Assembly (NCBI GenBank): GCA_045643465.1
Contig: JAZUKV010000010.1
Location: 6,412 to 70,411 of the forward strand
Origin: Clostridia bacterium
GTDB taxonomy: Bacteria; Bacillota; Clostridia; TANB77; CAG-508
DNA: 64,000 nt
Direction of reading: 5' to 3'
Made by a program: the position numbers and the translations under genes. This document shows, one piece after another, positions 1 to 64,000 of the stretch. The notes beneath the pieces were generated by a model. That model worked only from the letters and a program-made list of their open reading frames with translations. It ran no database searches and had not been told where the DNA came from. How positions within the stretch are numbered: position 1 is the first letter of the stretch; every line of letters starts with the position of its first letter.

Positions 1-1373
1 ATAAAACTTTAAAAACATTTCTATTAGGTTATTCTGGAAAATATAATGAATTATATAATGTTTTAAAAAATGAAGGTTTCAAAGAAGAAGAAATATTAGC
101 TTCAGATTTAGTATATAAAAATCAACAAGGTGAATTCATAGATGCTTTTAGAAGAAGATTGATGTTTCCAATTCAAGATGAACATGGAAAAATAATTGCT
201 TTTGGTGGCAGATCATTATTAGATGGTGATTCACGTCCAAAAAATGAACCTAAATATAGAAATTCTTCTGATACGATTGTGTATAATAAAGGAAGACATT
301 TATATGGGTTATATGCTGCCAAAAAAGATAAGCCAAAAAAGATACTAATTGTAGAAGGATATATGGATACAATATCATTACATCAAAGAGGTATAACAAA
401 TGTAGTTGCATCTCTAGGAACAGCTATGACTGAAGCACAAGGCCGTTTACTAAGAAATTCTTGTGAGCAAGTTATAATAGGATATGATACAGATGGAGCA
501 GGACAAGCTGCAACTATGCGTGGATTAGAAATATTAAAAAATCTAGGCTGTGATGTAAGAATTTTACAATTAGAAGGAGCAAAAGATCCAGATGAATACA
601 TTATTGAGAATGGACCAGAGCGTTTTAAACGTTATATGGATAATGCCATTTCATTAATAGAATTTAAAATTAAGAATTTGAAAAAAGAATTAAATTTGGA
701 TATTGCAAACGACAAAATTAAGTTTTTAACCGAAATTGCTAAAGAGTTAGCTTTGATAACAAATAGTATAGAGCAAGAGGTTTATATAGAAAAAATAGCT
801 TTAGATTACAAAATATCAAAAGAGGCGATATACGCAGAAATAAATAAAATTGTATACGCAAAGGAAAATGGTAACAAAAAGCTAGAAAAGAAAAATACTG
901 TTGTAAAACCAAGATTAGTAGATGATGATGATTCAAAAATAAATTCAGCTATCATAAAAAGAGAAAATCTTGTAATATATTTACTTGTAAATTATCCAGA
1001 AGAAGCATATCAAAATTTGAAAGATAATATTAAAATTGAAGAAATTAAATCTTCAAAAAATAAAGAAATTATCCAAAAATTATATGAAGAATTAGAAAAA
1101 GGGAATACAAATACAACAAGTATATTAAATGTTTTTAATGATGAAGATGTAATTGATCATTTGAGTGGAATCATGGCAACAGATTTTGAAATAACAGAAG
1201 TAAAAAAGTGCATCGAAGATGTAATAGTTAATTACGAGAAAGACAAACTAATAGCAAGAAGAAATGATATTATAAAGAAACTTGAAGATACTAGTGAATT
1301 GACTAAGGATGAAATAGCTAATTTAGAAAAAGAATTAAGTGAGTTAATAATACGATTAGCTAGAATGAAGTAG
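1..1373 (+). CDS. dnaG: DNA primase DnaG, 3' portion (5' end lies upstream of the window)
   Basis: Frame 3 is open from base 3 (KTLKTFLLGYSG...RRRLMFPIQDEHGKIIAFGGR). TOPRIM motifs ILIVEGYMDTISLHQRG and GYDTDGAGQAA. Directly followed by rpoD, as in the conserved dnaG-rpoD operon. Confidence 0.95.
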   Translation, partial: KTLKTFLLGYSGKYNELYNVLKNEGFKEEEILASDLVYKNQQGEFIDAFRRRLMFPIQDEHGKIIAFGGRSLLDGDSRPKNEPKYRNSSDTIVYNKGRHLYGLYAAKKDKPKKILIVEGYMDTISLHQRGITNVVASLGTAMTEAQGRLLRNSCEQVIIGYDTDGAGQAATMRGLEILKNLGCDVRILQLEGAKDPDEYIIENGPERFKRYMDNAISLIEFKIKNLKKELNLDIANDKIKFLTEIAKELALITNSIEQEVYIEKIALDYKISKEAIYAEINKIVYAKENGNKKLEKKNTVVKPRLVDDDDSKINSAIIKRENLVIYLLVNYPEEAYQNLKDNIKIEEIKSSKNKEIIQKLYEELEKGNTNTTSILNVFNDEDVIDHLSGIMATDFEITEVKKCIEDVIVNYEKDKLIARRNDIIKKLEDTSELTKDEIANLEKELSELIIRLARMK

Positions 1374-1388
1374 GAGGTATTAAACTAA

Positions 1389-2903
1389 ATGAAAAATTAT
1401 AGTATAGAAGTAGAGCTTATAGATCAAACAGGAAATAGTATTGAAAATAATCTTGTTTGTACAGTAAACAAGGAAGAAATTTCTAAAAACAAAACAGGTG
1501 CTTTTGTTTTTAAACAAAAATTTGAAGAAGTTGAAGAAAAGAATACTTTAAAAATTAATGTTAATAATATTGATTTAGTATTGTCATTAGTAATTGATAA
1601 AGAAGAAGAAAAAATTAATGCTAAAAAGACGAAATTGTCTGTAGTTAGTGACGGAAAAAAGGTTGCACTTGAACCTATAACAATTTCAAATAATATTGCA
1701 TGGGACATTGATTGCAAAAAACAAATTGTTTCAATTAAATTAATAGATATTGCAGATGGATTTATAGAAGATTCAATTGCTGAAGAAGATTCTAATAATG
1801 CTAAAAAATCAGATCATTCAGATAATAACAACGAAAAAATAGATAAACTTGTTGATAAGGCTAAAAAACAAGGTGGAATAACTTATGGAGAATTAGCATC
1901 AGATTTAAGTGATGCTACACCAAGTCAAATAGAAGATTTATTTGAAAAATTAGAAAAAATGGGAATTAACATTGATAAAGAAGAGCCTGATGAAGAAGAG
2001 CCTAATTTAGAAGATTTAGAAGAAGTAGAAGAAATTCAATTAGAAGATATAGATGTTACTAATATTGAAGGTGTCAGTATTGATGATCCTGTTAGAATGT
2101 ATCTAAGAGAAATTGGAAAAATACCTTTATTAACATATGACCAAGAAATCGAATTGGCTAGAGGAATTTTGGAAGGAGATGAAGAAAGTAAGAAAAAACT
2201 TTCTGAATCAAATTTAAGACTTGTTGTAAGTATAGCTAAAAAATACGTTGGAAGAGGAATGTTATTTTTAGATTTAATTCAAGAAGGTAACATGGGATTA
2301 ATTAAAGCAGTAGAAAAATTTGATTATACAAAGGGCTACAAATTTAGTACTTATGCTACATGGTGGATTAGACAAGCTATAACAAGAGCTATAGCAGATC
2401 AAGCAAGAACTATAAGAATTCCAGTTCATATGGTTGAAACTATAAATAAATTAATACGTACTTCAAGACATTTATTACAACAATTAGGAAGAGAGCCTAG
2501 CCCAGAAGAAATTGCAAAAGAAATGGAAATTTCTGTAGATAAAGTTGTAGAAATACAAAAAATTGCGCAGGATCCAGTTTCATTGGAAACTCCAATAGGC
2601 GAAGAAGATGATAGCCATTTAGGTGATTTTATACAAGATGATGATTCACCTGCTCCACAAGATTCTGTTGCTTATACTTTATTAAAAGAGCAATTAGAAG
2701 AAGTAATGGGTACTTTAACACCAAGAGAAGCTAAGGTTTTAAAATTAAGATTTGGTTTAGAAGATGGCAAAGCTAGAACTCTTGAAGAAGTTGGTAAAGA
2801 ATTTAAAGTTACTCGTGAAAGAATTAGACAGATAGAAGCTAAAGCCTTAAGAAAGTTAAGACATCCAAGTAGAAGTAAGAAATTAAAAGATTATATGAAT
2901 TAA
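1389..2903 (+). CDS. rpoD: Primary RNA polymerase sigma factor (sigma-70/SigA family) with an N-terminal extension of about 148 aa
   Basis: Region 2 ([52 protein letters not shown]) and region 4.2 ([30 protein letters not shown]). GGAGG RBS lies 11 nt upstream of the ATG at 1389. Confidence 0.95.
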
Positions 2904-2915
2904 TTGTTAAAAAGC

Positions 2916-2945
2916 TTGACTTTTCACTATATTTTATGTTAATAT
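2916..2945 (+). promoter_or_regulatory. Sigma-A type promoter candidate (TTGACT-N18-TAATAT) for the small ORF at 3007
   Basis: TTGACT at 2916-2921 and TAATAT at 2940-2945, read directly. Confidence 0.5.
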
Positions 2946-3006
2946 AGTAGTGTATACTTATTTATAAGACTATAAATTTAGAAAAATGGGGGTGCAAAAT
3001 TAGCTT

Positions 3007-3273
3007 ATGAGTAAATCTAAAAACAGTGTTTCTGTATTTAAAGCATTAAAAGAGCTTGTTAGTGGTAAAGTATGGGAACCAGTTGATGAAAATGCAGTAT
3101 ATAGATTTGAAAGTTGCGTAGAAGCTGTACAATTAGCTGAAGGTGAAAAATGTAAAGCTAATAGACATGCATCTTCTAGTAGACAAATACGCGGATCAAG
3201 AAATTCAGAGCAAACACAATTTAAAAATAAAAATATTGAAAAAACAAATAATTATGGTAGAGAATCTAGATAA
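3007..3273 (+). CDS. Hypothetical small protein (88 aa) in a stand-alone transcription unit
   Basis: Has its own promoter-like boxes upstream and a hairpin plus T-run downstream. A/T-ending codon usage matches the host. No recognisable family. An ncRNA alternative is not excluded. Confidence 0.45.
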   Translation: MSKSKNSVSVFKALKELVSGKVWEPVDENAVYRFESCVEAVQLAEGEKCKANRHASSSRQIRGSRNSEQTQFKNKNIEKTNNYGRESR

Positions 3274-3290
3274 CTGTAAATAAATATGAA

Positions 3291-3320
3291 AGCAAAATAG
3301 AAATATTTTGCTTTTTTTAT
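3291..3320 (+). terminator. Rho-independent terminator
   Basis: AGCAAAATA / TATTTTGCT stem with GAAA loop, followed by a T-run. Confidence 0.7.
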
Positions 3321-3328
3321 TTTTTTTG

Positions 3329-3357
3329 TTGACAAATAATAAAAAAAACATTATAAT
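3329..3357 (+). promoter_or_regulatory. Consensus sigma-A promoter (TTGACA-N17-TATAAT) for tRNA-Met
   Basis: TTGACA at 3329-3334 and TATAAT at 3352-3357, 13 nt upstream of the tRNA 5' end. Confidence 0.8.
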
Positions 3358-3370
3358 AATAATCGCTGAT

Positions 3371-3447
3371 GGCGAGATAGCTCAGTTGGCTAGAGCATCC
3401 GGTTCATACCCGGCAGGTCGATGGTTCGAATCCATTTCTCGCTACCA
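3371..3447 (+). tRNA. tRNA-Met (anticodon CAT), elongator type
   Basis: Manual cloverleaf: acceptor GGCGAGA/TCTCGCT, D arm GCTC-AGTTGGCTA-GAGC, anticodon loop TTCATAC, T arm GATGG-TTCGAAT-CCATT, encoded CCA. Loop context resembles B. subtilis elongator Met, not Ile2 or fMet. Confidence 0.9.
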
Positions 3448-3452
3448 AAAAA

Positions 3453-3482
3453 AATCAATCAGAAATGATTGATTTTTTTTTT
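3453..3482 (+). terminator. Rho-independent terminator after tRNA-Met
   Basis: AATCAATCA-GAAA-TGATTGATT hairpin followed by a T-run of about 10 nt. Confidence 0.85.
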
Positions 3483-3640
3483 GCTATAAATATAGTAAAG
3501 ACATGTATGAATATGTAGTGTATAGATTCATATTAAGGTATTGAAGATAAAAAAATTTTAGAAAAAGTTAATAAGTAAACTTTGCAATACTATAATCAAA
3601 AAAGACAAGTGAACTTGCCATGTGGAAAGGGAGTATTAAT

Positions 3641-3976
3641 ATGGATAAAGAAGAAATAATGAAAAAAGTTAAAATTGATAATAAAAAAGGGGATGAAAGA
3701 GAAAAATTTATTGAAGTTAGATCAGAAGTATATGCTGTAATTGTAACAGTTATTTAACTTTTAGCATTTATTATTGTAAGTGTATTTAGAAAAACAGATA
3801 TATTAGGATTTTTAACAGTAATGCTAGGTGGGGTTTTTGGTGAATTTATTGGAAAAGTAAGATATAATAGAAATTTCAGCAATATATGCTCTGCCATAAT
3901 TTCTGGAATATTGTTTATTTGGGGATTGATAGAATTTTTTATGGGCAATAGTTTGATTATAAATATTAATTTATAA
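3641..3976 (+). pseudogene. Small membrane protein gene interrupted by an in-frame TAA (3755-3757), upstream partner of a short XRE regulator
   Basis: GGGAG RBS plus ATG at 3641. The frame reads MDKEEIMKKVKIDNKKGDEREKFIEVRSEVYAVIVTVI-stop-LLAFIIVSVFRK...GILFIWGLIEFFMGNSLIININL-stop. The same frame is open on both sides of the TAA and the second part encodes two TM helices. Confidence 0.7.
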
Positions 3977-3989
3977 GGGGAGATAAACA

Positions 3990-4196
3990 ATGAGGGAAGA
4001 ATTGGTTTTAAAAAATAGATTAAAAGAAATAAGAAATGAAAAAAGAATCTCTCAACAGGAATTAGCAGATATTGTTGGAGTATCAAGAAATACTATTAGT
4101 TCAATAGAAAGAGGTCAATATCAGCCAACTGCCAAATTAGCGTATGTTATTTGTATAGCATTAGATAAAAAATTTGAAGATATATTTTATTTTTAA
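3990..4196 (+). CDS. XRE-family helix-turn-helix transcriptional regulator (68 aa)
   Basis: HTH_3 pattern LKEIRNEKRISQQELADIVGVSRNTISSIERGQ. Confidence 0.9.
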   Translation: MREELVLKNRLKEIRNEKRISQQELADIVGVSRNTISSIERGQYQPTAKLAYVICIALDKKFEDIFYF

Positions 4197-4233
4197 TTAG
4201 AAACATAGTTTACAATAAGTGTAAATAGAAAGG

Positions 4234-4267
4234 TAGAAATTTTAATTGCAAAATTTCTATCTTTTTT
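4234..4267 (+). terminator. Rho-independent terminator
   Basis: TAGAAATTTT / AAAATTTCTA stem, 6-nt loop, T-run. Confidence 0.75.
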
Positions 4268-4315
4268 ATATAATCATTAAAAGATAAAATTAAGAATTAT
4301 AAAGAAAAGGAATGG

Positions 4316-4729
4316 TTGAATATGAGAATGATAAAAAAATGTGCAGTTATAGGAGTTATTTTTTCTCTTATGGTTATTTTATTAGTAGGATGTAGTAAAG
4401 AAGAAAAGAAAAGTAAATTAATAGGTATGTGGGATTCAGATTGGCGTCCAGTTATGGATAGGGAAATTTATGTTTTTAATGATGATGGAACAGGTGAGAG
4501 CATTTTTATTTCAGAAGAAAGTTTAGAAGATAATAAGGATATTAAATATTTAGAGGGTAAAGCAGAAATAGTAATGAAATTTAAATATAAAGATTATGGA
4601 ATATATGTAGAATTAGAATATGACGGTTATAATGAAAAACAAAGAATAGATTATGAAATAAAAGATAACATTTTAAATATTCATATTGAACAAGCTGGAT
4701 GGACAGATAGAGAATATAATAAATTATAA
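4316..4729 (+). CDS. Putative lipoprotein (start may be the ATG at 4322 or 4328)
   Basis: Signal peptide ending in lipobox LLVGC followed by SKEEKK. No recognisable family. Confidence 0.7.
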   Translation: MNMRMIKKCAVIGVIFSLMVILLVGCSKEEKKSKLIGMWDSDWRPVMDREIYVFNDDGTGESIFISEESLEDNKDIKYLEGKAEIVMKFKYKDYGIYVELEYDGYNEKQRIDYEIKDNILNIHIEQAGWTDREYNKL

Positions 4730-4755
4730 TATAAAAATAAGAGCAAACTAAAAAT

Positions 4756-4787
4756 CAAAAATTTCAAATGAGAAATTTTTGTTTTTT
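4756..4787 (+). terminator. Rho-independent terminator
   Basis: CAAAAATTTC / GAAATTTTTG stem plus T-run. Confidence 0.75.
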
Positions 4788-4808
4788 GTATAATTTTGAG
4801 GAGGATAT

Positions 4809-5285
4809 ATGATGAATTATAATATAAGAGCGATTAGAGAAGATGAATATAGTATTTTAGAAGATTTTCTATATGAAGCTATTTATATTCCAGAAGGAAT
4901 TCAAAAACCAAGTAAGGATATTATTAAAAAAGATGAGCTTCAAGTTTATATAAAGAATTTTGGAAATCAAAAAGGAGATTATTGTTTAGTATCAGAAGTA
5001 AACGGTAAAATTATTGGAGCATGTTGGACTAGAATAATGAATGATTATGGGCATATAGATGATAATACACCTTCTTTTGCTATATCTTTATATGAAGAGT
5101 ATAGAGGAAATGGAATAGGAACACAATTGATGATTAAAATGATACAAAAATTAAAAGATGAAGGATATTTACAAGCTTCTCTTGCAGTTCAAAAGGAAAA
5201 CTATGCAGTGAAGATGTATAAAAAAGTTGGATTTAAAATTATTGATGAAAATGAAGAAGAATATATAATGTTATGTGATTTATAA
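4809..5285 (+). CDS. GNAT-family N-acetyltransferase
   Basis: Acetyl-CoA binding motif A, YRGNGIGTQLM, and the typical ~158-aa size. Confidence 0.85.
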   Translation: MMNYNIRAIREDEYSILEDFLYEAIYIPEGIQKPSKDIIKKDELQVYIKNFGNQKGDYCLVSEVNGKIIGACWTRIMNDYGHIDDNTPSFAISLYEEYRGNGIGTQLMIKMIQKLKDEGYLQASLAVQKENYAVKMYKKVGFKIIDENEEEYIMLCDL

Positions 5286-5508
5286 ATTATATAGATAAAA
5301 GTAAGGCTGTTTATGGGATTGTTTAATATATTTAAAACTAAAAAATAAAGTCATAGATAAAATTAAACGTAGCCTGATTTTCACAAAAAAGTTTATCTTT
5401 CTATCTCATTATGAGGAAATTTCTTTTATAATAATTTTACACTATCATCACCACAAACACTATTATTTGTATGATTTAAGATATAATAAAATGTAAGGAG
5501 TATATATT

Positions 5509-6411
5509 ATGGGAAATGTATTTTATTTTGATTTTGAAATAAAAATAATGGAGTGGTTACAATCATTTGAAAGTCCAATTTTTACAAGTGCTGCTAAGTT
5601 TTTTACTTTACTTGGAGATGAATATTTAATGATTGTAATATTAGGACTTTGTTATTGGAGCTTTAAAAAAGATATCGGGAGAAAAGTATCATTATCAGTT
5701 TGTGCTAGTATGATGTTTAGTACTCTTATTAAAGGGGCATTTTTAAGAAGAAGACCGTATATGGATAATAAAAGAGTAAAATGTATTAGAGCTGCTTATC
5801 CTGATGAAGATTTGATGGACCCAAATATTCAAGGCTATTCACTTCCTAGTATGCATTCTTCTAACTCAGTATCAGAGTATGGTACTATTTTTAAAAATAT
5901 AACAAATGTATTATTTAAAATAATATGTATTTTATTACCGTTATTAATAGGATTATCTAGAATATATCTAGGAGTACACTATCCAACAGATATACTTTCA
6001 GGATTATTGATTGGATTATTATCTGTTATAATATTTTCTGTAATAGAAAAAAAATATGGTTATAAAATTGGATTTATAATTATACTTTTATTATCTTTAA
6101 TAGGATTTTTTTATTGCAAAGATGCAGAATTTTATTCATGTTATGGTGTAACACTTGGATTATTTTTAGGATTTATGTATGAAGAAAAAAAGATTAATTT
6201 TAATAATTCTACAAAATGGTGGAGTATAATACTAAGACCTTTATTAGGACTTATTATATTTATTATAATTAGCACAATATTAAAATTACCTGTTAAAAAT
6301 ATAACAAGTGATAGTTATTTCTTACTTTTATATCGTCTTTTTAGATATACATTATCTACATTTGTAATAATAGGTTTATACCCTTATTTATTTAAAAAAT
6401 TCAAAATATAG
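5509..6411 (+). CDS. PAP2-superfamily membrane phosphatase (BcrC/PgpB-like) with extra C-terminal TM segments
   Basis: All three PAP2 motifs are present: KGAFLRRRP, PSMHS, SRIYLGVHYPTD. Confidence 0.85.
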   Translation: MGNVFYFDFEIKIMEWLQSFESPIFTSAAKFFTLLGDEYLMIVILGLCYWSFKKDIGRKVSLSVCASMMFSTLIKGAFLRRRPYMDNKRVKCIRAAYPDEDLMDPNIQGYSLPSMHSSNSVSEYGTIFKNITNVLFKIICILLPLLIGLSRIYLGVHYPTDILSGLLIGLLSVIIFSVIEKKYGYKIGFIIILLLSLIGFFYCKDAEFYSCYGVTLGLFLGFMYEEKKINFNNSTKWWSIILRPLLGLIIFIIISTILKLPVKNITSDSYFLLLYRLFRYTLSTFVIIGLYPYLFKKFKI

Positions 6412-6590
6412 TTCATTGAAATTCACATATTTTATGTGATAAATATTATTTTTGTATTAATCTTAAACTAAAAAAATAGGTTAGTATAATGTTTAATTTG
6501 TAAAGAAGGTTATTTTTATGCTGATTGCTGGAATAGTTGTATAAATTAATGTGTAAGCAAAATAGTAAGTTGCTAATATGTTAAAATGCA

Positions 6591-7112
6591 TTGCTTGTAG
6601 CAACGGATAATTTAAAAACATTAAGAAAAAATAAAGGACTTTCACAAGAAGAATTAAGTGTTAAATTACATGTTGTTAGACAAACAGTTTCAAAATGGGA
6701 AACAGGTTTATCTGTTCCAGATGCTGAAATGTTAATAAATATATCAGAAATATTTGAAACACCAGTAGGTGAACTTCTTGGCGAAAGTATTGAAGAAAAA
6801 GAAAATGAAGATTTAAAAGTAATATCTGAAAAATTAGAAGTAATTAATGAACAATTATCAAATTATCAAAAAGAAAAAAGAAAGAAAATACTTAAAACTT
6901 TGATAATTATAGATATAAGTATTGTTTTACTGTTTATATTATTAGCATTATTAGACCAACCTTATAGAATTTGGGATTATGATATTATTGAATGGGCTAT
7001 ATTAGGAACTTTTTGTGAAGCATTTGAATGGATATTTATGAGATTAGTACCTATTGCTGTAATAGTATTAACAACAATAATATTAATTAAAAGAAATAAA
7101 CAACAAATATAG
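6591..7112 (+). CDS. XRE-family HTH regulator fused to C-terminal transmembrane segments (TTG start as given by the ORF track, uncertain)
   Basis: LKTLRKNKGLSQEELSVKLHVVRQTVSKWETG, then two hydrophobic helices. Confidence 0.75.
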   Translation: MLVATDNLKTLRKNKGLSQEELSVKLHVVRQTVSKWETGLSVPDAEMLINISEIFETPVGELLGESIEEKENEDLKVISEKLEVINEQLSNYQKEKRKKILKTLIIIDISIVLLFILLALLDQPYRIWDYDIIEWAILGTFCEAFEWIFMRLVPIAVIVLTTIILIKRNKQQI

Positions 7113-7230
7113 TGGAAATAGGAAGACGTTTTTTGGTAAAAAATAAAGAAACGGTAAATAAATTAATTTATGAATATAAAGACAGTAAAAAAATATTGTA
7201 CAGGATTATATTTTTTCAGATATTTTTACT

Positions 7231-7272
7231 GCAATAAGAAAAAATTGGTAAGTTAATATATATTAACTTACC
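7231..7272. terminator. Perfect 42-nt palindrome, bidirectional terminator candidate overlapping the acyltransferase stop
   Basis: AAAAAATTGGTAAGTTAATATATATTAACTTACCAATTTTTT. Confidence 0.6.
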
Positions 7273-8387
7273 AATTTTTTTACCACAGGTATCTTTTTTA
7301 GGATTAAAGAAATTACCAAACATATAATAGCAACTATAATGGCATATATAATATTAAAAATAATATTGCAACATATAGGATAGCTTAATATATGTTGGAT
7401 TGTTAGATTTATTATTATCTCATGTATTAAATAAATACCTAAAGTATTGCAAGAGATAAGACGTATAATTCCTATGTCTTTATTAAGATTCAAGCATAAA
7501 ATATAGATGCAAATAACATTAATAAATGTAAAAATTGTATCATATCCATTCCAAACTACATCCCACATCTCATTGGAAATTTTTGAATAATATATTCCCA
7601 TTGCCCATAAACCCAAACAAGAAATTACCAGGGTAATTAAACTAATTAAATTTCTTTTTAAAGGATTAATGTTTAAAATCTTTTCTTTGTAGTTATAAAT
7701 ACATCCACCTACACAAAAGTAAACAAATGAGTATCCACAAATATTTCGGAAAGGATTAAATATATTAAAAAAATTATATCCTTGTAATGTTATATTTTTA
7801 TTTAATACAACATTACAAAAAATAGTTCCTATTTCATTAAGTAGAGTATTTCCAAATGTTAAAATAGTACAAATACTAACAAAATAATAAAAAATTTTTT
7901 TGTTTTTATCATATGCGACTTTTAATATTGGAAATAGAATGTATATGCAAACAAGAGCTCCTAGGAACCAAAGTGAATTAATCCAGCCCATTTTCCAATT
8001 TAATAAATCTTTTATTATTTGAGACAATGACAGATATTCATTTTTTATCGGCATAAAAATTAAAATTTTTCCAATTCCCCATATACCACATAATATAATT
8101 AAATGAACTGTTTTGTAAATATGTTTTTTTAGATTTAAATCTCTGTTGAATAGTAAATAACCATTCGCCAAAAAAAACAAGCAAACACAGGGGGACAAAG
8201 TTGTTTTAAATAGATATTGAATATAGTTAATAGGCGTCGGTTCGCTTATTATGTCATTTCCGTATAATGTACTATGATATATAATTACAAGTAAAATAGC
8301 GATAACTTTTAATAAATCAATATGCGACTCTCTTTTTTTATTTTCGATTTTTTCATTATATAGTATTTTTTGAAATATTCTTTTCAT
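7263..8387 (-). CDS. Acyltransferase-3 family integral membrane O-acyltransferase
   Basis: N-terminal HIDLLKVIAILLVIIYHS motif and about 10 TM segments. Confidence 0.8.
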   Translation of the reverse strand: MKRIFQKILYNEKIENKKRESHIDLLKVIAILLVIIYHSTLYGNDIISEPTPINYIQYLFKTTLSPCVCLFFLANGYLLFNRDLNLKKHIYKTVHLIILCGIWGIGKILIFMPIKNEYLSLSQIIKDLLNWKMGWINSLWFLGALVCIYILFPILKVAYDKNKKIFYYFVSICTILTFGNTLLNEIGTIFCNVVLNKNITLQGYNFFNIFNPFRNICGYSFVYFCVGGCIYNYKEKILNINPLKRNLISLITLVISCLGLWAMGIYYSKISNEMWDVVWNGYDTIFTFINVICIYILCLNLNKDIGIIRLISCNTLGIYLIHEIIINLTIQHILSYPICCNIIFNIIYAIIVAIICLVISLILKKIPVVKKLVS

Positions 8388-8609
8388 ATGTTGCTATATC
8401 CTTCCTTTATATTTTTTTGATTGTTTAAAGTATATCACTATATCAAAAAAAAACAATAGTAAAATAAGGTGAGCTAGTGAAGAGTCTATAAAAAAAGAAA
8501 AAAGAAGAGTATGAAATTTTATTGAAAATTTTTTGCTCTTTTTATATAATTGAATCGTAGAGAAAAATAGTAATATATATTATTTAATATTAATGGATAG
8601 GAGAATATA

Positions 8610-9134
8610 ATGGAAGAAATGTTAGATATTTATACAAGAGATGGAAAATATTTAGGGATAAAAACAAGAAAAGAATGTCATCAACCTAATCCTGGATTTT
8701 ATCATAAACCTGCGTGGACTTGGATTTACAATGAAAAAAATGAAATATTAGTTCAAAAGAGAGCTATGTGTAAAAAGAACTATCCTGGCTATTGGGATAT
8801 GCCATGTGCGGGTCATATAGAAGCAGGGGAGTCGATAGTTAATGGTGTTATTAGAGAGGCTAAAGAAGAAATTGGTGTTGATATATCTGAAAAAGATTGT
8901 AAATTGGAATTTGAATTTATAGAAGATCATGCATGGGAAATTGGTCAAGTATTTTTCATTAAAATAAATAAAAAAATTGATGAATTTGTATTACAAAAAG
9001 AAGAAGTCGAAATGGTAAAATGGCTAAATTTAAATGATTTCAAAGAATTATTATATTCAGATAAATGGGTAGATTATGATAAAAAATATAAAGATATGGT
9101 TGTAGAAAAATTTAAAGAATTGTTTAATAAATAA
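8610..9134 (+). CDS. NUDIX hydrolase
   Basis: Nudix box GHIEAGESIVNGVIREAKEEIGV. Confidence 0.9.
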   Translation: MEEMLDIYTRDGKYLGIKTRKECHQPNPGFYHKPAWTWIYNEKNEILVQKRAMCKKNYPGYWDMPCAGHIEAGESIVNGVIREAKEEIGVDISEKDCKLEFEFIEDHAWEIGQVFFIKINKKIDEFVLQKEEVEMVKWLNLNDFKELLYSDKWVDYDKKYKDMVVEKFKELFNK

Positions 9135-9178
9135 TCACAATTAATGCGTGAAAATAGTAATTTGTAGAGGTGAATTAG

Positions 9179-9739
9179 ATGAATATATTAATAACAGGTG
9201 GAGCATGTGCTGGTAAAACAACGAGTATAAATTATATTAATAATTATCTTAAATCGCATAGTTATAAAGTTAGTATTAATGAGGAAATTCCAACTAAGTT
9301 AATAAACAATGGAATTAAACCTCAAGGGATTGAATTTATAAAATTAGTTATTAATGAACAATTAAATCAATTAAAAGAATCTGATGCTAGTTTTATAAAT
9401 ATTTTTGATGGTTCTCCATTAGATGTAATCAAATTTATAAATAAAGATGAATTGGAGATTATATTAAATGAATATAATGAAAGTATAAGTAATATATTAG
9501 TAAAATATGATTATATTATACATTTAGAATCGGTAGCAGTTTCTATGCCAGAAAAATATTCAAATGAAACAAATAAAGCTAGAACTTTAAACGTAGTTGA
9601 ATCAGCTAATAGAGAAAAAAAGTTATTAGAGTTATATAATCAATTTCCAAATAGATACATAATACACACATATGAAAATTTTAATGATAAATTAAATGAG
9701 CTCGAAAAAATAATGCGAGAAATAATTAGTAAAATATAA
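9179..9739 (+). CDS. P-loop ATPase (AAA_28/NadR-kinase-like)
   Basis: Walker A motif ITGGACAGKTTS at the N-terminus. Small size. Confidence 0.6.
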   Translation: MNILITGGACAGKTTSINYINNYLKSHSYKVSINEEIPTKLINNGIKPQGIEFIKLVINEQLNQLKESDASFINIFDGSPLDVIKFINKDELEIILNEYNESISNILVKYDYIIHLESVAVSMPEKYSNETNKARTLNVVESANREKKLLELYNQFPNRYIIHTYENFNDKLNELEKIMREIISKI

Positions 9740-9956
9740 TTACAAATTACATGTATGTTAGTTAGAGCATAAGTTAAAAAGGGCCTAGATATAATGTCTA
9801 GGTCCCTTTTTTTGAGCTTTTTAAAAAGCATAAATATTGACGGATTTTAAAGCAATATGATAATATAAAAATTATAAAGATGAGTATTAATTAAATTCTA
9901 TTTAATGGATTAAGGTTAGATGATATTAATTTTAAGAAGGAGCGTATATAATAAAT

Positions 9957-10688
9957 ATGGAAAATATAAAAAAGATAAAAAAATATTGGGAATTGGTAAT
10001 AATAGCTTTACTATTGTTCATTATTCAAACAATAGCTTCTAAAGTAGGCGGCTTGTTGGCAGGTTGTATTGATTATATGAAGTTTGATTCAGATAATGTA
10101 TTTTTATTTAAGTCAATTCATCATATAGTTCAAGCTCTTATAGCTTTAGCAATAATATTAATTTTTTCTAAAATAAAAAAAGAATCATTTCATCTTAAAC
10201 CAGTTAAAAGTAAAGTGGGTATAAAGTATACAATAATATTTTGTGTAGTAATATTTGTCTATGTAGTAGTTTCATATCTTGTTGGAATTAAAACGGGGAT
10301 GATTACTCCATATAATTATGAATTGAATGCACATAATTGTTTGGGGGATTTAGGATTTCAAATATTATTATCAGGACCATCAGAAGAGATTTTGTTTAGA
10401 GCATTTCCAATAACAATATTGTGTATGCTTAATATTTCTGAAAAGAAGAAAGAGTGGCTTGCTATATTGATATCAGCAGTATTTTTCGGAATGGCTCATA
10501 TTAGTTGGAACATAAATCCGTTTTCTATATCATTTTCATGGTTCCAGGTAGTTTATGCAACTATACTTGGAATTGTTTATGGAATAACATACGTAAAGTC
10601 AAAGAGCGTAATTTATCCTATGATAATGCACAGTATGAGTAATATTATTATGGATGGAGTTGGATTTTTGATATTTGGCGTTATGTAG
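9957..10688 (+). CDS. CPBP-family intramembrane glutamic endopeptidase (CAAX protease-like)
   Basis: Motifs SEEILFRAF, FGMAHI and HSMSN in a polytopic membrane protein. Confidence 0.85.
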   Translation: MENIKKIKKYWELVIIALLLFIIQTIASKVGGLLAGCIDYMKFDSDNVFLFKSIHHIVQALIALAIILIFSKIKKESFHLKPVKSKVGIKYTIIFCVVIFVYVVVSYLVGIKTGMITPYNYELNAHNCLGDLGFQILLSGPSEEILFRAFPITILCMLNISEKKKEWLAILISAVFFGMAHISWNINPFSISFSWFQVVYATILGIVYGITYVKSKSVIYPMIMHSMSNIIMDGVGFLIFGVM

Positions 10689-10784
10689 AGAATATAATTT
10701 GAAAGGAATATTTTTTATGAATAATATATATGAATTTTTTATAGCAGGGAGAGCTAGAAATAAAGAAGCTCATTAGAGCTTCTT

Positions 10785-10982
10785 TTATTTAGAATTATTT
10801 TTACACATATTTTCAAATTCTTTACACTTAATTTTATATTCCATCTGTTGTGATAAATATCTGTAATACATATAGGCTTGCTCATATTGAATTGATGGAT
10901 TAAAAAAATTATTATCATTTGTATCTATATTATTATCAAATTGAGGATAACCAGTGTATCCATTATAATTATTATATTCCAT
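10785..10982 (-). CDS. Hypothetical small N/Y-rich protein (65 aa)
   Basis: ORF with GGAGG RBS (rc of 10987-10993) and a downstream hairpin. No family recognised. Confidence 0.5.
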   Translation of the reverse strand: MEYNNYNGYTGYPQFDNNIDTNDNNFFNPSIQYEQAYMYYRYLSQQMEYKIKCKEFENMCKNNSK

Positions 10983-11045
10983 AAGATACCTCCATAATTA
11001 AATTATATTAAAATAGTATTTTGAATATGAAAAATTTTATTTGTA

Positions 11046-12096
11046 TTAAAGATTAAGATTAAAAATTGGTACAAAATAAATTAATAAAGCAGTATAAATT
11101 GTTGCAATTATTCCTTGAAGGAGCTTACCATAAAAATATTTGTTTATTTTTAAGTTGGCTTTAGAGATAATACTTAATACTTGTAACAACACAGAAAAAC
11201 CACCGAATCCTAATAAAAATGCGCAGAGTAAGATATTAATGGAAAGCTCTTTTATGTGAAGGTTAGCAGCTAAATTAATACCATTTGTCAGCTCTATTAT
11301 TCCTGTAAGTAGGCTTGATGTTATGTTAGAGGGGATATTTAAACTTGATAAAGCTATTGAAACGTTTTTTATAATATTTAATCTGTTTATAATAGATAAT
11401 ATTACTGAAAATAAAACTACAAATCCTCCTATTTGAAATATTGTATTTGTTGCTTTAGTAATACTATTTCCAAAAATTGTTCCAAGATTTGAAATTGTTG
11501 CAGGTATTTTTGTTTCAGTATTATTATAAGTAATAAGTTTATTCTTTGAAGTAGTTTTGTTATGATTTTTTGAAGTTATTTTGGATACAAAGCCAAATAT
11601 AATTCCAACAGTTAAACTAGATAAAATATGTGTAAGTAAAAGTAAGATGCCTATTGAAGAATTTCCAAATAATAAAATACCAACTGTCCCAATTATGAAT
11701 AATGGCCCGGAATTATTGGTAAAACAAAGTAGACGCTCAGCTTCATCTTTTGAAAAAGTTCCATTTTCATATAAATCAGTTACAATTTTAGCTCCTACAG
11801 GATATCCACTAATGATGCCCATTATTAAAACATATCCGGGCTTCTCCAGGTACATTAAATAAAGGTTTCATAATTTTATTTAAAAGTTTGCCGAAGATAA
11901 TAGTAATATTTGTATAGTTAAGAAGTTCTGTGGCTATAAAAAATGGAAAAAGTGAGGGCACAACACATGTTGCCCACAGTGTAATTCCACTTTTGGCGGC
12001 TATTAAATTATTATTAGAAAATATTACTAAAAAAAATAAAAAAAGAATAAAAAATATTGTTAATATATTTCTTTTTAATATAATAAAAAATTTCAT
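11046..12096 (-). pseudogene. ylbJ: Sporulation integral membrane protein YlbJ (nucleoside-recognition domain), disrupted by a 1-nt frameshift
   Basis: The N-terminal ORF ends ...KPLFNVPGEA then RICFNNGHH-stop. The second ORF continues GYVLIMGIISGYPVGAKI...DEAERLLCFTNNSGPLFIIG in the +1 frame. Removing one C from the CCC run (plus-strand GGG 11838-11840) gives a continuous VPGEAGYVLIMG. Confidence 0.8.
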
Positions 12097-12221
12097 TTTA
12101 AATTCCTCAAATGTGTTTTTTTTATTATATTAAAAAGTTTTTTTTTATAGAACATACAATGCAATAGTAAAAAATGAATATTTTTGATATAATGGAACAA
12201 AAAATTTGAGAGGTAAAAGTT

Positions 12222-13112
12222 ATGGAGATAATAGTAGGAAAAACATCAGGTTTTTGTTATGGTGTAAAAAATGCTGTAGATAAATCAACAGAATTAATTG
12301 AAAAAAATTCTAATATTTGTTGTCTAGGAGAAATTGTTCATAATAAAGATGTTGTAAATGAGCTAAAAGATAAAGGAATGAATTTTATAGAGCATTTGAA
12401 CGATAATAAAGATAAATATGATACTATAATTAGAGCACATGGAGTTACAAAAGAAGTTTATAGCCAAGCTAATAAGTTGAATATAAAGTTAGTTGATTTA
12501 ACCTGTCCAAATGTTTTGAAGATACATAAATTAGTAGATGAACATTATAATAATGGTTATTTTATATTTTTGATAGGAACAAAGACTCATCCTGAAACTG
12601 TTGGTACAGCGAGCTTTTTTGAAAATAATGGAGCAATTATTAGTGAAATAGAAGATATTGCAATTGCAGTGGATAAATTTAAGAAAACATCAATGAAAAA
12701 AATTTTGATTGTTGTGCAAACTACATTTAGCTTGCAAAAATTTGAAGAAATTTGTTCAGAAGTGAGAGAACAATTAATAAATTATAGTGTGGATAATCAA
12801 AATAATTTTGATGTGAATAGTGATTTAAAAATTGTAAATACTATTTGTTATACAACAAAGCAAAGACAAGAAGAGACTATGGAGCTTTCACAAAAAGTGG
12901 AATGTATGATTATAATTGGTGGAAAAAATAGTTCAAATACTAAAAAATTATATGAAATAGCTGAAAAAAATTGTAAGGATGCTATTTGTATTGAAAATAT
13001 TAATGAAATTAATAAAGAAAGTTTTTATGCATACAATAAAATTGGAATAATGGCAGGAGCATCAACTCCTCAAAAAATTGTGAATGAAATAGTCGAATAT
13101 TTGTTAAAGTAA
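12222..13112 (+). CDS. ispH: 4-hydroxy-3-methylbut-2-enyl diphosphate reductase
   Basis: GFCYGVKNAV N-terminus, conserved Cys positions and HN/SSNT motifs. Stand-alone, not fused to S1. Confidence 0.9.
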   Translation: MEIIVGKTSGFCYGVKNAVDKSTELIEKNSNICCLGEIVHNKDVVNELKDKGMNFIEHLNDNKDKYDTIIRAHGVTKEVYSQANKLNIKLVDLTCPNVLKIHKLVDEHYNNGYFIFLIGTKTHPETVGTASFFENNGAIISEIEDIAIAVDKFKKTSMKKILIVVQTTFSLQKFEEICSEVREQLINYSVDNQNNFDVNSDLKIVNTICYTTKQRQEETMELSQKVECMIIIGGKNSSNTKKLYEIAEKNCKDAICIENINEINKESFYAYNKIGIMAGASTPQKIVNEIVEYLLK

Positions 13113-13188
13113 TAGGATTTTGTTACTATTGACTACAGAACATTTTTTTGGTAGTATATATGTATTATTTGCTAAGGAGGAATTGATT

Positions 13189-13440
13189 ATGGAGTATATT
13201 TATAGACCTGAAGGAGTATGTTCAACATCAATGTTGTTCGATATTGAGGATAACATTGTTAAAAGCTTAAAAGTAATGGGGGGTTGCCATGGAAATTTAC
13301 AAGGAATTGGTAAATTAATAATTGGTATGAACATTGATGAGGTAATTAGTAAATTAAAAGGTATTAGATGTGGATTTAAACCTACTTCATGTCCAGATCA
13401 AATCGCAAAAGCCTTAGAAGAATATAAAAGTTCAATGTAA
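13189..13440 (+). CDS. TSCPD-domain protein (TIGR03905-like)
   Basis: AAGGAGG RBS 8 nt before the ATG at 13189. MEYIYRPEGVCS...GGCHGNLQGI...KPTSCPDQIAKAL. Confidence 0.8.
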   Translation: MEYIYRPEGVCSTSMLFDIEDNIVKSLKVMGGCHGNLQGIGKLIIGMNIDEVISKLKGIRCGFKPTSCPDQIAKALEEYKSSM

Positions 13441-13457
13441 AAGGAGTTCTTAACGAA

Positions 13458-16400
13458 ATGAATGAACTTTATAAAGACTTACAAGAAAGTCAAAAATTTT
13501 TAGAAATAATAACGAATATTAAAAATAATAGGGGCCCGATAACCATATCGGGCTTATCTGACGTTGGAGAAGTTCAGTTTATAAGTGGTCTAAAAGATAG
13601 CTTAAATAAAAAGATTTGTATTGTTACATATAATGAATTACAAGCTAAGAGAATAGCACGTGATTTAAAATATTTTTATGATAATATAGATATTTTTACA
13701 AAAAGAGAAATTGCAACATATGATTATCTAGTTGAAAGTAAAGATCTTCCATTTGAAAGAATTGAAGTTTTAAACAGAATCAAACAAAATAAAGTTGATA
13801 TAGTTATTACTACTATTGAAGCTATTATGCAAAAAATGATTGCTAAAGAAACTTTGTATAAGAATATTTTAAAATTAAAAGTGGGAAATACTTGTAAGCT
13901 AGATGATTTAAAAAGTTATTTAATAAATCTAGGATATGAACGCTCTGATATGGTTGAAGGTAATGCTCAATTTTGTATAAGAGGTGGAATTGCAGATATT
14001 TCTTTAAATGAAAAACAGGGGATTAGAATTGAATTTTGGGGAGACGAAATTGATTCTATAAGAAAATTCGATATAATATCTCAAAGATCAATTGAGATGA
14101 CGGATTCTATTGATATATATCCATGTCATGAATTTATTTTAGAGCAAGATTTTGAAGACTTAAAAAGAAAAATTAAAAATTATAAAAAGTGCAGTGAAGA
14201 AGATTATGAGCTTATACAAAGTGGGAATTATTTAAGTAAAGTAGATAAATATTTCGATTGTTTTTATGAAAAGCAAAATGATTTTTTAGATTATTTAGAT
14301 AAAAATTTTATAGTAATTGTTGATGAAGAAACAAAAATAAAACAAAGAATAGAAAACATAAAAATAGATACGAATAACTTAATTCATAATTTATTAGATA
14401 AAGGCAGAGCTGTTCCAGATGTGTATGAATATATTAATTCATATAAGTATTCATTAGAAAACATATATCATATAGATATAGAAAAAACTGATATTTCGTA
14501 TGGAAATAATATTTATAATTTCAGTTATAGAGATGTTAATTACTATAGAGCGGAAACTGAAATATTATTGAATCAATTGAAAGAATCATTGGAGCTAAAA
14601 CGCAAAATTATAATATTAGGTGGATCTGAAGAAAATGCTAGAAAAATTTCAATTCTGCTTACAGATAATGATATTAATCATAGATATTCAAAAGCTCTAG
14701 AAAATGTACAATTTGGAGAAATTGTTGTAACTACTGGAGCTTTGAGCTCTGGATTTGAATGTAAAGATACAAAGTTATTGGTTATAAGTAGTGATGAGTT
14801 TTTTATAGCTAAAACTAAAAAAAGAAAATCTAGTAAAGTATTTAAAGAGAGCGAAAAAGTTGTTTTTGCTGATTTAAAAATTGGTGATTATGTTGTTCAT
14901 AAAATTCATGGAATTGGGCAATATATAGGTGTAAATACAATAAAAACTGAAAATGTAACAAAAGATTATATTAAAATTAGATATAAAAATGATGATATTT
15001 TGTACGTTCCAACAAGTTCATTAGATACAGTTAGAAAATATGTTGGCGGAGAAGCGGCTCCTAAAATTTATAAATTAGGTGGAAAAGATTGGTCAAATAC
15101 GAAAGCTAAAGTTAAAAGCAATTTGCGTGAAGTAGCAAAAGAATTGATTGAATTATATGCAAAACGTCAAAAAGTAAGAGGTCATGCTTTTTCAAAAGAT
15201 AATGAATGGCAAAGTCAATTTGAAAATAGTTTTCAATATAATGAAACAGATGATCAACTTCGTTGTATAGAAGAAGTTAAAAAAGATATGGAGAATGAAA
15301 AACCTATGGATAGACTTCTTTGTGGTGATGTTGGTTATGGAAAAACTGAAGTCGCAATAAGAGCTGCATTTAAAGCTGTAATGGACCAAAAACAAGTTGT
15401 TTACTTAGTTCCAACAACAGTTTTGGCAGATCAACAATATGAAAATTTTAAAGAGCGTATGAAGGAATATCCAATTAGAGTTGAAGTGTTAAATAGATTT
15501 AAAACTAAAAAAGAGCAAGATGAGATTGTTAAAAAATTAAAACTTGGAGAAATCGACGTAGTTATTGGAACACATAGAGTTTTGAGTCAGGATGTTGAAT
15601 TTAAAGATTTGGGGCTTTTGATTATTGATGAAGAGCATAGATTCGGTGTTAAAGATAAAGAAAAGATAAAACAATATAAGGCAACTGTAGATGTATTAAC
15701 AATGACAGCAACACCAATCCCAAGAACTTTGCATATGTCAATTGTGGGTGTAAGGGATATGTCTGTTATATATGAACCACCACAAAATAGAAGGCCAGTT
15801 CAAACTTATGTTATGGAATATGATGCAGAAGTTGTAAAAGAAGCTATAACAAAAGAGCTTGAACGTGGTGGGCAAGTATTTTATTTGTATAATAATGTTG
15901 AAGGTATTGAAAAAAAATCTTTAGAAATAGCAAATTTAGTAGATGAAGCAAAAGTTAGTTTTGCACATGGAAAAATGACTGGTAAAGAAATTGAAGAAAT
16001 AATGTTTGATTTTGTAAGTCAAAAGACAAATGTTTTAGTATGTACAACAATATTAGAATCAGGAATTGATATACCAAATGCAAATACAATAATTGTTGAA
16101 AATGCAGAGCGATTAGGATTAGCACAGTTATATCAAATAAGAGGAAGAGTTGGACGTAGTAATAAACAGGCATATGCTTATATTATGTATAGACGAGATA
16201 AAGTTTTGTCAGAGATTGCAGATAAAAGGTTAAAATCAATAAAAGAGTTTACAGAATTTGGTTCAGGGTTTAAAATAGCAATGAGAGATTTGGAAATAAG
16301 AGGGGCAGGAAGTTTACTTGGAGAAATTCAACATGGTCATATGGAACAAGTAGGATATGATATGTATTGTAAATTATTAGATGAAGTAGTAAAAGAAATG

Positions 16401-16850
16401 CAAGGATATGATATACAAGAAGATATTGATGTTCAAATTGATCTTAATATATCAAGTTATATTCCAGATGAATTTATTAGTGATTCAAGTCAAAAAATAG
16501 AAATATACCAAGATATAGCATTATGTTCAACAGAAGAGCAAATACAAGATATTATAGATGAAATAATAGATAGGTATGGAGTAATGCCAGATGAATTAGA
16601 AAATCTTATAGAAATAGCAAGAATAAAAAATCTTGCAAAAGAAGCAAATGTAATTAAAATAGCTCAAAAAGGTGAAAATTTTGTATTTTATTTTAATCAG
16701 AAAAAATTTGACATGGATATATCAGCATTGGTAGAAAAATATAAAAACAACATTATGTTTTCACAAGCAAAAGATCCATATATTACATTAAGAATAAAAG
16801 AAAACGTTGATAAGAAAAAATTAGAAGCTATAAAAGAATTTTTAAAATAA
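13458..16850 (+). CDS. mfd: Transcription-repair coupling factor
   Basis: 1130 aa. CarD-like domain (GDYVVHKIHGIGQY), helicase motifs GDVGYGKTEVA, DEEHRFGV, TATPIPRTL, QLYQIRGRVGRS. Confidence 0.97.
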   Translation: MNELYKDLQESQKFLEIITNIKNNRGPITISGLSDVGEVQFISGLKDSLNKKICIVTYNELQAKRIARDLKYFYDNIDIFTKREIATYDYLVESKDLPFERIEVLNRIKQNKVDIVITTIEAIMQKMIAKETLYKNILKLKVGNTCKLDDLKSYLINLGYERSDMVEGNAQFCIRGGIADISLNEKQGIRIEFWGDEIDSIRKFDIISQRSIEMTDSIDIYPCHEFILEQDFEDLKRKIKNYKKCSEEDYELIQSGNYLSKVDKYFDCFYEKQNDFLDYLDKNFIVIVDEETKIKQRIENIKIDTNNLIHNLLDKGRAVPDVYEYINSYKYSLENIYHIDIEKTDISYGNNIYNFSYRDVNYYRAETEILLNQLKESLELKRKIIILGGSEENARKISILLTDNDINHRYSKALENVQFGEIVVTTGALSSGFECKDTKLLVISSDEFFIAKTKKRKSSKVFKESEKVVFADLKIGDYVVHKIHGIGQYIGVNTIKTENVTKDYIKIRYKNDDILYVPTSSLDTVRKYVGGEAAPKIYKLGGKDWSNTKAKVKSNLREVAKELIELYAKRQKVRGHAFSKDNEWQSQFENSFQYNETDDQLRCIEEVKKDMENEKPMDRLLCGDVGYGKTEVAIRAAFKAVMDQKQVVYLVPTTVLADQQYENFKERMKEYPIRVEVLNRFKTKKEQDEIVKKLKLGEIDVVIGTHRVLSQDVEFKDLGLLIIDEEHRFGVKDKEKIKQYKATVDVLTMTATPIPRTLHMSIVGVRDMSVIYEPPQNRRPVQTYVMEYDAEVVKEAITKELERGGQVFYLYNNVEGIEKKSLEIANLVDEAKVSFAHGKMTGKEIEEIMFDFVSQKTNVLVCTTILESGIDIPNANTIIVENAERLGLAQLYQIRGRVGRSNKQAYAYIMYRRDKVLSEIADKRLKSIKEFTEFGSGFKIAMRDLEIRGAGSLLGEIQHGHMEQVGYDMYCKLLDEVVKEMQGYDIQEDIDVQIDLNISSYIPDEFISDSSQKIEIYQDIALCSTEEQIQDIIDEIIDRYGVMPDELENLIEIARIKNLAKEANVIKIAQKGENFVFYFNQKKFDMDISALVEKYKNNIMFSQAKDPYITLRIKENVDKKKLEAIKEFLK

Positions 16851-16858
16851 AAGGTGGT

Positions 16859-16922
16859 GGTGGAAACCGGGACGGTTCTCTTTTCCACTTTTGTGGAAAA
16901 GAGACCCGTCCCGGTTTCCACC
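16859..16922. repeat. GC-rich long palindrome, copy 1 (30-bp arms, 1 mismatch, TTTT loop)
   Basis: GGTGGAAACCGGGACGGTTCTCTTTTCCAC-TTTT-GTGGAAAAGAGACCCGTCCCGGTTTCCACC, located between mfd and the next gene. Confidence 0.95.
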
Positions 16923-16947
16923 ATAGAGAAGAAAGGAATTTTAGTAT

Positions 16948-17739
16948 ATGCAAGTTATAACAAGTAAGGATAATGAATTAGTTAAAAGTGTTAAAAAGCT
17001 TAAAGAAAAAAAATATAGAGATGCTTATAACAAGTATATTATTGAAGGAGTCAAGTTAGTTGGAGAAGCTATTCAAGAAAATGCAGAGATTGAGTGCGTT
17101 ATTATATGTGAAGATTGCATGAAGGAAGAAATTTTTGACAAAAAATTAATGTATGAAATTGCTAAATTGAATTGTGTTTACGTTAGTGGGAAGGTTTTTT
17201 CAACTATAACTGATGTGTCAAATCCTCAAGGAATACTTGCTGTAATAAAAAGAGCTGAAAAGTCTGTTAAGATTAATTATGATGAGGATGTTATTATTGT
17301 TCTTGATGGTATACAAGATCCAGGTAATCTTGGAACTATTTTAAGAACGGTTGATAGCGCTAATTTAAAACAAATAGTTATTTCTAATGATACTGCAGAT
17401 GCTTTTAATGCTAAAGTGGTAAGGTCTACAATGGGGGCAATTTTTAGAGTTAATATAATTGAATCACAAGATTTAATTAAAGATTTGGTTAATATGAAGT
17501 CTCATGGTTATGGCGTTGTCGTAACTTCTTTGGATACAAATGATTCTGTTTATGATATTGATTATCATAAAAAGGTTATTGTTATAGGTAATGAAGCTAA
17601 TGGAGTATCTAAAGAAGTTCAAGAGCTGGCTGATAATAAAGTTAAAATTCCTATGCTTGGAAAAACAGAAAGCTTGAATGCTTCTGTAGCAGCTGGAATT
17701 ATGATTTATGAATATGTTAGATCAAAATTAGGAAAATAA
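16948..17739 (+). CDS. TrmH/SpoU-family RNA 2'-O-methyltransferase
   Basis: SpoU motifs VLDGIQDPGNLGTILRT, IGNEANGVS, SLNASVAAGIMIYE. Confidence 0.85.
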   Translation: MQVITSKDNELVKSVKKLKEKKYRDAYNKYIIEGVKLVGEAIQENAEIECVIICEDCMKEEIFDKKLMYEIAKLNCVYVSGKVFSTITDVSNPQGILAVIKRAEKSVKINYDEDVIIVLDGIQDPGNLGTILRTVDSANLKQIVISNDTADAFNAKVVRSTMGAIFRVNIIESQDLIKDLVNMKSHGYGVVVTSLDTNDSVYDIDYHKKVIVIGNEANGVSKEVQELADNKVKIPMLGKTESLNASVAAGIMIYEYVRSKLGK

Positions 17740-17758
17740 AATATTAGGAGGAATAGAT

Positions 17759-18304
17759 ATGTTAGAAAATAAACCAATAGTTACAATAGAAATGGAAAAC
17801 GGAGGAATTATTAAATTAGAGCTATATCCAGATAAAGCTCCTGAGACTGTAAAGAATTTTATATCACTTGTTAATAAAAATTTTTATGATGGATTAATCT
17901 TCCATAGAACAATTCCTGGTTTTATGGCACAAGGAGGAGATCCTGAAGGATCTGGTATGGGAGGTCCTGGATATAAAATTAAAGGAGAATTTAGAGAAAA
18001 TAATTTCAATAATGTGATTTCTCATGTTAGAGGTGTTATTTCTATGGCAAGAGGAATGATAAGAGATAGTGCAGGTTCACAATTTTTTATCGTAACAGAT
18101 GATTCAACATTTTTAGATGGAAAATATGCTGCTTTTGGAATGGTAACAGAAGGTATGGATGTTGTTGACAAAATTGTAAATTCTGAAGTAATTTCAAGAA
18201 ATCCAAGATCAGAAGGAGCAGATAGACCAATAAATCCGCCAGTTATGAAAAGAGTAACTGTAGATACTTTTGGCATTCAATATGAAGAGCCAACAAAATT
18301 ATAA
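17759..18304 (+). CDS. Cyclophilin-type peptidyl-prolyl cis-trans isomerase
   Basis: FHRTIPGFMAQGGDP and SQFFIV motifs. Confidence 0.92.
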   Translation: MLENKPIVTIEMENGGIIKLELYPDKAPETVKNFISLVNKNFYDGLIFHRTIPGFMAQGGDPEGSGMGGPGYKIKGEFRENNFNNVISHVRGVISMARGMIRDSAGSQFFIVTDDSTFLDGKYAAFGMVTEGMDVVDKIVNSEVISRNPRSEGADRPINPPVMKRVTVDTFGIQYEEPTKL

Positions 18305-18311
18305 TTTTTTA

Positions 18312-18351
18312 GCACAGTGCAAAATAATAATTTTCGCACTGTGCATTTTTT
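18312..18351 (+). terminator. Rho-independent terminator
   Basis: GCACAGTGC / GCACTGTGC stem plus T-run. Confidence 0.7.
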
Positions 18352-18419
18352 ATATTCTATAATTGATTCTTTGTAGTATTATATATATAATACGTATATA
18401 TAAGAAAAGGAGAAATTTT

Positions 18420-20483
18420 ATGAGTAAATATACATATATTTTAAAAGATTTGGATTGTGCAAATTGTGCAAATAAAATTCAAAATGAGTTATCAAAAAAT
18501 AATGAGATAAAAAATGTTAGCGTTAATTTTAATACATTAAAACTAGTATATGAAACAGATACATTAACAAAGGATGATGTTGAAAAAATTGTGCAATCAA
18601 TAGAGCCTGAAGTTACATTAATTTTACCTAAAAATAGTGATAAAAAGAAGTCGGTAAATATATTACCTGAATTTATAAGATTAATTGTTGGAATAATTAT
18701 ATCAATATGTGGATTATTTGTTACTATGCCAAGCTGGACTAAATATATTGTAACAGCAGTAGGATATTCAATTTTATTATATAGAACTGTAAAAAATGCA
18801 GTGAAATTGTTGGTAAAGAATCACAAAATAAATGAAAATTTCTTAATAACAATTTCTGTTATAGGTGCATATCTAGTAGGAGAGCAATTTGAAGGTTTAA
18901 TGGTTATAGTGTTATATGAGATTGGAAAAATTTTAGAAAATAAAGCTATTAATCGAACAAGAAAATCTATAGCTGAGCTAATGGATATACGTCCAGAATA
19001 TGCCAATTTAAAGGTTTCTGAAAATGAAATAAAACAAATTTCTCCAGAAGAAGTAAATATTGGAGATATAATATTAATAAAACAAGGAGAAAAAGTTGCG
19101 ATTGATGGTGTAGTAGTAAAAGGAGCTGCATCATTAGATACATCATCACTAACAGGAGAAAGCTTATTATCGCACGTATGTGTAGGGGATGAAGTATTAT
19201 CAGGAAGTATAAATGAGCAAGGGTTTATAGAAATTAAAGTAACAAAAGATTATAAAAACAGTACAGTTAATAAAATATTAGAGCTAGTAGAAAATGCTAC
19301 AGATAAAAAAGCTAAAACTGAGACTGCAGTGAATAAATTTTCTAAATTTTATACGCCTATAGTATTGTTTTTGGCAATTATTGTAGCAATAGTTTTGCCA
19401 ATTTTTAATAAAGATATTACATATATGCAAAGTATTTATAGAGCTTTGATTTTCTTAGTAATCTCTTGCCCTTGTGCTATAGCAATATCAGTTCCACTTA
19501 GCTATTTTTCAGGTATTGGTAAATCTTCAAAATGTGGAGTTCTAATAAAAGGTAGCGATTATTTAGATTCTTTAAGAAATATTAAGGAAATTGTGTTTGA
19601 TAAAACTGGAACTTTAACTAAAGGAAAATTTGAAATTAGAAAAATAGAAACATTTGATAAAAACTATTCAGAAGAAGAGATATTAAGATATGCTGCAATT
19701 GGTGAACATTTTTCAAATCATCCGATTGCTAAATCAATATTAAAATCTGCTAAAGTTGATTTTAATAAAGAAGATGTTAAAGATTTTGAAGAGCTAAAAG
19801 GAAAAGGTTTAAGATATAAATTTGAAGGTAAAACTATATTAGTTGGAAATTCAGTATTAGTAGATTATACAAAAGATAAAACTGAAGGAACAAAAATATT
19901 TGTAAAATTAAATGATACTGTAATAGGAGCGATTAGCTTAGCAGATACAATAAAAGAAGGAACTAAAGATTCTTTAGATAAATTAAAAGAGCAGAATATA
20001 AATATTAGAATTTTTACAGGAGATAATAATAGAATTGCTTCAAGAGTAGCAGAAGAGCTTGAAATAGCTAATTTTCAGTCTGAAATGTTACCCGAAGATA
20101 AATATAAGGCCGTAGAAAAAATAATTAAAAAATATGAAAAGACAAATGATAAGGTAGCTTTTGTTGGTGATGGAATAAATGATTCTCCAGTACTTGCTTT
20201 GTCAGATATTGGAATATCTATGGGTGGAGTAGGAGCACATTCTGCAATTGAAGCATCAGATGTAGTTATAATGACTGATTCAATTGAAAAAATAAATGAA
20301 GCCATAGAAATTTCAAAGAAAACTAATAAAATAATTAAACAAAATTTAGTTTTTGCAATTTCAATAAAAATAATTATTTTGATACTAAGTACTATAGGGT
20401 TTGCAGGAATGTGGCAAGCAATTTTTGCAGATGTTGGAGTTACATTGTTAACAATACTTAATACATTAAGAATATTAAAATAG
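18420..20483 (+). CDS. Heavy-metal (Cd/Zn/Co-type) translocating P1B-type ATPase
   Basis: AAAGGAG RBS before the ATG at 18420. N-terminal HMA domain with CANC, then CPC (SCPCAIAIS), DKTGTLT, GDGINDSP. Confidence 0.92.
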   Translation: MSKYTYILKDLDCANCANKIQNELSKNNEIKNVSVNFNTLKLVYETDTLTKDDVEKIVQSIEPEVTLILPKNSDKKKSVNILPEFIRLIVGIIISICGLFVTMPSWTKYIVTAVGYSILLYRTVKNAVKLLVKNHKINENFLITISVIGAYLVGEQFEGLMVIVLYEIGKILENKAINRTRKSIAELMDIRPEYANLKVSENEIKQISPEEVNIGDIILIKQGEKVAIDGVVVKGAASLDTSSLTGESLLSHVCVGDEVLSGSINEQGFIEIKVTKDYKNSTVNKILELVENATDKKAKTETAVNKFSKFYTPIVLFLAIIVAIVLPIFNKDITYMQSIYRALIFLVISCPCAIAISVPLSYFSGIGKSSKCGVLIKGSDYLDSLRNIKEIVFDKTGTLTKGKFEIRKIETFDKNYSEEEILRYAAIGEHFSNHPIAKSILKSAKVDFNKEDVKDFEELKGKGLRYKFEGKTILVGNSVLVDYTKDKTEGTKIFVKLNDTVIGAISLADTIKEGTKDSLDKLKEQNINIRIFTGDNNRIASRVAEELEIANFQSEMLPEDKYKAVEKIIKKYEKTNDKVAFVGDGINDSPVLALSDIGISMGGVGAHSAIEASDVVIMTDSIEKINEAIEISKKTNKIIKQNLVFAISIKIIILILSTIGFAGMWQAIFADVGVTLLTILNTLRILK

Positions 20484-20530
20484 TTTACATCATATATATT
20501 TAATAAAAAGTTTTATCGAAAGGGATTATT

Positions 20531-20761
20531 ATGAATTTAAGTGAACTTAAGATAGGTCAAAAAGCTAAAGTACTAAAGTTAAATATTCTAAGCAAAGAGA
20601 TAAGAAGGCATTTATTAGATATGGGGTTAACAAGAGGGGCTGAAGTAAAAATTAAAAAGATTGCACCTTTAGGTGATCCAATTGATATTGAGTTAAGAGG
20701 TTACGAGCTGTGTATAAGCAAAAATGATTTAAAGCAAATTGAAGTGGAGGTAATCGATTAA
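20531..20761 (+). CDS. feoA: Ferrous iron transport protein A
   Basis: 76-aa FeoA/SH3-like protein. Its stop overlaps the feoB start (TAATG). Confidence 0.88.
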   Translation: MNLSELKIGQKAKVLKLNILSKEIRRHLLDMGLTRGAEVKIKKIAPLGDPIDIELRGYELCISKNDLKQIEVEVID

Positions 20762-22881
20762 TGAAAGTTGGATTAGTTGGAAATCAGAATAGTGGTAAAA
20801 CAACTATTTTTAATTGCTTAACTGGGATGAATGCGAAAATTGGAAATTGGCCAGGTGTTACAATTGAGAAAAAATCTGGAATTATAAGAAATACTAAGCA
20901 CGAAATTACGGATTTACCAGGAATTTATTCTTTAAGTCCTTATAGTTTGGAAGAAGATGTGGCCAGAAAATATATTTTTGAAGAGCATCCAGATGTTATT
21001 ATAAATATTGTGGATGCCACATCTTTAGAAAGAAGTTTATATTTAACAACACAATTGATGGAACTTGATACTAAAGTAATTGTAGCTTTAAATATGTGTG
21101 ATATATTAGAAAAAAAGGGAATTTATATTGATACAAAAAAATTAGAGCAAATGTTAGGCGTTAAAATTTTTAAAATTTCTGCTTTGAAAGAAATTGGTAT
21201 AGATGAGCTTGTGGCTGAAATAGATAGAATAGAGGATTATAAAAGAGCAAATATTTATGATAAAAAGATTGAAGATGCTATATTGAATATTAATAAAAAT
21301 GTCAATGAAGAGCATAGTAGATTTATTAGTGTAAAATTGTTGGAAAATGATGAAAGATTTAAAAAATATAAAAATGATGCAGTTCAGAATATAGTTAATA
21401 AGATTCTATCTGAGTATGATACAGATTTAGAAGAAGTGATTGCAACAGAGCGCTATGATTTTATTGAAACAGTAAAATTATTAACTTTCAAAAAAACGAA
21501 AGTTAAAGAAAGTCAATCTTATAAATTAGATAGAATATTTTTAAATAAGTGGTTGGCATTTCCAATATTTGCTATTATTATGTTTTTAGTATATTACTTA
21601 TCTGTGGGAGTTGTAGGAGCCGCAACTACTAATTTTATGGGGAATGCTGTAGAAGGTTTAAGTAAAGGTGTGGAAAATATTCTTAATAATATGTATGCAT
21701 CTGACTGGGTAATTAGCCTTGTTGTGGATGGAATTATTTCAGGTGTTGGCTCAATTCTAGGTTTTATTCCACAATTAACGATTTTATTTTTGTGTATAGC
21801 ATTACTAGAAACGACTGGTTATATGGCAAGAATAGCTCTATTATTGGACAAAACGTTCAGCAAAATTGGATTAAGTGGAAAAAGTTTAATTCCATTTATA
21901 GTAGGCTCAGGTTGCTCTGTTCCTGGAATAATGGGGACAAGAATTATTGAAAATCAAAAGGAACGTGAAATTACAAGTGTGCTTGTTCCTTTTATTCCAT
22001 GTAGCGCTAAATTGCCAATAATAGCATTATTTTCAGGCTATTTTTTTAAAGAAAATTCTGGGCTAGTTTCTGCTTCATTATACTTTTTAGCAATTGTGAT
22101 TATTATTGTTTCAGCATTTGGTATTTCTAGATTGACGGGGAATACAAAGAAAAATACATTTATAAGTGAATTACCAGAATATAAAGTTCCAAATGCTAAA
22201 TATCTAGCTAGAGAGGTTATAGATAAAGTAAGCTCATTTATAAAAAGAGCTGGAAGCGTGATTTTAGTTTGCTCTGTTATAATTTGGTTTTTATTGTCAT
22301 TTTCTTTTAAATTAGAATATGGTGTAAATATAGAAAATAGTATTTTAGCTGATATAGGAAGACTAATATCTTGGATTTTTTATCCAATGATTGGTCAGAA
22401 TAATTGGGGAGCAACAGTTTCTGCTATTCAAGGTCTGGTGGCAAAAGAGCAAGTTGTATCTTCAATGGCTGTGATTTCAGGGTTAGCAGAAAATGCCAAA
22501 TCAAGTAGTGAAATATTTGCAAGTGGAACTCTTTTTTCTAGTTTTACAGGAGCATCTGCATATGCATTTATGATTTTTAATTTATTTAGTGCACCATGTT
22601 TTGGAGCAATTGGAGCAATGAAAAAAGAGCTAGGTTCAAAGAAAAAATTGATTTGTGCTGTTAGTTTTCAAACAATTTTGGCTTGGATTTTAGCAACGAT
22701 TGTATATCAAATAGGTAGAAGAATTGAAATAGGTAGTTTAAAAGCAGCAGATATTGCAATTTTAGTAAGTATTATATTAGTAATAATTATTATTTTGATA
22801 AAAAAATTAAATAATAAAAATAGAGGTTGTGCAGAGTGTCCTTATTGCGATTCATGTAACAAAAATGTAATAAAAATGTAA
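20761..22881 (+). CDS. feoB: Ferrous iron transporter B with Cys-rich C-terminal tail
   Basis: G-domain GNQNSGKTTIF, DLPG, NMCD. Polytopic membrane domain. C-terminal GCAECPYCDSC. Confidence 0.95.
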   Translation: MKVGLVGNQNSGKTTIFNCLTGMNAKIGNWPGVTIEKKSGIIRNTKHEITDLPGIYSLSPYSLEEDVARKYIFEEHPDVIINIVDATSLERSLYLTTQLMELDTKVIVALNMCDILEKKGIYIDTKKLEQMLGVKIFKISALKEIGIDELVAEIDRIEDYKRANIYDKKIEDAILNINKNVNEEHSRFISVKLLENDERFKKYKNDAVQNIVNKILSEYDTDLEEVIATERYDFIETVKLLTFKKTKVKESQSYKLDRIFLNKWLAFPIFAIIMFLVYYLSVGVVGAATTNFMGNAVEGLSKGVENILNNMYASDWVISLVVDGIISGVGSILGFIPQLTILFLCIALLETTGYMARIALLLDKTFSKIGLSGKSLIPFIVGSGCSVPGIMGTRIIENQKEREITSVLVPFIPCSAKLPIIALFSGYFFKENSGLVSASLYFLAIVIIIVSAFGISRLTGNTKKNTFISELPEYKVPNAKYLAREVIDKVSSFIKRAGSVILVCSVIIWFLLSFSFKLEYGVNIENSILADIGRLISWIFYPMIGQNNWGATVSAIQGLVAKEQVVSSMAVISGLAENAKSSSEIFASGTLFSSFTGASAYAFMIFNLFSAPCFGAIGAMKKELGSKKKLICAVSFQTILAWILATIVYQIGRRIEIGSLKAADIAILVSIILVIIIILIKKLNNKNRGCAECPYCDSCNKNVIKM

Positions 22882-22904
22882 TAAAAATGCAATAAAAATA
22901 TAAT
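22861..22904 (+). repeat. Tandem 11-bp repeat (AAAAATGTAAT, 4 copies plus a degenerate fifth) spanning the feoB stop codon
   Basis: Read directly. Copies at 22861, 22872, 22883 and 22894. Confidence 0.8.
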
Positions 22905-22970
22905 GAAAATAAAGCATATTATGAGTTATAATCATAAATAATATAAACAAAAGAAAGGAAGAAAGAGATT

Positions 22971-24554
22971 ATGAAAAAGATTATTAAGATTACTTTTATA
23001 GTAACAATTTTAACAGTATTTTTTAGTAGCTTTTGTAATACATTTGCAGCAGAAAATAAAGTTGACATTAGCAAATCAGCTACTGAATTAGATGAAAAAT
23101 TACAAACAGAAGTAACATTAACAGTTCCAACAAAAATCCCAAAAATTAAAAGAGATATAGTATTAATATTAGACGCTTCTGATTGTATAAGCTTTACTCA
23201 ATCATCACTAGTTACATTGTTAAAAGATATTAAGGAAGAAATACAAGGTACTAATGAGGAAATAAAAGTAGGAGTTGTTGTATTTAAAGGAAATGCAACA
23301 AGCTTAGGATGGAAGGATATTAATGATTTCGATGCAGAAGATATCGTTAATCAAGTTGATGCAGTTAAAGCAAGCGGTGAATTAGCATCACATGGAACTA
23401 ATATACCATCTGCATTTTTAGCAGCTCAAGATTTATTAAAGGCTGATACAGATGTTACAGATGATAAGAAAACAGTATTTTTCTTAAGTGATGGAATAAC
23501 TTATTTATTTACAAAAAATAGAGATTGCAAAACTGACTATGATGTTTCATTGGGTCTTACAAAGGGTCCAGAGGATAGAGGTTATGGAGATTTAGGAAAA
23601 AATGCTAGTGAATGGCAAGCAATTTTTGATAGCATAGAAGCAAATTATCCATATTATGTAAGTGAAAATTCAGATGATGATTATGCATTTAGTTATAGTG
23701 GATGTTATACTAAGCAAATACCAGATTTGATAACTATGAATAAAATATTGCCAGATTCTCCTGTAGAGGGATCAACAAGATTAATAAATAATGTTGAAAT
23801 GTCATTATATCAAGCAAATTTATATTATCAAGAGCTAGTTGATAAATATTCTTGCTATGCCATCAGAGTTGGAGAGATAAATGAAACTTATAAATGGGGT
23901 AAAGATTTCATGGATTATTTAGCAGAAAGCAATGCTAGTGATTATAGTGAAATTGGAAAAGAATTTTTAAATTTAATTAGTGAAGAAAGTTATATTTATG
24001 ATGAAATTGGAAAATCTGAAGATTTTGATTTTGATATTATAAATGCTCCTGAAATGTTTAATGTTTGTTCAAATGATGGTCAATTACCAAGAGTTCAAAT
24101 CAGTGAAAATGAATATGGATTTGGAGAAGGCTTTGAAAAAGATGGAAAAATTTATTATCCTTATGAATTAGAATATCATCCTGAAACAGATAATGAGCCA
24201 GAACATTTGATTTGGAAGATTAATAAAATAATAAAAGAGTATAATTCTATCGAATTTAAATATAATTTGAAGTTAAAAGAATATAAAGATGGTGTAGATT
24301 TATATACAAATAATAAAGCTATATTATATACAAATAATGGTGATGACACATATAATACAATAAACTTTGAAAAACCAGTTTTACAATTGGAAAGTGAAAA
24401 TACTAATGAAAATGAAAATTCTGAAAATAATGAAACTGAAAATAAAAGCAATAACCCTAAAGCAGGTGATGCAATAATTATTTCAGTTGGTGTTTTAGCA
24501 ATAGCATGTATTTCAATATTAGTAATTCGCAAAAAACAACAAAATAATAAATAA
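22971..24554 (+). CDS. Secreted vWA-domain surface protein with atypical C-terminal sorting signal (NPKAG + TM + RKKQQNNK)
   Basis: Signal peptide. vWA/MIDAS-like DIVLILDASDC...FFLSDG. C-terminal motif, hydrophobic helix and basic tail. Confidence 0.75.
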   Translation: MKKIIKITFIVTILTVFFSSFCNTFAAENKVDISKSATELDEKLQTEVTLTVPTKIPKIKRDIVLILDASDCISFTQSSLVTLLKDIKEEIQGTNEEIKVGVVVFKGNATSLGWKDINDFDAEDIVNQVDAVKASGELASHGTNIPSAFLAAQDLLKADTDVTDDKKTVFFLSDGITYLFTKNRDCKTDYDVSLGLTKGPEDRGYGDLGKNASEWQAIFDSIEANYPYYVSENSDDDYAFSYSGCYTKQIPDLITMNKILPDSPVEGSTRLINNVEMSLYQANLYYQELVDKYSCYAIRVGEINETYKWGKDFMDYLAESNASDYSEIGKEFLNLISEESYIYDEIGKSEDFDFDIINAPEMFNVCSNDGQLPRVQISENEYGFGEGFEKDGKIYYPYELEYHPETDNEPEHLIWKINKIIKEYNSIEFKYNLKLKEYKDGVDLYTNNKAILYTNNGDDTYNTINFEKPVLQLESENTNENENSENNETENKSNNPKAGDAIIISVGVLAIACISILVIRKKQQNNK

Positions 24555-24785
24555 TTAAATAAATAATTAATTACAGTATTTAAAATAAGTAAATATAATA
24601 ATAAAAAAGGCTCTTAGATGTTTAATACATTTGAGGGCTTTTTATAATAGATATATATAGGAATATATAAATATTAAAGTTGAATAATAAAACTTTTTAT
24701 GATAATATATAATTTATAAGCAAAAATAGAAAAATTGAAAAAATAAAAATAGAAAAAATAAAAATAGAATAAGAGGCAGATATAT

Positions 24786-25505
24786 ATGAAAAAAATAAAT
24801 TGGAAAAAATGTTTAAAAATAGTATTATCAGTGTTATCAGTAGCACTATTTGTAGGTTTAATTATATATTTATTACCAACAATGAAAGGGATTTTAACAC
24901 AAGAAGGAAGAGTAGAATTTAAAGCAAAATTAGATAGTATGGGAATGGGAAAATTTTGGGTATTAATTGCATTACAATTTGCACAAATATTATTAGTATT
25001 TTTACCAGGAGAGCCATTAGAAATATTAGCAGGACTATGTTATGGAACTATAGGCGGAACAATATTTATAATGGTAACAGTTTTTATAACAACAGCACTA
25101 ATATTTTATTTAGTAAGAAAATTTGGAAAATCATATGTAGAGCATTTTTTCAAAAAAGAAAAAATAGAAAAAATAGAAAATAGTAAGTTTTTCAAAGATT
25201 CCAAAAATATAGAGCTAATAATGATAATCCTATTTTTAATACCGGGAACACCAAAAGATTTACTAGTATATTTAGGCGGATTATTACCAATAAAACCTTT
25301 AAGATTTATCTTAATATCAACATTTGCAAGATTTCCATCAGTAATATCATCAACACTAGCAGCTTCAAATTTAATGGATGGAAATATAATGGGAAGCATC
25401 ATAATATATGCAACAACATTTATTGTTGCATTTGCAATAGTATTTATAGTAAATAAATTTGATAAAAACAAAATAACAGAAGAAGCAATAAAAGCAATGA
25501 AATAG
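24786..25505 (+). CDS. TVP38/TMEM64 (DedA-related) family membrane protein
   Basis: LPGEPLEILAGLCYG motif and the family's TM pattern. Confidence 0.85.
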   Translation: MKKINWKKCLKIVLSVLSVALFVGLIIYLLPTMKGILTQEGRVEFKAKLDSMGMGKFWVLIALQFAQILLVFLPGEPLEILAGLCYGTIGGTIFIMVTVFITTALIFYLVRKFGKSYVEHFFKKEKIEKIENSKFFKDSKNIELIMIILFLIPGTPKDLLVYLGGLLPIKPLRFILISTFARFPSVISSTLAASNLMDGNIMGSIIIYATTFIVAFAIVFIVNKFDKNKITEEAIKAMK

Positions 25506-25533
25506 TGGAATTGGGGACGGTTCTCTTTTCCAC
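25505..25533. repeat. GC-rich palindrome family, solo arm (copy 2) followed by a T-run
   Basis: GTGGAATTGGGGACGGTTCTCTTTTCCAC. The 20-mer GGGACGGTTCTCTTTTCCAC is identical to 16869-16888. The partner arm is absent. Confidence 0.9.
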
Positions 25534-25623
25534 TTTTTTTCTATTGAAATTTGAAAATTATTGTGATAGTATAACCACAGTGATTAAAAGTATAGTTTAA
25601 AATTCAAAGGAGAAGGATGTTTT

Positions 25624-26775
25624 ATGAAAGTTTCAATATTAGGATCAAGTAAGCCAGAGTTTAAATTGAGCAAGGAAGAGGCTATTAATTTTGGAGGTAA
25701 ATCAGCTGGTATTTGTTATATGCCCGGAGATATAGATACATTATTTTCAGAGCCAGAAGAAAAGACTATTAAAAGAGCAAATATGACATTGGGTTCAGGA
25801 CACCATAGTGTATTTGACCATACTACATATAATTTAGCTTTGGAAGGAATTCCTAAAATATTAGCAATGATTTTGAATAATGAAAAAATGTATACAACTT
25901 CTGAAAAATCAGCGAGATATACGAAAATGACACCTTCTGAAAGAGAAGCTGAGTTGTATGAAAAATGGATTGAAATATATAAAGCTGAAATTGCTAAGAC
26001 ATATCCTGAAATAGATGAAAAAAAGTGTAAGAAATTAGCTCAGGAAAATGCAAGATATTTAATAAGTGTTTTTACTCCTGCTACAACAATGGAGTATTCA
26101 GTAAGTTTAAGACAATTGAATTATATTGTGCATTGGTTTGAAAATTTTATAAAAAATGAAGATGATACAGAGTTTAATAAAATGTTAAAACCATATTTAC
26201 AAGAATTTATAAACAGTGTATCTGATTTAATAATTCCTGAATTAAATACTGATATAAAAGGAAGAAAAATTTCATTATTTGATACTAGAAAAACAAGAAA
26301 TGAGGAATTTGGAGAAAATTATTGTACTACATATTTAGGAACATTTGCACAATATGCACAAAACCAAAGACATAGAACTTTGCAATGTCAAATTAGATTA
26401 TTAGATAATCCACAATTTTTTGTTCCAAAAATTATCGAGAATAATGAAAATTTAAAATCAGAGTGGCTAAAAGATATAAATAGTTTATCAGATTTATATC
26501 CACAAGGAATGCTTATCCAAATAAATGAAAGAGGTACAGCAGAAAACTTTATACTAAAATGCCAAGAGAGAGCTTGTGGTTGTGCACAGCTTGAAATAAT
26601 GGATCAAACTTTGAAAATAATAGATAAATATATTTCTGCAGTAAAAGATACAAATGAAGATATTTATCAATTATTATTACCTTATAGCAAAGGCGCAAGA
26701 TGTACATATCCAGGATTTAAATGTACTGCACCATGCATGTGGGGAGCTAAGAATGCTATAACAAGATTAATATAA
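25624..26775 (+). CDS. ThyX-like (FAD-dependent thymidylate synthase family) protein, divergent and long (383 aa)
   Basis: SGHHSVFDHTTYNLAL resembles the ThyX GHxSxxEH motif, and SEKSARY resembles SxRY. The canonical RHR preceding SxRY is absent; an RHR occurs about 160 aa later. Confidence 0.45.
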   Translation: MKVSILGSSKPEFKLSKEEAINFGGKSAGICYMPGDIDTLFSEPEEKTIKRANMTLGSGHHSVFDHTTYNLALEGIPKILAMILNNEKMYTTSEKSARYTKMTPSEREAELYEKWIEIYKAEIAKTYPEIDEKKCKKLAQENARYLISVFTPATTMEYSVSLRQLNYIVHWFENFIKNEDDTEFNKMLKPYLQEFINSVSDLIIPELNTDIKGRKISLFDTRKTRNEEFGENYCTTYLGTFAQYAQNQRHRTLQCQIRLLDNPQFFVPKIIENNENLKSEWLKDINSLSDLYPQGMLIQINERGTAENFILKCQERACGCAQLEIMDQTLKIIDKYISAVKDTNEDIYQLLLPYSKGARCTYPGFKCTAPCMWGAKNAITRLI

Positions 26776-26786
26776 ATTTTATCAAA

Positions 26787-26827
26787 ATCAACATTCCAAT
26801 TTCGGAATGTTGATTTGTTTTTTAGTG
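26787..26827 (+). terminator. Rho-independent terminator
   Basis: ATCAACATTCC / GGAATGTTGAT stem plus T-rich tail. Confidence 0.8.
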
Positions 26828-26885
26828 AATGTATATTTTTCCATATATTACTCATAATAATAGAAATTATTTAGGGAGGTTTTTT

Positions 26886-28148
26886 ATGAAAAAATATGTT
26901 GCTATTGAATCAATTCATGCTGTTGAAATATTAGATTCTAGAGGGAATCCTACTATACAAGTAGAAGTTGAATTAGAAGATGGAAGTAGAGGAGTGGCTG
27001 CAGTTCCTTCAGGAGCTTCTACAGGAAGTTTTGAAGCTGCAGAATTAAGAGATGGTGATGAAACAAGATATTTTGGAAATGGAGTTAAAAAAGCTGTTGA
27101 TCTTGTAAATTATACGATTGCAGATGAGTTATTAGGTGAAAATGCACTTAATCAAACTGAAATTGATAATATTATGATTGCTTTAGATGGAACTCAAAAT
27201 AAAATTGCATTAGGAGCAAATTCAATTTTGGGAGTATCGATAGCAGTAGCAAGGGCTGCAGCAGATTCTTTAGGAATCAGCTTATACAATTATTTAGGTG
27301 GAATAAATGCAAGAGCATTGCCATTACCAATGATGAATATACTAAATGGAGGAAAACATTCTGATAATAATATTAGTATTCAAGAATTTATGATTGTTCC
27401 TGTAGGAGGAGCTGATTTTGAAGAATATATGGAAATTGGAGTAAATGTTTATAAGAGCTTAAAAAATGTTTTAAAAGAGAAAGGATATTCTGTTGGCATT
27501 GGCGATGAAGGTGGTTTTGCACCAGATTTACCAAATGAAGAATATGCTTTAGATTGCATAATGGAAGCTATAAGAAAAGCTGGATATTCTGCTGGGAAAG
27601 ATGTTGCAATTGCTTTAGATATTGCAGCATCAGAAATGTTGCAATCAGCTATGGATATTGAGAAAGAAGGATATTTATTTTGGAAAAGTAATATTTTGAA
27701 AAATAGAGATGAAATGATTGATTATTTAGAAAAATTATGTGATAAATATCCTATAATATCAATAGAAGATGGCTTAGCAGAAGATGATTGGGATGGATGG
27801 AAAAAGTTAACGCAAAGATTAGGTGAAAAAGTACAATTAGTTGGTGATGATCTTTTTGTTACTAATTTAGATAGATTAGAGCATGGAATAGAAAATAATG
27901 TGGCAAATGCTATATTAATTAAACCTAATCAAATCGGTACAATATCTGAAACTCTAGAAACAATAGAGCTAGCAAAACAATCTGGATATAATGTTGTAAT
28001 TTCTCATAGATCAGGAGAAACGGAAGATACTTTTATAGCAGATTTAGCTGTTGCTGTTAATGCAAGCCAGATAAAAACAGGTGCACCTTGTAGAACAGAT
28101 AGAGTTGCAAAATATAATAGATTATTAACAATTGAAGATGAATTATAG
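26886..28148 (+). CDS. eno: Enolase (phosphopyruvate hydratase)
   Basis: GGGAGG RBS before the ATG at 26886. [47 protein letters not shown]. Confidence 0.97.
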
Positions 28149-28231
28149 GAAGCTTTACTAAAAAGCTTTAAAAACTTGACCTAGAGCTATATAAATGATA
28201 TATTGAATAAAAAATTGAAGAGGATAAAAGT

Positions 28232-30115
28232 ATGAGTGACATTTGGGATAAATATACAAATACTGAAGATTTAAAAGCATTAGACTACACTGAGAAGAAA
28301 ATTTTGGCAGAAGATATTCGTCAATATATTATAGATATAGTTTCAAAAAATGGAGGGCATTTGGCTTCAAATTTAGGAATTGTAGAGCTTACAATTGCCC
28401 TTCATAGTGTGTTTAATACTCCAGATGATAAAATAATATGGGATGTTGGACATCAAACATATGTACATAAAATTTTGACTGGAAGAAAAGAGCTTATGAA
28501 ATCATTGCGCCAATTTGAAGGTATTTCAGGTTTTCCAAAAACATCTGAATCAGAATATGATTGTTTTAATACGGGGCATAGCAGTACTTCTATTTCGGTT
28601 GCTTTAGGAATGGCAAGAGCAAGAGATATAAAAAAAGAGCCTAATAGTGTAATAGCAGTAATTGGAGATGGTGCTTTAACAGGTGGAATGGCATCTGAAG
28701 CGTTAAATGATGCAGGTGCTAGTAAATCCAATATAATAGTTATTTTAAATGATAATGAAATGAGTATATCAAAAAATGTTGGTGGAGTATCAAGTTTATT
28801 AGGAAAAATGAGAACTAAAAAATGGTATACAACAACAAATGAGAAATTAAAAAATGGAATTGGAAGAATTCCGAAAATTGGAAAAGGTTTGGTAAGATTT
28901 TCTTCAAAAATCAAGAAAAGTATTAAGCAAATGTTTATTCCAAAAATGTATTTTGAAGATATAGGGTATACATATTTAGGTCCAGTAGATGGTCATAATA
29001 TAGAAAATATTGAGCAGATATTAAAACAGGCAAAAAAATGCAATGGCCCAGTATTGATTCATGTAATTACTAAAAAAGGAAAAGGTTATAAATATGCAGA
29101 AGAGAATCCTTCTAGATTTCATGGCACATCAGCTTTTGATAAAGAAACAGGTGAGTTAGTAAAGAAAAAAAGTATGGATTATTCACAAGTTTTTGGCGAA
29201 AAATTATTGGAGCTAGCTGAAAAAAATGAAAATATTGTTGCTATAACAGCTGCAATGGCTGATGGAACGGGACTCTCAGAATTTAAAAATGCATATCCGG
29301 ATCGATTTTTTGATGTTGGAATTGCTGAACAACATGCTATAGGCATGGCTGCAGGAATGTCAAAAAGCGGACTGATACCAATTGTTCCAATATATTCTTC
29401 ATTTTACCAAAGAGCTTATGACCAGGTAATTCATGATGTTTGTATGCAAAATCTACATGTAATTATGTGTGCTGATAGAGCAGGAATTGTTGGGAATGAT
29501 GGTGAAACACATCAAGGATTATTAGATATGGCAGCATTTTCAATAATTCCGAATTTGACTATTATGGCACCAAAAGATTTTGAAGAGCTAAGGCAAATGA
29601 TGGATTTTGCAGTTAATTACAAAGCTTCAATTTTTATTAGATATCCAAGAGGTGGGGAAGGCAATATTAAATTTGAATCGCATGAAAAAATAGAGCTAGG
29701 AAAATCTGAGATAATAAAAAATGGGTCAGATATGACTATTATAGCAATTGGAAAAATGGTTGAAAGAGCTGTGGAAGTATCCCAAGAGCTATCAAAACTA
29801 AATGTTGATGCAGAAATAATTAATGTTAGATTTTTAAAACCATTTGATGATAAGAAGATAATTGAGTCTATAAATAAAACCAAAAATGTTATTACAATTG
29901 AAGATGGACTATTACGAAGCGGATTAGCATCAACAATAAAAGAATTAATTATTGAAAATCATTTAGAAAATATTGAAATTAAAAGTTTTGGATATGATGA
30001 TACATATGTAAAACAAGGATCAGTAAAAGAAATTGAAGAATTATATCATTTAGATGCGAAATCTATTGTTAAAAATTCTTTAAAATTTGATGAAAATATG
30101 ATTTTAAAGAAATAA
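28232..30115 (+). CDS. dxs: 1-deoxy-D-xylulose-5-phosphate synthase
   Basis: GGHLASNLGIVELT, DVGHQTYVHKILTGR, GDGALTGGMA, IAEQHA. Confidence 0.97.
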   Translation: MSDIWDKYTNTEDLKALDYTEKKILAEDIRQYIIDIVSKNGGHLASNLGIVELTIALHSVFNTPDDKIIWDVGHQTYVHKILTGRKELMKSLRQFEGISGFPKTSESEYDCFNTGHSSTSISVALGMARARDIKKEPNSVIAVIGDGALTGGMASEALNDAGASKSNIIVILNDNEMSISKNVGGVSSLLGKMRTKKWYTTTNEKLKNGIGRIPKIGKGLVRFSSKIKKSIKQMFIPKMYFEDIGYTYLGPVDGHNIENIEQILKQAKKCNGPVLIHVITKKGKGYKYAEENPSRFHGTSAFDKETGELVKKKSMDYSQVFGEKLLELAEKNENIVAITAAMADGTGLSEFKNAYPDRFFDVGIAEQHAIGMAAGMSKSGLIPIVPIYSSFYQRAYDQVIHDVCMQNLHVIMCADRAGIVGNDGETHQGLLDMAAFSIIPNLTIMAPKDFEELRQMMDFAVNYKASIFIRYPRGGEGNIKFESHEKIELGKSEIIKNGSDMTIIAIGKMVERAVEVSQELSKLNVDAEIINVRFLKPFDDKKIIESINKTKNVITIEDGLLRSGLASTIKELIIENHLENIEIKSFGYDDTYVKQGSVKEIEELYHLDAKSIVKNSLKFDENMILKK

Positions 30116-30129
30116 AATTGGAGTATTAT

Positions 30130-30939
30130 ATGGACAAAAAAAGTATTTTAGATAAGTATAAAAAAAATGAAGAAAAATTATTGGTTTCAAAGTTTTTGGA
30201 TAAGATAGAGCATGTTACTAAAACAAATAAAATAGAAACAACAGATTTTCTTAATGAACTTGAACAAAATATAATAAAAAAAGTAAGCAATTTAATTCAA
30301 TATGATAATTTGGTTTTCTATGGTGGAAATGTAAAATCAGATAGAAAAATAGTAATTATATATCCAGAAAAAATGAAAGAGATTTTTGATAGCGATAATT
30401 TTAAATATGATACGATTTTATCATGTTTTAGAATTATAATTCCTAAAATAGATAGAGCAAATTTTAATCATAGCATATATTTAGGTGGAATTATAAAATT
30501 AGGAATTAATAGGGCAAAAATCGGCGATATTTTAGTATATGATGAAGGTGCAGATATTATTGTAAAAAAAGAAACAGAAAAGTTTTTAATCGGAAATATT
30601 AAAACCTTAAATCGTTTTAGTAATTCAGAAATTTCTTTAATCAAGTTAGATGAAATGGTGAATTATAAAAAAGAATTTCAAGATATTAAAATTATAACAT
30701 CATCTTTAAGATTAGATAATTTGGTATCTGAATTAGCAAAAACTTCTAGAAATAAGGCGTGTGAGATATTAGAGCAAGAGCGAGTTTTCGTTAATTATCA
30801 AAATGAAACGAAGGCTACAAAGCAAATAAAAGAAAAAGATGTAATTACAATAAGAGGTAAAGGGAAATTCATATTAGACGAAATTATAGGAAATACTTCA
30901 AAAGGAAATGTTATAATGAATATTAAAAAATTCATATAA
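30130..30939 (+). CDS. YlmH-like S4-domain RNA-binding protein
   Basis: N-terminal LVSKFLDKIE pattern and C-terminal S4 domain (LRLDNLVSELAKTSRNKACEILEQERVFVNYQ). Confidence 0.7.
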   Translation: MDKKSILDKYKKNEEKLLVSKFLDKIEHVTKTNKIETTDFLNELEQNIIKKVSNLIQYDNLVFYGGNVKSDRKIVIIYPEKMKEIFDSDNFKYDTILSCFRIIIPKIDRANFNHSIYLGGIIKLGINRAKIGDILVYDEGADIIVKKETEKFLIGNIKTLNRFSNSEISLIKLDEMVNYKKEFQDIKIITSSLRLDNLVSELAKTSRNKACEILEQERVFVNYQNETKATKQIKEKDVITIRGKGKFILDEIIGNTSKGNVIMNIKKFI

Positions 30940-31051
30940 TAGCATTGCAATTTTATTTTGTTAATATATAATCAAGATGAAAAAAGTCAAAATTTGACGA
31001 ACGAAAAAAATTGAATTTTCAAAAAAAATAAGATAAAATGTGGAGGAAAAC

Positions 31052-38669: not shown

Positions 38670-40517
38670 TTATTCAACAGTTACGGACTTTGCAAGATTT
38701 CTAGGTTTATCTACATCTAATCCTTTTTCTTTTGATATATAATATGATAATAATTGTAGAGGTATTACGGATAAGATAGGAGAGATAAGTGGATTTGTTT
38801 TTTCTATTTTTACAACATTTTCAAAATTAGCATTTTCTAAATCTAAATTAGTAACTATAAATGTTTTTGCTCCACGAGTTATTACTTCTTGAATATTACT
38901 TATAGATTTTTCTACAAGAGCTTCATCTGTTAAAATACTAATTACAGTTATGTCTTTTTCAATTAATGCAATAGGGCCATGTTTTAGCTCTCCTGATGCA
39001 TAAGCTTCAGAATGTATGTAAGAAATTTCTTTTAATTTTAATGAACCTTCTAGTGCAACATTATAATCAGTTCCTCTACCAATGAAGAATACATCTTTTT
39101 CATTATATACTTTTTTAGCAAAATCTTTGACAAAATCAATAGTATTTAGTGATGTTTCTATCTTTTTAGGTAAGTCTAAGATATCTTTTTTCAAATTTTC
39201 TAAAGTTACTTTATCAGTTCTTTCTAATATTTCGGCAAAGTAAATTGCAAGAATACCTAAAAGAACAACTTGAGAAGTGTATGCTTTTGTTGAAGCAACA
39301 GCAATTTCTGGTCCTGCATGAGTATAAATTGTATAATCTGCTTCTCTAGTAATTGAGCTTCCTATAACATTTGAAACTGCTAAAGTTCTAGCTCCTTTTG
39401 ACTTTGATAATTTTAGTGCTGCTATTGTATCCGCAGTTTCTCCAGATTGACTTATAAAAATGCATAATGTTTTTTCATCAATAATAGGATTTCTATATCT
39501 AAATTCTGATGCAACATCAACTTCAACTGGAATATTACATAAATTTTCAATGAATTTTTTTCCTGTTAAACCAGCATGCATAGCTGTTCCACAAGCTACA
39601 ATAAAAATTTTGTTTATTGTTGATAAATATTCTTTAGAAATATCAATATCACTAAAATCTGTTTTTTCACCTAATTTTAATCTAGATCCTATGGTTTCTC
39701 TTATTGCTGTTGGTTGTTCAAATATTTCCTTTAACATATAATCATCATAACCATTTTTTTCAGCAGCTGAAGCAGCCCATTCAATATTTTTAATTTCTTT
39801 AGAATGCTCTTTTAACTCTGCATCATAAAATTTGATAGAATTTTTTTCAATAACAGAATATTCATAGTCATCTAATAAATAAAAGTCTCTAGTATATTCA
39901 AGTATAGCAGGGATATCTGATGCAATATGATATCCTTCTTTTCCAGCTCCGATAACTAAAGGGCTATCTTTTCTTACAACTATCATTGTATCAGGGTTTA
40001 AGTTTGATAGAACTTCAATTGCAAAGCTTCCTTTTAAATCGCTAGTAGCCATTTTTACTGCATTTAATAAATTTAAAGTAGTGTTTTCTGATTTATCTAT
40101 TTTTTCATAATAGTAGTGAATAAGATTAGGTATAACTTCAGTATCTGTTTGTGATAAAAAGTTATAACCATTATCCATTAAAAGTTTTCTTAAATCATTA
40201 TAATTTTCAATGATTCCGTTATGAACTACTGCAAAAGTTTCACTATTATCCATATGAGGATGTGAATTTTCTTTTGATGGTTTTCCATGAGTTGCCCATC
40301 TTGTATGAGCTATACCAATAGTTCCTGCTAAATTATTAATTTCATTATTATTATTTAAATTATTAACTCTTCCTTTGTCTTTTATAACTTTTATTTTAGA
40401 ATTTTCCATAGAAGCAATTCCTGCAGAGTCATAACCTCTATATTCTAACGCTAAAAGTCCTTTAATTAAAATTGGACATGCTGTTTTATTTCCAACATAA
40501 CCTACGATTCCACACAT
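38670..40517 (-). CDS. glmS: Glutamine--fructose-6-phosphate aminotransferase
   Basis: MCGIVGY N-terminus (Cys2 nucleophile) and two SIS domains. Ends KPRNLAKSVTVE. Confidence 0.97.
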   Translation of the reverse strand: MCGIVGYVGNKTACPILIKGLLALEYRGYDSAGIASMENSKIKVIKDKGRVNNLNNNNEINNLAGTIGIAHTRWATHGKPSKENSHPHMDNSETFAVVHNGIIENYNDLRKLLMDNGYNFLSQTDTEVIPNLIHYYYEKIDKSENTTLNLLNAVKMATSDLKGSFAIEVLSNLNPDTMIVVRKDSPLVIGAGKEGYHIASDIPAILEYTRDFYLLDDYEYSVIEKNSIKFYDAELKEHSKEIKNIEWAASAAEKNGYDDYMLKEIFEQPTAIRETIGSRLKLGEKTDFSDIDISKEYLSTINKIFIVACGTAMHAGLTGKKFIENLCNIPVEVDVASEFRYRNPIIDEKTLCIFISQSGETADTIAALKLSKSKGARTLAVSNVIGSSITREADYTIYTHAGPEIAVASTKAYTSQVVLLGILAIYFAEILERTDKVTLENLKKDILDLPKKIETSLNTIDFVKDFAKKVYNEKDVFFIGRGTDYNVALEGSLKLKEISYIHSEAYASGELKHGPIALIEKDITVISILTDEALVEKSISNIQEVITRGAKTFIVTNLDLENANFENVVKIEKTNPLISPILSVIPLQLLSYYISKEKGLDVDKPRNLAKSVTVE

Positions 40518-40609
40518 GTAAATCACAATCCTTCCTTTTGTAAATTTGATTATGAGTTTTTTATAATATATTCAAAAATTCTCATAATATAATTATGCCG
40601 TTAAGCATT

Positions 40610-40785
40610 ATTAAAAAGATATACGGATTATTAATGCTATGAATATTATTCTGTAACTAACATTGCTATTAGCTTTTGTAAATATTCTAATGACTTAGCA
40701 TAAGCCATAGAGCATCCGCCGAAAAATTCGATAAACTCTAACCTCGTCAACAATATTAAAATAAATATTGCTCTGGCGCTTAATA
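40610..40785 (-). ncRNA. glmS ribozyme (GlcN6P-dependent self-cleaving riboswitch) in the glmS 5' UTR
   Basis: Minus strand reads A-GCGCCAGAGC...GTTGACGAGGTTAGAGTTTATCGAATTTTTCGGCGGATGCTCTATGGC. This matches the conserved cleavage site and the P2/P2.1 core of Firmicutes glmS ribozymes. The 3' limit is approximate. Confidence 0.88.
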
Positions 40786-40902
40786 TTTAATTAAAACCTC
40801 CTTATTCATAAATTTTTAGTATATCTTAATATGGTTATTATAGTATATTAAAAAGAATTAATAGTCAATGAAAAATTTTAACTTGATTAATATTGGTTTT
40901 CA

Positions 40903-40931
40903 TTGACACATAAAAAATCTATATGTATAAT
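40903..40931 (+). promoter_or_regulatory. Consensus sigma-A promoter TTGACA-N17-TATAAT
   Basis: Read directly, 24 nt upstream of the ATG at 40955. Confidence 0.75.
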
Positions 40932-40954
40932 TAATAAAAAATGGAGGTAGCATA

Positions 40955-41425
40955 ATGGAAAATGTAGTAGATGCAAGAGCTTATACATATGCAATGATTA
41001 TATATTTTTGTATAATTGTTATTGTAGCAATGATAGGTACGATTTTATTTATATCAAAGAAAATAGGATTATGGGGAATTTTTTCAAAAGCAGGAGAAAA
41101 AGAATGGAAAGTATTAGTTCCAGTTTATAATCAAATTACTTTATTAAAAATTTGTAAAATAACACCATGGGCAGTTTTATTATATTTAGACTTTATAATA
41201 CCAATTATAGGATTTTTTGCTGGAAGAGATGTAAGATGGGCTACATTAATAATGTTTATAGGATTTTTAGCTTATAGATTTTTAATTTCTATAAGACTAG
41301 GAAGTGCTTATAAAAAAGGAGATGTAATTTCATTTTTAACAGCATTATTTCCATCAATATTTTATCCAATATTAGGATGTTCAAAAAATGAAAAATATAC
41401 AGAAGTGCAAAATGTAAAAAAATAA
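40955..41425 (+). CDS. Small polytopic membrane protein (DUF5684-like, KAGE..W..L.P.YN motif)
   Basis: FSKAGEKEWKVLVPVYNQITLLKI. Paralogous to 43377-43895. Confidence 0.65.
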   Translation: MENVVDARAYTYAMIIYFCIIVIVAMIGTILFISKKIGLWGIFSKAGEKEWKVLVPVYNQITLLKICKITPWAVLLYLDFIIPIIGFFAGRDVRWATLIMFIGFLAYRFLISIRLGSAYKKGDVISFLTALFPSIFYPILGCSKNEKYTEVQNVKK

Positions 41426-41533
41426 CTAATGTAAAAGAGGCAGGAGACTATAGGTCAAATGTCTCATTTTTAATAAGTAATGGTTATAGTATTACCTAAA
41501 AAAACTAAATTTAAATATAAGGAAAATATATAA

Positions 41534-43327
41534 ATGTTTGATATTGAAAAAGAGCTAAAAAAATTACCTGCAAAACCAGGTGTATATATAATGCATGATA
41601 AAGACGATAAAATTATTTATGTTGGAAAAGCAATTTCTTTAAAGAATAGGGTAAGGCAATATTTTAGAAAAACAAATAAAACAAAAAGAATAGAAAACAT
41701 GGTGTCTTTAATAGATCATTTTGAGTATATTGTTACTGAAAATGAAGCGGAAGCATTAATATTAGAATGTAATTTAATAAAAAAGAATATGCCTAAGTTT
41801 AATGTTTTGCTAAAAGATGATAAAACATATCCATACATAAAAATTAGTACGCAATCAGAATATCCAGATGTATATATAACTAGACGTAAGTTAAATGATG
41901 GAGCAAAATATTTTGGACCATATGCAAATTCTGGAAGTGCTAAAGAAATGGTAGATTTAATTAAAAGTAAATTCAAAATTAGGCAATGCAAAAATTTCAA
42001 ATACAAAGATAGACCATGTTTGAATTACCATATAAAAAAATGTATGGCACCTTGCATGGGATATGTATCAAAAGATGAATATATGAAACAAATAAGTGAA
42101 ATAATTGATTTGTTAGAAGGAAAAACAGATAGAATATTAAAATCATTAAAACAAGAAATGGAAGAGGCATCTAAAAATATGCAATATGAAACAGCTGCAT
42201 ATTTAAGAGATAAAATAATAGCTATAGAAAATGTTTCTAAAAAGCAGAAAGTTTCAAATATTGGAGAAAATGATATAGATGTAATAGGTTTAGCTAGAAA
42301 TGACACAGAAGTTTGTATTGAGATTTTCTTTATTAGAAAAAGCAAAATGATAGGAAGAGAGCATTATTTTTTCAAAGGTTTGCAAGATGAAGAGAAAGAA
42401 GAGATTGTTTCAAGTTTTATAAAACAATATTATGTTGGAAAAGAATTTTTACCAAATAAGATTATGATAAAACAAGAAATTGAAGATAAAGATTTGATAG
42501 AGCTTTTATTAACTCAAGCTGCAGAGCGTAAGGTTGAGATTAAGACTCCTCAAAAAGGCGAAAAATTGAAATTAGTTGATATGGCAGAAAATAATGCATA
42601 TATTACTTTGACAAATAAAGAAAAAGATAAAATGAATGTATTAACTGAACTTAAAGAAGTTCTTAAGTTAAAAGATTATCCAAGAAAAATTGAATGTTAT
42701 GATATATCTAATATTTCAGGAAATTTTATAGTTGCAGGAATGTGTGTTATGGAAAATGGAGTTATAAAAAAGAATTTATCTCGTAAATTTAGAATAAAGT
42801 CAGTTGTAAATAATCAAGACGATCCTAAGTGTATGAATGAAGTAATTTATCGAAGATTGAAACATTCGATTAATTGTGAAGATTCAGGATTTGGACGATT
42901 ACCAGATTTAATTTTGGTTGATGGAGGTATAACTCAGATAAGAGCTGCTAAGCAGGCTATGTTAGATTTAAATTTAAATATTCCGATTTTTGGAATGGTT
43001 AAAAATGATAAACATCAAACTAGAGCTCTTATGAATGAACAAAGAGAAGAGCTGATGATTTCTGAAAGTTTGTTTAATTCAATAACAATGTTCCAAGATG
43101 CAGTTCATGATACGGCAATTGGATATCATAGAAAGTTAAGAGATGAATCTATGATAAAATCAAAGTTAGACGAAATTCCTGGAATAGGAGCAACAAAAAA
43201 AGCCTTGTTATTAAAGAAATTTGGTAATATAGAAAAGATATCAAAATCTTCTATAGAAGATTTAATGGAAGTGAAAGGGATAAACGAGGATTTGGCAAAA
43301 GAAATTTTACAAAATTTGACGAAATAA
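41534..43327 (+). CDS. uvrC: Excinuclease ABC subunit C
   Basis: GIY-YIG domain (PGVYIMHDKDDKIIYVGKA), UVR domain, RNase H-like endonuclease domain and C-terminal (HhH)2. Confidence 0.97.
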   Translation: MFDIEKELKKLPAKPGVYIMHDKDDKIIYVGKAISLKNRVRQYFRKTNKTKRIENMVSLIDHFEYIVTENEAEALILECNLIKKNMPKFNVLLKDDKTYPYIKISTQSEYPDVYITRRKLNDGAKYFGPYANSGSAKEMVDLIKSKFKIRQCKNFKYKDRPCLNYHIKKCMAPCMGYVSKDEYMKQISEIIDLLEGKTDRILKSLKQEMEEASKNMQYETAAYLRDKIIAIENVSKKQKVSNIGENDIDVIGLARNDTEVCIEIFFIRKSKMIGREHYFFKGLQDEEKEEIVSSFIKQYYVGKEFLPNKIMIKQEIEDKDLIELLLTQAAERKVEIKTPQKGEKLKLVDMAENNAYITLTNKEKDKMNVLTELKEVLKLKDYPRKIECYDISNISGNFIVAGMCVMENGVIKKNLSRKFRIKSVVNNQDDPKCMNEVIYRRLKHSINCEDSGFGRLPDLILVDGGITQIRAAKQAMLDLNLNIPIFGMVKNDKHQTRALMNEQREELMISESLFNSITMFQDAVHDTAIGYHRKLRDESMIKSKLDEIPGIGATKKALLLKKFGNIEKISKSSIEDLMEVKGINEDLAKEILQNLTK

Positions 43328-43376
43328 TGAAAAAATAGTAAAATTAGTATATTAGAGAAATGAAAGAGGTGTTTTT

Positions 43377-43895
43377 ATGGAATTTTTTATAGTAATATAT
43401 TATGTCCTATATGGTTTATTAGTAATAGGTATGGAAGCTTGTAACATTATAGGAAAATGGAAATGCTTTGAAAAAGCTGGAGAGCCAGGATGGAAAGCAC
43501 TTATACCATTTTATAATTGGGTAGTTTATTACAAAATTAGCGGAATGTCACCTTACTGGTTAATTGTTAATATAGCTTATTATTTAATTACTATATGTGG
43601 TTCAATAATTTATTTAACAAGTTTATTGGTTAATGGGGTTGATGGAGATTTATCAGTTGAAAGCTTTTTAATAGCTACTTTAACTTATGCAGTTATAGTT
43701 TGTGCAGCAGCAGGAGGATATTTAGCATTGAATATAGTTTCATCAATTAAATTTGCTAAAGCTTTTGGTAAAGGTGGAGGTTATGCAGTTGGATTAATAT
43801 TTATACCATATGTATTTTTATTAATATTGGGATTTGGAAATGCAACATATGTAGGACCACATCAAGGAAACAATAAGCAAGAAGTTATATATTAA
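43377..43895 (+). CDS. Small polytopic membrane protein, paralog of 40955-41425
   Basis: FEKAGEPGWKALIPFYNWVVYYKI. Confidence 0.65.
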   Translation: MEFFIVIYYVLYGLLVIGMEACNIIGKWKCFEKAGEPGWKALIPFYNWVVYYKISGMSPYWLIVNIAYYLITICGSIIYLTSLLVNGVDGDLSVESFLIATLTYAVIVCAAAGGYLALNIVSSIKFAKAFGKGGGYAVGLIFIPYVFLLILGFGNATYVGPHQGNNKQEVIY

Positions 43896-43989
43896 AAAAT
43901 GGGAAAGTATTTTTATTTGTTAAACATTTAAAAATACTTTTTTGATTTTTATAGAGATTTGTGCTATAACAATATAATAGGAGGTCAAA

Positions 43990-44697
43990 ATGGTAGTTGA
44001 AAAAGATTTTTTTGTAGGATATAGAGCAGCAGATGTTAATTTAAATATGAAAAATAGTGCAATTCTTGATGCTTTTCAAAATGTAGCGGGGTTACACGGA
44101 AAAATTGCTGATGAAAAATCAAATAATATTGGATCTGTTTGGCTTTTAATTTCATATAAAGTGAATGTGATTAAGAGACCTAAATTTGGTGATAATCTTA
44201 AGGCATATACATGGTCAACAGATATAAAAGGAATTGAGTCTGTAAGAGAATTTGAAATTAGAAATGAGATGAATGAATTAGTAATTACTGGAATTTCAAA
44301 TTGGGTTCATTTAAAGGATAATAAATTAGAAAAAATTCCAGAGCAGTTAATTGAGGCATATGAATTAGAGCCTCAAAAAACAAATTATAATGAAATGAGA
44401 TTAAAAAAGCTATTAGATCCAGAAGATTATTTGTATAGTAAAGATTATATAATTGATTGGAATTGGATTGATTTAAATAATCATATGAATAATACTTATT
44501 ATTTGGATTTAGCGGATATGTTACTTCCAGATGAATTAAAAAATATTAAAGTTGAAAGTTTTGAAGTATTATATAAAAGAGAAATAAAATATAAGGAAAA
44601 AGTAAAATGTTTTTATTCTGAAAAAGATGAATCTAAATTTATTACAATTAAGAGCGAAGATTTGAACACATTACATGCAATTATTAAATTGAATTAG
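43990..44697 (+). CDS. Acyl-ACP thioesterase family protein
   Basis: Double hot-dog layout, WLLISYKVNVIKRPKFGD, and a second half with IDLNNHMNNTYY (D.N.HVNN-like). Confidence 0.7.
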   Translation: MVVEKDFFVGYRAADVNLNMKNSAILDAFQNVAGLHGKIADEKSNNIGSVWLLISYKVNVIKRPKFGDNLKAYTWSTDIKGIESVREFEIRNEMNELVITGISNWVHLKDNKLEKIPEQLIEAYELEPQKTNYNEMRLKKLLDPEDYLYSKDYIIDWNWIDLNNHMNNTYYLDLADMLLPDELKNIKVESFEVLYKREIKYKEKVKCFYSEKDESKFITIKSEDLNTLHAIIKLN

Positions 44698-44741
44698 TAT
44701 AGTATTATAGATTTATAAATTATGATAGGTGGTGCAATGAA

Positions 44742-45245
44742 ATGAAAATTATTGTTATTGGTTGTCCAGGATCTGGTAAAAGTACATTTTCACAAAAAAT
44801 AAGTAGTGCTTTAAATATACCATTATTTCATCTAGATATGTTATACCATAATACAGATGGTACACATATTTTAAAAGAAGAGCTTGAAGATAAATTAAAA
44901 AAGATTTTCAGGGAAAATGAAAAATGGATTATAGATGGTAATTATCAAAGAACGCTTGAGATGAGAATTAAAGAATGCGATACAATATTTTTATTGGACT
45001 ACCCAATTGAAGTTTGTTTAGCAGGAGCAGAATCTCGTATTGGGAAAAAGCGTGATGATTTACCATGGGTAGAGGAAAAGTTAGATGATGAGTTTAAACA
45101 ATGCATTTTAAATTTTTCAAAAGAAAAATTACCACAAATTTATGAGTTATTAGAGAAATATAAAGAAAGCAAAAAAATTGTAATATTTAAAAGCAGAGAA
45201 GAAGCCGATACATATGCATTTTCTGATTTATTAGTATATAACTAA
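44742..45245 (+). CDS. P-loop NTPase/kinase (adenylate-kinase-like, FlaR-type)
   Basis: MKIIVIGCPGSGKSTF Walker A motif. About 167 aa. Confidence 0.7.
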   Translation: MKIIVIGCPGSGKSTFSQKISSALNIPLFHLDMLYHNTDGTHILKEELEDKLKKIFRENEKWIIDGNYQRTLEMRIKECDTIFLLDYPIEVCLAGAESRIGKKRDDLPWVEEKLDDEFKQCILNFSKEKLPQIYELLEKYKESKKIVIFKSREEADTYAFSDLLVYN

Positions 45246-45296
45246 TTTAATTAAAAAATTAGAATTGCCCCCAAATTGCCCCATAAAGAAAAATAA

Positions 45297-45326
45297 AAGC
45301 CTTGAAACGTTGATATTTCAAGGCTT
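45297..45326. terminator. Bidirectional hairpin between convergent units
   Basis: AAGCCTTGAAA / TTTCAAGGCTT. Confidence 0.7.
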
Positions 45327-45339
45327 AATATTAAAATAA

Positions 45340-45423
45340 TGGTGCGGATGAAGGGACTTGAACCCCCACGTCGTTGACACTGGTTCCTAAGACCAGCGCG
45401 TCTGCCAGTTCCGCCACATCCGC
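45340..45423 (-). tRNA. tRNA-Leu (anticodon TAG), long variable arm
   Basis: Reverse complement GCGGATGTGGCGGAACTGGCAGACGCGCTGGTCTTAGGAACCAG...GGGGGTTCAAGTCCCTTCATCCGCACCA. Anticodon loop CTTAGGA. Confidence 0.9.
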
Positions 45424-45438
45424 ATCTGAACTTTATTT

Positions 45439-45468
45439 ATATTAGCACAGATTAATATTTCTTGTCAA
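45439..45468 (-). promoter_or_regulatory. Sigma-A promoter TTGACA-N18-TAATAT for tRNA-Leu
   Basis: Minus strand boxes at 45468-45463 and 45444-45439. Confidence 0.7.
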
Positions 45469-45583
45469 TACATTTAATATATTTTTTTATAATTCAATGT
45501 ATGTTATGAATTAAACATAGAGTATTGGCAAAACTTTTAGAGTGTGATAAAATTTTAATAACGGATTTAAGGAGGATATAATA

Positions 45584-45718
45584 ATGAGAGAAAAATATTT
45601 TGAGGATTTAGGATTGGATGATGGAATAGATATTTTAGATAAGTTTAATATTGATGTAGATGAGATATTAGATAAAGAAAACGATAATGAACAAGTTTCA
45701 AAAGATGCCAAAAAGTAA
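45584..45718 (+). CDS. Unlisted small acidic protein (44 aa)
   Basis: AAGGAGG RBS 8 nt before the ATG. MREKYFEDLGLDDGIDILDKFNIDVDEILDKENDNEQVSKDAKK-stop. Strong terminator at 45727-45753. Confidence 0.6.
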   Translation: MREKYFEDLGLDDGIDILDKFNIDVDEILDKENDNEQVSKDAKK

Positions 45719-45726
45719 AAAAGGTA

Positions 45727-45753
45727 AAGCGAATGGGAAACCATTCGCTTTTT
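45727..45753 (+). terminator. Rho-independent terminator
   Basis: AAGCGAATGG-GAAA-CCATTCGCTT plus TTT. Confidence 0.8.
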
Positions 45754-45905
45754 ATCATAAAAAGGAATAAAAAAATTTGTATTTTTTTGTAGATTTATGA
45801 ATTACGATAAAACTAGACATAATTTAAGTATATATGATATAATTATCCTACTGTTGAAAGAGAGCTACGAAAAGAAAAATGAAAAAAAGAAAAGAAGGTG
45901 CTTTT

Positions 45906-47276
45906 ATGGAAATTCCTGTACAAAAAAATAAGGAATATATTGTTGATATAATTGATAATGGATTTGAAGGAGAAGGTATTGCTAAAATAGATAATTTTAC
46001 AATTTTTATTGATGGGGCAATAAAAGGAGAAAAATGTAAAATTTTAATTATGAAAATAACTTCATCACATGCTTTCGGGAAATTATTGGAAATATTAGAA
46101 GAGTCAGAATACAGATGTATGCCTGATTGTCCAACATATAAAAGATGTGGGGGATGTGATTTGCGTCATATTGATTATGAAGAAACTTTAAATATAAAAC
46201 AAGAGAAAGTACAGAATTTAATAAATAAAACATTAGATAGCAAGATTAATGTTGAAAAAACAGTAGGAATGGGAAATCCATATAATTATAGAAACAAAGC
46301 ACAATATCCAATTGGAACTGATAAAAATGGTAATAAAATTCTAGGTGTTTTTGCTAAAAGAACACATGAAATAATTCCAATAGAAGATTGCAAAATTCAA
46401 AAAGAAATTTCATATGAAATAGCAAAATATATATTAGATTATATAAAAGAAAATAAGATAAGTGTTTATAATGAAAAAACTCAAAAAGGATTAGTAAGAC
46501 ATATTGTTACAAAAGTAGGAATCCAAACCAATGAAATAATGTGCATTATAGTTATAAATGGAAAAGAGCTTCCAAATGAATTAACTTTGGCAAATAATAT
46601 AATTGATAAATTTCCAATGGTAAAAACTGTTGTAAAAAATATTAATACAGCTAATACAAATGTTATAATGGGAAATAAAAATAAAAGCATTGTAGGAAGA
46701 GGATATATTACAGATATATTAGGCGATTATACATTTAAGATTTCTCCAATGTCTTTTTATCAAGTAAATCCAGTACAAGCAGAAGCACTGTATAATATAG
46801 CTATAGAAAAAGCAAATATCAGCAAAGATGATATTTTATGTGATTTGTATTGTGGTATTGGTACTATAGGAATTTTTGCATCAAAGTTTGCTAAAAAGGT
46901 ATATGGAATTGAGATAGTTCCACAAGCAATTGAAGATGCACACATTAATGCAAAATTAAATAATATTAATAATATAGAATTTATTTGCGGAGATGTTGAA
47001 GACGCTTTTGATCAATTGATAAAAAAAGAAAAGGTAAAACCTAATGTGGTTATTGTGGATCCACCAAGAAAAGGCTTAGATAATACTACTATACAAAATA
47101 TTATGAAATTAAAGGTAGATAAGGTAATATATATTAGCTGTAATCCAGCTACAATGGTTAGAGATTTAAAAATGTTAGAAGAAATTTACGATGTAAAAGA
47201 AGTTCAGCCAGTAGATATGTTTCCATTTACTTCGCATGTTGAATGTGTGGCGTTGATGGGTCGTAAGGAAAGTTAA
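45906..47276 (+). CDS. rlmD: 23S rRNA (uracil-5-)-methyltransferase RlmD/RumA family
   Basis: TRAM domain, 4Fe-4S Cys cluster CPTYKRCGGCDLRH, SAM motif DLYCGIGTIG, PPRKG, and catalytic Cys in YISCNP. Confidence 0.9.
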   Translation: MEIPVQKNKEYIVDIIDNGFEGEGIAKIDNFTIFIDGAIKGEKCKILIMKITSSHAFGKLLEILEESEYRCMPDCPTYKRCGGCDLRHIDYEETLNIKQEKVQNLINKTLDSKINVEKTVGMGNPYNYRNKAQYPIGTDKNGNKILGVFAKRTHEIIPIEDCKIQKEISYEIAKYILDYIKENKISVYNEKTQKGLVRHIVTKVGIQTNEIMCIIVINGKELPNELTLANNIIDKFPMVKTVVKNINTANTNVIMGNKNKSIVGRGYITDILGDYTFKISPMSFYQVNPVQAEALYNIAIEKANISKDDILCDLYCGIGTIGIFASKFAKKVYGIEIVPQAIEDAHINAKLNNINNIEFICGDVEDAFDQLIKKEKVKPNVVIVDPPRKGLDNTTIQNIMKLKVDKVIYISCNPATMVRDLKMLEEIYDVKEVQPVDMFPFTSHVECVALMGRKES

Positions 47277-47493
47277 GAAACCGTTGATATTACTGCGTTA
47301 TATCGTTTCGATAAAATTGAAAAAAAGCTATAAAATTAGCAAAAAATTAGTCAAAAATTGACCAGTTTGACATAATTAAAAACAACCTGGTTAAAGGTTG
47401 ATTGGTCAAATTAAATAAAAAATAAGTTAAAGTTTTTCTCTAAATAAAGCATTTTTATGCTTTATTTTTTTTGAAAAAAGATTTGGAGGTAAT

Positions 47494-47856
47494 ATGAACG
47501 ATTCAAAAATTAAAAATAAGATATATAAGATTAATGAAAAATCATTAAAGAAATTTGATGAAATAATAATGGATTCAATAATAGGATTAACTATTTATAA
47601 TAAAGCTGATAAAGATATGTTACAAAGATTAACTTTGGCACATATCTCTTTTTTTATTGAAAGTGATTTTAAAAAATTTGAAACTCTCTCAGATGAGGAA
47701 AAAGATTTGTATTGTAAAATTCTCTTTGATGGAATATATGAATTATTTGAAAACGATGAAGATAAAAGAGTTATTAAAGATTTAATAAAAATATTATATA
47801 TTTTTTTAGATTGCTTTTTAGAGGTGAATTTGAGGGAGGTGATGCTAAAAGTATAA
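47494..47856 (+). CDS. Hypothetical protein (120 aa)
   Basis: GGAGG RBS and host-like codon usage. No family recognised. Confidence 0.55.
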   Translation: MNDSKIKNKIYKINEKSLKKFDEIIMDSIIGLTIYNKADKDMLQRLTLAHISFFIESDFKKFETLSDEEKDLYCKILFDGIYELFENDEDKRVIKDLIKILYIFLDCFLEVNLREVMLKV

Positions 47857-47957
47857 TGAAACGCACAGAAGAAAAATTATGATAAGGGATAGTTACTCTA
47901 GTTAGTTATGAAAATGCCACAAAATCGATTGTGGTGCGAAGTGAAAGGTAGGATTAT

Positions 47958-49079
47958 ATGAATAACTACAAAAGATATTTTTTAACTAGTGAATCTGTTA
48001 CAGAAGGGCATCCTGATAAAGTATGCGATTATATTTCAGATTCAATCCTAGATGCTTGTTTAGAACAAGATAAAAATTCGAGAGTAGCAGTAGAAACATT
48101 CATATCTAATGGACAAGTTTCTATTGCAGGACAAATAACATCAAATGCAAATATTGATATTGAAAAAATTACAAGAGAAAAATTAAAAGAAGTAGGTTAC
48201 GATGATGAAGAAACAAGTATGGATTATAAAACTTGTAAAATTAATGTAAACATTGTTAAGCAAAGCAATGATATTGCAGTTGGAGTTGATGAAGGTGGAG
48301 CTGGAGATCAAGGAATAATGTTTGGTTATGCCTGTGATGAAACAGAAAGCCTAATGCCATATGCAATAGATGTTGCTCACAAATTGGCTCATAGATTAGC
48401 TGAAGTAAGAAAAGAAGGAATAATTCCATATTTGAAATCAGATGGAAAAGTTCAAGTTACTGCAGAGTATTTGAATAACTATCCATTTAGAATAGATACA
48501 ATATTGATTTCAACTCAACACGATGCAAATGCAGATATAGATGAGCTTGAAAATGATATAATAGAAAAAGTAATCAAACCAGTTGTTGAGCCTGATATGA
48601 TAGATATTGATACAAAATTTGTTATTAATCCAACAGGAAAATTTGTTATAGGAGGAGCTGTAGCAGATACTGGATTAACAGGAAGAAAAATTATTGTAGA
48701 TACTTATGGAGGATATGCTCATCACGGAGGTGGAGCTTTTTCAGGAAAAGATGGAACAAAAGTTGATAGATCGGCTTCGTATATGGCGAGATATGTTGCT
48801 AAAAATATTGTGGCAAATGGTTATGCGGATAGGTGCGAAGTTCAAATTTCGTATGCGATTGGTGTTGCGGAGCCTGTGTCGGTTACTGTAAATACATTTG
48901 GGACTGGAAAAGTTTCGGATGAGGAAATAATTATGATAATAGAAAGAAATTTTGATTTGACACCAAGAGGGATAATTAATTCGTTGGATTTGGAGAGACC
49001 TATTTATAAATTGACGAGTAATTATGGGCATTTTGGAAAAGAAGGGTTGATGTGGGAGAGAGTTGTTGAATTGAGATGA
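47958..49079 (+). CDS. metK: S-adenosylmethionine synthetase (the last 103 codons, counting the stop, have a different codon usage)
   Basis: [49 protein letters not shown]. Confidence 0.96.
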
Positions 49080-49178
49080 GATAAATACGGATTATATTGG
49101 TATTACTCTATTATTTTTGGGGTAGCACCGAGAGAAAAAATTATATTGTAATTTTTTTAATCTTCTTTTATAATATAA

Positions 49179-49201
49179 TTATTAAAACATATAGTTAGTC
49201 T
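49179..49201 (+). repeat. Left inverted repeat (TTATTAAAA-CATATAGTTAGTCT), resembles the outer end of the IS110-type element
   Basis: The 14-mer at 49188-49201 is the exact reverse complement of 49927-49940. The preceding 9-mer matches 49953-49961 across a 12-nt indel. Confidence 0.8.
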
Positions 49202-49203
49202 CA

Positions 49204-49239
49204 TATAATGATTACATGTTCATTATACGAGTAATTTGA
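49204..49239 (+). repeat. 36-bp palindromic direct repeat, copy A
   Basis: TATAATGATTACATGTTCATTATACGAGTAATTTGA, 33/36 identical to 51453-51488. Confidence 0.85.
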
Positions 49240-49253
49240 TAAATGGAGGAAAT

Positions 49254-49889
49254 ATGAAAAAATTAGAGAATCGATTACTGGTGGCTATTTTTTTGGGAAT
49301 GGCTACTGGTACATTATGTGCATTATTGGATTTAATCCCGGGAAATAATATTGTGACAGTTAGTTCCTTTTCCGGAACGCTTGGATTCTGGGCAATTTCA
49401 GGAATGGTTGTTGTTATGCTTTATGATAGGGCATGGAAATCTGCTATTGGAACGTTTCTGTACTTCGCATTTATGAACGCTTCTTTTTTCTTTGTACATC
49501 TTCTTATTTCGCCTTTGTTTCAGTTTCCAAGAATTAGCGAGTTGTCAGATGCATTGGTACAGTCTGCGATATGGTTGATCCCATCTGCAATTTGTGGATT
49601 ATGTGCGCTGATAGCACATTTAGCTAAAAGAGACAATATGGTAGGTGTAATCGCATTATCGTTGCCAATAGGACTATTAATCTATGAATTTATATCATTA
49701 CTGTTGTCGGTAATTATTAATCATAGGTATTTATTTCAGACAATTATTGATGCGCTTGGAATATTCCTATTGTGTAAAATGTATGTATGTAAGAAAAACA
49801 AAATTGGACTTGCATTAGCAAGCTGTATCGTTGCGGGAATGTTGTTAGGATTTAATTTTGTCTTGAACGGAACAGTTCTTCAGTATTAA
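49254..49889 (+). CDS. Hypothetical polytopic membrane protein (211 aa), GC-richer than its surroundings
   Basis: GGAGG RBS before the ATG at 49254. About six hydrophobic helices. By eye noticeably higher GC than neighbouring genes. Confidence 0.6.
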   Translation: MKKLENRLLVAIFLGMATGTLCALLDLIPGNNIVTVSSFSGTLGFWAISGMVVVMLYDRAWKSAIGTFLYFAFMNASFFFVHLLISPLFQFPRISELSDALVQSAIWLIPSAICGLCALIAHLAKRDNMVGVIALSLPIGLLIYEFISLLLSVIINHRYLFQTIIDALGIFLLCKMYVCKKNKIGLALASCIVAGMLLGFNFVLNGTVLQY

Positions 49890-49926
49890 TAATATTTATT
49901 ATTAGTCCAATTATTATATTTTTAAT

Positions 49927-49961
49927 AGACTAACTATATGAATGTCAATAGTTTTTAATAA
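49927..49961 (-). repeat. Right inverted repeat, including an outward-facing TTGACA
   Basis: Minus strand reads TTATTAAAA-ACTATTGACATT-CATATAGTTAGTCT. Confidence 0.8.
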
Positions 49962-50002
49962 AAAATAAATTCAATTTTCAAAGTTTTTAGCGCACGACAA
50001 AT

Positions 50003-50022
50003 AAGCATTCGAAAGAATGCTT
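50003..50022. terminator. Hairpin downstream of the transposase gene
   Basis: AAGCATTC-GAAA-GAATGCTT. Confidence 0.6.
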
Positions 50023-50046
50023 TTTAAAATTATTTAGTTAATAAAT

Positions 50047-51225
50047 TTAAGCTGTTTTGTCAGCTTGATATACAGTATTATTTTTTAATAAATAATATAT
50101 AACACGTACTAATTTCTTAGCAACATGACCCATTACAACCATAAAATGTTTTCCTTCTGCTAGTTTCTTTTCTTTGAAGCTATTAAAGGTTGGGTTCGTC
50201 ATACATATAATTCTTGCTGCTTGAATTAAAGCATATCGAAGGTATTTTGAGCCTCTTTTAACCATTACCGAATGTGTTGAAAGAAACTTTCCAGATTGGT
50301 ATGTAGATGGGTCTAATCCGACAAAAGTTAATAATTTTGCTGGTGAATCAAACCTCGAAATATCGCTAATTTTAGCTAAAATCATTTAACCTAGGTTGTA
50401 TGAAATACCGGGAATTGTTAGAATTGGAGAATCTATTTCAATCATTATTTCTTTAATTCTTTTTTCAATTTCTTCAATTTGAGATTGAAAAAAGTAAATT
50501 GTATTAATGGTTTGTTTTAGTTCAAATGCAAAAGATTCACTGGAAGAACCAATAGACTTTCTCGCTAACTCACGAATTTCAATAGCTTTTTCTCGATTAT
50601 ATTTACCATTTGAATTATTATATAAAAGATGAGTTAAGTGGGTAAGGTTACATTCACCAATTTTCTTTGCACTTGGTAGTTCATAAAGTAAAGCTAAACT
50701 AGACTTTTGAGATATTGATGCAACAACTTGTGGAAGCTCTGGAAAAACAATTGTTACCAATCTTGAAAGTGAAGTTTTAAATTTAGAGTTTTCTTTAACT
50801 AAACGAAATTTGTGTCTAGTTAGTGACTTTAATTCATAAATGTGATATGATACTGGTATGTAGGGTTGTAGGTTATCTGTGATTAGCATTGTTGTAATTA
50901 AACGAGCATCTAGCTTATCTGTTTTAGTCTTACGAAGGGTCTGTCCTTTACGATAAAGACTGGCCTGTAATGGATTTATGAGATAAATATGGAAACCTTT
51001 ATCTGTCAGAAAGTTTAGAATATTATTACTATAGTGTCCACTGGCTTCCAATCCTACTTTAAAATTTTCTAAAGAATTAGAAAAAATAATCAAAGAATTG
51101 TAGAGGGTTTCAAAACCAATAATATCATTTGATATTGTGAGTTTTTCAATGAGTATTTCACCATCAGAATTCATGACGAAACAATCGTGTTTATCTTTTG
51201 CAATGTCAATTCCAACATAAATCAT
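50047..51225 (-). pseudogene. IS110-family (DEDD, Piv-related) transposase/recombinase interrupted by an in-frame TAA at 50386-50388
   Basis: N-terminal MIYVGIDIAKDKHDCFV (DEDD_Tnp_IS110). C-terminal ...IPGISYNLG-stop-MILAKISDISRFDSPAKLLTFVGLDPSTYQSG (Transposase_20). Both parts are in the same frame. Confidence 0.85.
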
Positions 51226-51452
51226 AAAAAGACTCCTTTACTAATTTTTCTGAGACAATGTGATACACGAAATGTTTATTAAATGTAGACTCGTTCAATT
51301 TTAAACGTCAAGCGTTATCTAACTAATTAACAATTAAATAAACATCTGTGGCTAGAGTCTATTAATAAAATCGTCAAAGCGATAGTAATTTGCACTAGTC
51401 TACAGTGTTTGCATAATACATTATGCTATGGATTAAAGAATAAAAAAATACG
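51226..51452 (-). ncRNA. Candidate IS110 bridge-RNA / structured 5' non-coding end
   Basis: Position upstream of the transposase as in IS110-group elements. Hairpin GCATAAT-NN-ATTATGC (51411-51426), twin hairpins AACG-TCAAG-CGTT (51304-51316) and ATCG-TCAAAG-CGAT (51370-51383), long-range complement GTAGACT (51285-91) / AGTCTAC (51397-403). No covariance model was run. Confidence 0.3.
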
Positions 51453-51488
51453 TATAATGATTATACGTTCATTATACGAGTAAGTTGA
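51453..51488 (+). repeat. 36-bp palindromic direct repeat, copy B
   Basis: TATAATGATTATACGTTCATTATACGAGTAAGTTGA. Internal arms TATAATGA / TCATTATA. Confidence 0.85.
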
Positions 51489-51515
51489 AATAAAAATTTG
51501 AAGGGATAGAGAATT

Positions 51516-51692
51516 ATGGAAGAAAAAGAGTATAGAAAACTAATTGACAGGTTAATAGAAAAAGAAAAAAATGGAGAGCCTCTATCCATCAGAGAAGCTG
51601 CTACATTGAGTGCATACAAAGTAAGTCAAAAGCCAAAATATGATTTCAGTGGAGTTAAAGTTATAAAATGTGATGATAGAGATGAAAGATAG
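51516..51692 (+). CDS. Hypothetical small protein (58 aa)
   Basis: ATG preceded by a weak AAGGGA RBS. MEEKEYRKLIDRLIEKEKNGEPLSIREAATLSAYKVSQKPKYDFSGVKVIKCDDRDER-stop. Hairpin terminator at 51737-51780. Confidence 0.45.
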   Translation: MEEKEYRKLIDRLIEKEKNGEPLSIREAATLSAYKVSQKPKYDFSGVKVIKCDDRDER

Positions 51693-52131
51693 CAATATAT
51701 TTATATTTTAATATTTTATGATATGAATATACAAAAAATCTCCTAAATAGAAAGACTATTTAAGGAGATTTTTACTTTTTTTATTGCGAAGTTTTTGTTT
51801 TTTATATAATACGGTTATTAAATAATATAGTGATATCTGAATAATAATTGAGAATTAGGAGGAGTTTTTTTGAATAATGTGAAAAATATTTCAATCAGTA
51901 GATGAAGGTGATTGTGGCACTTTGTATGTAAAGGATGATTATTTCGTAGATTTTAAAAGAAATTAATAAGTTTAATTACAATAAATTTTAAGGTTTAATT
52001 CATAAAAGTGTGAAATAAAGCTGATCTTTGTAAATTCTAAATAAAATTTTTTTAGTATTTACAAAAAGAAAATTTATTGATAATATTTTTAATGATAAAT
52101 AAATTATAATTAATGGATAAGGGGAAAACAT

Positions 52132-54729
52132 ATGATAAAAGTAATAAGAAATGTAATAATATTAATGTTAGTTGCGATATTAATATTTCCACAAGGAATA
52201 GTATTTGCGAAGAATGAAACATATACAATAACATTCAAATCTGTATTATCAGAATTTGCAGATGGTTCAACAGAAAATGTTGTAACTTATGATGGTAGTC
52301 ATGCAGTTACAAGTGGTACATATGAAGAGCCTACTTTTTATGCAAGTGGTGTTGAAGGAGAAAAAACACCAACATTTTTAGGATGGTATTTGGACCAGGA
52401 AGGAAGATTTAAAGCTGATTTATCAAAAATAACAGAAGATACAACTCTTTATGCTGTATTTGATAGAATTCCATATGGATTTGCATATAATGGAACAGAT
52501 GGAACAGATGGAAGTGTTCAAATATATACAATTCCTAATAGTTATGGATGGCAATTAGAAACTTGGGGGGCACAAGGAGGATATTTTACTGGGGAATATG
52601 CAAACAAGCCAGGATATGGTGGATATTCAACTGGATATATTAACAATAGCGAAAATAAAACAATATATATAACTGTTGGTGGCGCAGGAAACACTACTGA
52701 TTCTTCTGGTGCTACAATAAGCGGAGGATATAATGGCGGAGGGTCTGCCACAAATACAACTAAAACTAGTGGAATTTGGAATGCAACTGGATTTGGAGTT
52801 GGTTCTGGTGGAGGAGCTACTTCAATTCAAGATGTATTAATAGAGAATGGAGAATTAAAAAATTATGTTAATAATCTAGACAATGTTTTAATAGTTGCAG
52901 GTGGATCTGGAGGTGCATCAAAATTAAGTTCAGTTACATATAATTATGCTAGCGATCGTTTCGCAGGATCTGGAGGAGGATTTATTGGAGGTTATGGATT
53001 TGGAGATACAATACATGGAGGAGCTAATTTTGGTGTAGAATCAGCAATAGGAGGAACTCAAACGGGTCCAGGATATTATGCATTACCTGAATATGCTGGA
53101 TATGCTGTTGATAATGGTGGATTCGGCTATGGTGCTTATCCAGTTGATACTTGGGGAAGTGGTGCAGGCTCAGGATTATATGGAGGAGCTTTTTCTAGAC
53201 AAAGTCAAGTTCTAGGTAGTGTAGGCGCAGGTGGTTCAGGATATATTGGTAATTCAAATCTTTACGAGAAAAACATGTATATATATACTGCAAATACAGA
53301 TGATTTTGCCGATTATCAATCTAAGTATTATCAAAAAGGCATTAAACCATTTGAAAGCAGTGATAAGAATACATTAACTTTAAGTTCTACTCAATCTAAT
53401 TTAATAGCAACAGCAAATGTACCAAAATCAGGTAATGGATATGCTAAAGTTTCATTAAATCATATAAACGTAACTTTTATGGATACAATCGATAACATAG
53501 AATATAAATATGAAGGATACTCAGGATTGACATTTGAAAAACCATTCGAAACTAAAAGCGGTTATACAATTGAATGGAAAGATAAAAATGGAAATACATA
53601 TGATCCAACGCAACCATTATATATTGATACAGTGATTACATTGGAAGCTACTCCAATCGAATATACAATTGATTATAATGTTAGTGATAATGCTATTGTT
53701 AATGGAACAAATCCAACAACATATACAATAGAATCAGAAACATTTACACTAACAAATCCAACACCAAATGAAGGATATAAATTTGATGGTTGGAAAGATC
53801 AAGATGGAAATATATCAGAAACAGTTACAATAGAAAAAGGAAGTTATGGAAATAAAACATATACAGCAATGATAAATCCAATTGAATATTCAATAACATA
53901 TAACAATATAGATGAAAATACGACAAATAACAATCCAACAACATATACAATAGAAAGTGAAGATATTACATTATCAGAACCAGAAAAGAAATTTTATGAT
54001 TTTATTGGTTGGACAAATGATGAGATAATTGAGCCAACAACAGTTGTAACAATAGAATCAGGTTCAACAGGAAATAAAGAATATACTGCAAATTTTGAAA
54101 CAATTCCATATACAATAACATATGTTTTAGTTACAGGAATAACAGAAGACCCATTAGTAGAAGATTATAATACAGAAACAGAAGATTTTGTTGTACCAAA
54201 TTTAACATCAACAGAGCCAGGATATGAATTTATAGGATGGACTAGTGAGGAAATTGCAAAGCTAAGCGAGCCAACAAAGAATGTTGTGATAGCTAAAGGT
54301 AGCGGAGGAGATGCTACTTTAACTGCAAACTTCAAACCAATAGATTATACAATTACATTAGAGCTAAATGGTGGAAAAGTAACAGGAAATAATCCAATAA
54401 TATATAATGTTGAAACAGATGATTTTATTATTCCAAATGCAATTAAAGAGGGATATATTTTTGAAGGTTGGACAAGTAGTGATATAAAAGAATTAAGTAC
54501 ACCTACAAAAGATGTACCAATAGCTAAAGGAAGTTTTGGAAATATGACTTTAATAGCTAATTATACGAAGGAAAACGGAATAGAACAAGAGAAAAATCAA
54601 ACTATAAATAGTCCAAAAACAGGAGATAATATTACAAAATATTGTATTTCATTAATAATTTCAATAATTGTTTTGGAACTTATAAAAAAATGTAATTTAA
54701 GAAAAAATAGAAGTTATTCAAAAAGATAA
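52132..54729 (+). CDS. Large SPKTG-anchored surface protein: glycine-rich domain plus five Listeria-Bacteroides (InlB B-repeat/Flg_new) repeats
   Basis: Signal peptide. Gly-rich block ETWGAQGGY...GYGGYSTGY...ITVGGAGN...GGYNGGGS...VAGGSGGAS. Repeats of the form YTI.Y......NP..Y..E...F.L..P...GY.F.GW. C-terminal SPKTGD, TM helix and RKNRSYSKR. Confidence 0.85.
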   Translation: MIKVIRNVIILMLVAILIFPQGIVFAKNETYTITFKSVLSEFADGSTENVVTYDGSHAVTSGTYEEPTFYASGVEGEKTPTFLGWYLDQEGRFKADLSKITEDTTLYAVFDRIPYGFAYNGTDGTDGSVQIYTIPNSYGWQLETWGAQGGYFTGEYANKPGYGGYSTGYINNSENKTIYITVGGAGNTTDSSGATISGGYNGGGSATNTTKTSGIWNATGFGVGSGGGATSIQDVLIENGELKNYVNNLDNVLIVAGGSGGASKLSSVTYNYASDRFAGSGGGFIGGYGFGDTIHGGANFGVESAIGGTQTGPGYYALPEYAGYAVDNGGFGYGAYPVDTWGSGAGSGLYGGAFSRQSQVLGSVGAGGSGYIGNSNLYEKNMYIYTANTDDFADYQSKYYQKGIKPFESSDKNTLTLSSTQSNLIATANVPKSGNGYAKVSLNHINVTFMDTIDNIEYKYEGYSGLTFEKPFETKSGYTIEWKDKNGNTYDPTQPLYIDTVITLEATPIEYTIDYNVSDNAIVNGTNPTTYTIESETFTLTNPTPNEGYKFDGWKDQDGNISETVTIEKGSYGNKTYTAMINPIEYSITYNNIDENTTNNNPTTYTIESEDITLSEPEKKFYDFIGWTNDEIIEPTTVVTIESGSTGNKEYTANFETIPYTITYVLVTGITEDPLVEDYNTETEDFVVPNLTSTEPGYEFIGWTSEEIAKLSEPTKNVVIAKGSGGDATLTANFKPIDYTITLELNGGKVTGNNPIIYNVETDDFIIPNAIKEGYIFEGWTSSDIKELSTPTKDVPIAKGSFGNMTLIANYTKENGIEQEKNQTINSPKTGDNITKYCISLIISIIVLELIKKCNLRKNRSYSKR

Positions 54730-54738
54730 GAAAATAGA

Positions 54739-54770
54739 AGAGCAATTTCAAAGTTGAGATTGCTCTTTTT
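54739..54770. terminator. Bidirectional hairpin between convergent genes
   Basis: AGAGCAAT...ATTGCTCT plus T-run. Confidence 0.7.
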
Positions 54771-54782
54771 AGTTATAAAGTA

Positions 54783-55223
54783 TTATTTAATTGTATAATC
54801 CTTTGATTCAAGTAGTGTTTTTAAAGATTGTTTGGTATAATCTGTATTGCTTCCGATTATTTTCTTAAAGTTTTCAAATGCAGTAGAAGTAATTGTAATC
54901 GTTATTTTTTTATCATTTTGAGATACATCAAAACCGTTTACTTTAGAAGAGCTAAATTGTTTATAAAAAGTAGTTGCAGTATCAGTATTGTCAAATGTTA
55001 AAGTCCATATAATTTTATTAGCAGTTTTATGCTTGAAAGAAATTTTCATTGTTTCATTATAACTTATATTAGAAGATATAGATTGTTTAGTAGCTATAAG
55101 ATATGAGCTTTTATTTTTAAAAAATATGATAGCTAGTATAGTTAAAGTAATAATAAAAATTGTAATAAAAATTCTTTTATAATTAGGTTTAAAATGTTGA
55201 TTTTTAGTTTGTTGTCTTCTCAA
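54783..55223 (-). CDS. Hypothetical membrane-anchored protein (TTG start at 55223 preferred over 55238)
   Basis: The GGGAGG at 55231-55236 (rc) fits as an RBS for the TTG 7 nt downstream. N-terminal TM helix. Confidence 0.5.
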   Translation of the reverse strand: MRRQQTKNQHFKPNYKRIFITIFIITLTILAIIFFKNKSSYLIATKQSISSNISYNETMKISFKHKTANKIIWTLTFDNTDTATTFYKQFSSSKVNGFDVSQNDKKITITITSTAFENFKKIIGSNTDYTKQSLKTLLESKDYTIK

Positions 55224-55386
55224 TGTATTACCTCCCAAGTTTTAATATTTAAATTATATAATTAAAAAATATATAATTCAAGAAAAAAGTGAATGTGCTG
55301 AACTTGCAACTTTTTTTATATTTATATTGAAAATATAAATATCTTATGATTAAATAGATATAGCGAAATACTTAGGAGGAGAAAAA

Positions 55387-56472
55387 GTGGGAGAATTAAC
55401 AAGAGATAATGCTGAGAAAATAGAAATTAATAAAAACAAAATAGAAGATTTTGTTTTAGAGCTTATTCAATGCAGAGAGAATGGAATGTCAGTATGTGCG
55501 GATTTTGCTGGAAAAACATTTTTTTCTTGTGATGTTTCTTTAGATAGTGCTTTTTTAGAGATAACAGGCTATACATATCAACAATATAAAGACTATGAAA
55601 ATGAGAACATGAAAGAATTTGAAAAAAATTTGCAAGATCATAACATTGTTGGAAAACATGAAGAGCAAGATATTCAAGAAGTATGTGAAGAAGAAAAAGA
55701 AGAGCTTAAAGAAAATATTGTAGATAATAAAGAAGAAATAATAGAAAACGAAGAGATAGAGCAATTAGAAGAAGATTGCCAAGAAGTTGTTACAAGTGAA
55801 GAGATTTTTGAAGATGAAGCAAATGAAGAAGATGCTGAAATAGTTATTGAGAATAATGATGAAGTAGTTGAAGAGAATCAAGTGCTAGAATTTGGCGAAG
55901 AAAGTCAGCAAAATAAAAAGAAGAAAGAATGTGAAGATATAAATTTCTTAATTCAAAAATGGATTAAAGAAGGCCAAAGGTATACATATCCTCAAAGAGC
56001 TGAAGAATGGGAAAATTGTGTAAAACAAAGAGCAAGAGATATATATGCAGGTGCAGATATAAAATGTGCATTAAGTTTAATGGAAATGATAGAGCAAGGG
56101 AAATCATTAGAATTTGTAAGATTAAAATTGGCTGAACAAAATTATTCTCCATATGTTCATAGTATGATAGAGATAATGATTTTGAGATTCTCAAAAAATG
56201 GCCCAGAATATGTAGAATATATTGAGACAAAAAATGGAAAAATTTCTGGTGAAAACAAACAGGCTATTCAAAAAGTAAAAAAGGAAAATGAAGTTTTTGC
56301 GCAGGAATTACAAAAAAATTATGCAAAAAGGGCAGAAGATATTGATAATATTTTGAAAAAACAAAATGAGAAAATAACTTTATTAGAGCTAATAAGCAGA
56401 ATAGAAGGAACTCTTGCTAAGTTACACCAACAAGAAGCTGACAAAATTAAAAAGGTAAATGAGAATAATTAA
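55387..56472 (+). CDS. Hypothetical protein with a central poly-acidic region (361 aa, GTG start)
   Basis: AGGAGG RBS. No family recognised. Confidence 0.55.
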   Translation: MGELTRDNAEKIEINKNKIEDFVLELIQCRENGMSVCADFAGKTFFSCDVSLDSAFLEITGYTYQQYKDYENENMKEFEKNLQDHNIVGKHEEQDIQEVCEEEKEELKENIVDNKEEIIENEEIEQLEEDCQEVVTSEEIFEDEANEEDAEIVIENNDEVVEENQVLEFGEESQQNKKKKECEDINFLIQKWIKEGQRYTYPQRAEEWENCVKQRARDIYAGADIKCALSLMEMIEQGKSLEFVRLKLAEQNYSPYVHSMIEIMILRFSKNGPEYVEYIETKNGKISGENKQAIQKVKKENEVFAQELQKNYAKRAEDIDNILKKQNEKITLLELISRIEGTLAKLHQQEADKIKKVNENN

Positions 56473-56501
56473 AATACAAAAGTGGAAAAGAGAGGTATTC
56501 G

Positions 56502-64000: not shown

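Follow-up and report, generated by a model that had tools for sequence, protein, structure and literature searches.

An exact 14-mer occurs in inverted orientation on either side of a membrane-protein gene, next to a gene for an IS110-type recombinase, and the locus thus raises the question of whether the gene sits in an invertible ON/OFF cassette or whether the repeats have another origin. Within the window, by which we mean the whole 64,000-nucleotide stretch of Clostridia bacterium DNA that was analyzed, the 14-mer CATATAGTTAGTCT is exact at 49188-49201 on the plus strand and recurs without a mismatch, on the minus strand, at 49927-49940, whereas two exact matches arose in 0 of 100 dinucleotide-preserving shuffles of the window. 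TTATTAAAA lies upstream of the 14-mer in both copies, and the right copy carries 12 extra nucleotides, ACTATTGACATT, that include TTGACA. Of the 9-mers of the window, about 0.3% recur within the 45 nt of the right end that lead up to the 14-mer (chance, ~0.003), and the TTATTAAAA extension is therefore probably real homology. Direct reading confirmed the repeat pair, the shared preceding sequence and the insert, all of which had been described in a sequence-only reading of the locus. Moreover, in silico inversion of the segment between the repeats reproduced the predicted TTGACA-TTCATATAGTTAGTCTCA-TATAAT ahead of the gene, with a spacer of 18 and a TATAAT that comes from 49204-49209, but the segment itself was 725 bp on recount rather than 726 bp. 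A 36-nt direct repeat (49204-49239 versus 51453-51488; 92% identical), missed in that reading, is the key to the anatomy of the locus. We conclude, with a probability of roughly 0.8, that the inverted repeats are the normal outer end of an IS110 element and a scar of about 50 nt from an older copy, and thus transposon debris with no demonstrated switch.

The right repeat is the right-end (RE) terminus of an insertion sequence, here called IS-C, together with its CT core. The parts of IS-C and the basis on which each was placed are as follows.

49929-51478, minus strand: IS-C, a complete IS110-family insertion sequence of 1550 bp with a left end (LE) carrying the bridge RNA, a transposase gene and the RE, here decayed (comparison of copies; IS-free contig L002)
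51479-51480, minus strand: CT core beside LE (AG on the plus strand), with the left target half (LT) TCAACTTA, 51481-51488, directly ahead on the minus strand (copies compared)
51451-51478, minus strand: LE palindrome (PAL) CGTATAATGA-ACGTATAA-TCATTATACG, holding the right donor half (RD) and a -10 box (copies compared)
51252-51411, minus strand: bridge RNA with two internal loops, target and donor (guide matches; consensus fold)
51392-51384 and 51365-51356, minus strand: target-loop guides CAAAUUACU and UUAAUAGACU (guide-target matching)
51325-51319 and 51296-51290, minus strand: donor-loop guides UAGUUAG and GAACGAG (guide-donor matching)
50047-51225, minus strand: IS110-family transposase gene of 392 codons, interrupted by an in-frame TAA at 50386-50388 (Pfam, NCBIfam, ORF reading)
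49929-49948, minus strand: RE terminus TTGACATTCATATAGTTAGT with a -35 box (49948-49943) and the left donor half (LD) (identical in all copies)
49927-49928, minus strand: CT core beside RE (AG on the plus strand), with the right target half (RT) ATTAAAAAT, 49926-49918, next on the minus strand (RE junctions)

To set the ends of IS-C, we compared 18 full copies with one another, together with over 60 RE junctions, all from unrelated contexts. In gut Clostridia assemblies, over 60 insertions of IS-C and its relatives have the ends CT|CGTATAATGA-N8-TCATTATACG ... TTGACATTCATATAGTTAGT|CT, with LT-CT directly ahead of CGTATAATG in every one of the 18 full copies and with all 70-odd RE junctions ending in ...TAGTTAGT-CT. 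Consistent with these boundaries, the window and the IS-free contig L002 part company exactly at 49928|49929, that is, at the core. CT flanks all copies on both sides and there are no terminal inverted repeats, as is characteristic of IS110-family ends. The flanks of the window variant converge on (C)AAATTA-CT-ATT(T/A), which indicates sequence-specific insertion. PAL is kept at the start of LE in all variants while its arm and spacer sequences differ, and PAL plus the T-run after it (to 51441) scores as terminator-like, with a 10-pair hairpin followed by TATTTTTTTA. A look among plasmids for an annotated close relative gave a best match of 65% identity. An empty site at the LE side was not found among the contigs with the 58-aa ORF that lies beyond LE, as 4 of 4 either carry the IS or begin inside it.

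The adjoining gene had been called an IS110-family DEDD recombinase, and that assignment was upheld by both Pfam domains (PF01548, N-terminal DEDD, E = 6e-39; PF02371, C-terminal Transposase_20, E = 5e-17) and by NCBIfam NF033542, "IS110 family RNA-guided transposase," at 211 bits against a cut-off of 140. The protein is homologous to the IS621 bridge recombinase 8WT6 (E = 6e-23) over an alignment that spans the ..Y(E/Q)SG.. serine motif. In the window copy, a TCA>TAA nonsense change parts the DEDD domain from the C-terminal domain with its conserved ..YQSG.. serine, whereas L001, L003 and L006 keep TCA (Ser). The suggestion that a switch may be frozen by the in-frame stop thus holds for the window strain and does not extend to another sample, in which the same locus encodes Ser.

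The bridge RNA accounts for both the ends and the target. The target loop matches CAAATTA-CT-ATT(AA), and the donor loop matches the element ends TAGTTAG(T)-CT-CGT... The target-loop guides also read as CAAAUUACU / UUAAUAG(ACU); for the window copy, LT matches the guide CAAAUUA at 6 of 7 positions, and ATTAA in RT and the guide UUAAU are fully complementary. Guides and flanks covary in six variant copies (L018, L019, L021, L028, L030 and L066), with flanks such as CTTATCC-CT, TTTTTTC-CT-TTC and CTTCTC-CT-TT tracking the changed guides. Structure was taken from an alignment of eight variants, the consensus fold of which has two loops and two compensatory pairs, with variation mostly in the target loop. 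A single-sequence fold of LE was no better than shuffles (z = -1.4), and an Rfam scan of 47000-53000 at E <= 1 returned no bridge-RNA family and just one spurious snoRNA match. The window bridge RNA contains three stem-breaking changes. We conclude from its domains, ends and guide matches that IS-C is a member of the bridge-RNA-guided IS110 group.

At the sequence level, the promoter predicted to arise by inversion is the split sigma-70 promoter of the element, as the RE-CT-LE junction itself yields it: RE TTGACATTCATATAGTTAGT, CT and LE CGTATAATGA read together give TTGACA-N18-TATAAT, and this arrangement is conserved in all variants. A junction promoter and a 22-bp minimal donor have been described for IS110 elements (PMC11208160). 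As established for the family, IS-C would exit as a circle that joins RE to LE, TTGACATTCATATAGTTAGT-CT-CGTATAATGA, and the junction promoter in the circle would drive the bridge RNA and the transposase. The TTGACA/TATAAT pair would then be the circle-junction promoter of IS-C itself. An exact-pattern scan for RE-CT-NN-TATAATGA gave 0 matches in the genome contig collection and 3 in the metagenome contig collection, the latter from an unrelated organism with no similarity to the window. Neither a circle nor a tandem junction of IS-C was found in the assembled contig collections scanned, and hence circle formation and promoter use are extrapolated from the family. The diagnostic sequence of a circle junction is ...TAGTTAGTCTCGTATAATGAAC.

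The left repeat belongs to a relic in which both ends of the element can be recognized.

49179-49199, plus strand: RE-derived part, TTATTAAAA plus CATATAGTTAGT, 21 nt, without the 12 nt ACTATTGACATT (sequence comparison)
49200-49201, plus strand: CT core of the relic junction (sequence reading)
49202-49229, minus strand: LE palindrome of 28 nt, CGTATAATGAACATGTAATCATTATATG on the minus strand and CATATAATGA... on the plus strand, containing TATAAT at 49204-49209 (comparison with L006 and IS-C)
49230-49239, minus strand: CT core (AG on the plus strand, 49230-49231) and left target half TCAAATTA (49232-49239) (guide match)

Read as its reverse complement, 49204-49237 shares all 34 nt with LT, CT and the start of LE in L006, and the plus orientation of the relic shows 14 nt of RE plus core. 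TCAAATTA is a perfect match to the bridge-RNA guide, and TCAAATTA-CT appears to mark an old insertion site just upstream of the ribosome-binding site of the membrane gene. The relic is without a -35 box (TTGACA) because the 12 nt ACTATTGACATT are missing, and its RE-CT-palindrome order mimics a circle junction because the palindrome is nearly the same on both strands. Indeed, the sequence-only reading had offered as its fallback a relic IS110 junction promoter, minus its -35, as the source of the left repeat, and the composition of the relic supports this with a twist: the palindrome is reversed relative to the RE end, and its own cognate target half still adjoins it. We note that the relic is also present in the IS-free contig L002, together with an intact cognate target, CACAAATTA-CT-ATTAAAAAT. 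We conclude that the relic predates, or is independent of, the resident copy of IS-C.

The order of events behind the relic can be proposed from its parts. An older copy of the element, lying in minus orientation, would have entered at TCAAATTA-CT, a short way upstream of the membrane gene, and would have left a scar of about 50 nt made up of the 28-nt LE palindrome and an RE end fused, in opposite orientation, to the inner side of the palindrome. The route was probably recombination via the mirrored palindrome and then deletion, and a 12-nt deletion would later have removed the -35 box. At least two or three events are required, and none of the intermediates was found in the loci examined; relic-like sites were absent from the 88 retrieved loci and from the rest of the window. 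A plain internally deleted IS was considered as a source of the relic and rejected because the RE end is opposite in orientation to the palindrome.

Two genes lie beside these sites.

49254-49889, plus strand: membrane-protein gene, 211 aa, multi-pass, between the relic and the IS and part of neither (ORF; homologues)
51516-51692, plus strand: 58-aa ORF reading away from the LE of IS-C (ORF; direct repeat)

The membrane protein matched Pfam DUF6518 only below the cut-off and no NCBIfam family. There were 40 homologues, some on serine-recombinase/GIY-YIG islands, and since the closest (74-77% identity) lie in different contexts with no IS110 ends nearby, the ancestral state of the locus cannot be read from them. 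Two promoter-like sites, each scoring 10/12, are already upstream of the gene in the present orientation, which is therefore not clearly "OFF." Transcription of the gene could begin after the relic TATAAT, could begin after a TTGTAA-N17-TATAAT site upstream, or could come as read-through from metK. The gene is best regarded as a bystander, the present -10 box of which was probably supplied by the relic palindrome. The leader of the 58-aa ORF shares the 36-nt repeat because that repeat consists of the IS palindrome, core and target half.

Were the locus a phase-variable cassette, an IS110/Piv-type recombinase would flip 49202-49926, join the TTGACA of RE to the TATAAT of the relic and turn the gene ON. 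The geometry is right, as inversion would place TTGACA-N18-TATAAT before the gene, and bridge recombinases can invert DNA between opposite-strand sites (PMC11208160). Excision-type recombination may need only LD plus RD, a "half-match" (bioRxiv 10.64898/2026.08.31.748434), and here LD would come from the RE junction and a right donor half with one mismatch from the relic. That mismatch, however, is a G>A beside the core, and the other strand of the palindrome offers a perfect right donor half in direct orientation, such that deletion of the gene would compete with inversion. Moreover, the resident transposase ends before its catalytic serine and the bridge-RNA stems are broken, the relic did not depend on the IS copy (L002), promoter-like sites precede the gene as it stands, and no second example was found in the contig collections and loci scanned. 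Only one orientation was seen in the window and in 5 of 5 public contigs with the same protein (L001-L005), which is weak evidence, as assemblies report the majority state only and a low-frequency flip would be compatible with them. A cassette flipped by the resident recombinase is very unlikely. The Piv pilin invertase (Piv/MooV family) is a domesticated, immobile enzyme that acts at fixed invL/invR sites, and both orientations of its segment are observed. Like Piv of Moraxella, the locus has a DEDD-superfamily recombinase and inverted repeats around a gene-bearing segment beside the recombinase gene. Unlike Piv, the recombinase gene lies within a mobile, multicopy element of 1550 bp at dozens of unrelated sites rather than being fixed outside one, and the paired sites do not both belong to the locus: one is an IS terminus, absent from L002 where the other, a scar, persists. 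The proposal of an ON/OFF cassette under a Piv-like recombinase is thus not supported. Rather, as the same reading had anticipated for the contrary case, 49927-49961 is the normal terminus of the element at more than 60 sites, and the arrangement of the left repeat occurs nowhere else in the loci and contigs scanned.

A variant of this reading, with the gene flipped or deleted in trans by intact copies at other places in the genome and the locus serving as a domesticated RNA-guided phase switch, could be built from the same sites. On the top strand of L002 the relic reads LD(12/12)-CT-RD with one mismatch (CAT for CGT), and on the bottom strand a perfect CAAATTA-CT-ATTAA target lies ~0.7 kb from the relic with the membrane gene between them; in the window, the cognate target is occupied by IS-C. 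With a full LD, the core and a right donor half that deviates at a single position, the relic would not be obviously inert if an intact copy acted in trans, but we regard such a switch as highly improbable. The layout of relic and target in L002 is that of an engineered bridge-recombinase inversion reporter. In the window haplotype, a half-match of the IS RE with the right half of the relic would likewise rebuild TTGACA-N18-TATAAT before the gene. Alternatively, the gene might be captured cargo, lying between a full IS and a relic LE of the same orientation and mobilized, now or once, as an expanded or composite IS110 unit. The minus-strand order LT-CT-[IS]-CT-RT...gene...LT-CT-LE palindrome would suit such a unit, donor matches on one side only are known from expanded IS110 loci (bioRxiv 10.64898/2026.08.14.744561), and a 1.17-kb stretch that includes the gene, with a GC content above that of the window, recurs at ~100% identity on a contig of another species and ends precisely at the core. 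The shared stretch nevertheless starts inside metK, at no IS-related site, and homologous exchange fits it better than transposition; no correctly oriented RE lies beyond the gene, and homologues of the gene elsewhere are without nearby IS110 ends. Cargo capture is accordingly unlikely. Finally, the palindrome TATAATGA-N8-TCATTATA could be a host operator for the membrane gene and the 58-aa ORF, with an incidental 14-mer match, as both palindromes are equally far upstream of the two genes and overlap a -10 box. Yet with CT and a cognate target half the palindrome starts every IS copy in unrelated genomes, only two copies exist in the 64 kb, and the shuffles above gave no such 14-mer match by chance. 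A host operator is scarcely credible and was rejected, since every copy of the IS has this palindrome as its opening 28 nt.

Read as transposon debris, the locus is best compared with the IS621/IS110 group (Durrant et al. 2024, PMC11208160; Hiraizumi et al. 2024, PMC11208158). IS-C shares with that group the DEDD/RuvC-like and C-terminal serine domains, the lack of terminal inverted repeats, the CT core on both sides, and a noncoding LE of ~230 nt with a two-loop RNA that matches the target and the element ends. Also common to both are a -35 in RE and a -10 in LE that would meet only in the circle, and a target loop reprogrammed across variants while the donor ends stay fixed. IS-C is distant from IS621 in sequence (E = 6e-23 to 8WT6). 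It differs in its hosts, which are uncultured low-GC gut Clostridia, and in its target, an AT-rich leader (CAAATTA-CT-ATT) rather than a REP element; an LE that begins with a conserved 28-nt palindrome and then a T-run may be a further difference. Half-match and expanded or modular IS110 loci (bioRxiv 10.64898/2026.08.31.748434 and 10.64898/2026.08.14.744561; ISPpu9, PMC12288879) likewise have extra donor boundaries that are partial, consisting of LD or RD only, close to a resident IS110. Unlike those boundaries, the extra one here has both donor halves around one core, which the LE palindrome makes possible, and no circles or alternative junctions were found in the contigs scanned. Insertion sequences also carry hybrid or junction promoters, for example -35 boxes at their ends that activate adjacent genes. 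Similarly, TTGACA faces outward at RE, and the TATAAT of the LE palindrome, read on the opposite strand, points out toward the neighboring gene; in contrast to such promoters, the relic is not expected to activate the membrane gene now, because its -35 box is deleted.

As found, the locus is of small consequence: a conspicuous repeat is explained as transposon debris, and one more IS110-family element, partly decayed, is recorded from uncultured gut Clostridia. The clade to which IS-C belongs, with identical donor ends and covarying target-loop guides and flanks, is a clean natural series of reprogrammed bridge RNAs. Moreover, the conserved LE palindrome shows the right donor half on both strands, which could explain wrong-way products like the relic, and the relic itself gives the half-match and expanded-locus models, both recently proposed, a tangible example. 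Recombination of the relic in trans, if it occurs, would make it the first bridge-RNA-driven gene switch of natural origin. Inversion of 49202-49926 would create the junction TTGACATTCATATAGTTAGTCTCATATAATGATTACATG; the junction expected of deletion has the same first 29 nt, followed by TGAACATG in place of TGATTACATG, and a further diagnostic junction sequence for the locus is TTATTAAAACATATAGTTAGTCTATTAAAAATAT. The locus has been rearranged elsewhere too, as L003 and L078 contain truncated copies.

The limits of the IS110-family element (IS) next to the membrane-protein gene were mapped by comparison of copies. A relative with 76% identity was inspected in ten contexts, and species-representative genomes added 58 hits, all of them MAGs of uncultured gut Clostridia or Bacilli. 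In every case examined, the element terminated with ...TAGTTAGT followed by CT, and every full copy started with CGTATAATG directly preceded by CT. An intact transposase, P0001, that is 98% identical to that of the window sits on a 1563-nt contig, L006, that begins with AAAATTA-CT-CGTATAATGAACATGTAATCATTATACGTATTTTTTT and ends with ...TTGACATTCATATAGTTAGT-CT-AT. Moreover, L002, one of five public contigs (L001 to L005) encoding the identical membrane protein, carries the gene with no IS behind it and tracks the window to ...TTTTTAATAG (49928), diverging thereafter. Because the ends were uniform across copies and coincided with the divergence of L002, the locus was delimited as follows, where LE and RE are the left and right ends of the IS.

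49179-49239, plus strand: left repeat region, here called the relic, TTATTAAAA-CATATAGTTAGT-CT-CATATAATGA TTACATGT TCATTATACG-AG-TAATTTGA
49254-49889, plus strand: membrane-protein gene
49929-51478, minus strand: IS, 1550 bp, CT on either side
51225-50047, minus strand: IS110-family transposase gene, in-frame TAA at 50386-50388

No further copy of the IS was found within the 64-kb window. Three unoccupied sites resembling its target lie on the minus strand near 9164, 11023, and 6572, the one at 9164 being a perfect CAAATTA-CT-ATTTT.

The sequence-only reading had proposed that exact inverted repeats bracket the membrane-protein gene and that inversion between them would build a promoter, and both observations were reproduced. 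The 14-mer CATATAGTTAGTCT at 49188-49201 (plus) has its exact reverse complement at 49927-49940, and two exact copies occurred in 0 of 100 dinucleotide-preserving shuffles of the window. In silico inversion of the 725-bp inter-repeat segment placed TTGACA-TTCATATAGTTAGTCTCA-TATAAT ahead of the gene. Upstream of both 14-mers lies TTATTAAAA, the right copy carrying 12 extra bases, ACTATTGACATT, and this shared extension is probably homologous because window 9-mers occur in the relevant 45 nt of RE only ~0.3% of the time. As judged from the mapped ends, the right repeat is the last 12 bases of the IS plus the CT core, and the 12-nt "insert" containing TTGACA is ordinary RE sequence. RE joined to LE reads TTGACA-N18-TATAAT, a promoter split between element ends as described for the IS110 family (PMC11208160), so that the promoter built by inversion is the circle-junction promoter of the IS itself.

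The left repeat had a different composition. The reverse complement of 49204-49237 matched the left border of L006 (AAATTA-CT-CGTATAATGAACATGTAATCATTATA) at all 34 nt, so the relic holds the 28-nt LE palindrome in the minus orientation. The palindrome lies at a perfectly matching target half, TCAAATTA-CT, with the membrane-gene start codon 22 nt downstream, comparable to other copies in which LE faces a divergent start codon 20-40 nt away. On its inner side, the expected rest of LE is replaced by the RE end plus core in the opposite (plus) orientation, from which the 12 nt containing TTGACA are missing. The palindrome arms, CGTATAATGA and TCATTATACG, make the plus strand of the relic read RE-CT-CATATAATGA, which mimics a circle junction apart from one mismatch and supports, in refined form, the fallback proposal of a relic junction promoter that had lost its −35 element. 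A 36-nt direct repeat (49204-49239 and 51453-51488; 92% identical), absent from the sequence-only reading, contains the palindrome TATAATGA-N8-TCATTATA in each copy and thus consists of palindrome, core, and target half, one copy deriving from the relic and the other from the resident IS. The relic was present in 6/6 versions of the locus (five contigs and the window), including the IS-free L002, and nothing similar was found in the other fetched loci, genome_contigs, or metagenome_contigs. We conclude that the relic is a one-off scar. We note that three loci from an unrelated metagenomic organism (L075 7900-7940, L076, and L077) carry ACATATAGTTAGTTAT-CATATAGTTAGTCT-TATATAATGA ahead of a gene, with the same 14-mer beside a −10-like box and otherwise no similarity to the window, probably by coincidence.

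The transposase, once its reading frame was repaired, matched the NCBIfam equivalog "IS110 family RNA-guided transposase" and 8WT6, the structure of the IS621 bridge recombinase, with the Y-x-S-G serine motif included in the match. Comparison with flanks and ends revealed four short guide-like segments in the 250-nt LE. Two are direct matches, CAAATTACT to the left flank with its core and TAGTTAG to the end of RE. The other two are complements, TTAATAGACT of AGT-CT-ATTAA (final bases of RE, core, and right flank) and GAACGAG of CT-CGTTC (core and start of LE). An eight-variant alignment gave a consensus fold with a 5′ stem and two arms, each arm having an internal loop that holds one pair of guide segments; two stem pairs were compensatory, and almost all variation was confined to the first loop. 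That variation followed the insertion flanks (variants L018, L019, L021, L028, L030, and L066): guide CTTATCC-CU occurred with flank ...CTTATCC-CT, guide UUUUUUC-CU (with UUUGAAAG) with ...TTTTC-CT-TTC.. (also listed as TTTTTTC-CT-TTC), and guide CUUCUC-CU with ...TTCTC-CT-TT.. (also listed as CTTCTC-CT-TT). Donor ends were unchanged in all variants with altered target-loop guides, and fixed donor ends with guides that match their own flanks are what defines a bridge RNA (PMC11208160; PMC11208158). The six variants form a natural series of reprogrammed bridge RNAs. We conclude that the IS of the window belongs to the IS110 bridge-RNA family as a new yet typical member.

On the IS strand, the LE palindrome and the TATTTTTTTA that follows it scored as an intrinsic terminator (window 51441-51478, minus). 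The palindrome was kept in all variants while its arms and spacer varied, the junction promoter takes its −10 box from it, and the right donor half can be read on both of its strands. It may block read-through into the IS while junction-promoter transcripts start inside it. At the same position in L006, L007, L018, and L021, the palindrome likewise makes up the first 28 nt of the element, with a T-run after it, and scores as an intrinsic terminator. Separately, at 49913-49948 (minus), the outward TTGACA of RE and flanking TAAAAA or TATAAT form weak promoter-like sites antisense into the membrane-protein gene.

The window copy of the IS is decaying. As the sequence-only reading had noted, the recombinase gene carries an in-frame stop, a TAA lying between the DEDD and serine domains; L001, L003, and L006 have TCA (Ser) instead, and as the aligned codon in L001 (6932-6934) belongs to the same locus in another sample, the nonsense codon is strain specific. 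In addition, three changes in the bridge RNA disrupt otherwise invariant stem pairs, and CATAAT replaces TATAAT just upstream of it. We note that L003 and another fetched locus, L078, contain the same IS truncated at 50417 and 50700 (window coordinates), respectively, and fused to unrelated DNA (L003 1809 onward; L078 3090-3185), which suggests either that the IS is a hot spot of rearrangement or that those assemblies are chimeric at these points.

The main proposal of the sequence-only reading was that the membrane-protein gene is an invertible ON/OFF cassette. The geometry of repeats and promoter boxes is correct, bridge recombinases invert between opposed donor and target sites (element-end and insertion-site sequences, respectively), and a 22-bp donor is enough when the RNA is supplied in trans (PMC11208160). 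Moreover, the gene in L002 is flanked by the relic on the top strand and an intact, perfect cognate target, CACAAATTA-CT-ATTAAAAAT, on the bottom strand, which is the layout of an engineered inversion reporter. A single orientation was found, however, in the five contigs, which come from several samples, and in the window; the relic exists independently of the resident IS, as in L002; and resident recombinase and bridge RNA are both damaged. Within the relic, A replaces G next to the core in the right donor half. Read on its other strand, the palindrome is a perfect right donor half that is directly oriented relative to RE of the IS, and inversion would therefore face competition from loss of the gene by deletion. 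Finally, the present orientation already has TTGTAA-N17-TATAAT (49146-49174) and TTAAAA-N16-TATAAT (49182-49209) upstream, weak evidence from a simple scan that returned 25 promoter-like sites versus 17.6 +/- 4.5 in shuffles. The cassette proposal is not supported, and we consider a real, biologically used inversion of the segment very improbable.

How the one-off scar arose can be outlined. Simple internal deletion was ruled out, as it cannot produce RE in the opposite orientation; no intermediate was found among the loci examined. Each strand of the palindrome carries a right donor half, with TA rather than CT bounding the mirror copy. Recombination of an RE junction with the mirror site could occur within one copy, which would invert the body, or between convergent copies, which would delete the intervening DNA; alternatively, a circle could cross over with a resident copy within the palindrome. 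We infer that all three routes would yield RE-core-palindrome-core-target half, from which subsequent deletions would strip the remaining element sequence. Such wrong-way products are plausible because IS621 excision reportedly requires only the two donor halves, a "half-match" (bioRxiv 10.64898/2026.08.31.748434), and because natural IS110 loci are reported to gather one-sided donor boundaries, inversions, and partial circles (bioRxiv 10.64898/2026.08.14.744561). A 1563-bp record from Monoglobus pectinilyticus (NZ_OY725734.1), filed as a plasmid and annotated as IS110 family transposase, matched 36% of the IS length at 65% identity and might represent a transposition intermediate, circular in form, that was assembled as though it were a replicon.

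L002 (2772-4403) was near-identical to the window from ~48755 to 49928, and 100% identical over 48990-49928. It comes from another species, because upstream of 48755, the 5′ part of metK included, identity was only ~70-75% and a different gene precedes metK. Identity stopped exactly at the IS core, such that the right border of the shared stretch is the IS insertion site, and the GC content of the stretch was 35-39%, compared to 27% for the window. These data suggest that the metK 3′ end, relic, and membrane-protein gene were recently exchanged between species, the simplest reading being homologous recombination that acted within metK at one border and within IS copies at the opposite one. Pfam and NCBIfam profile searches assigned the membrane protein to no family. 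Its homologues (74-77% identity) adjoin GIY-YIG nuclease and large serine recombinase genes, neighbors that make the family look island-borne and accessory. In L083 to L088, genes for a 74% homologue lie directly 3′ of a LEM-3-type GIY-YIG nuclease gene, which in L083 is itself preceded, at some distance, by a gene for a large serine recombinase. We also note that metK in the window is followed by the motif GGKTAGCRCCGAGAGAAAAAATTA (49105-49150), which is repeated after the membrane-protein gene in L002 (4404-4640). There, an inverted copy that matches only in part brackets ~110 nt of sequence richer in GC; the unit may represent a structured or MITE-like element of small size.
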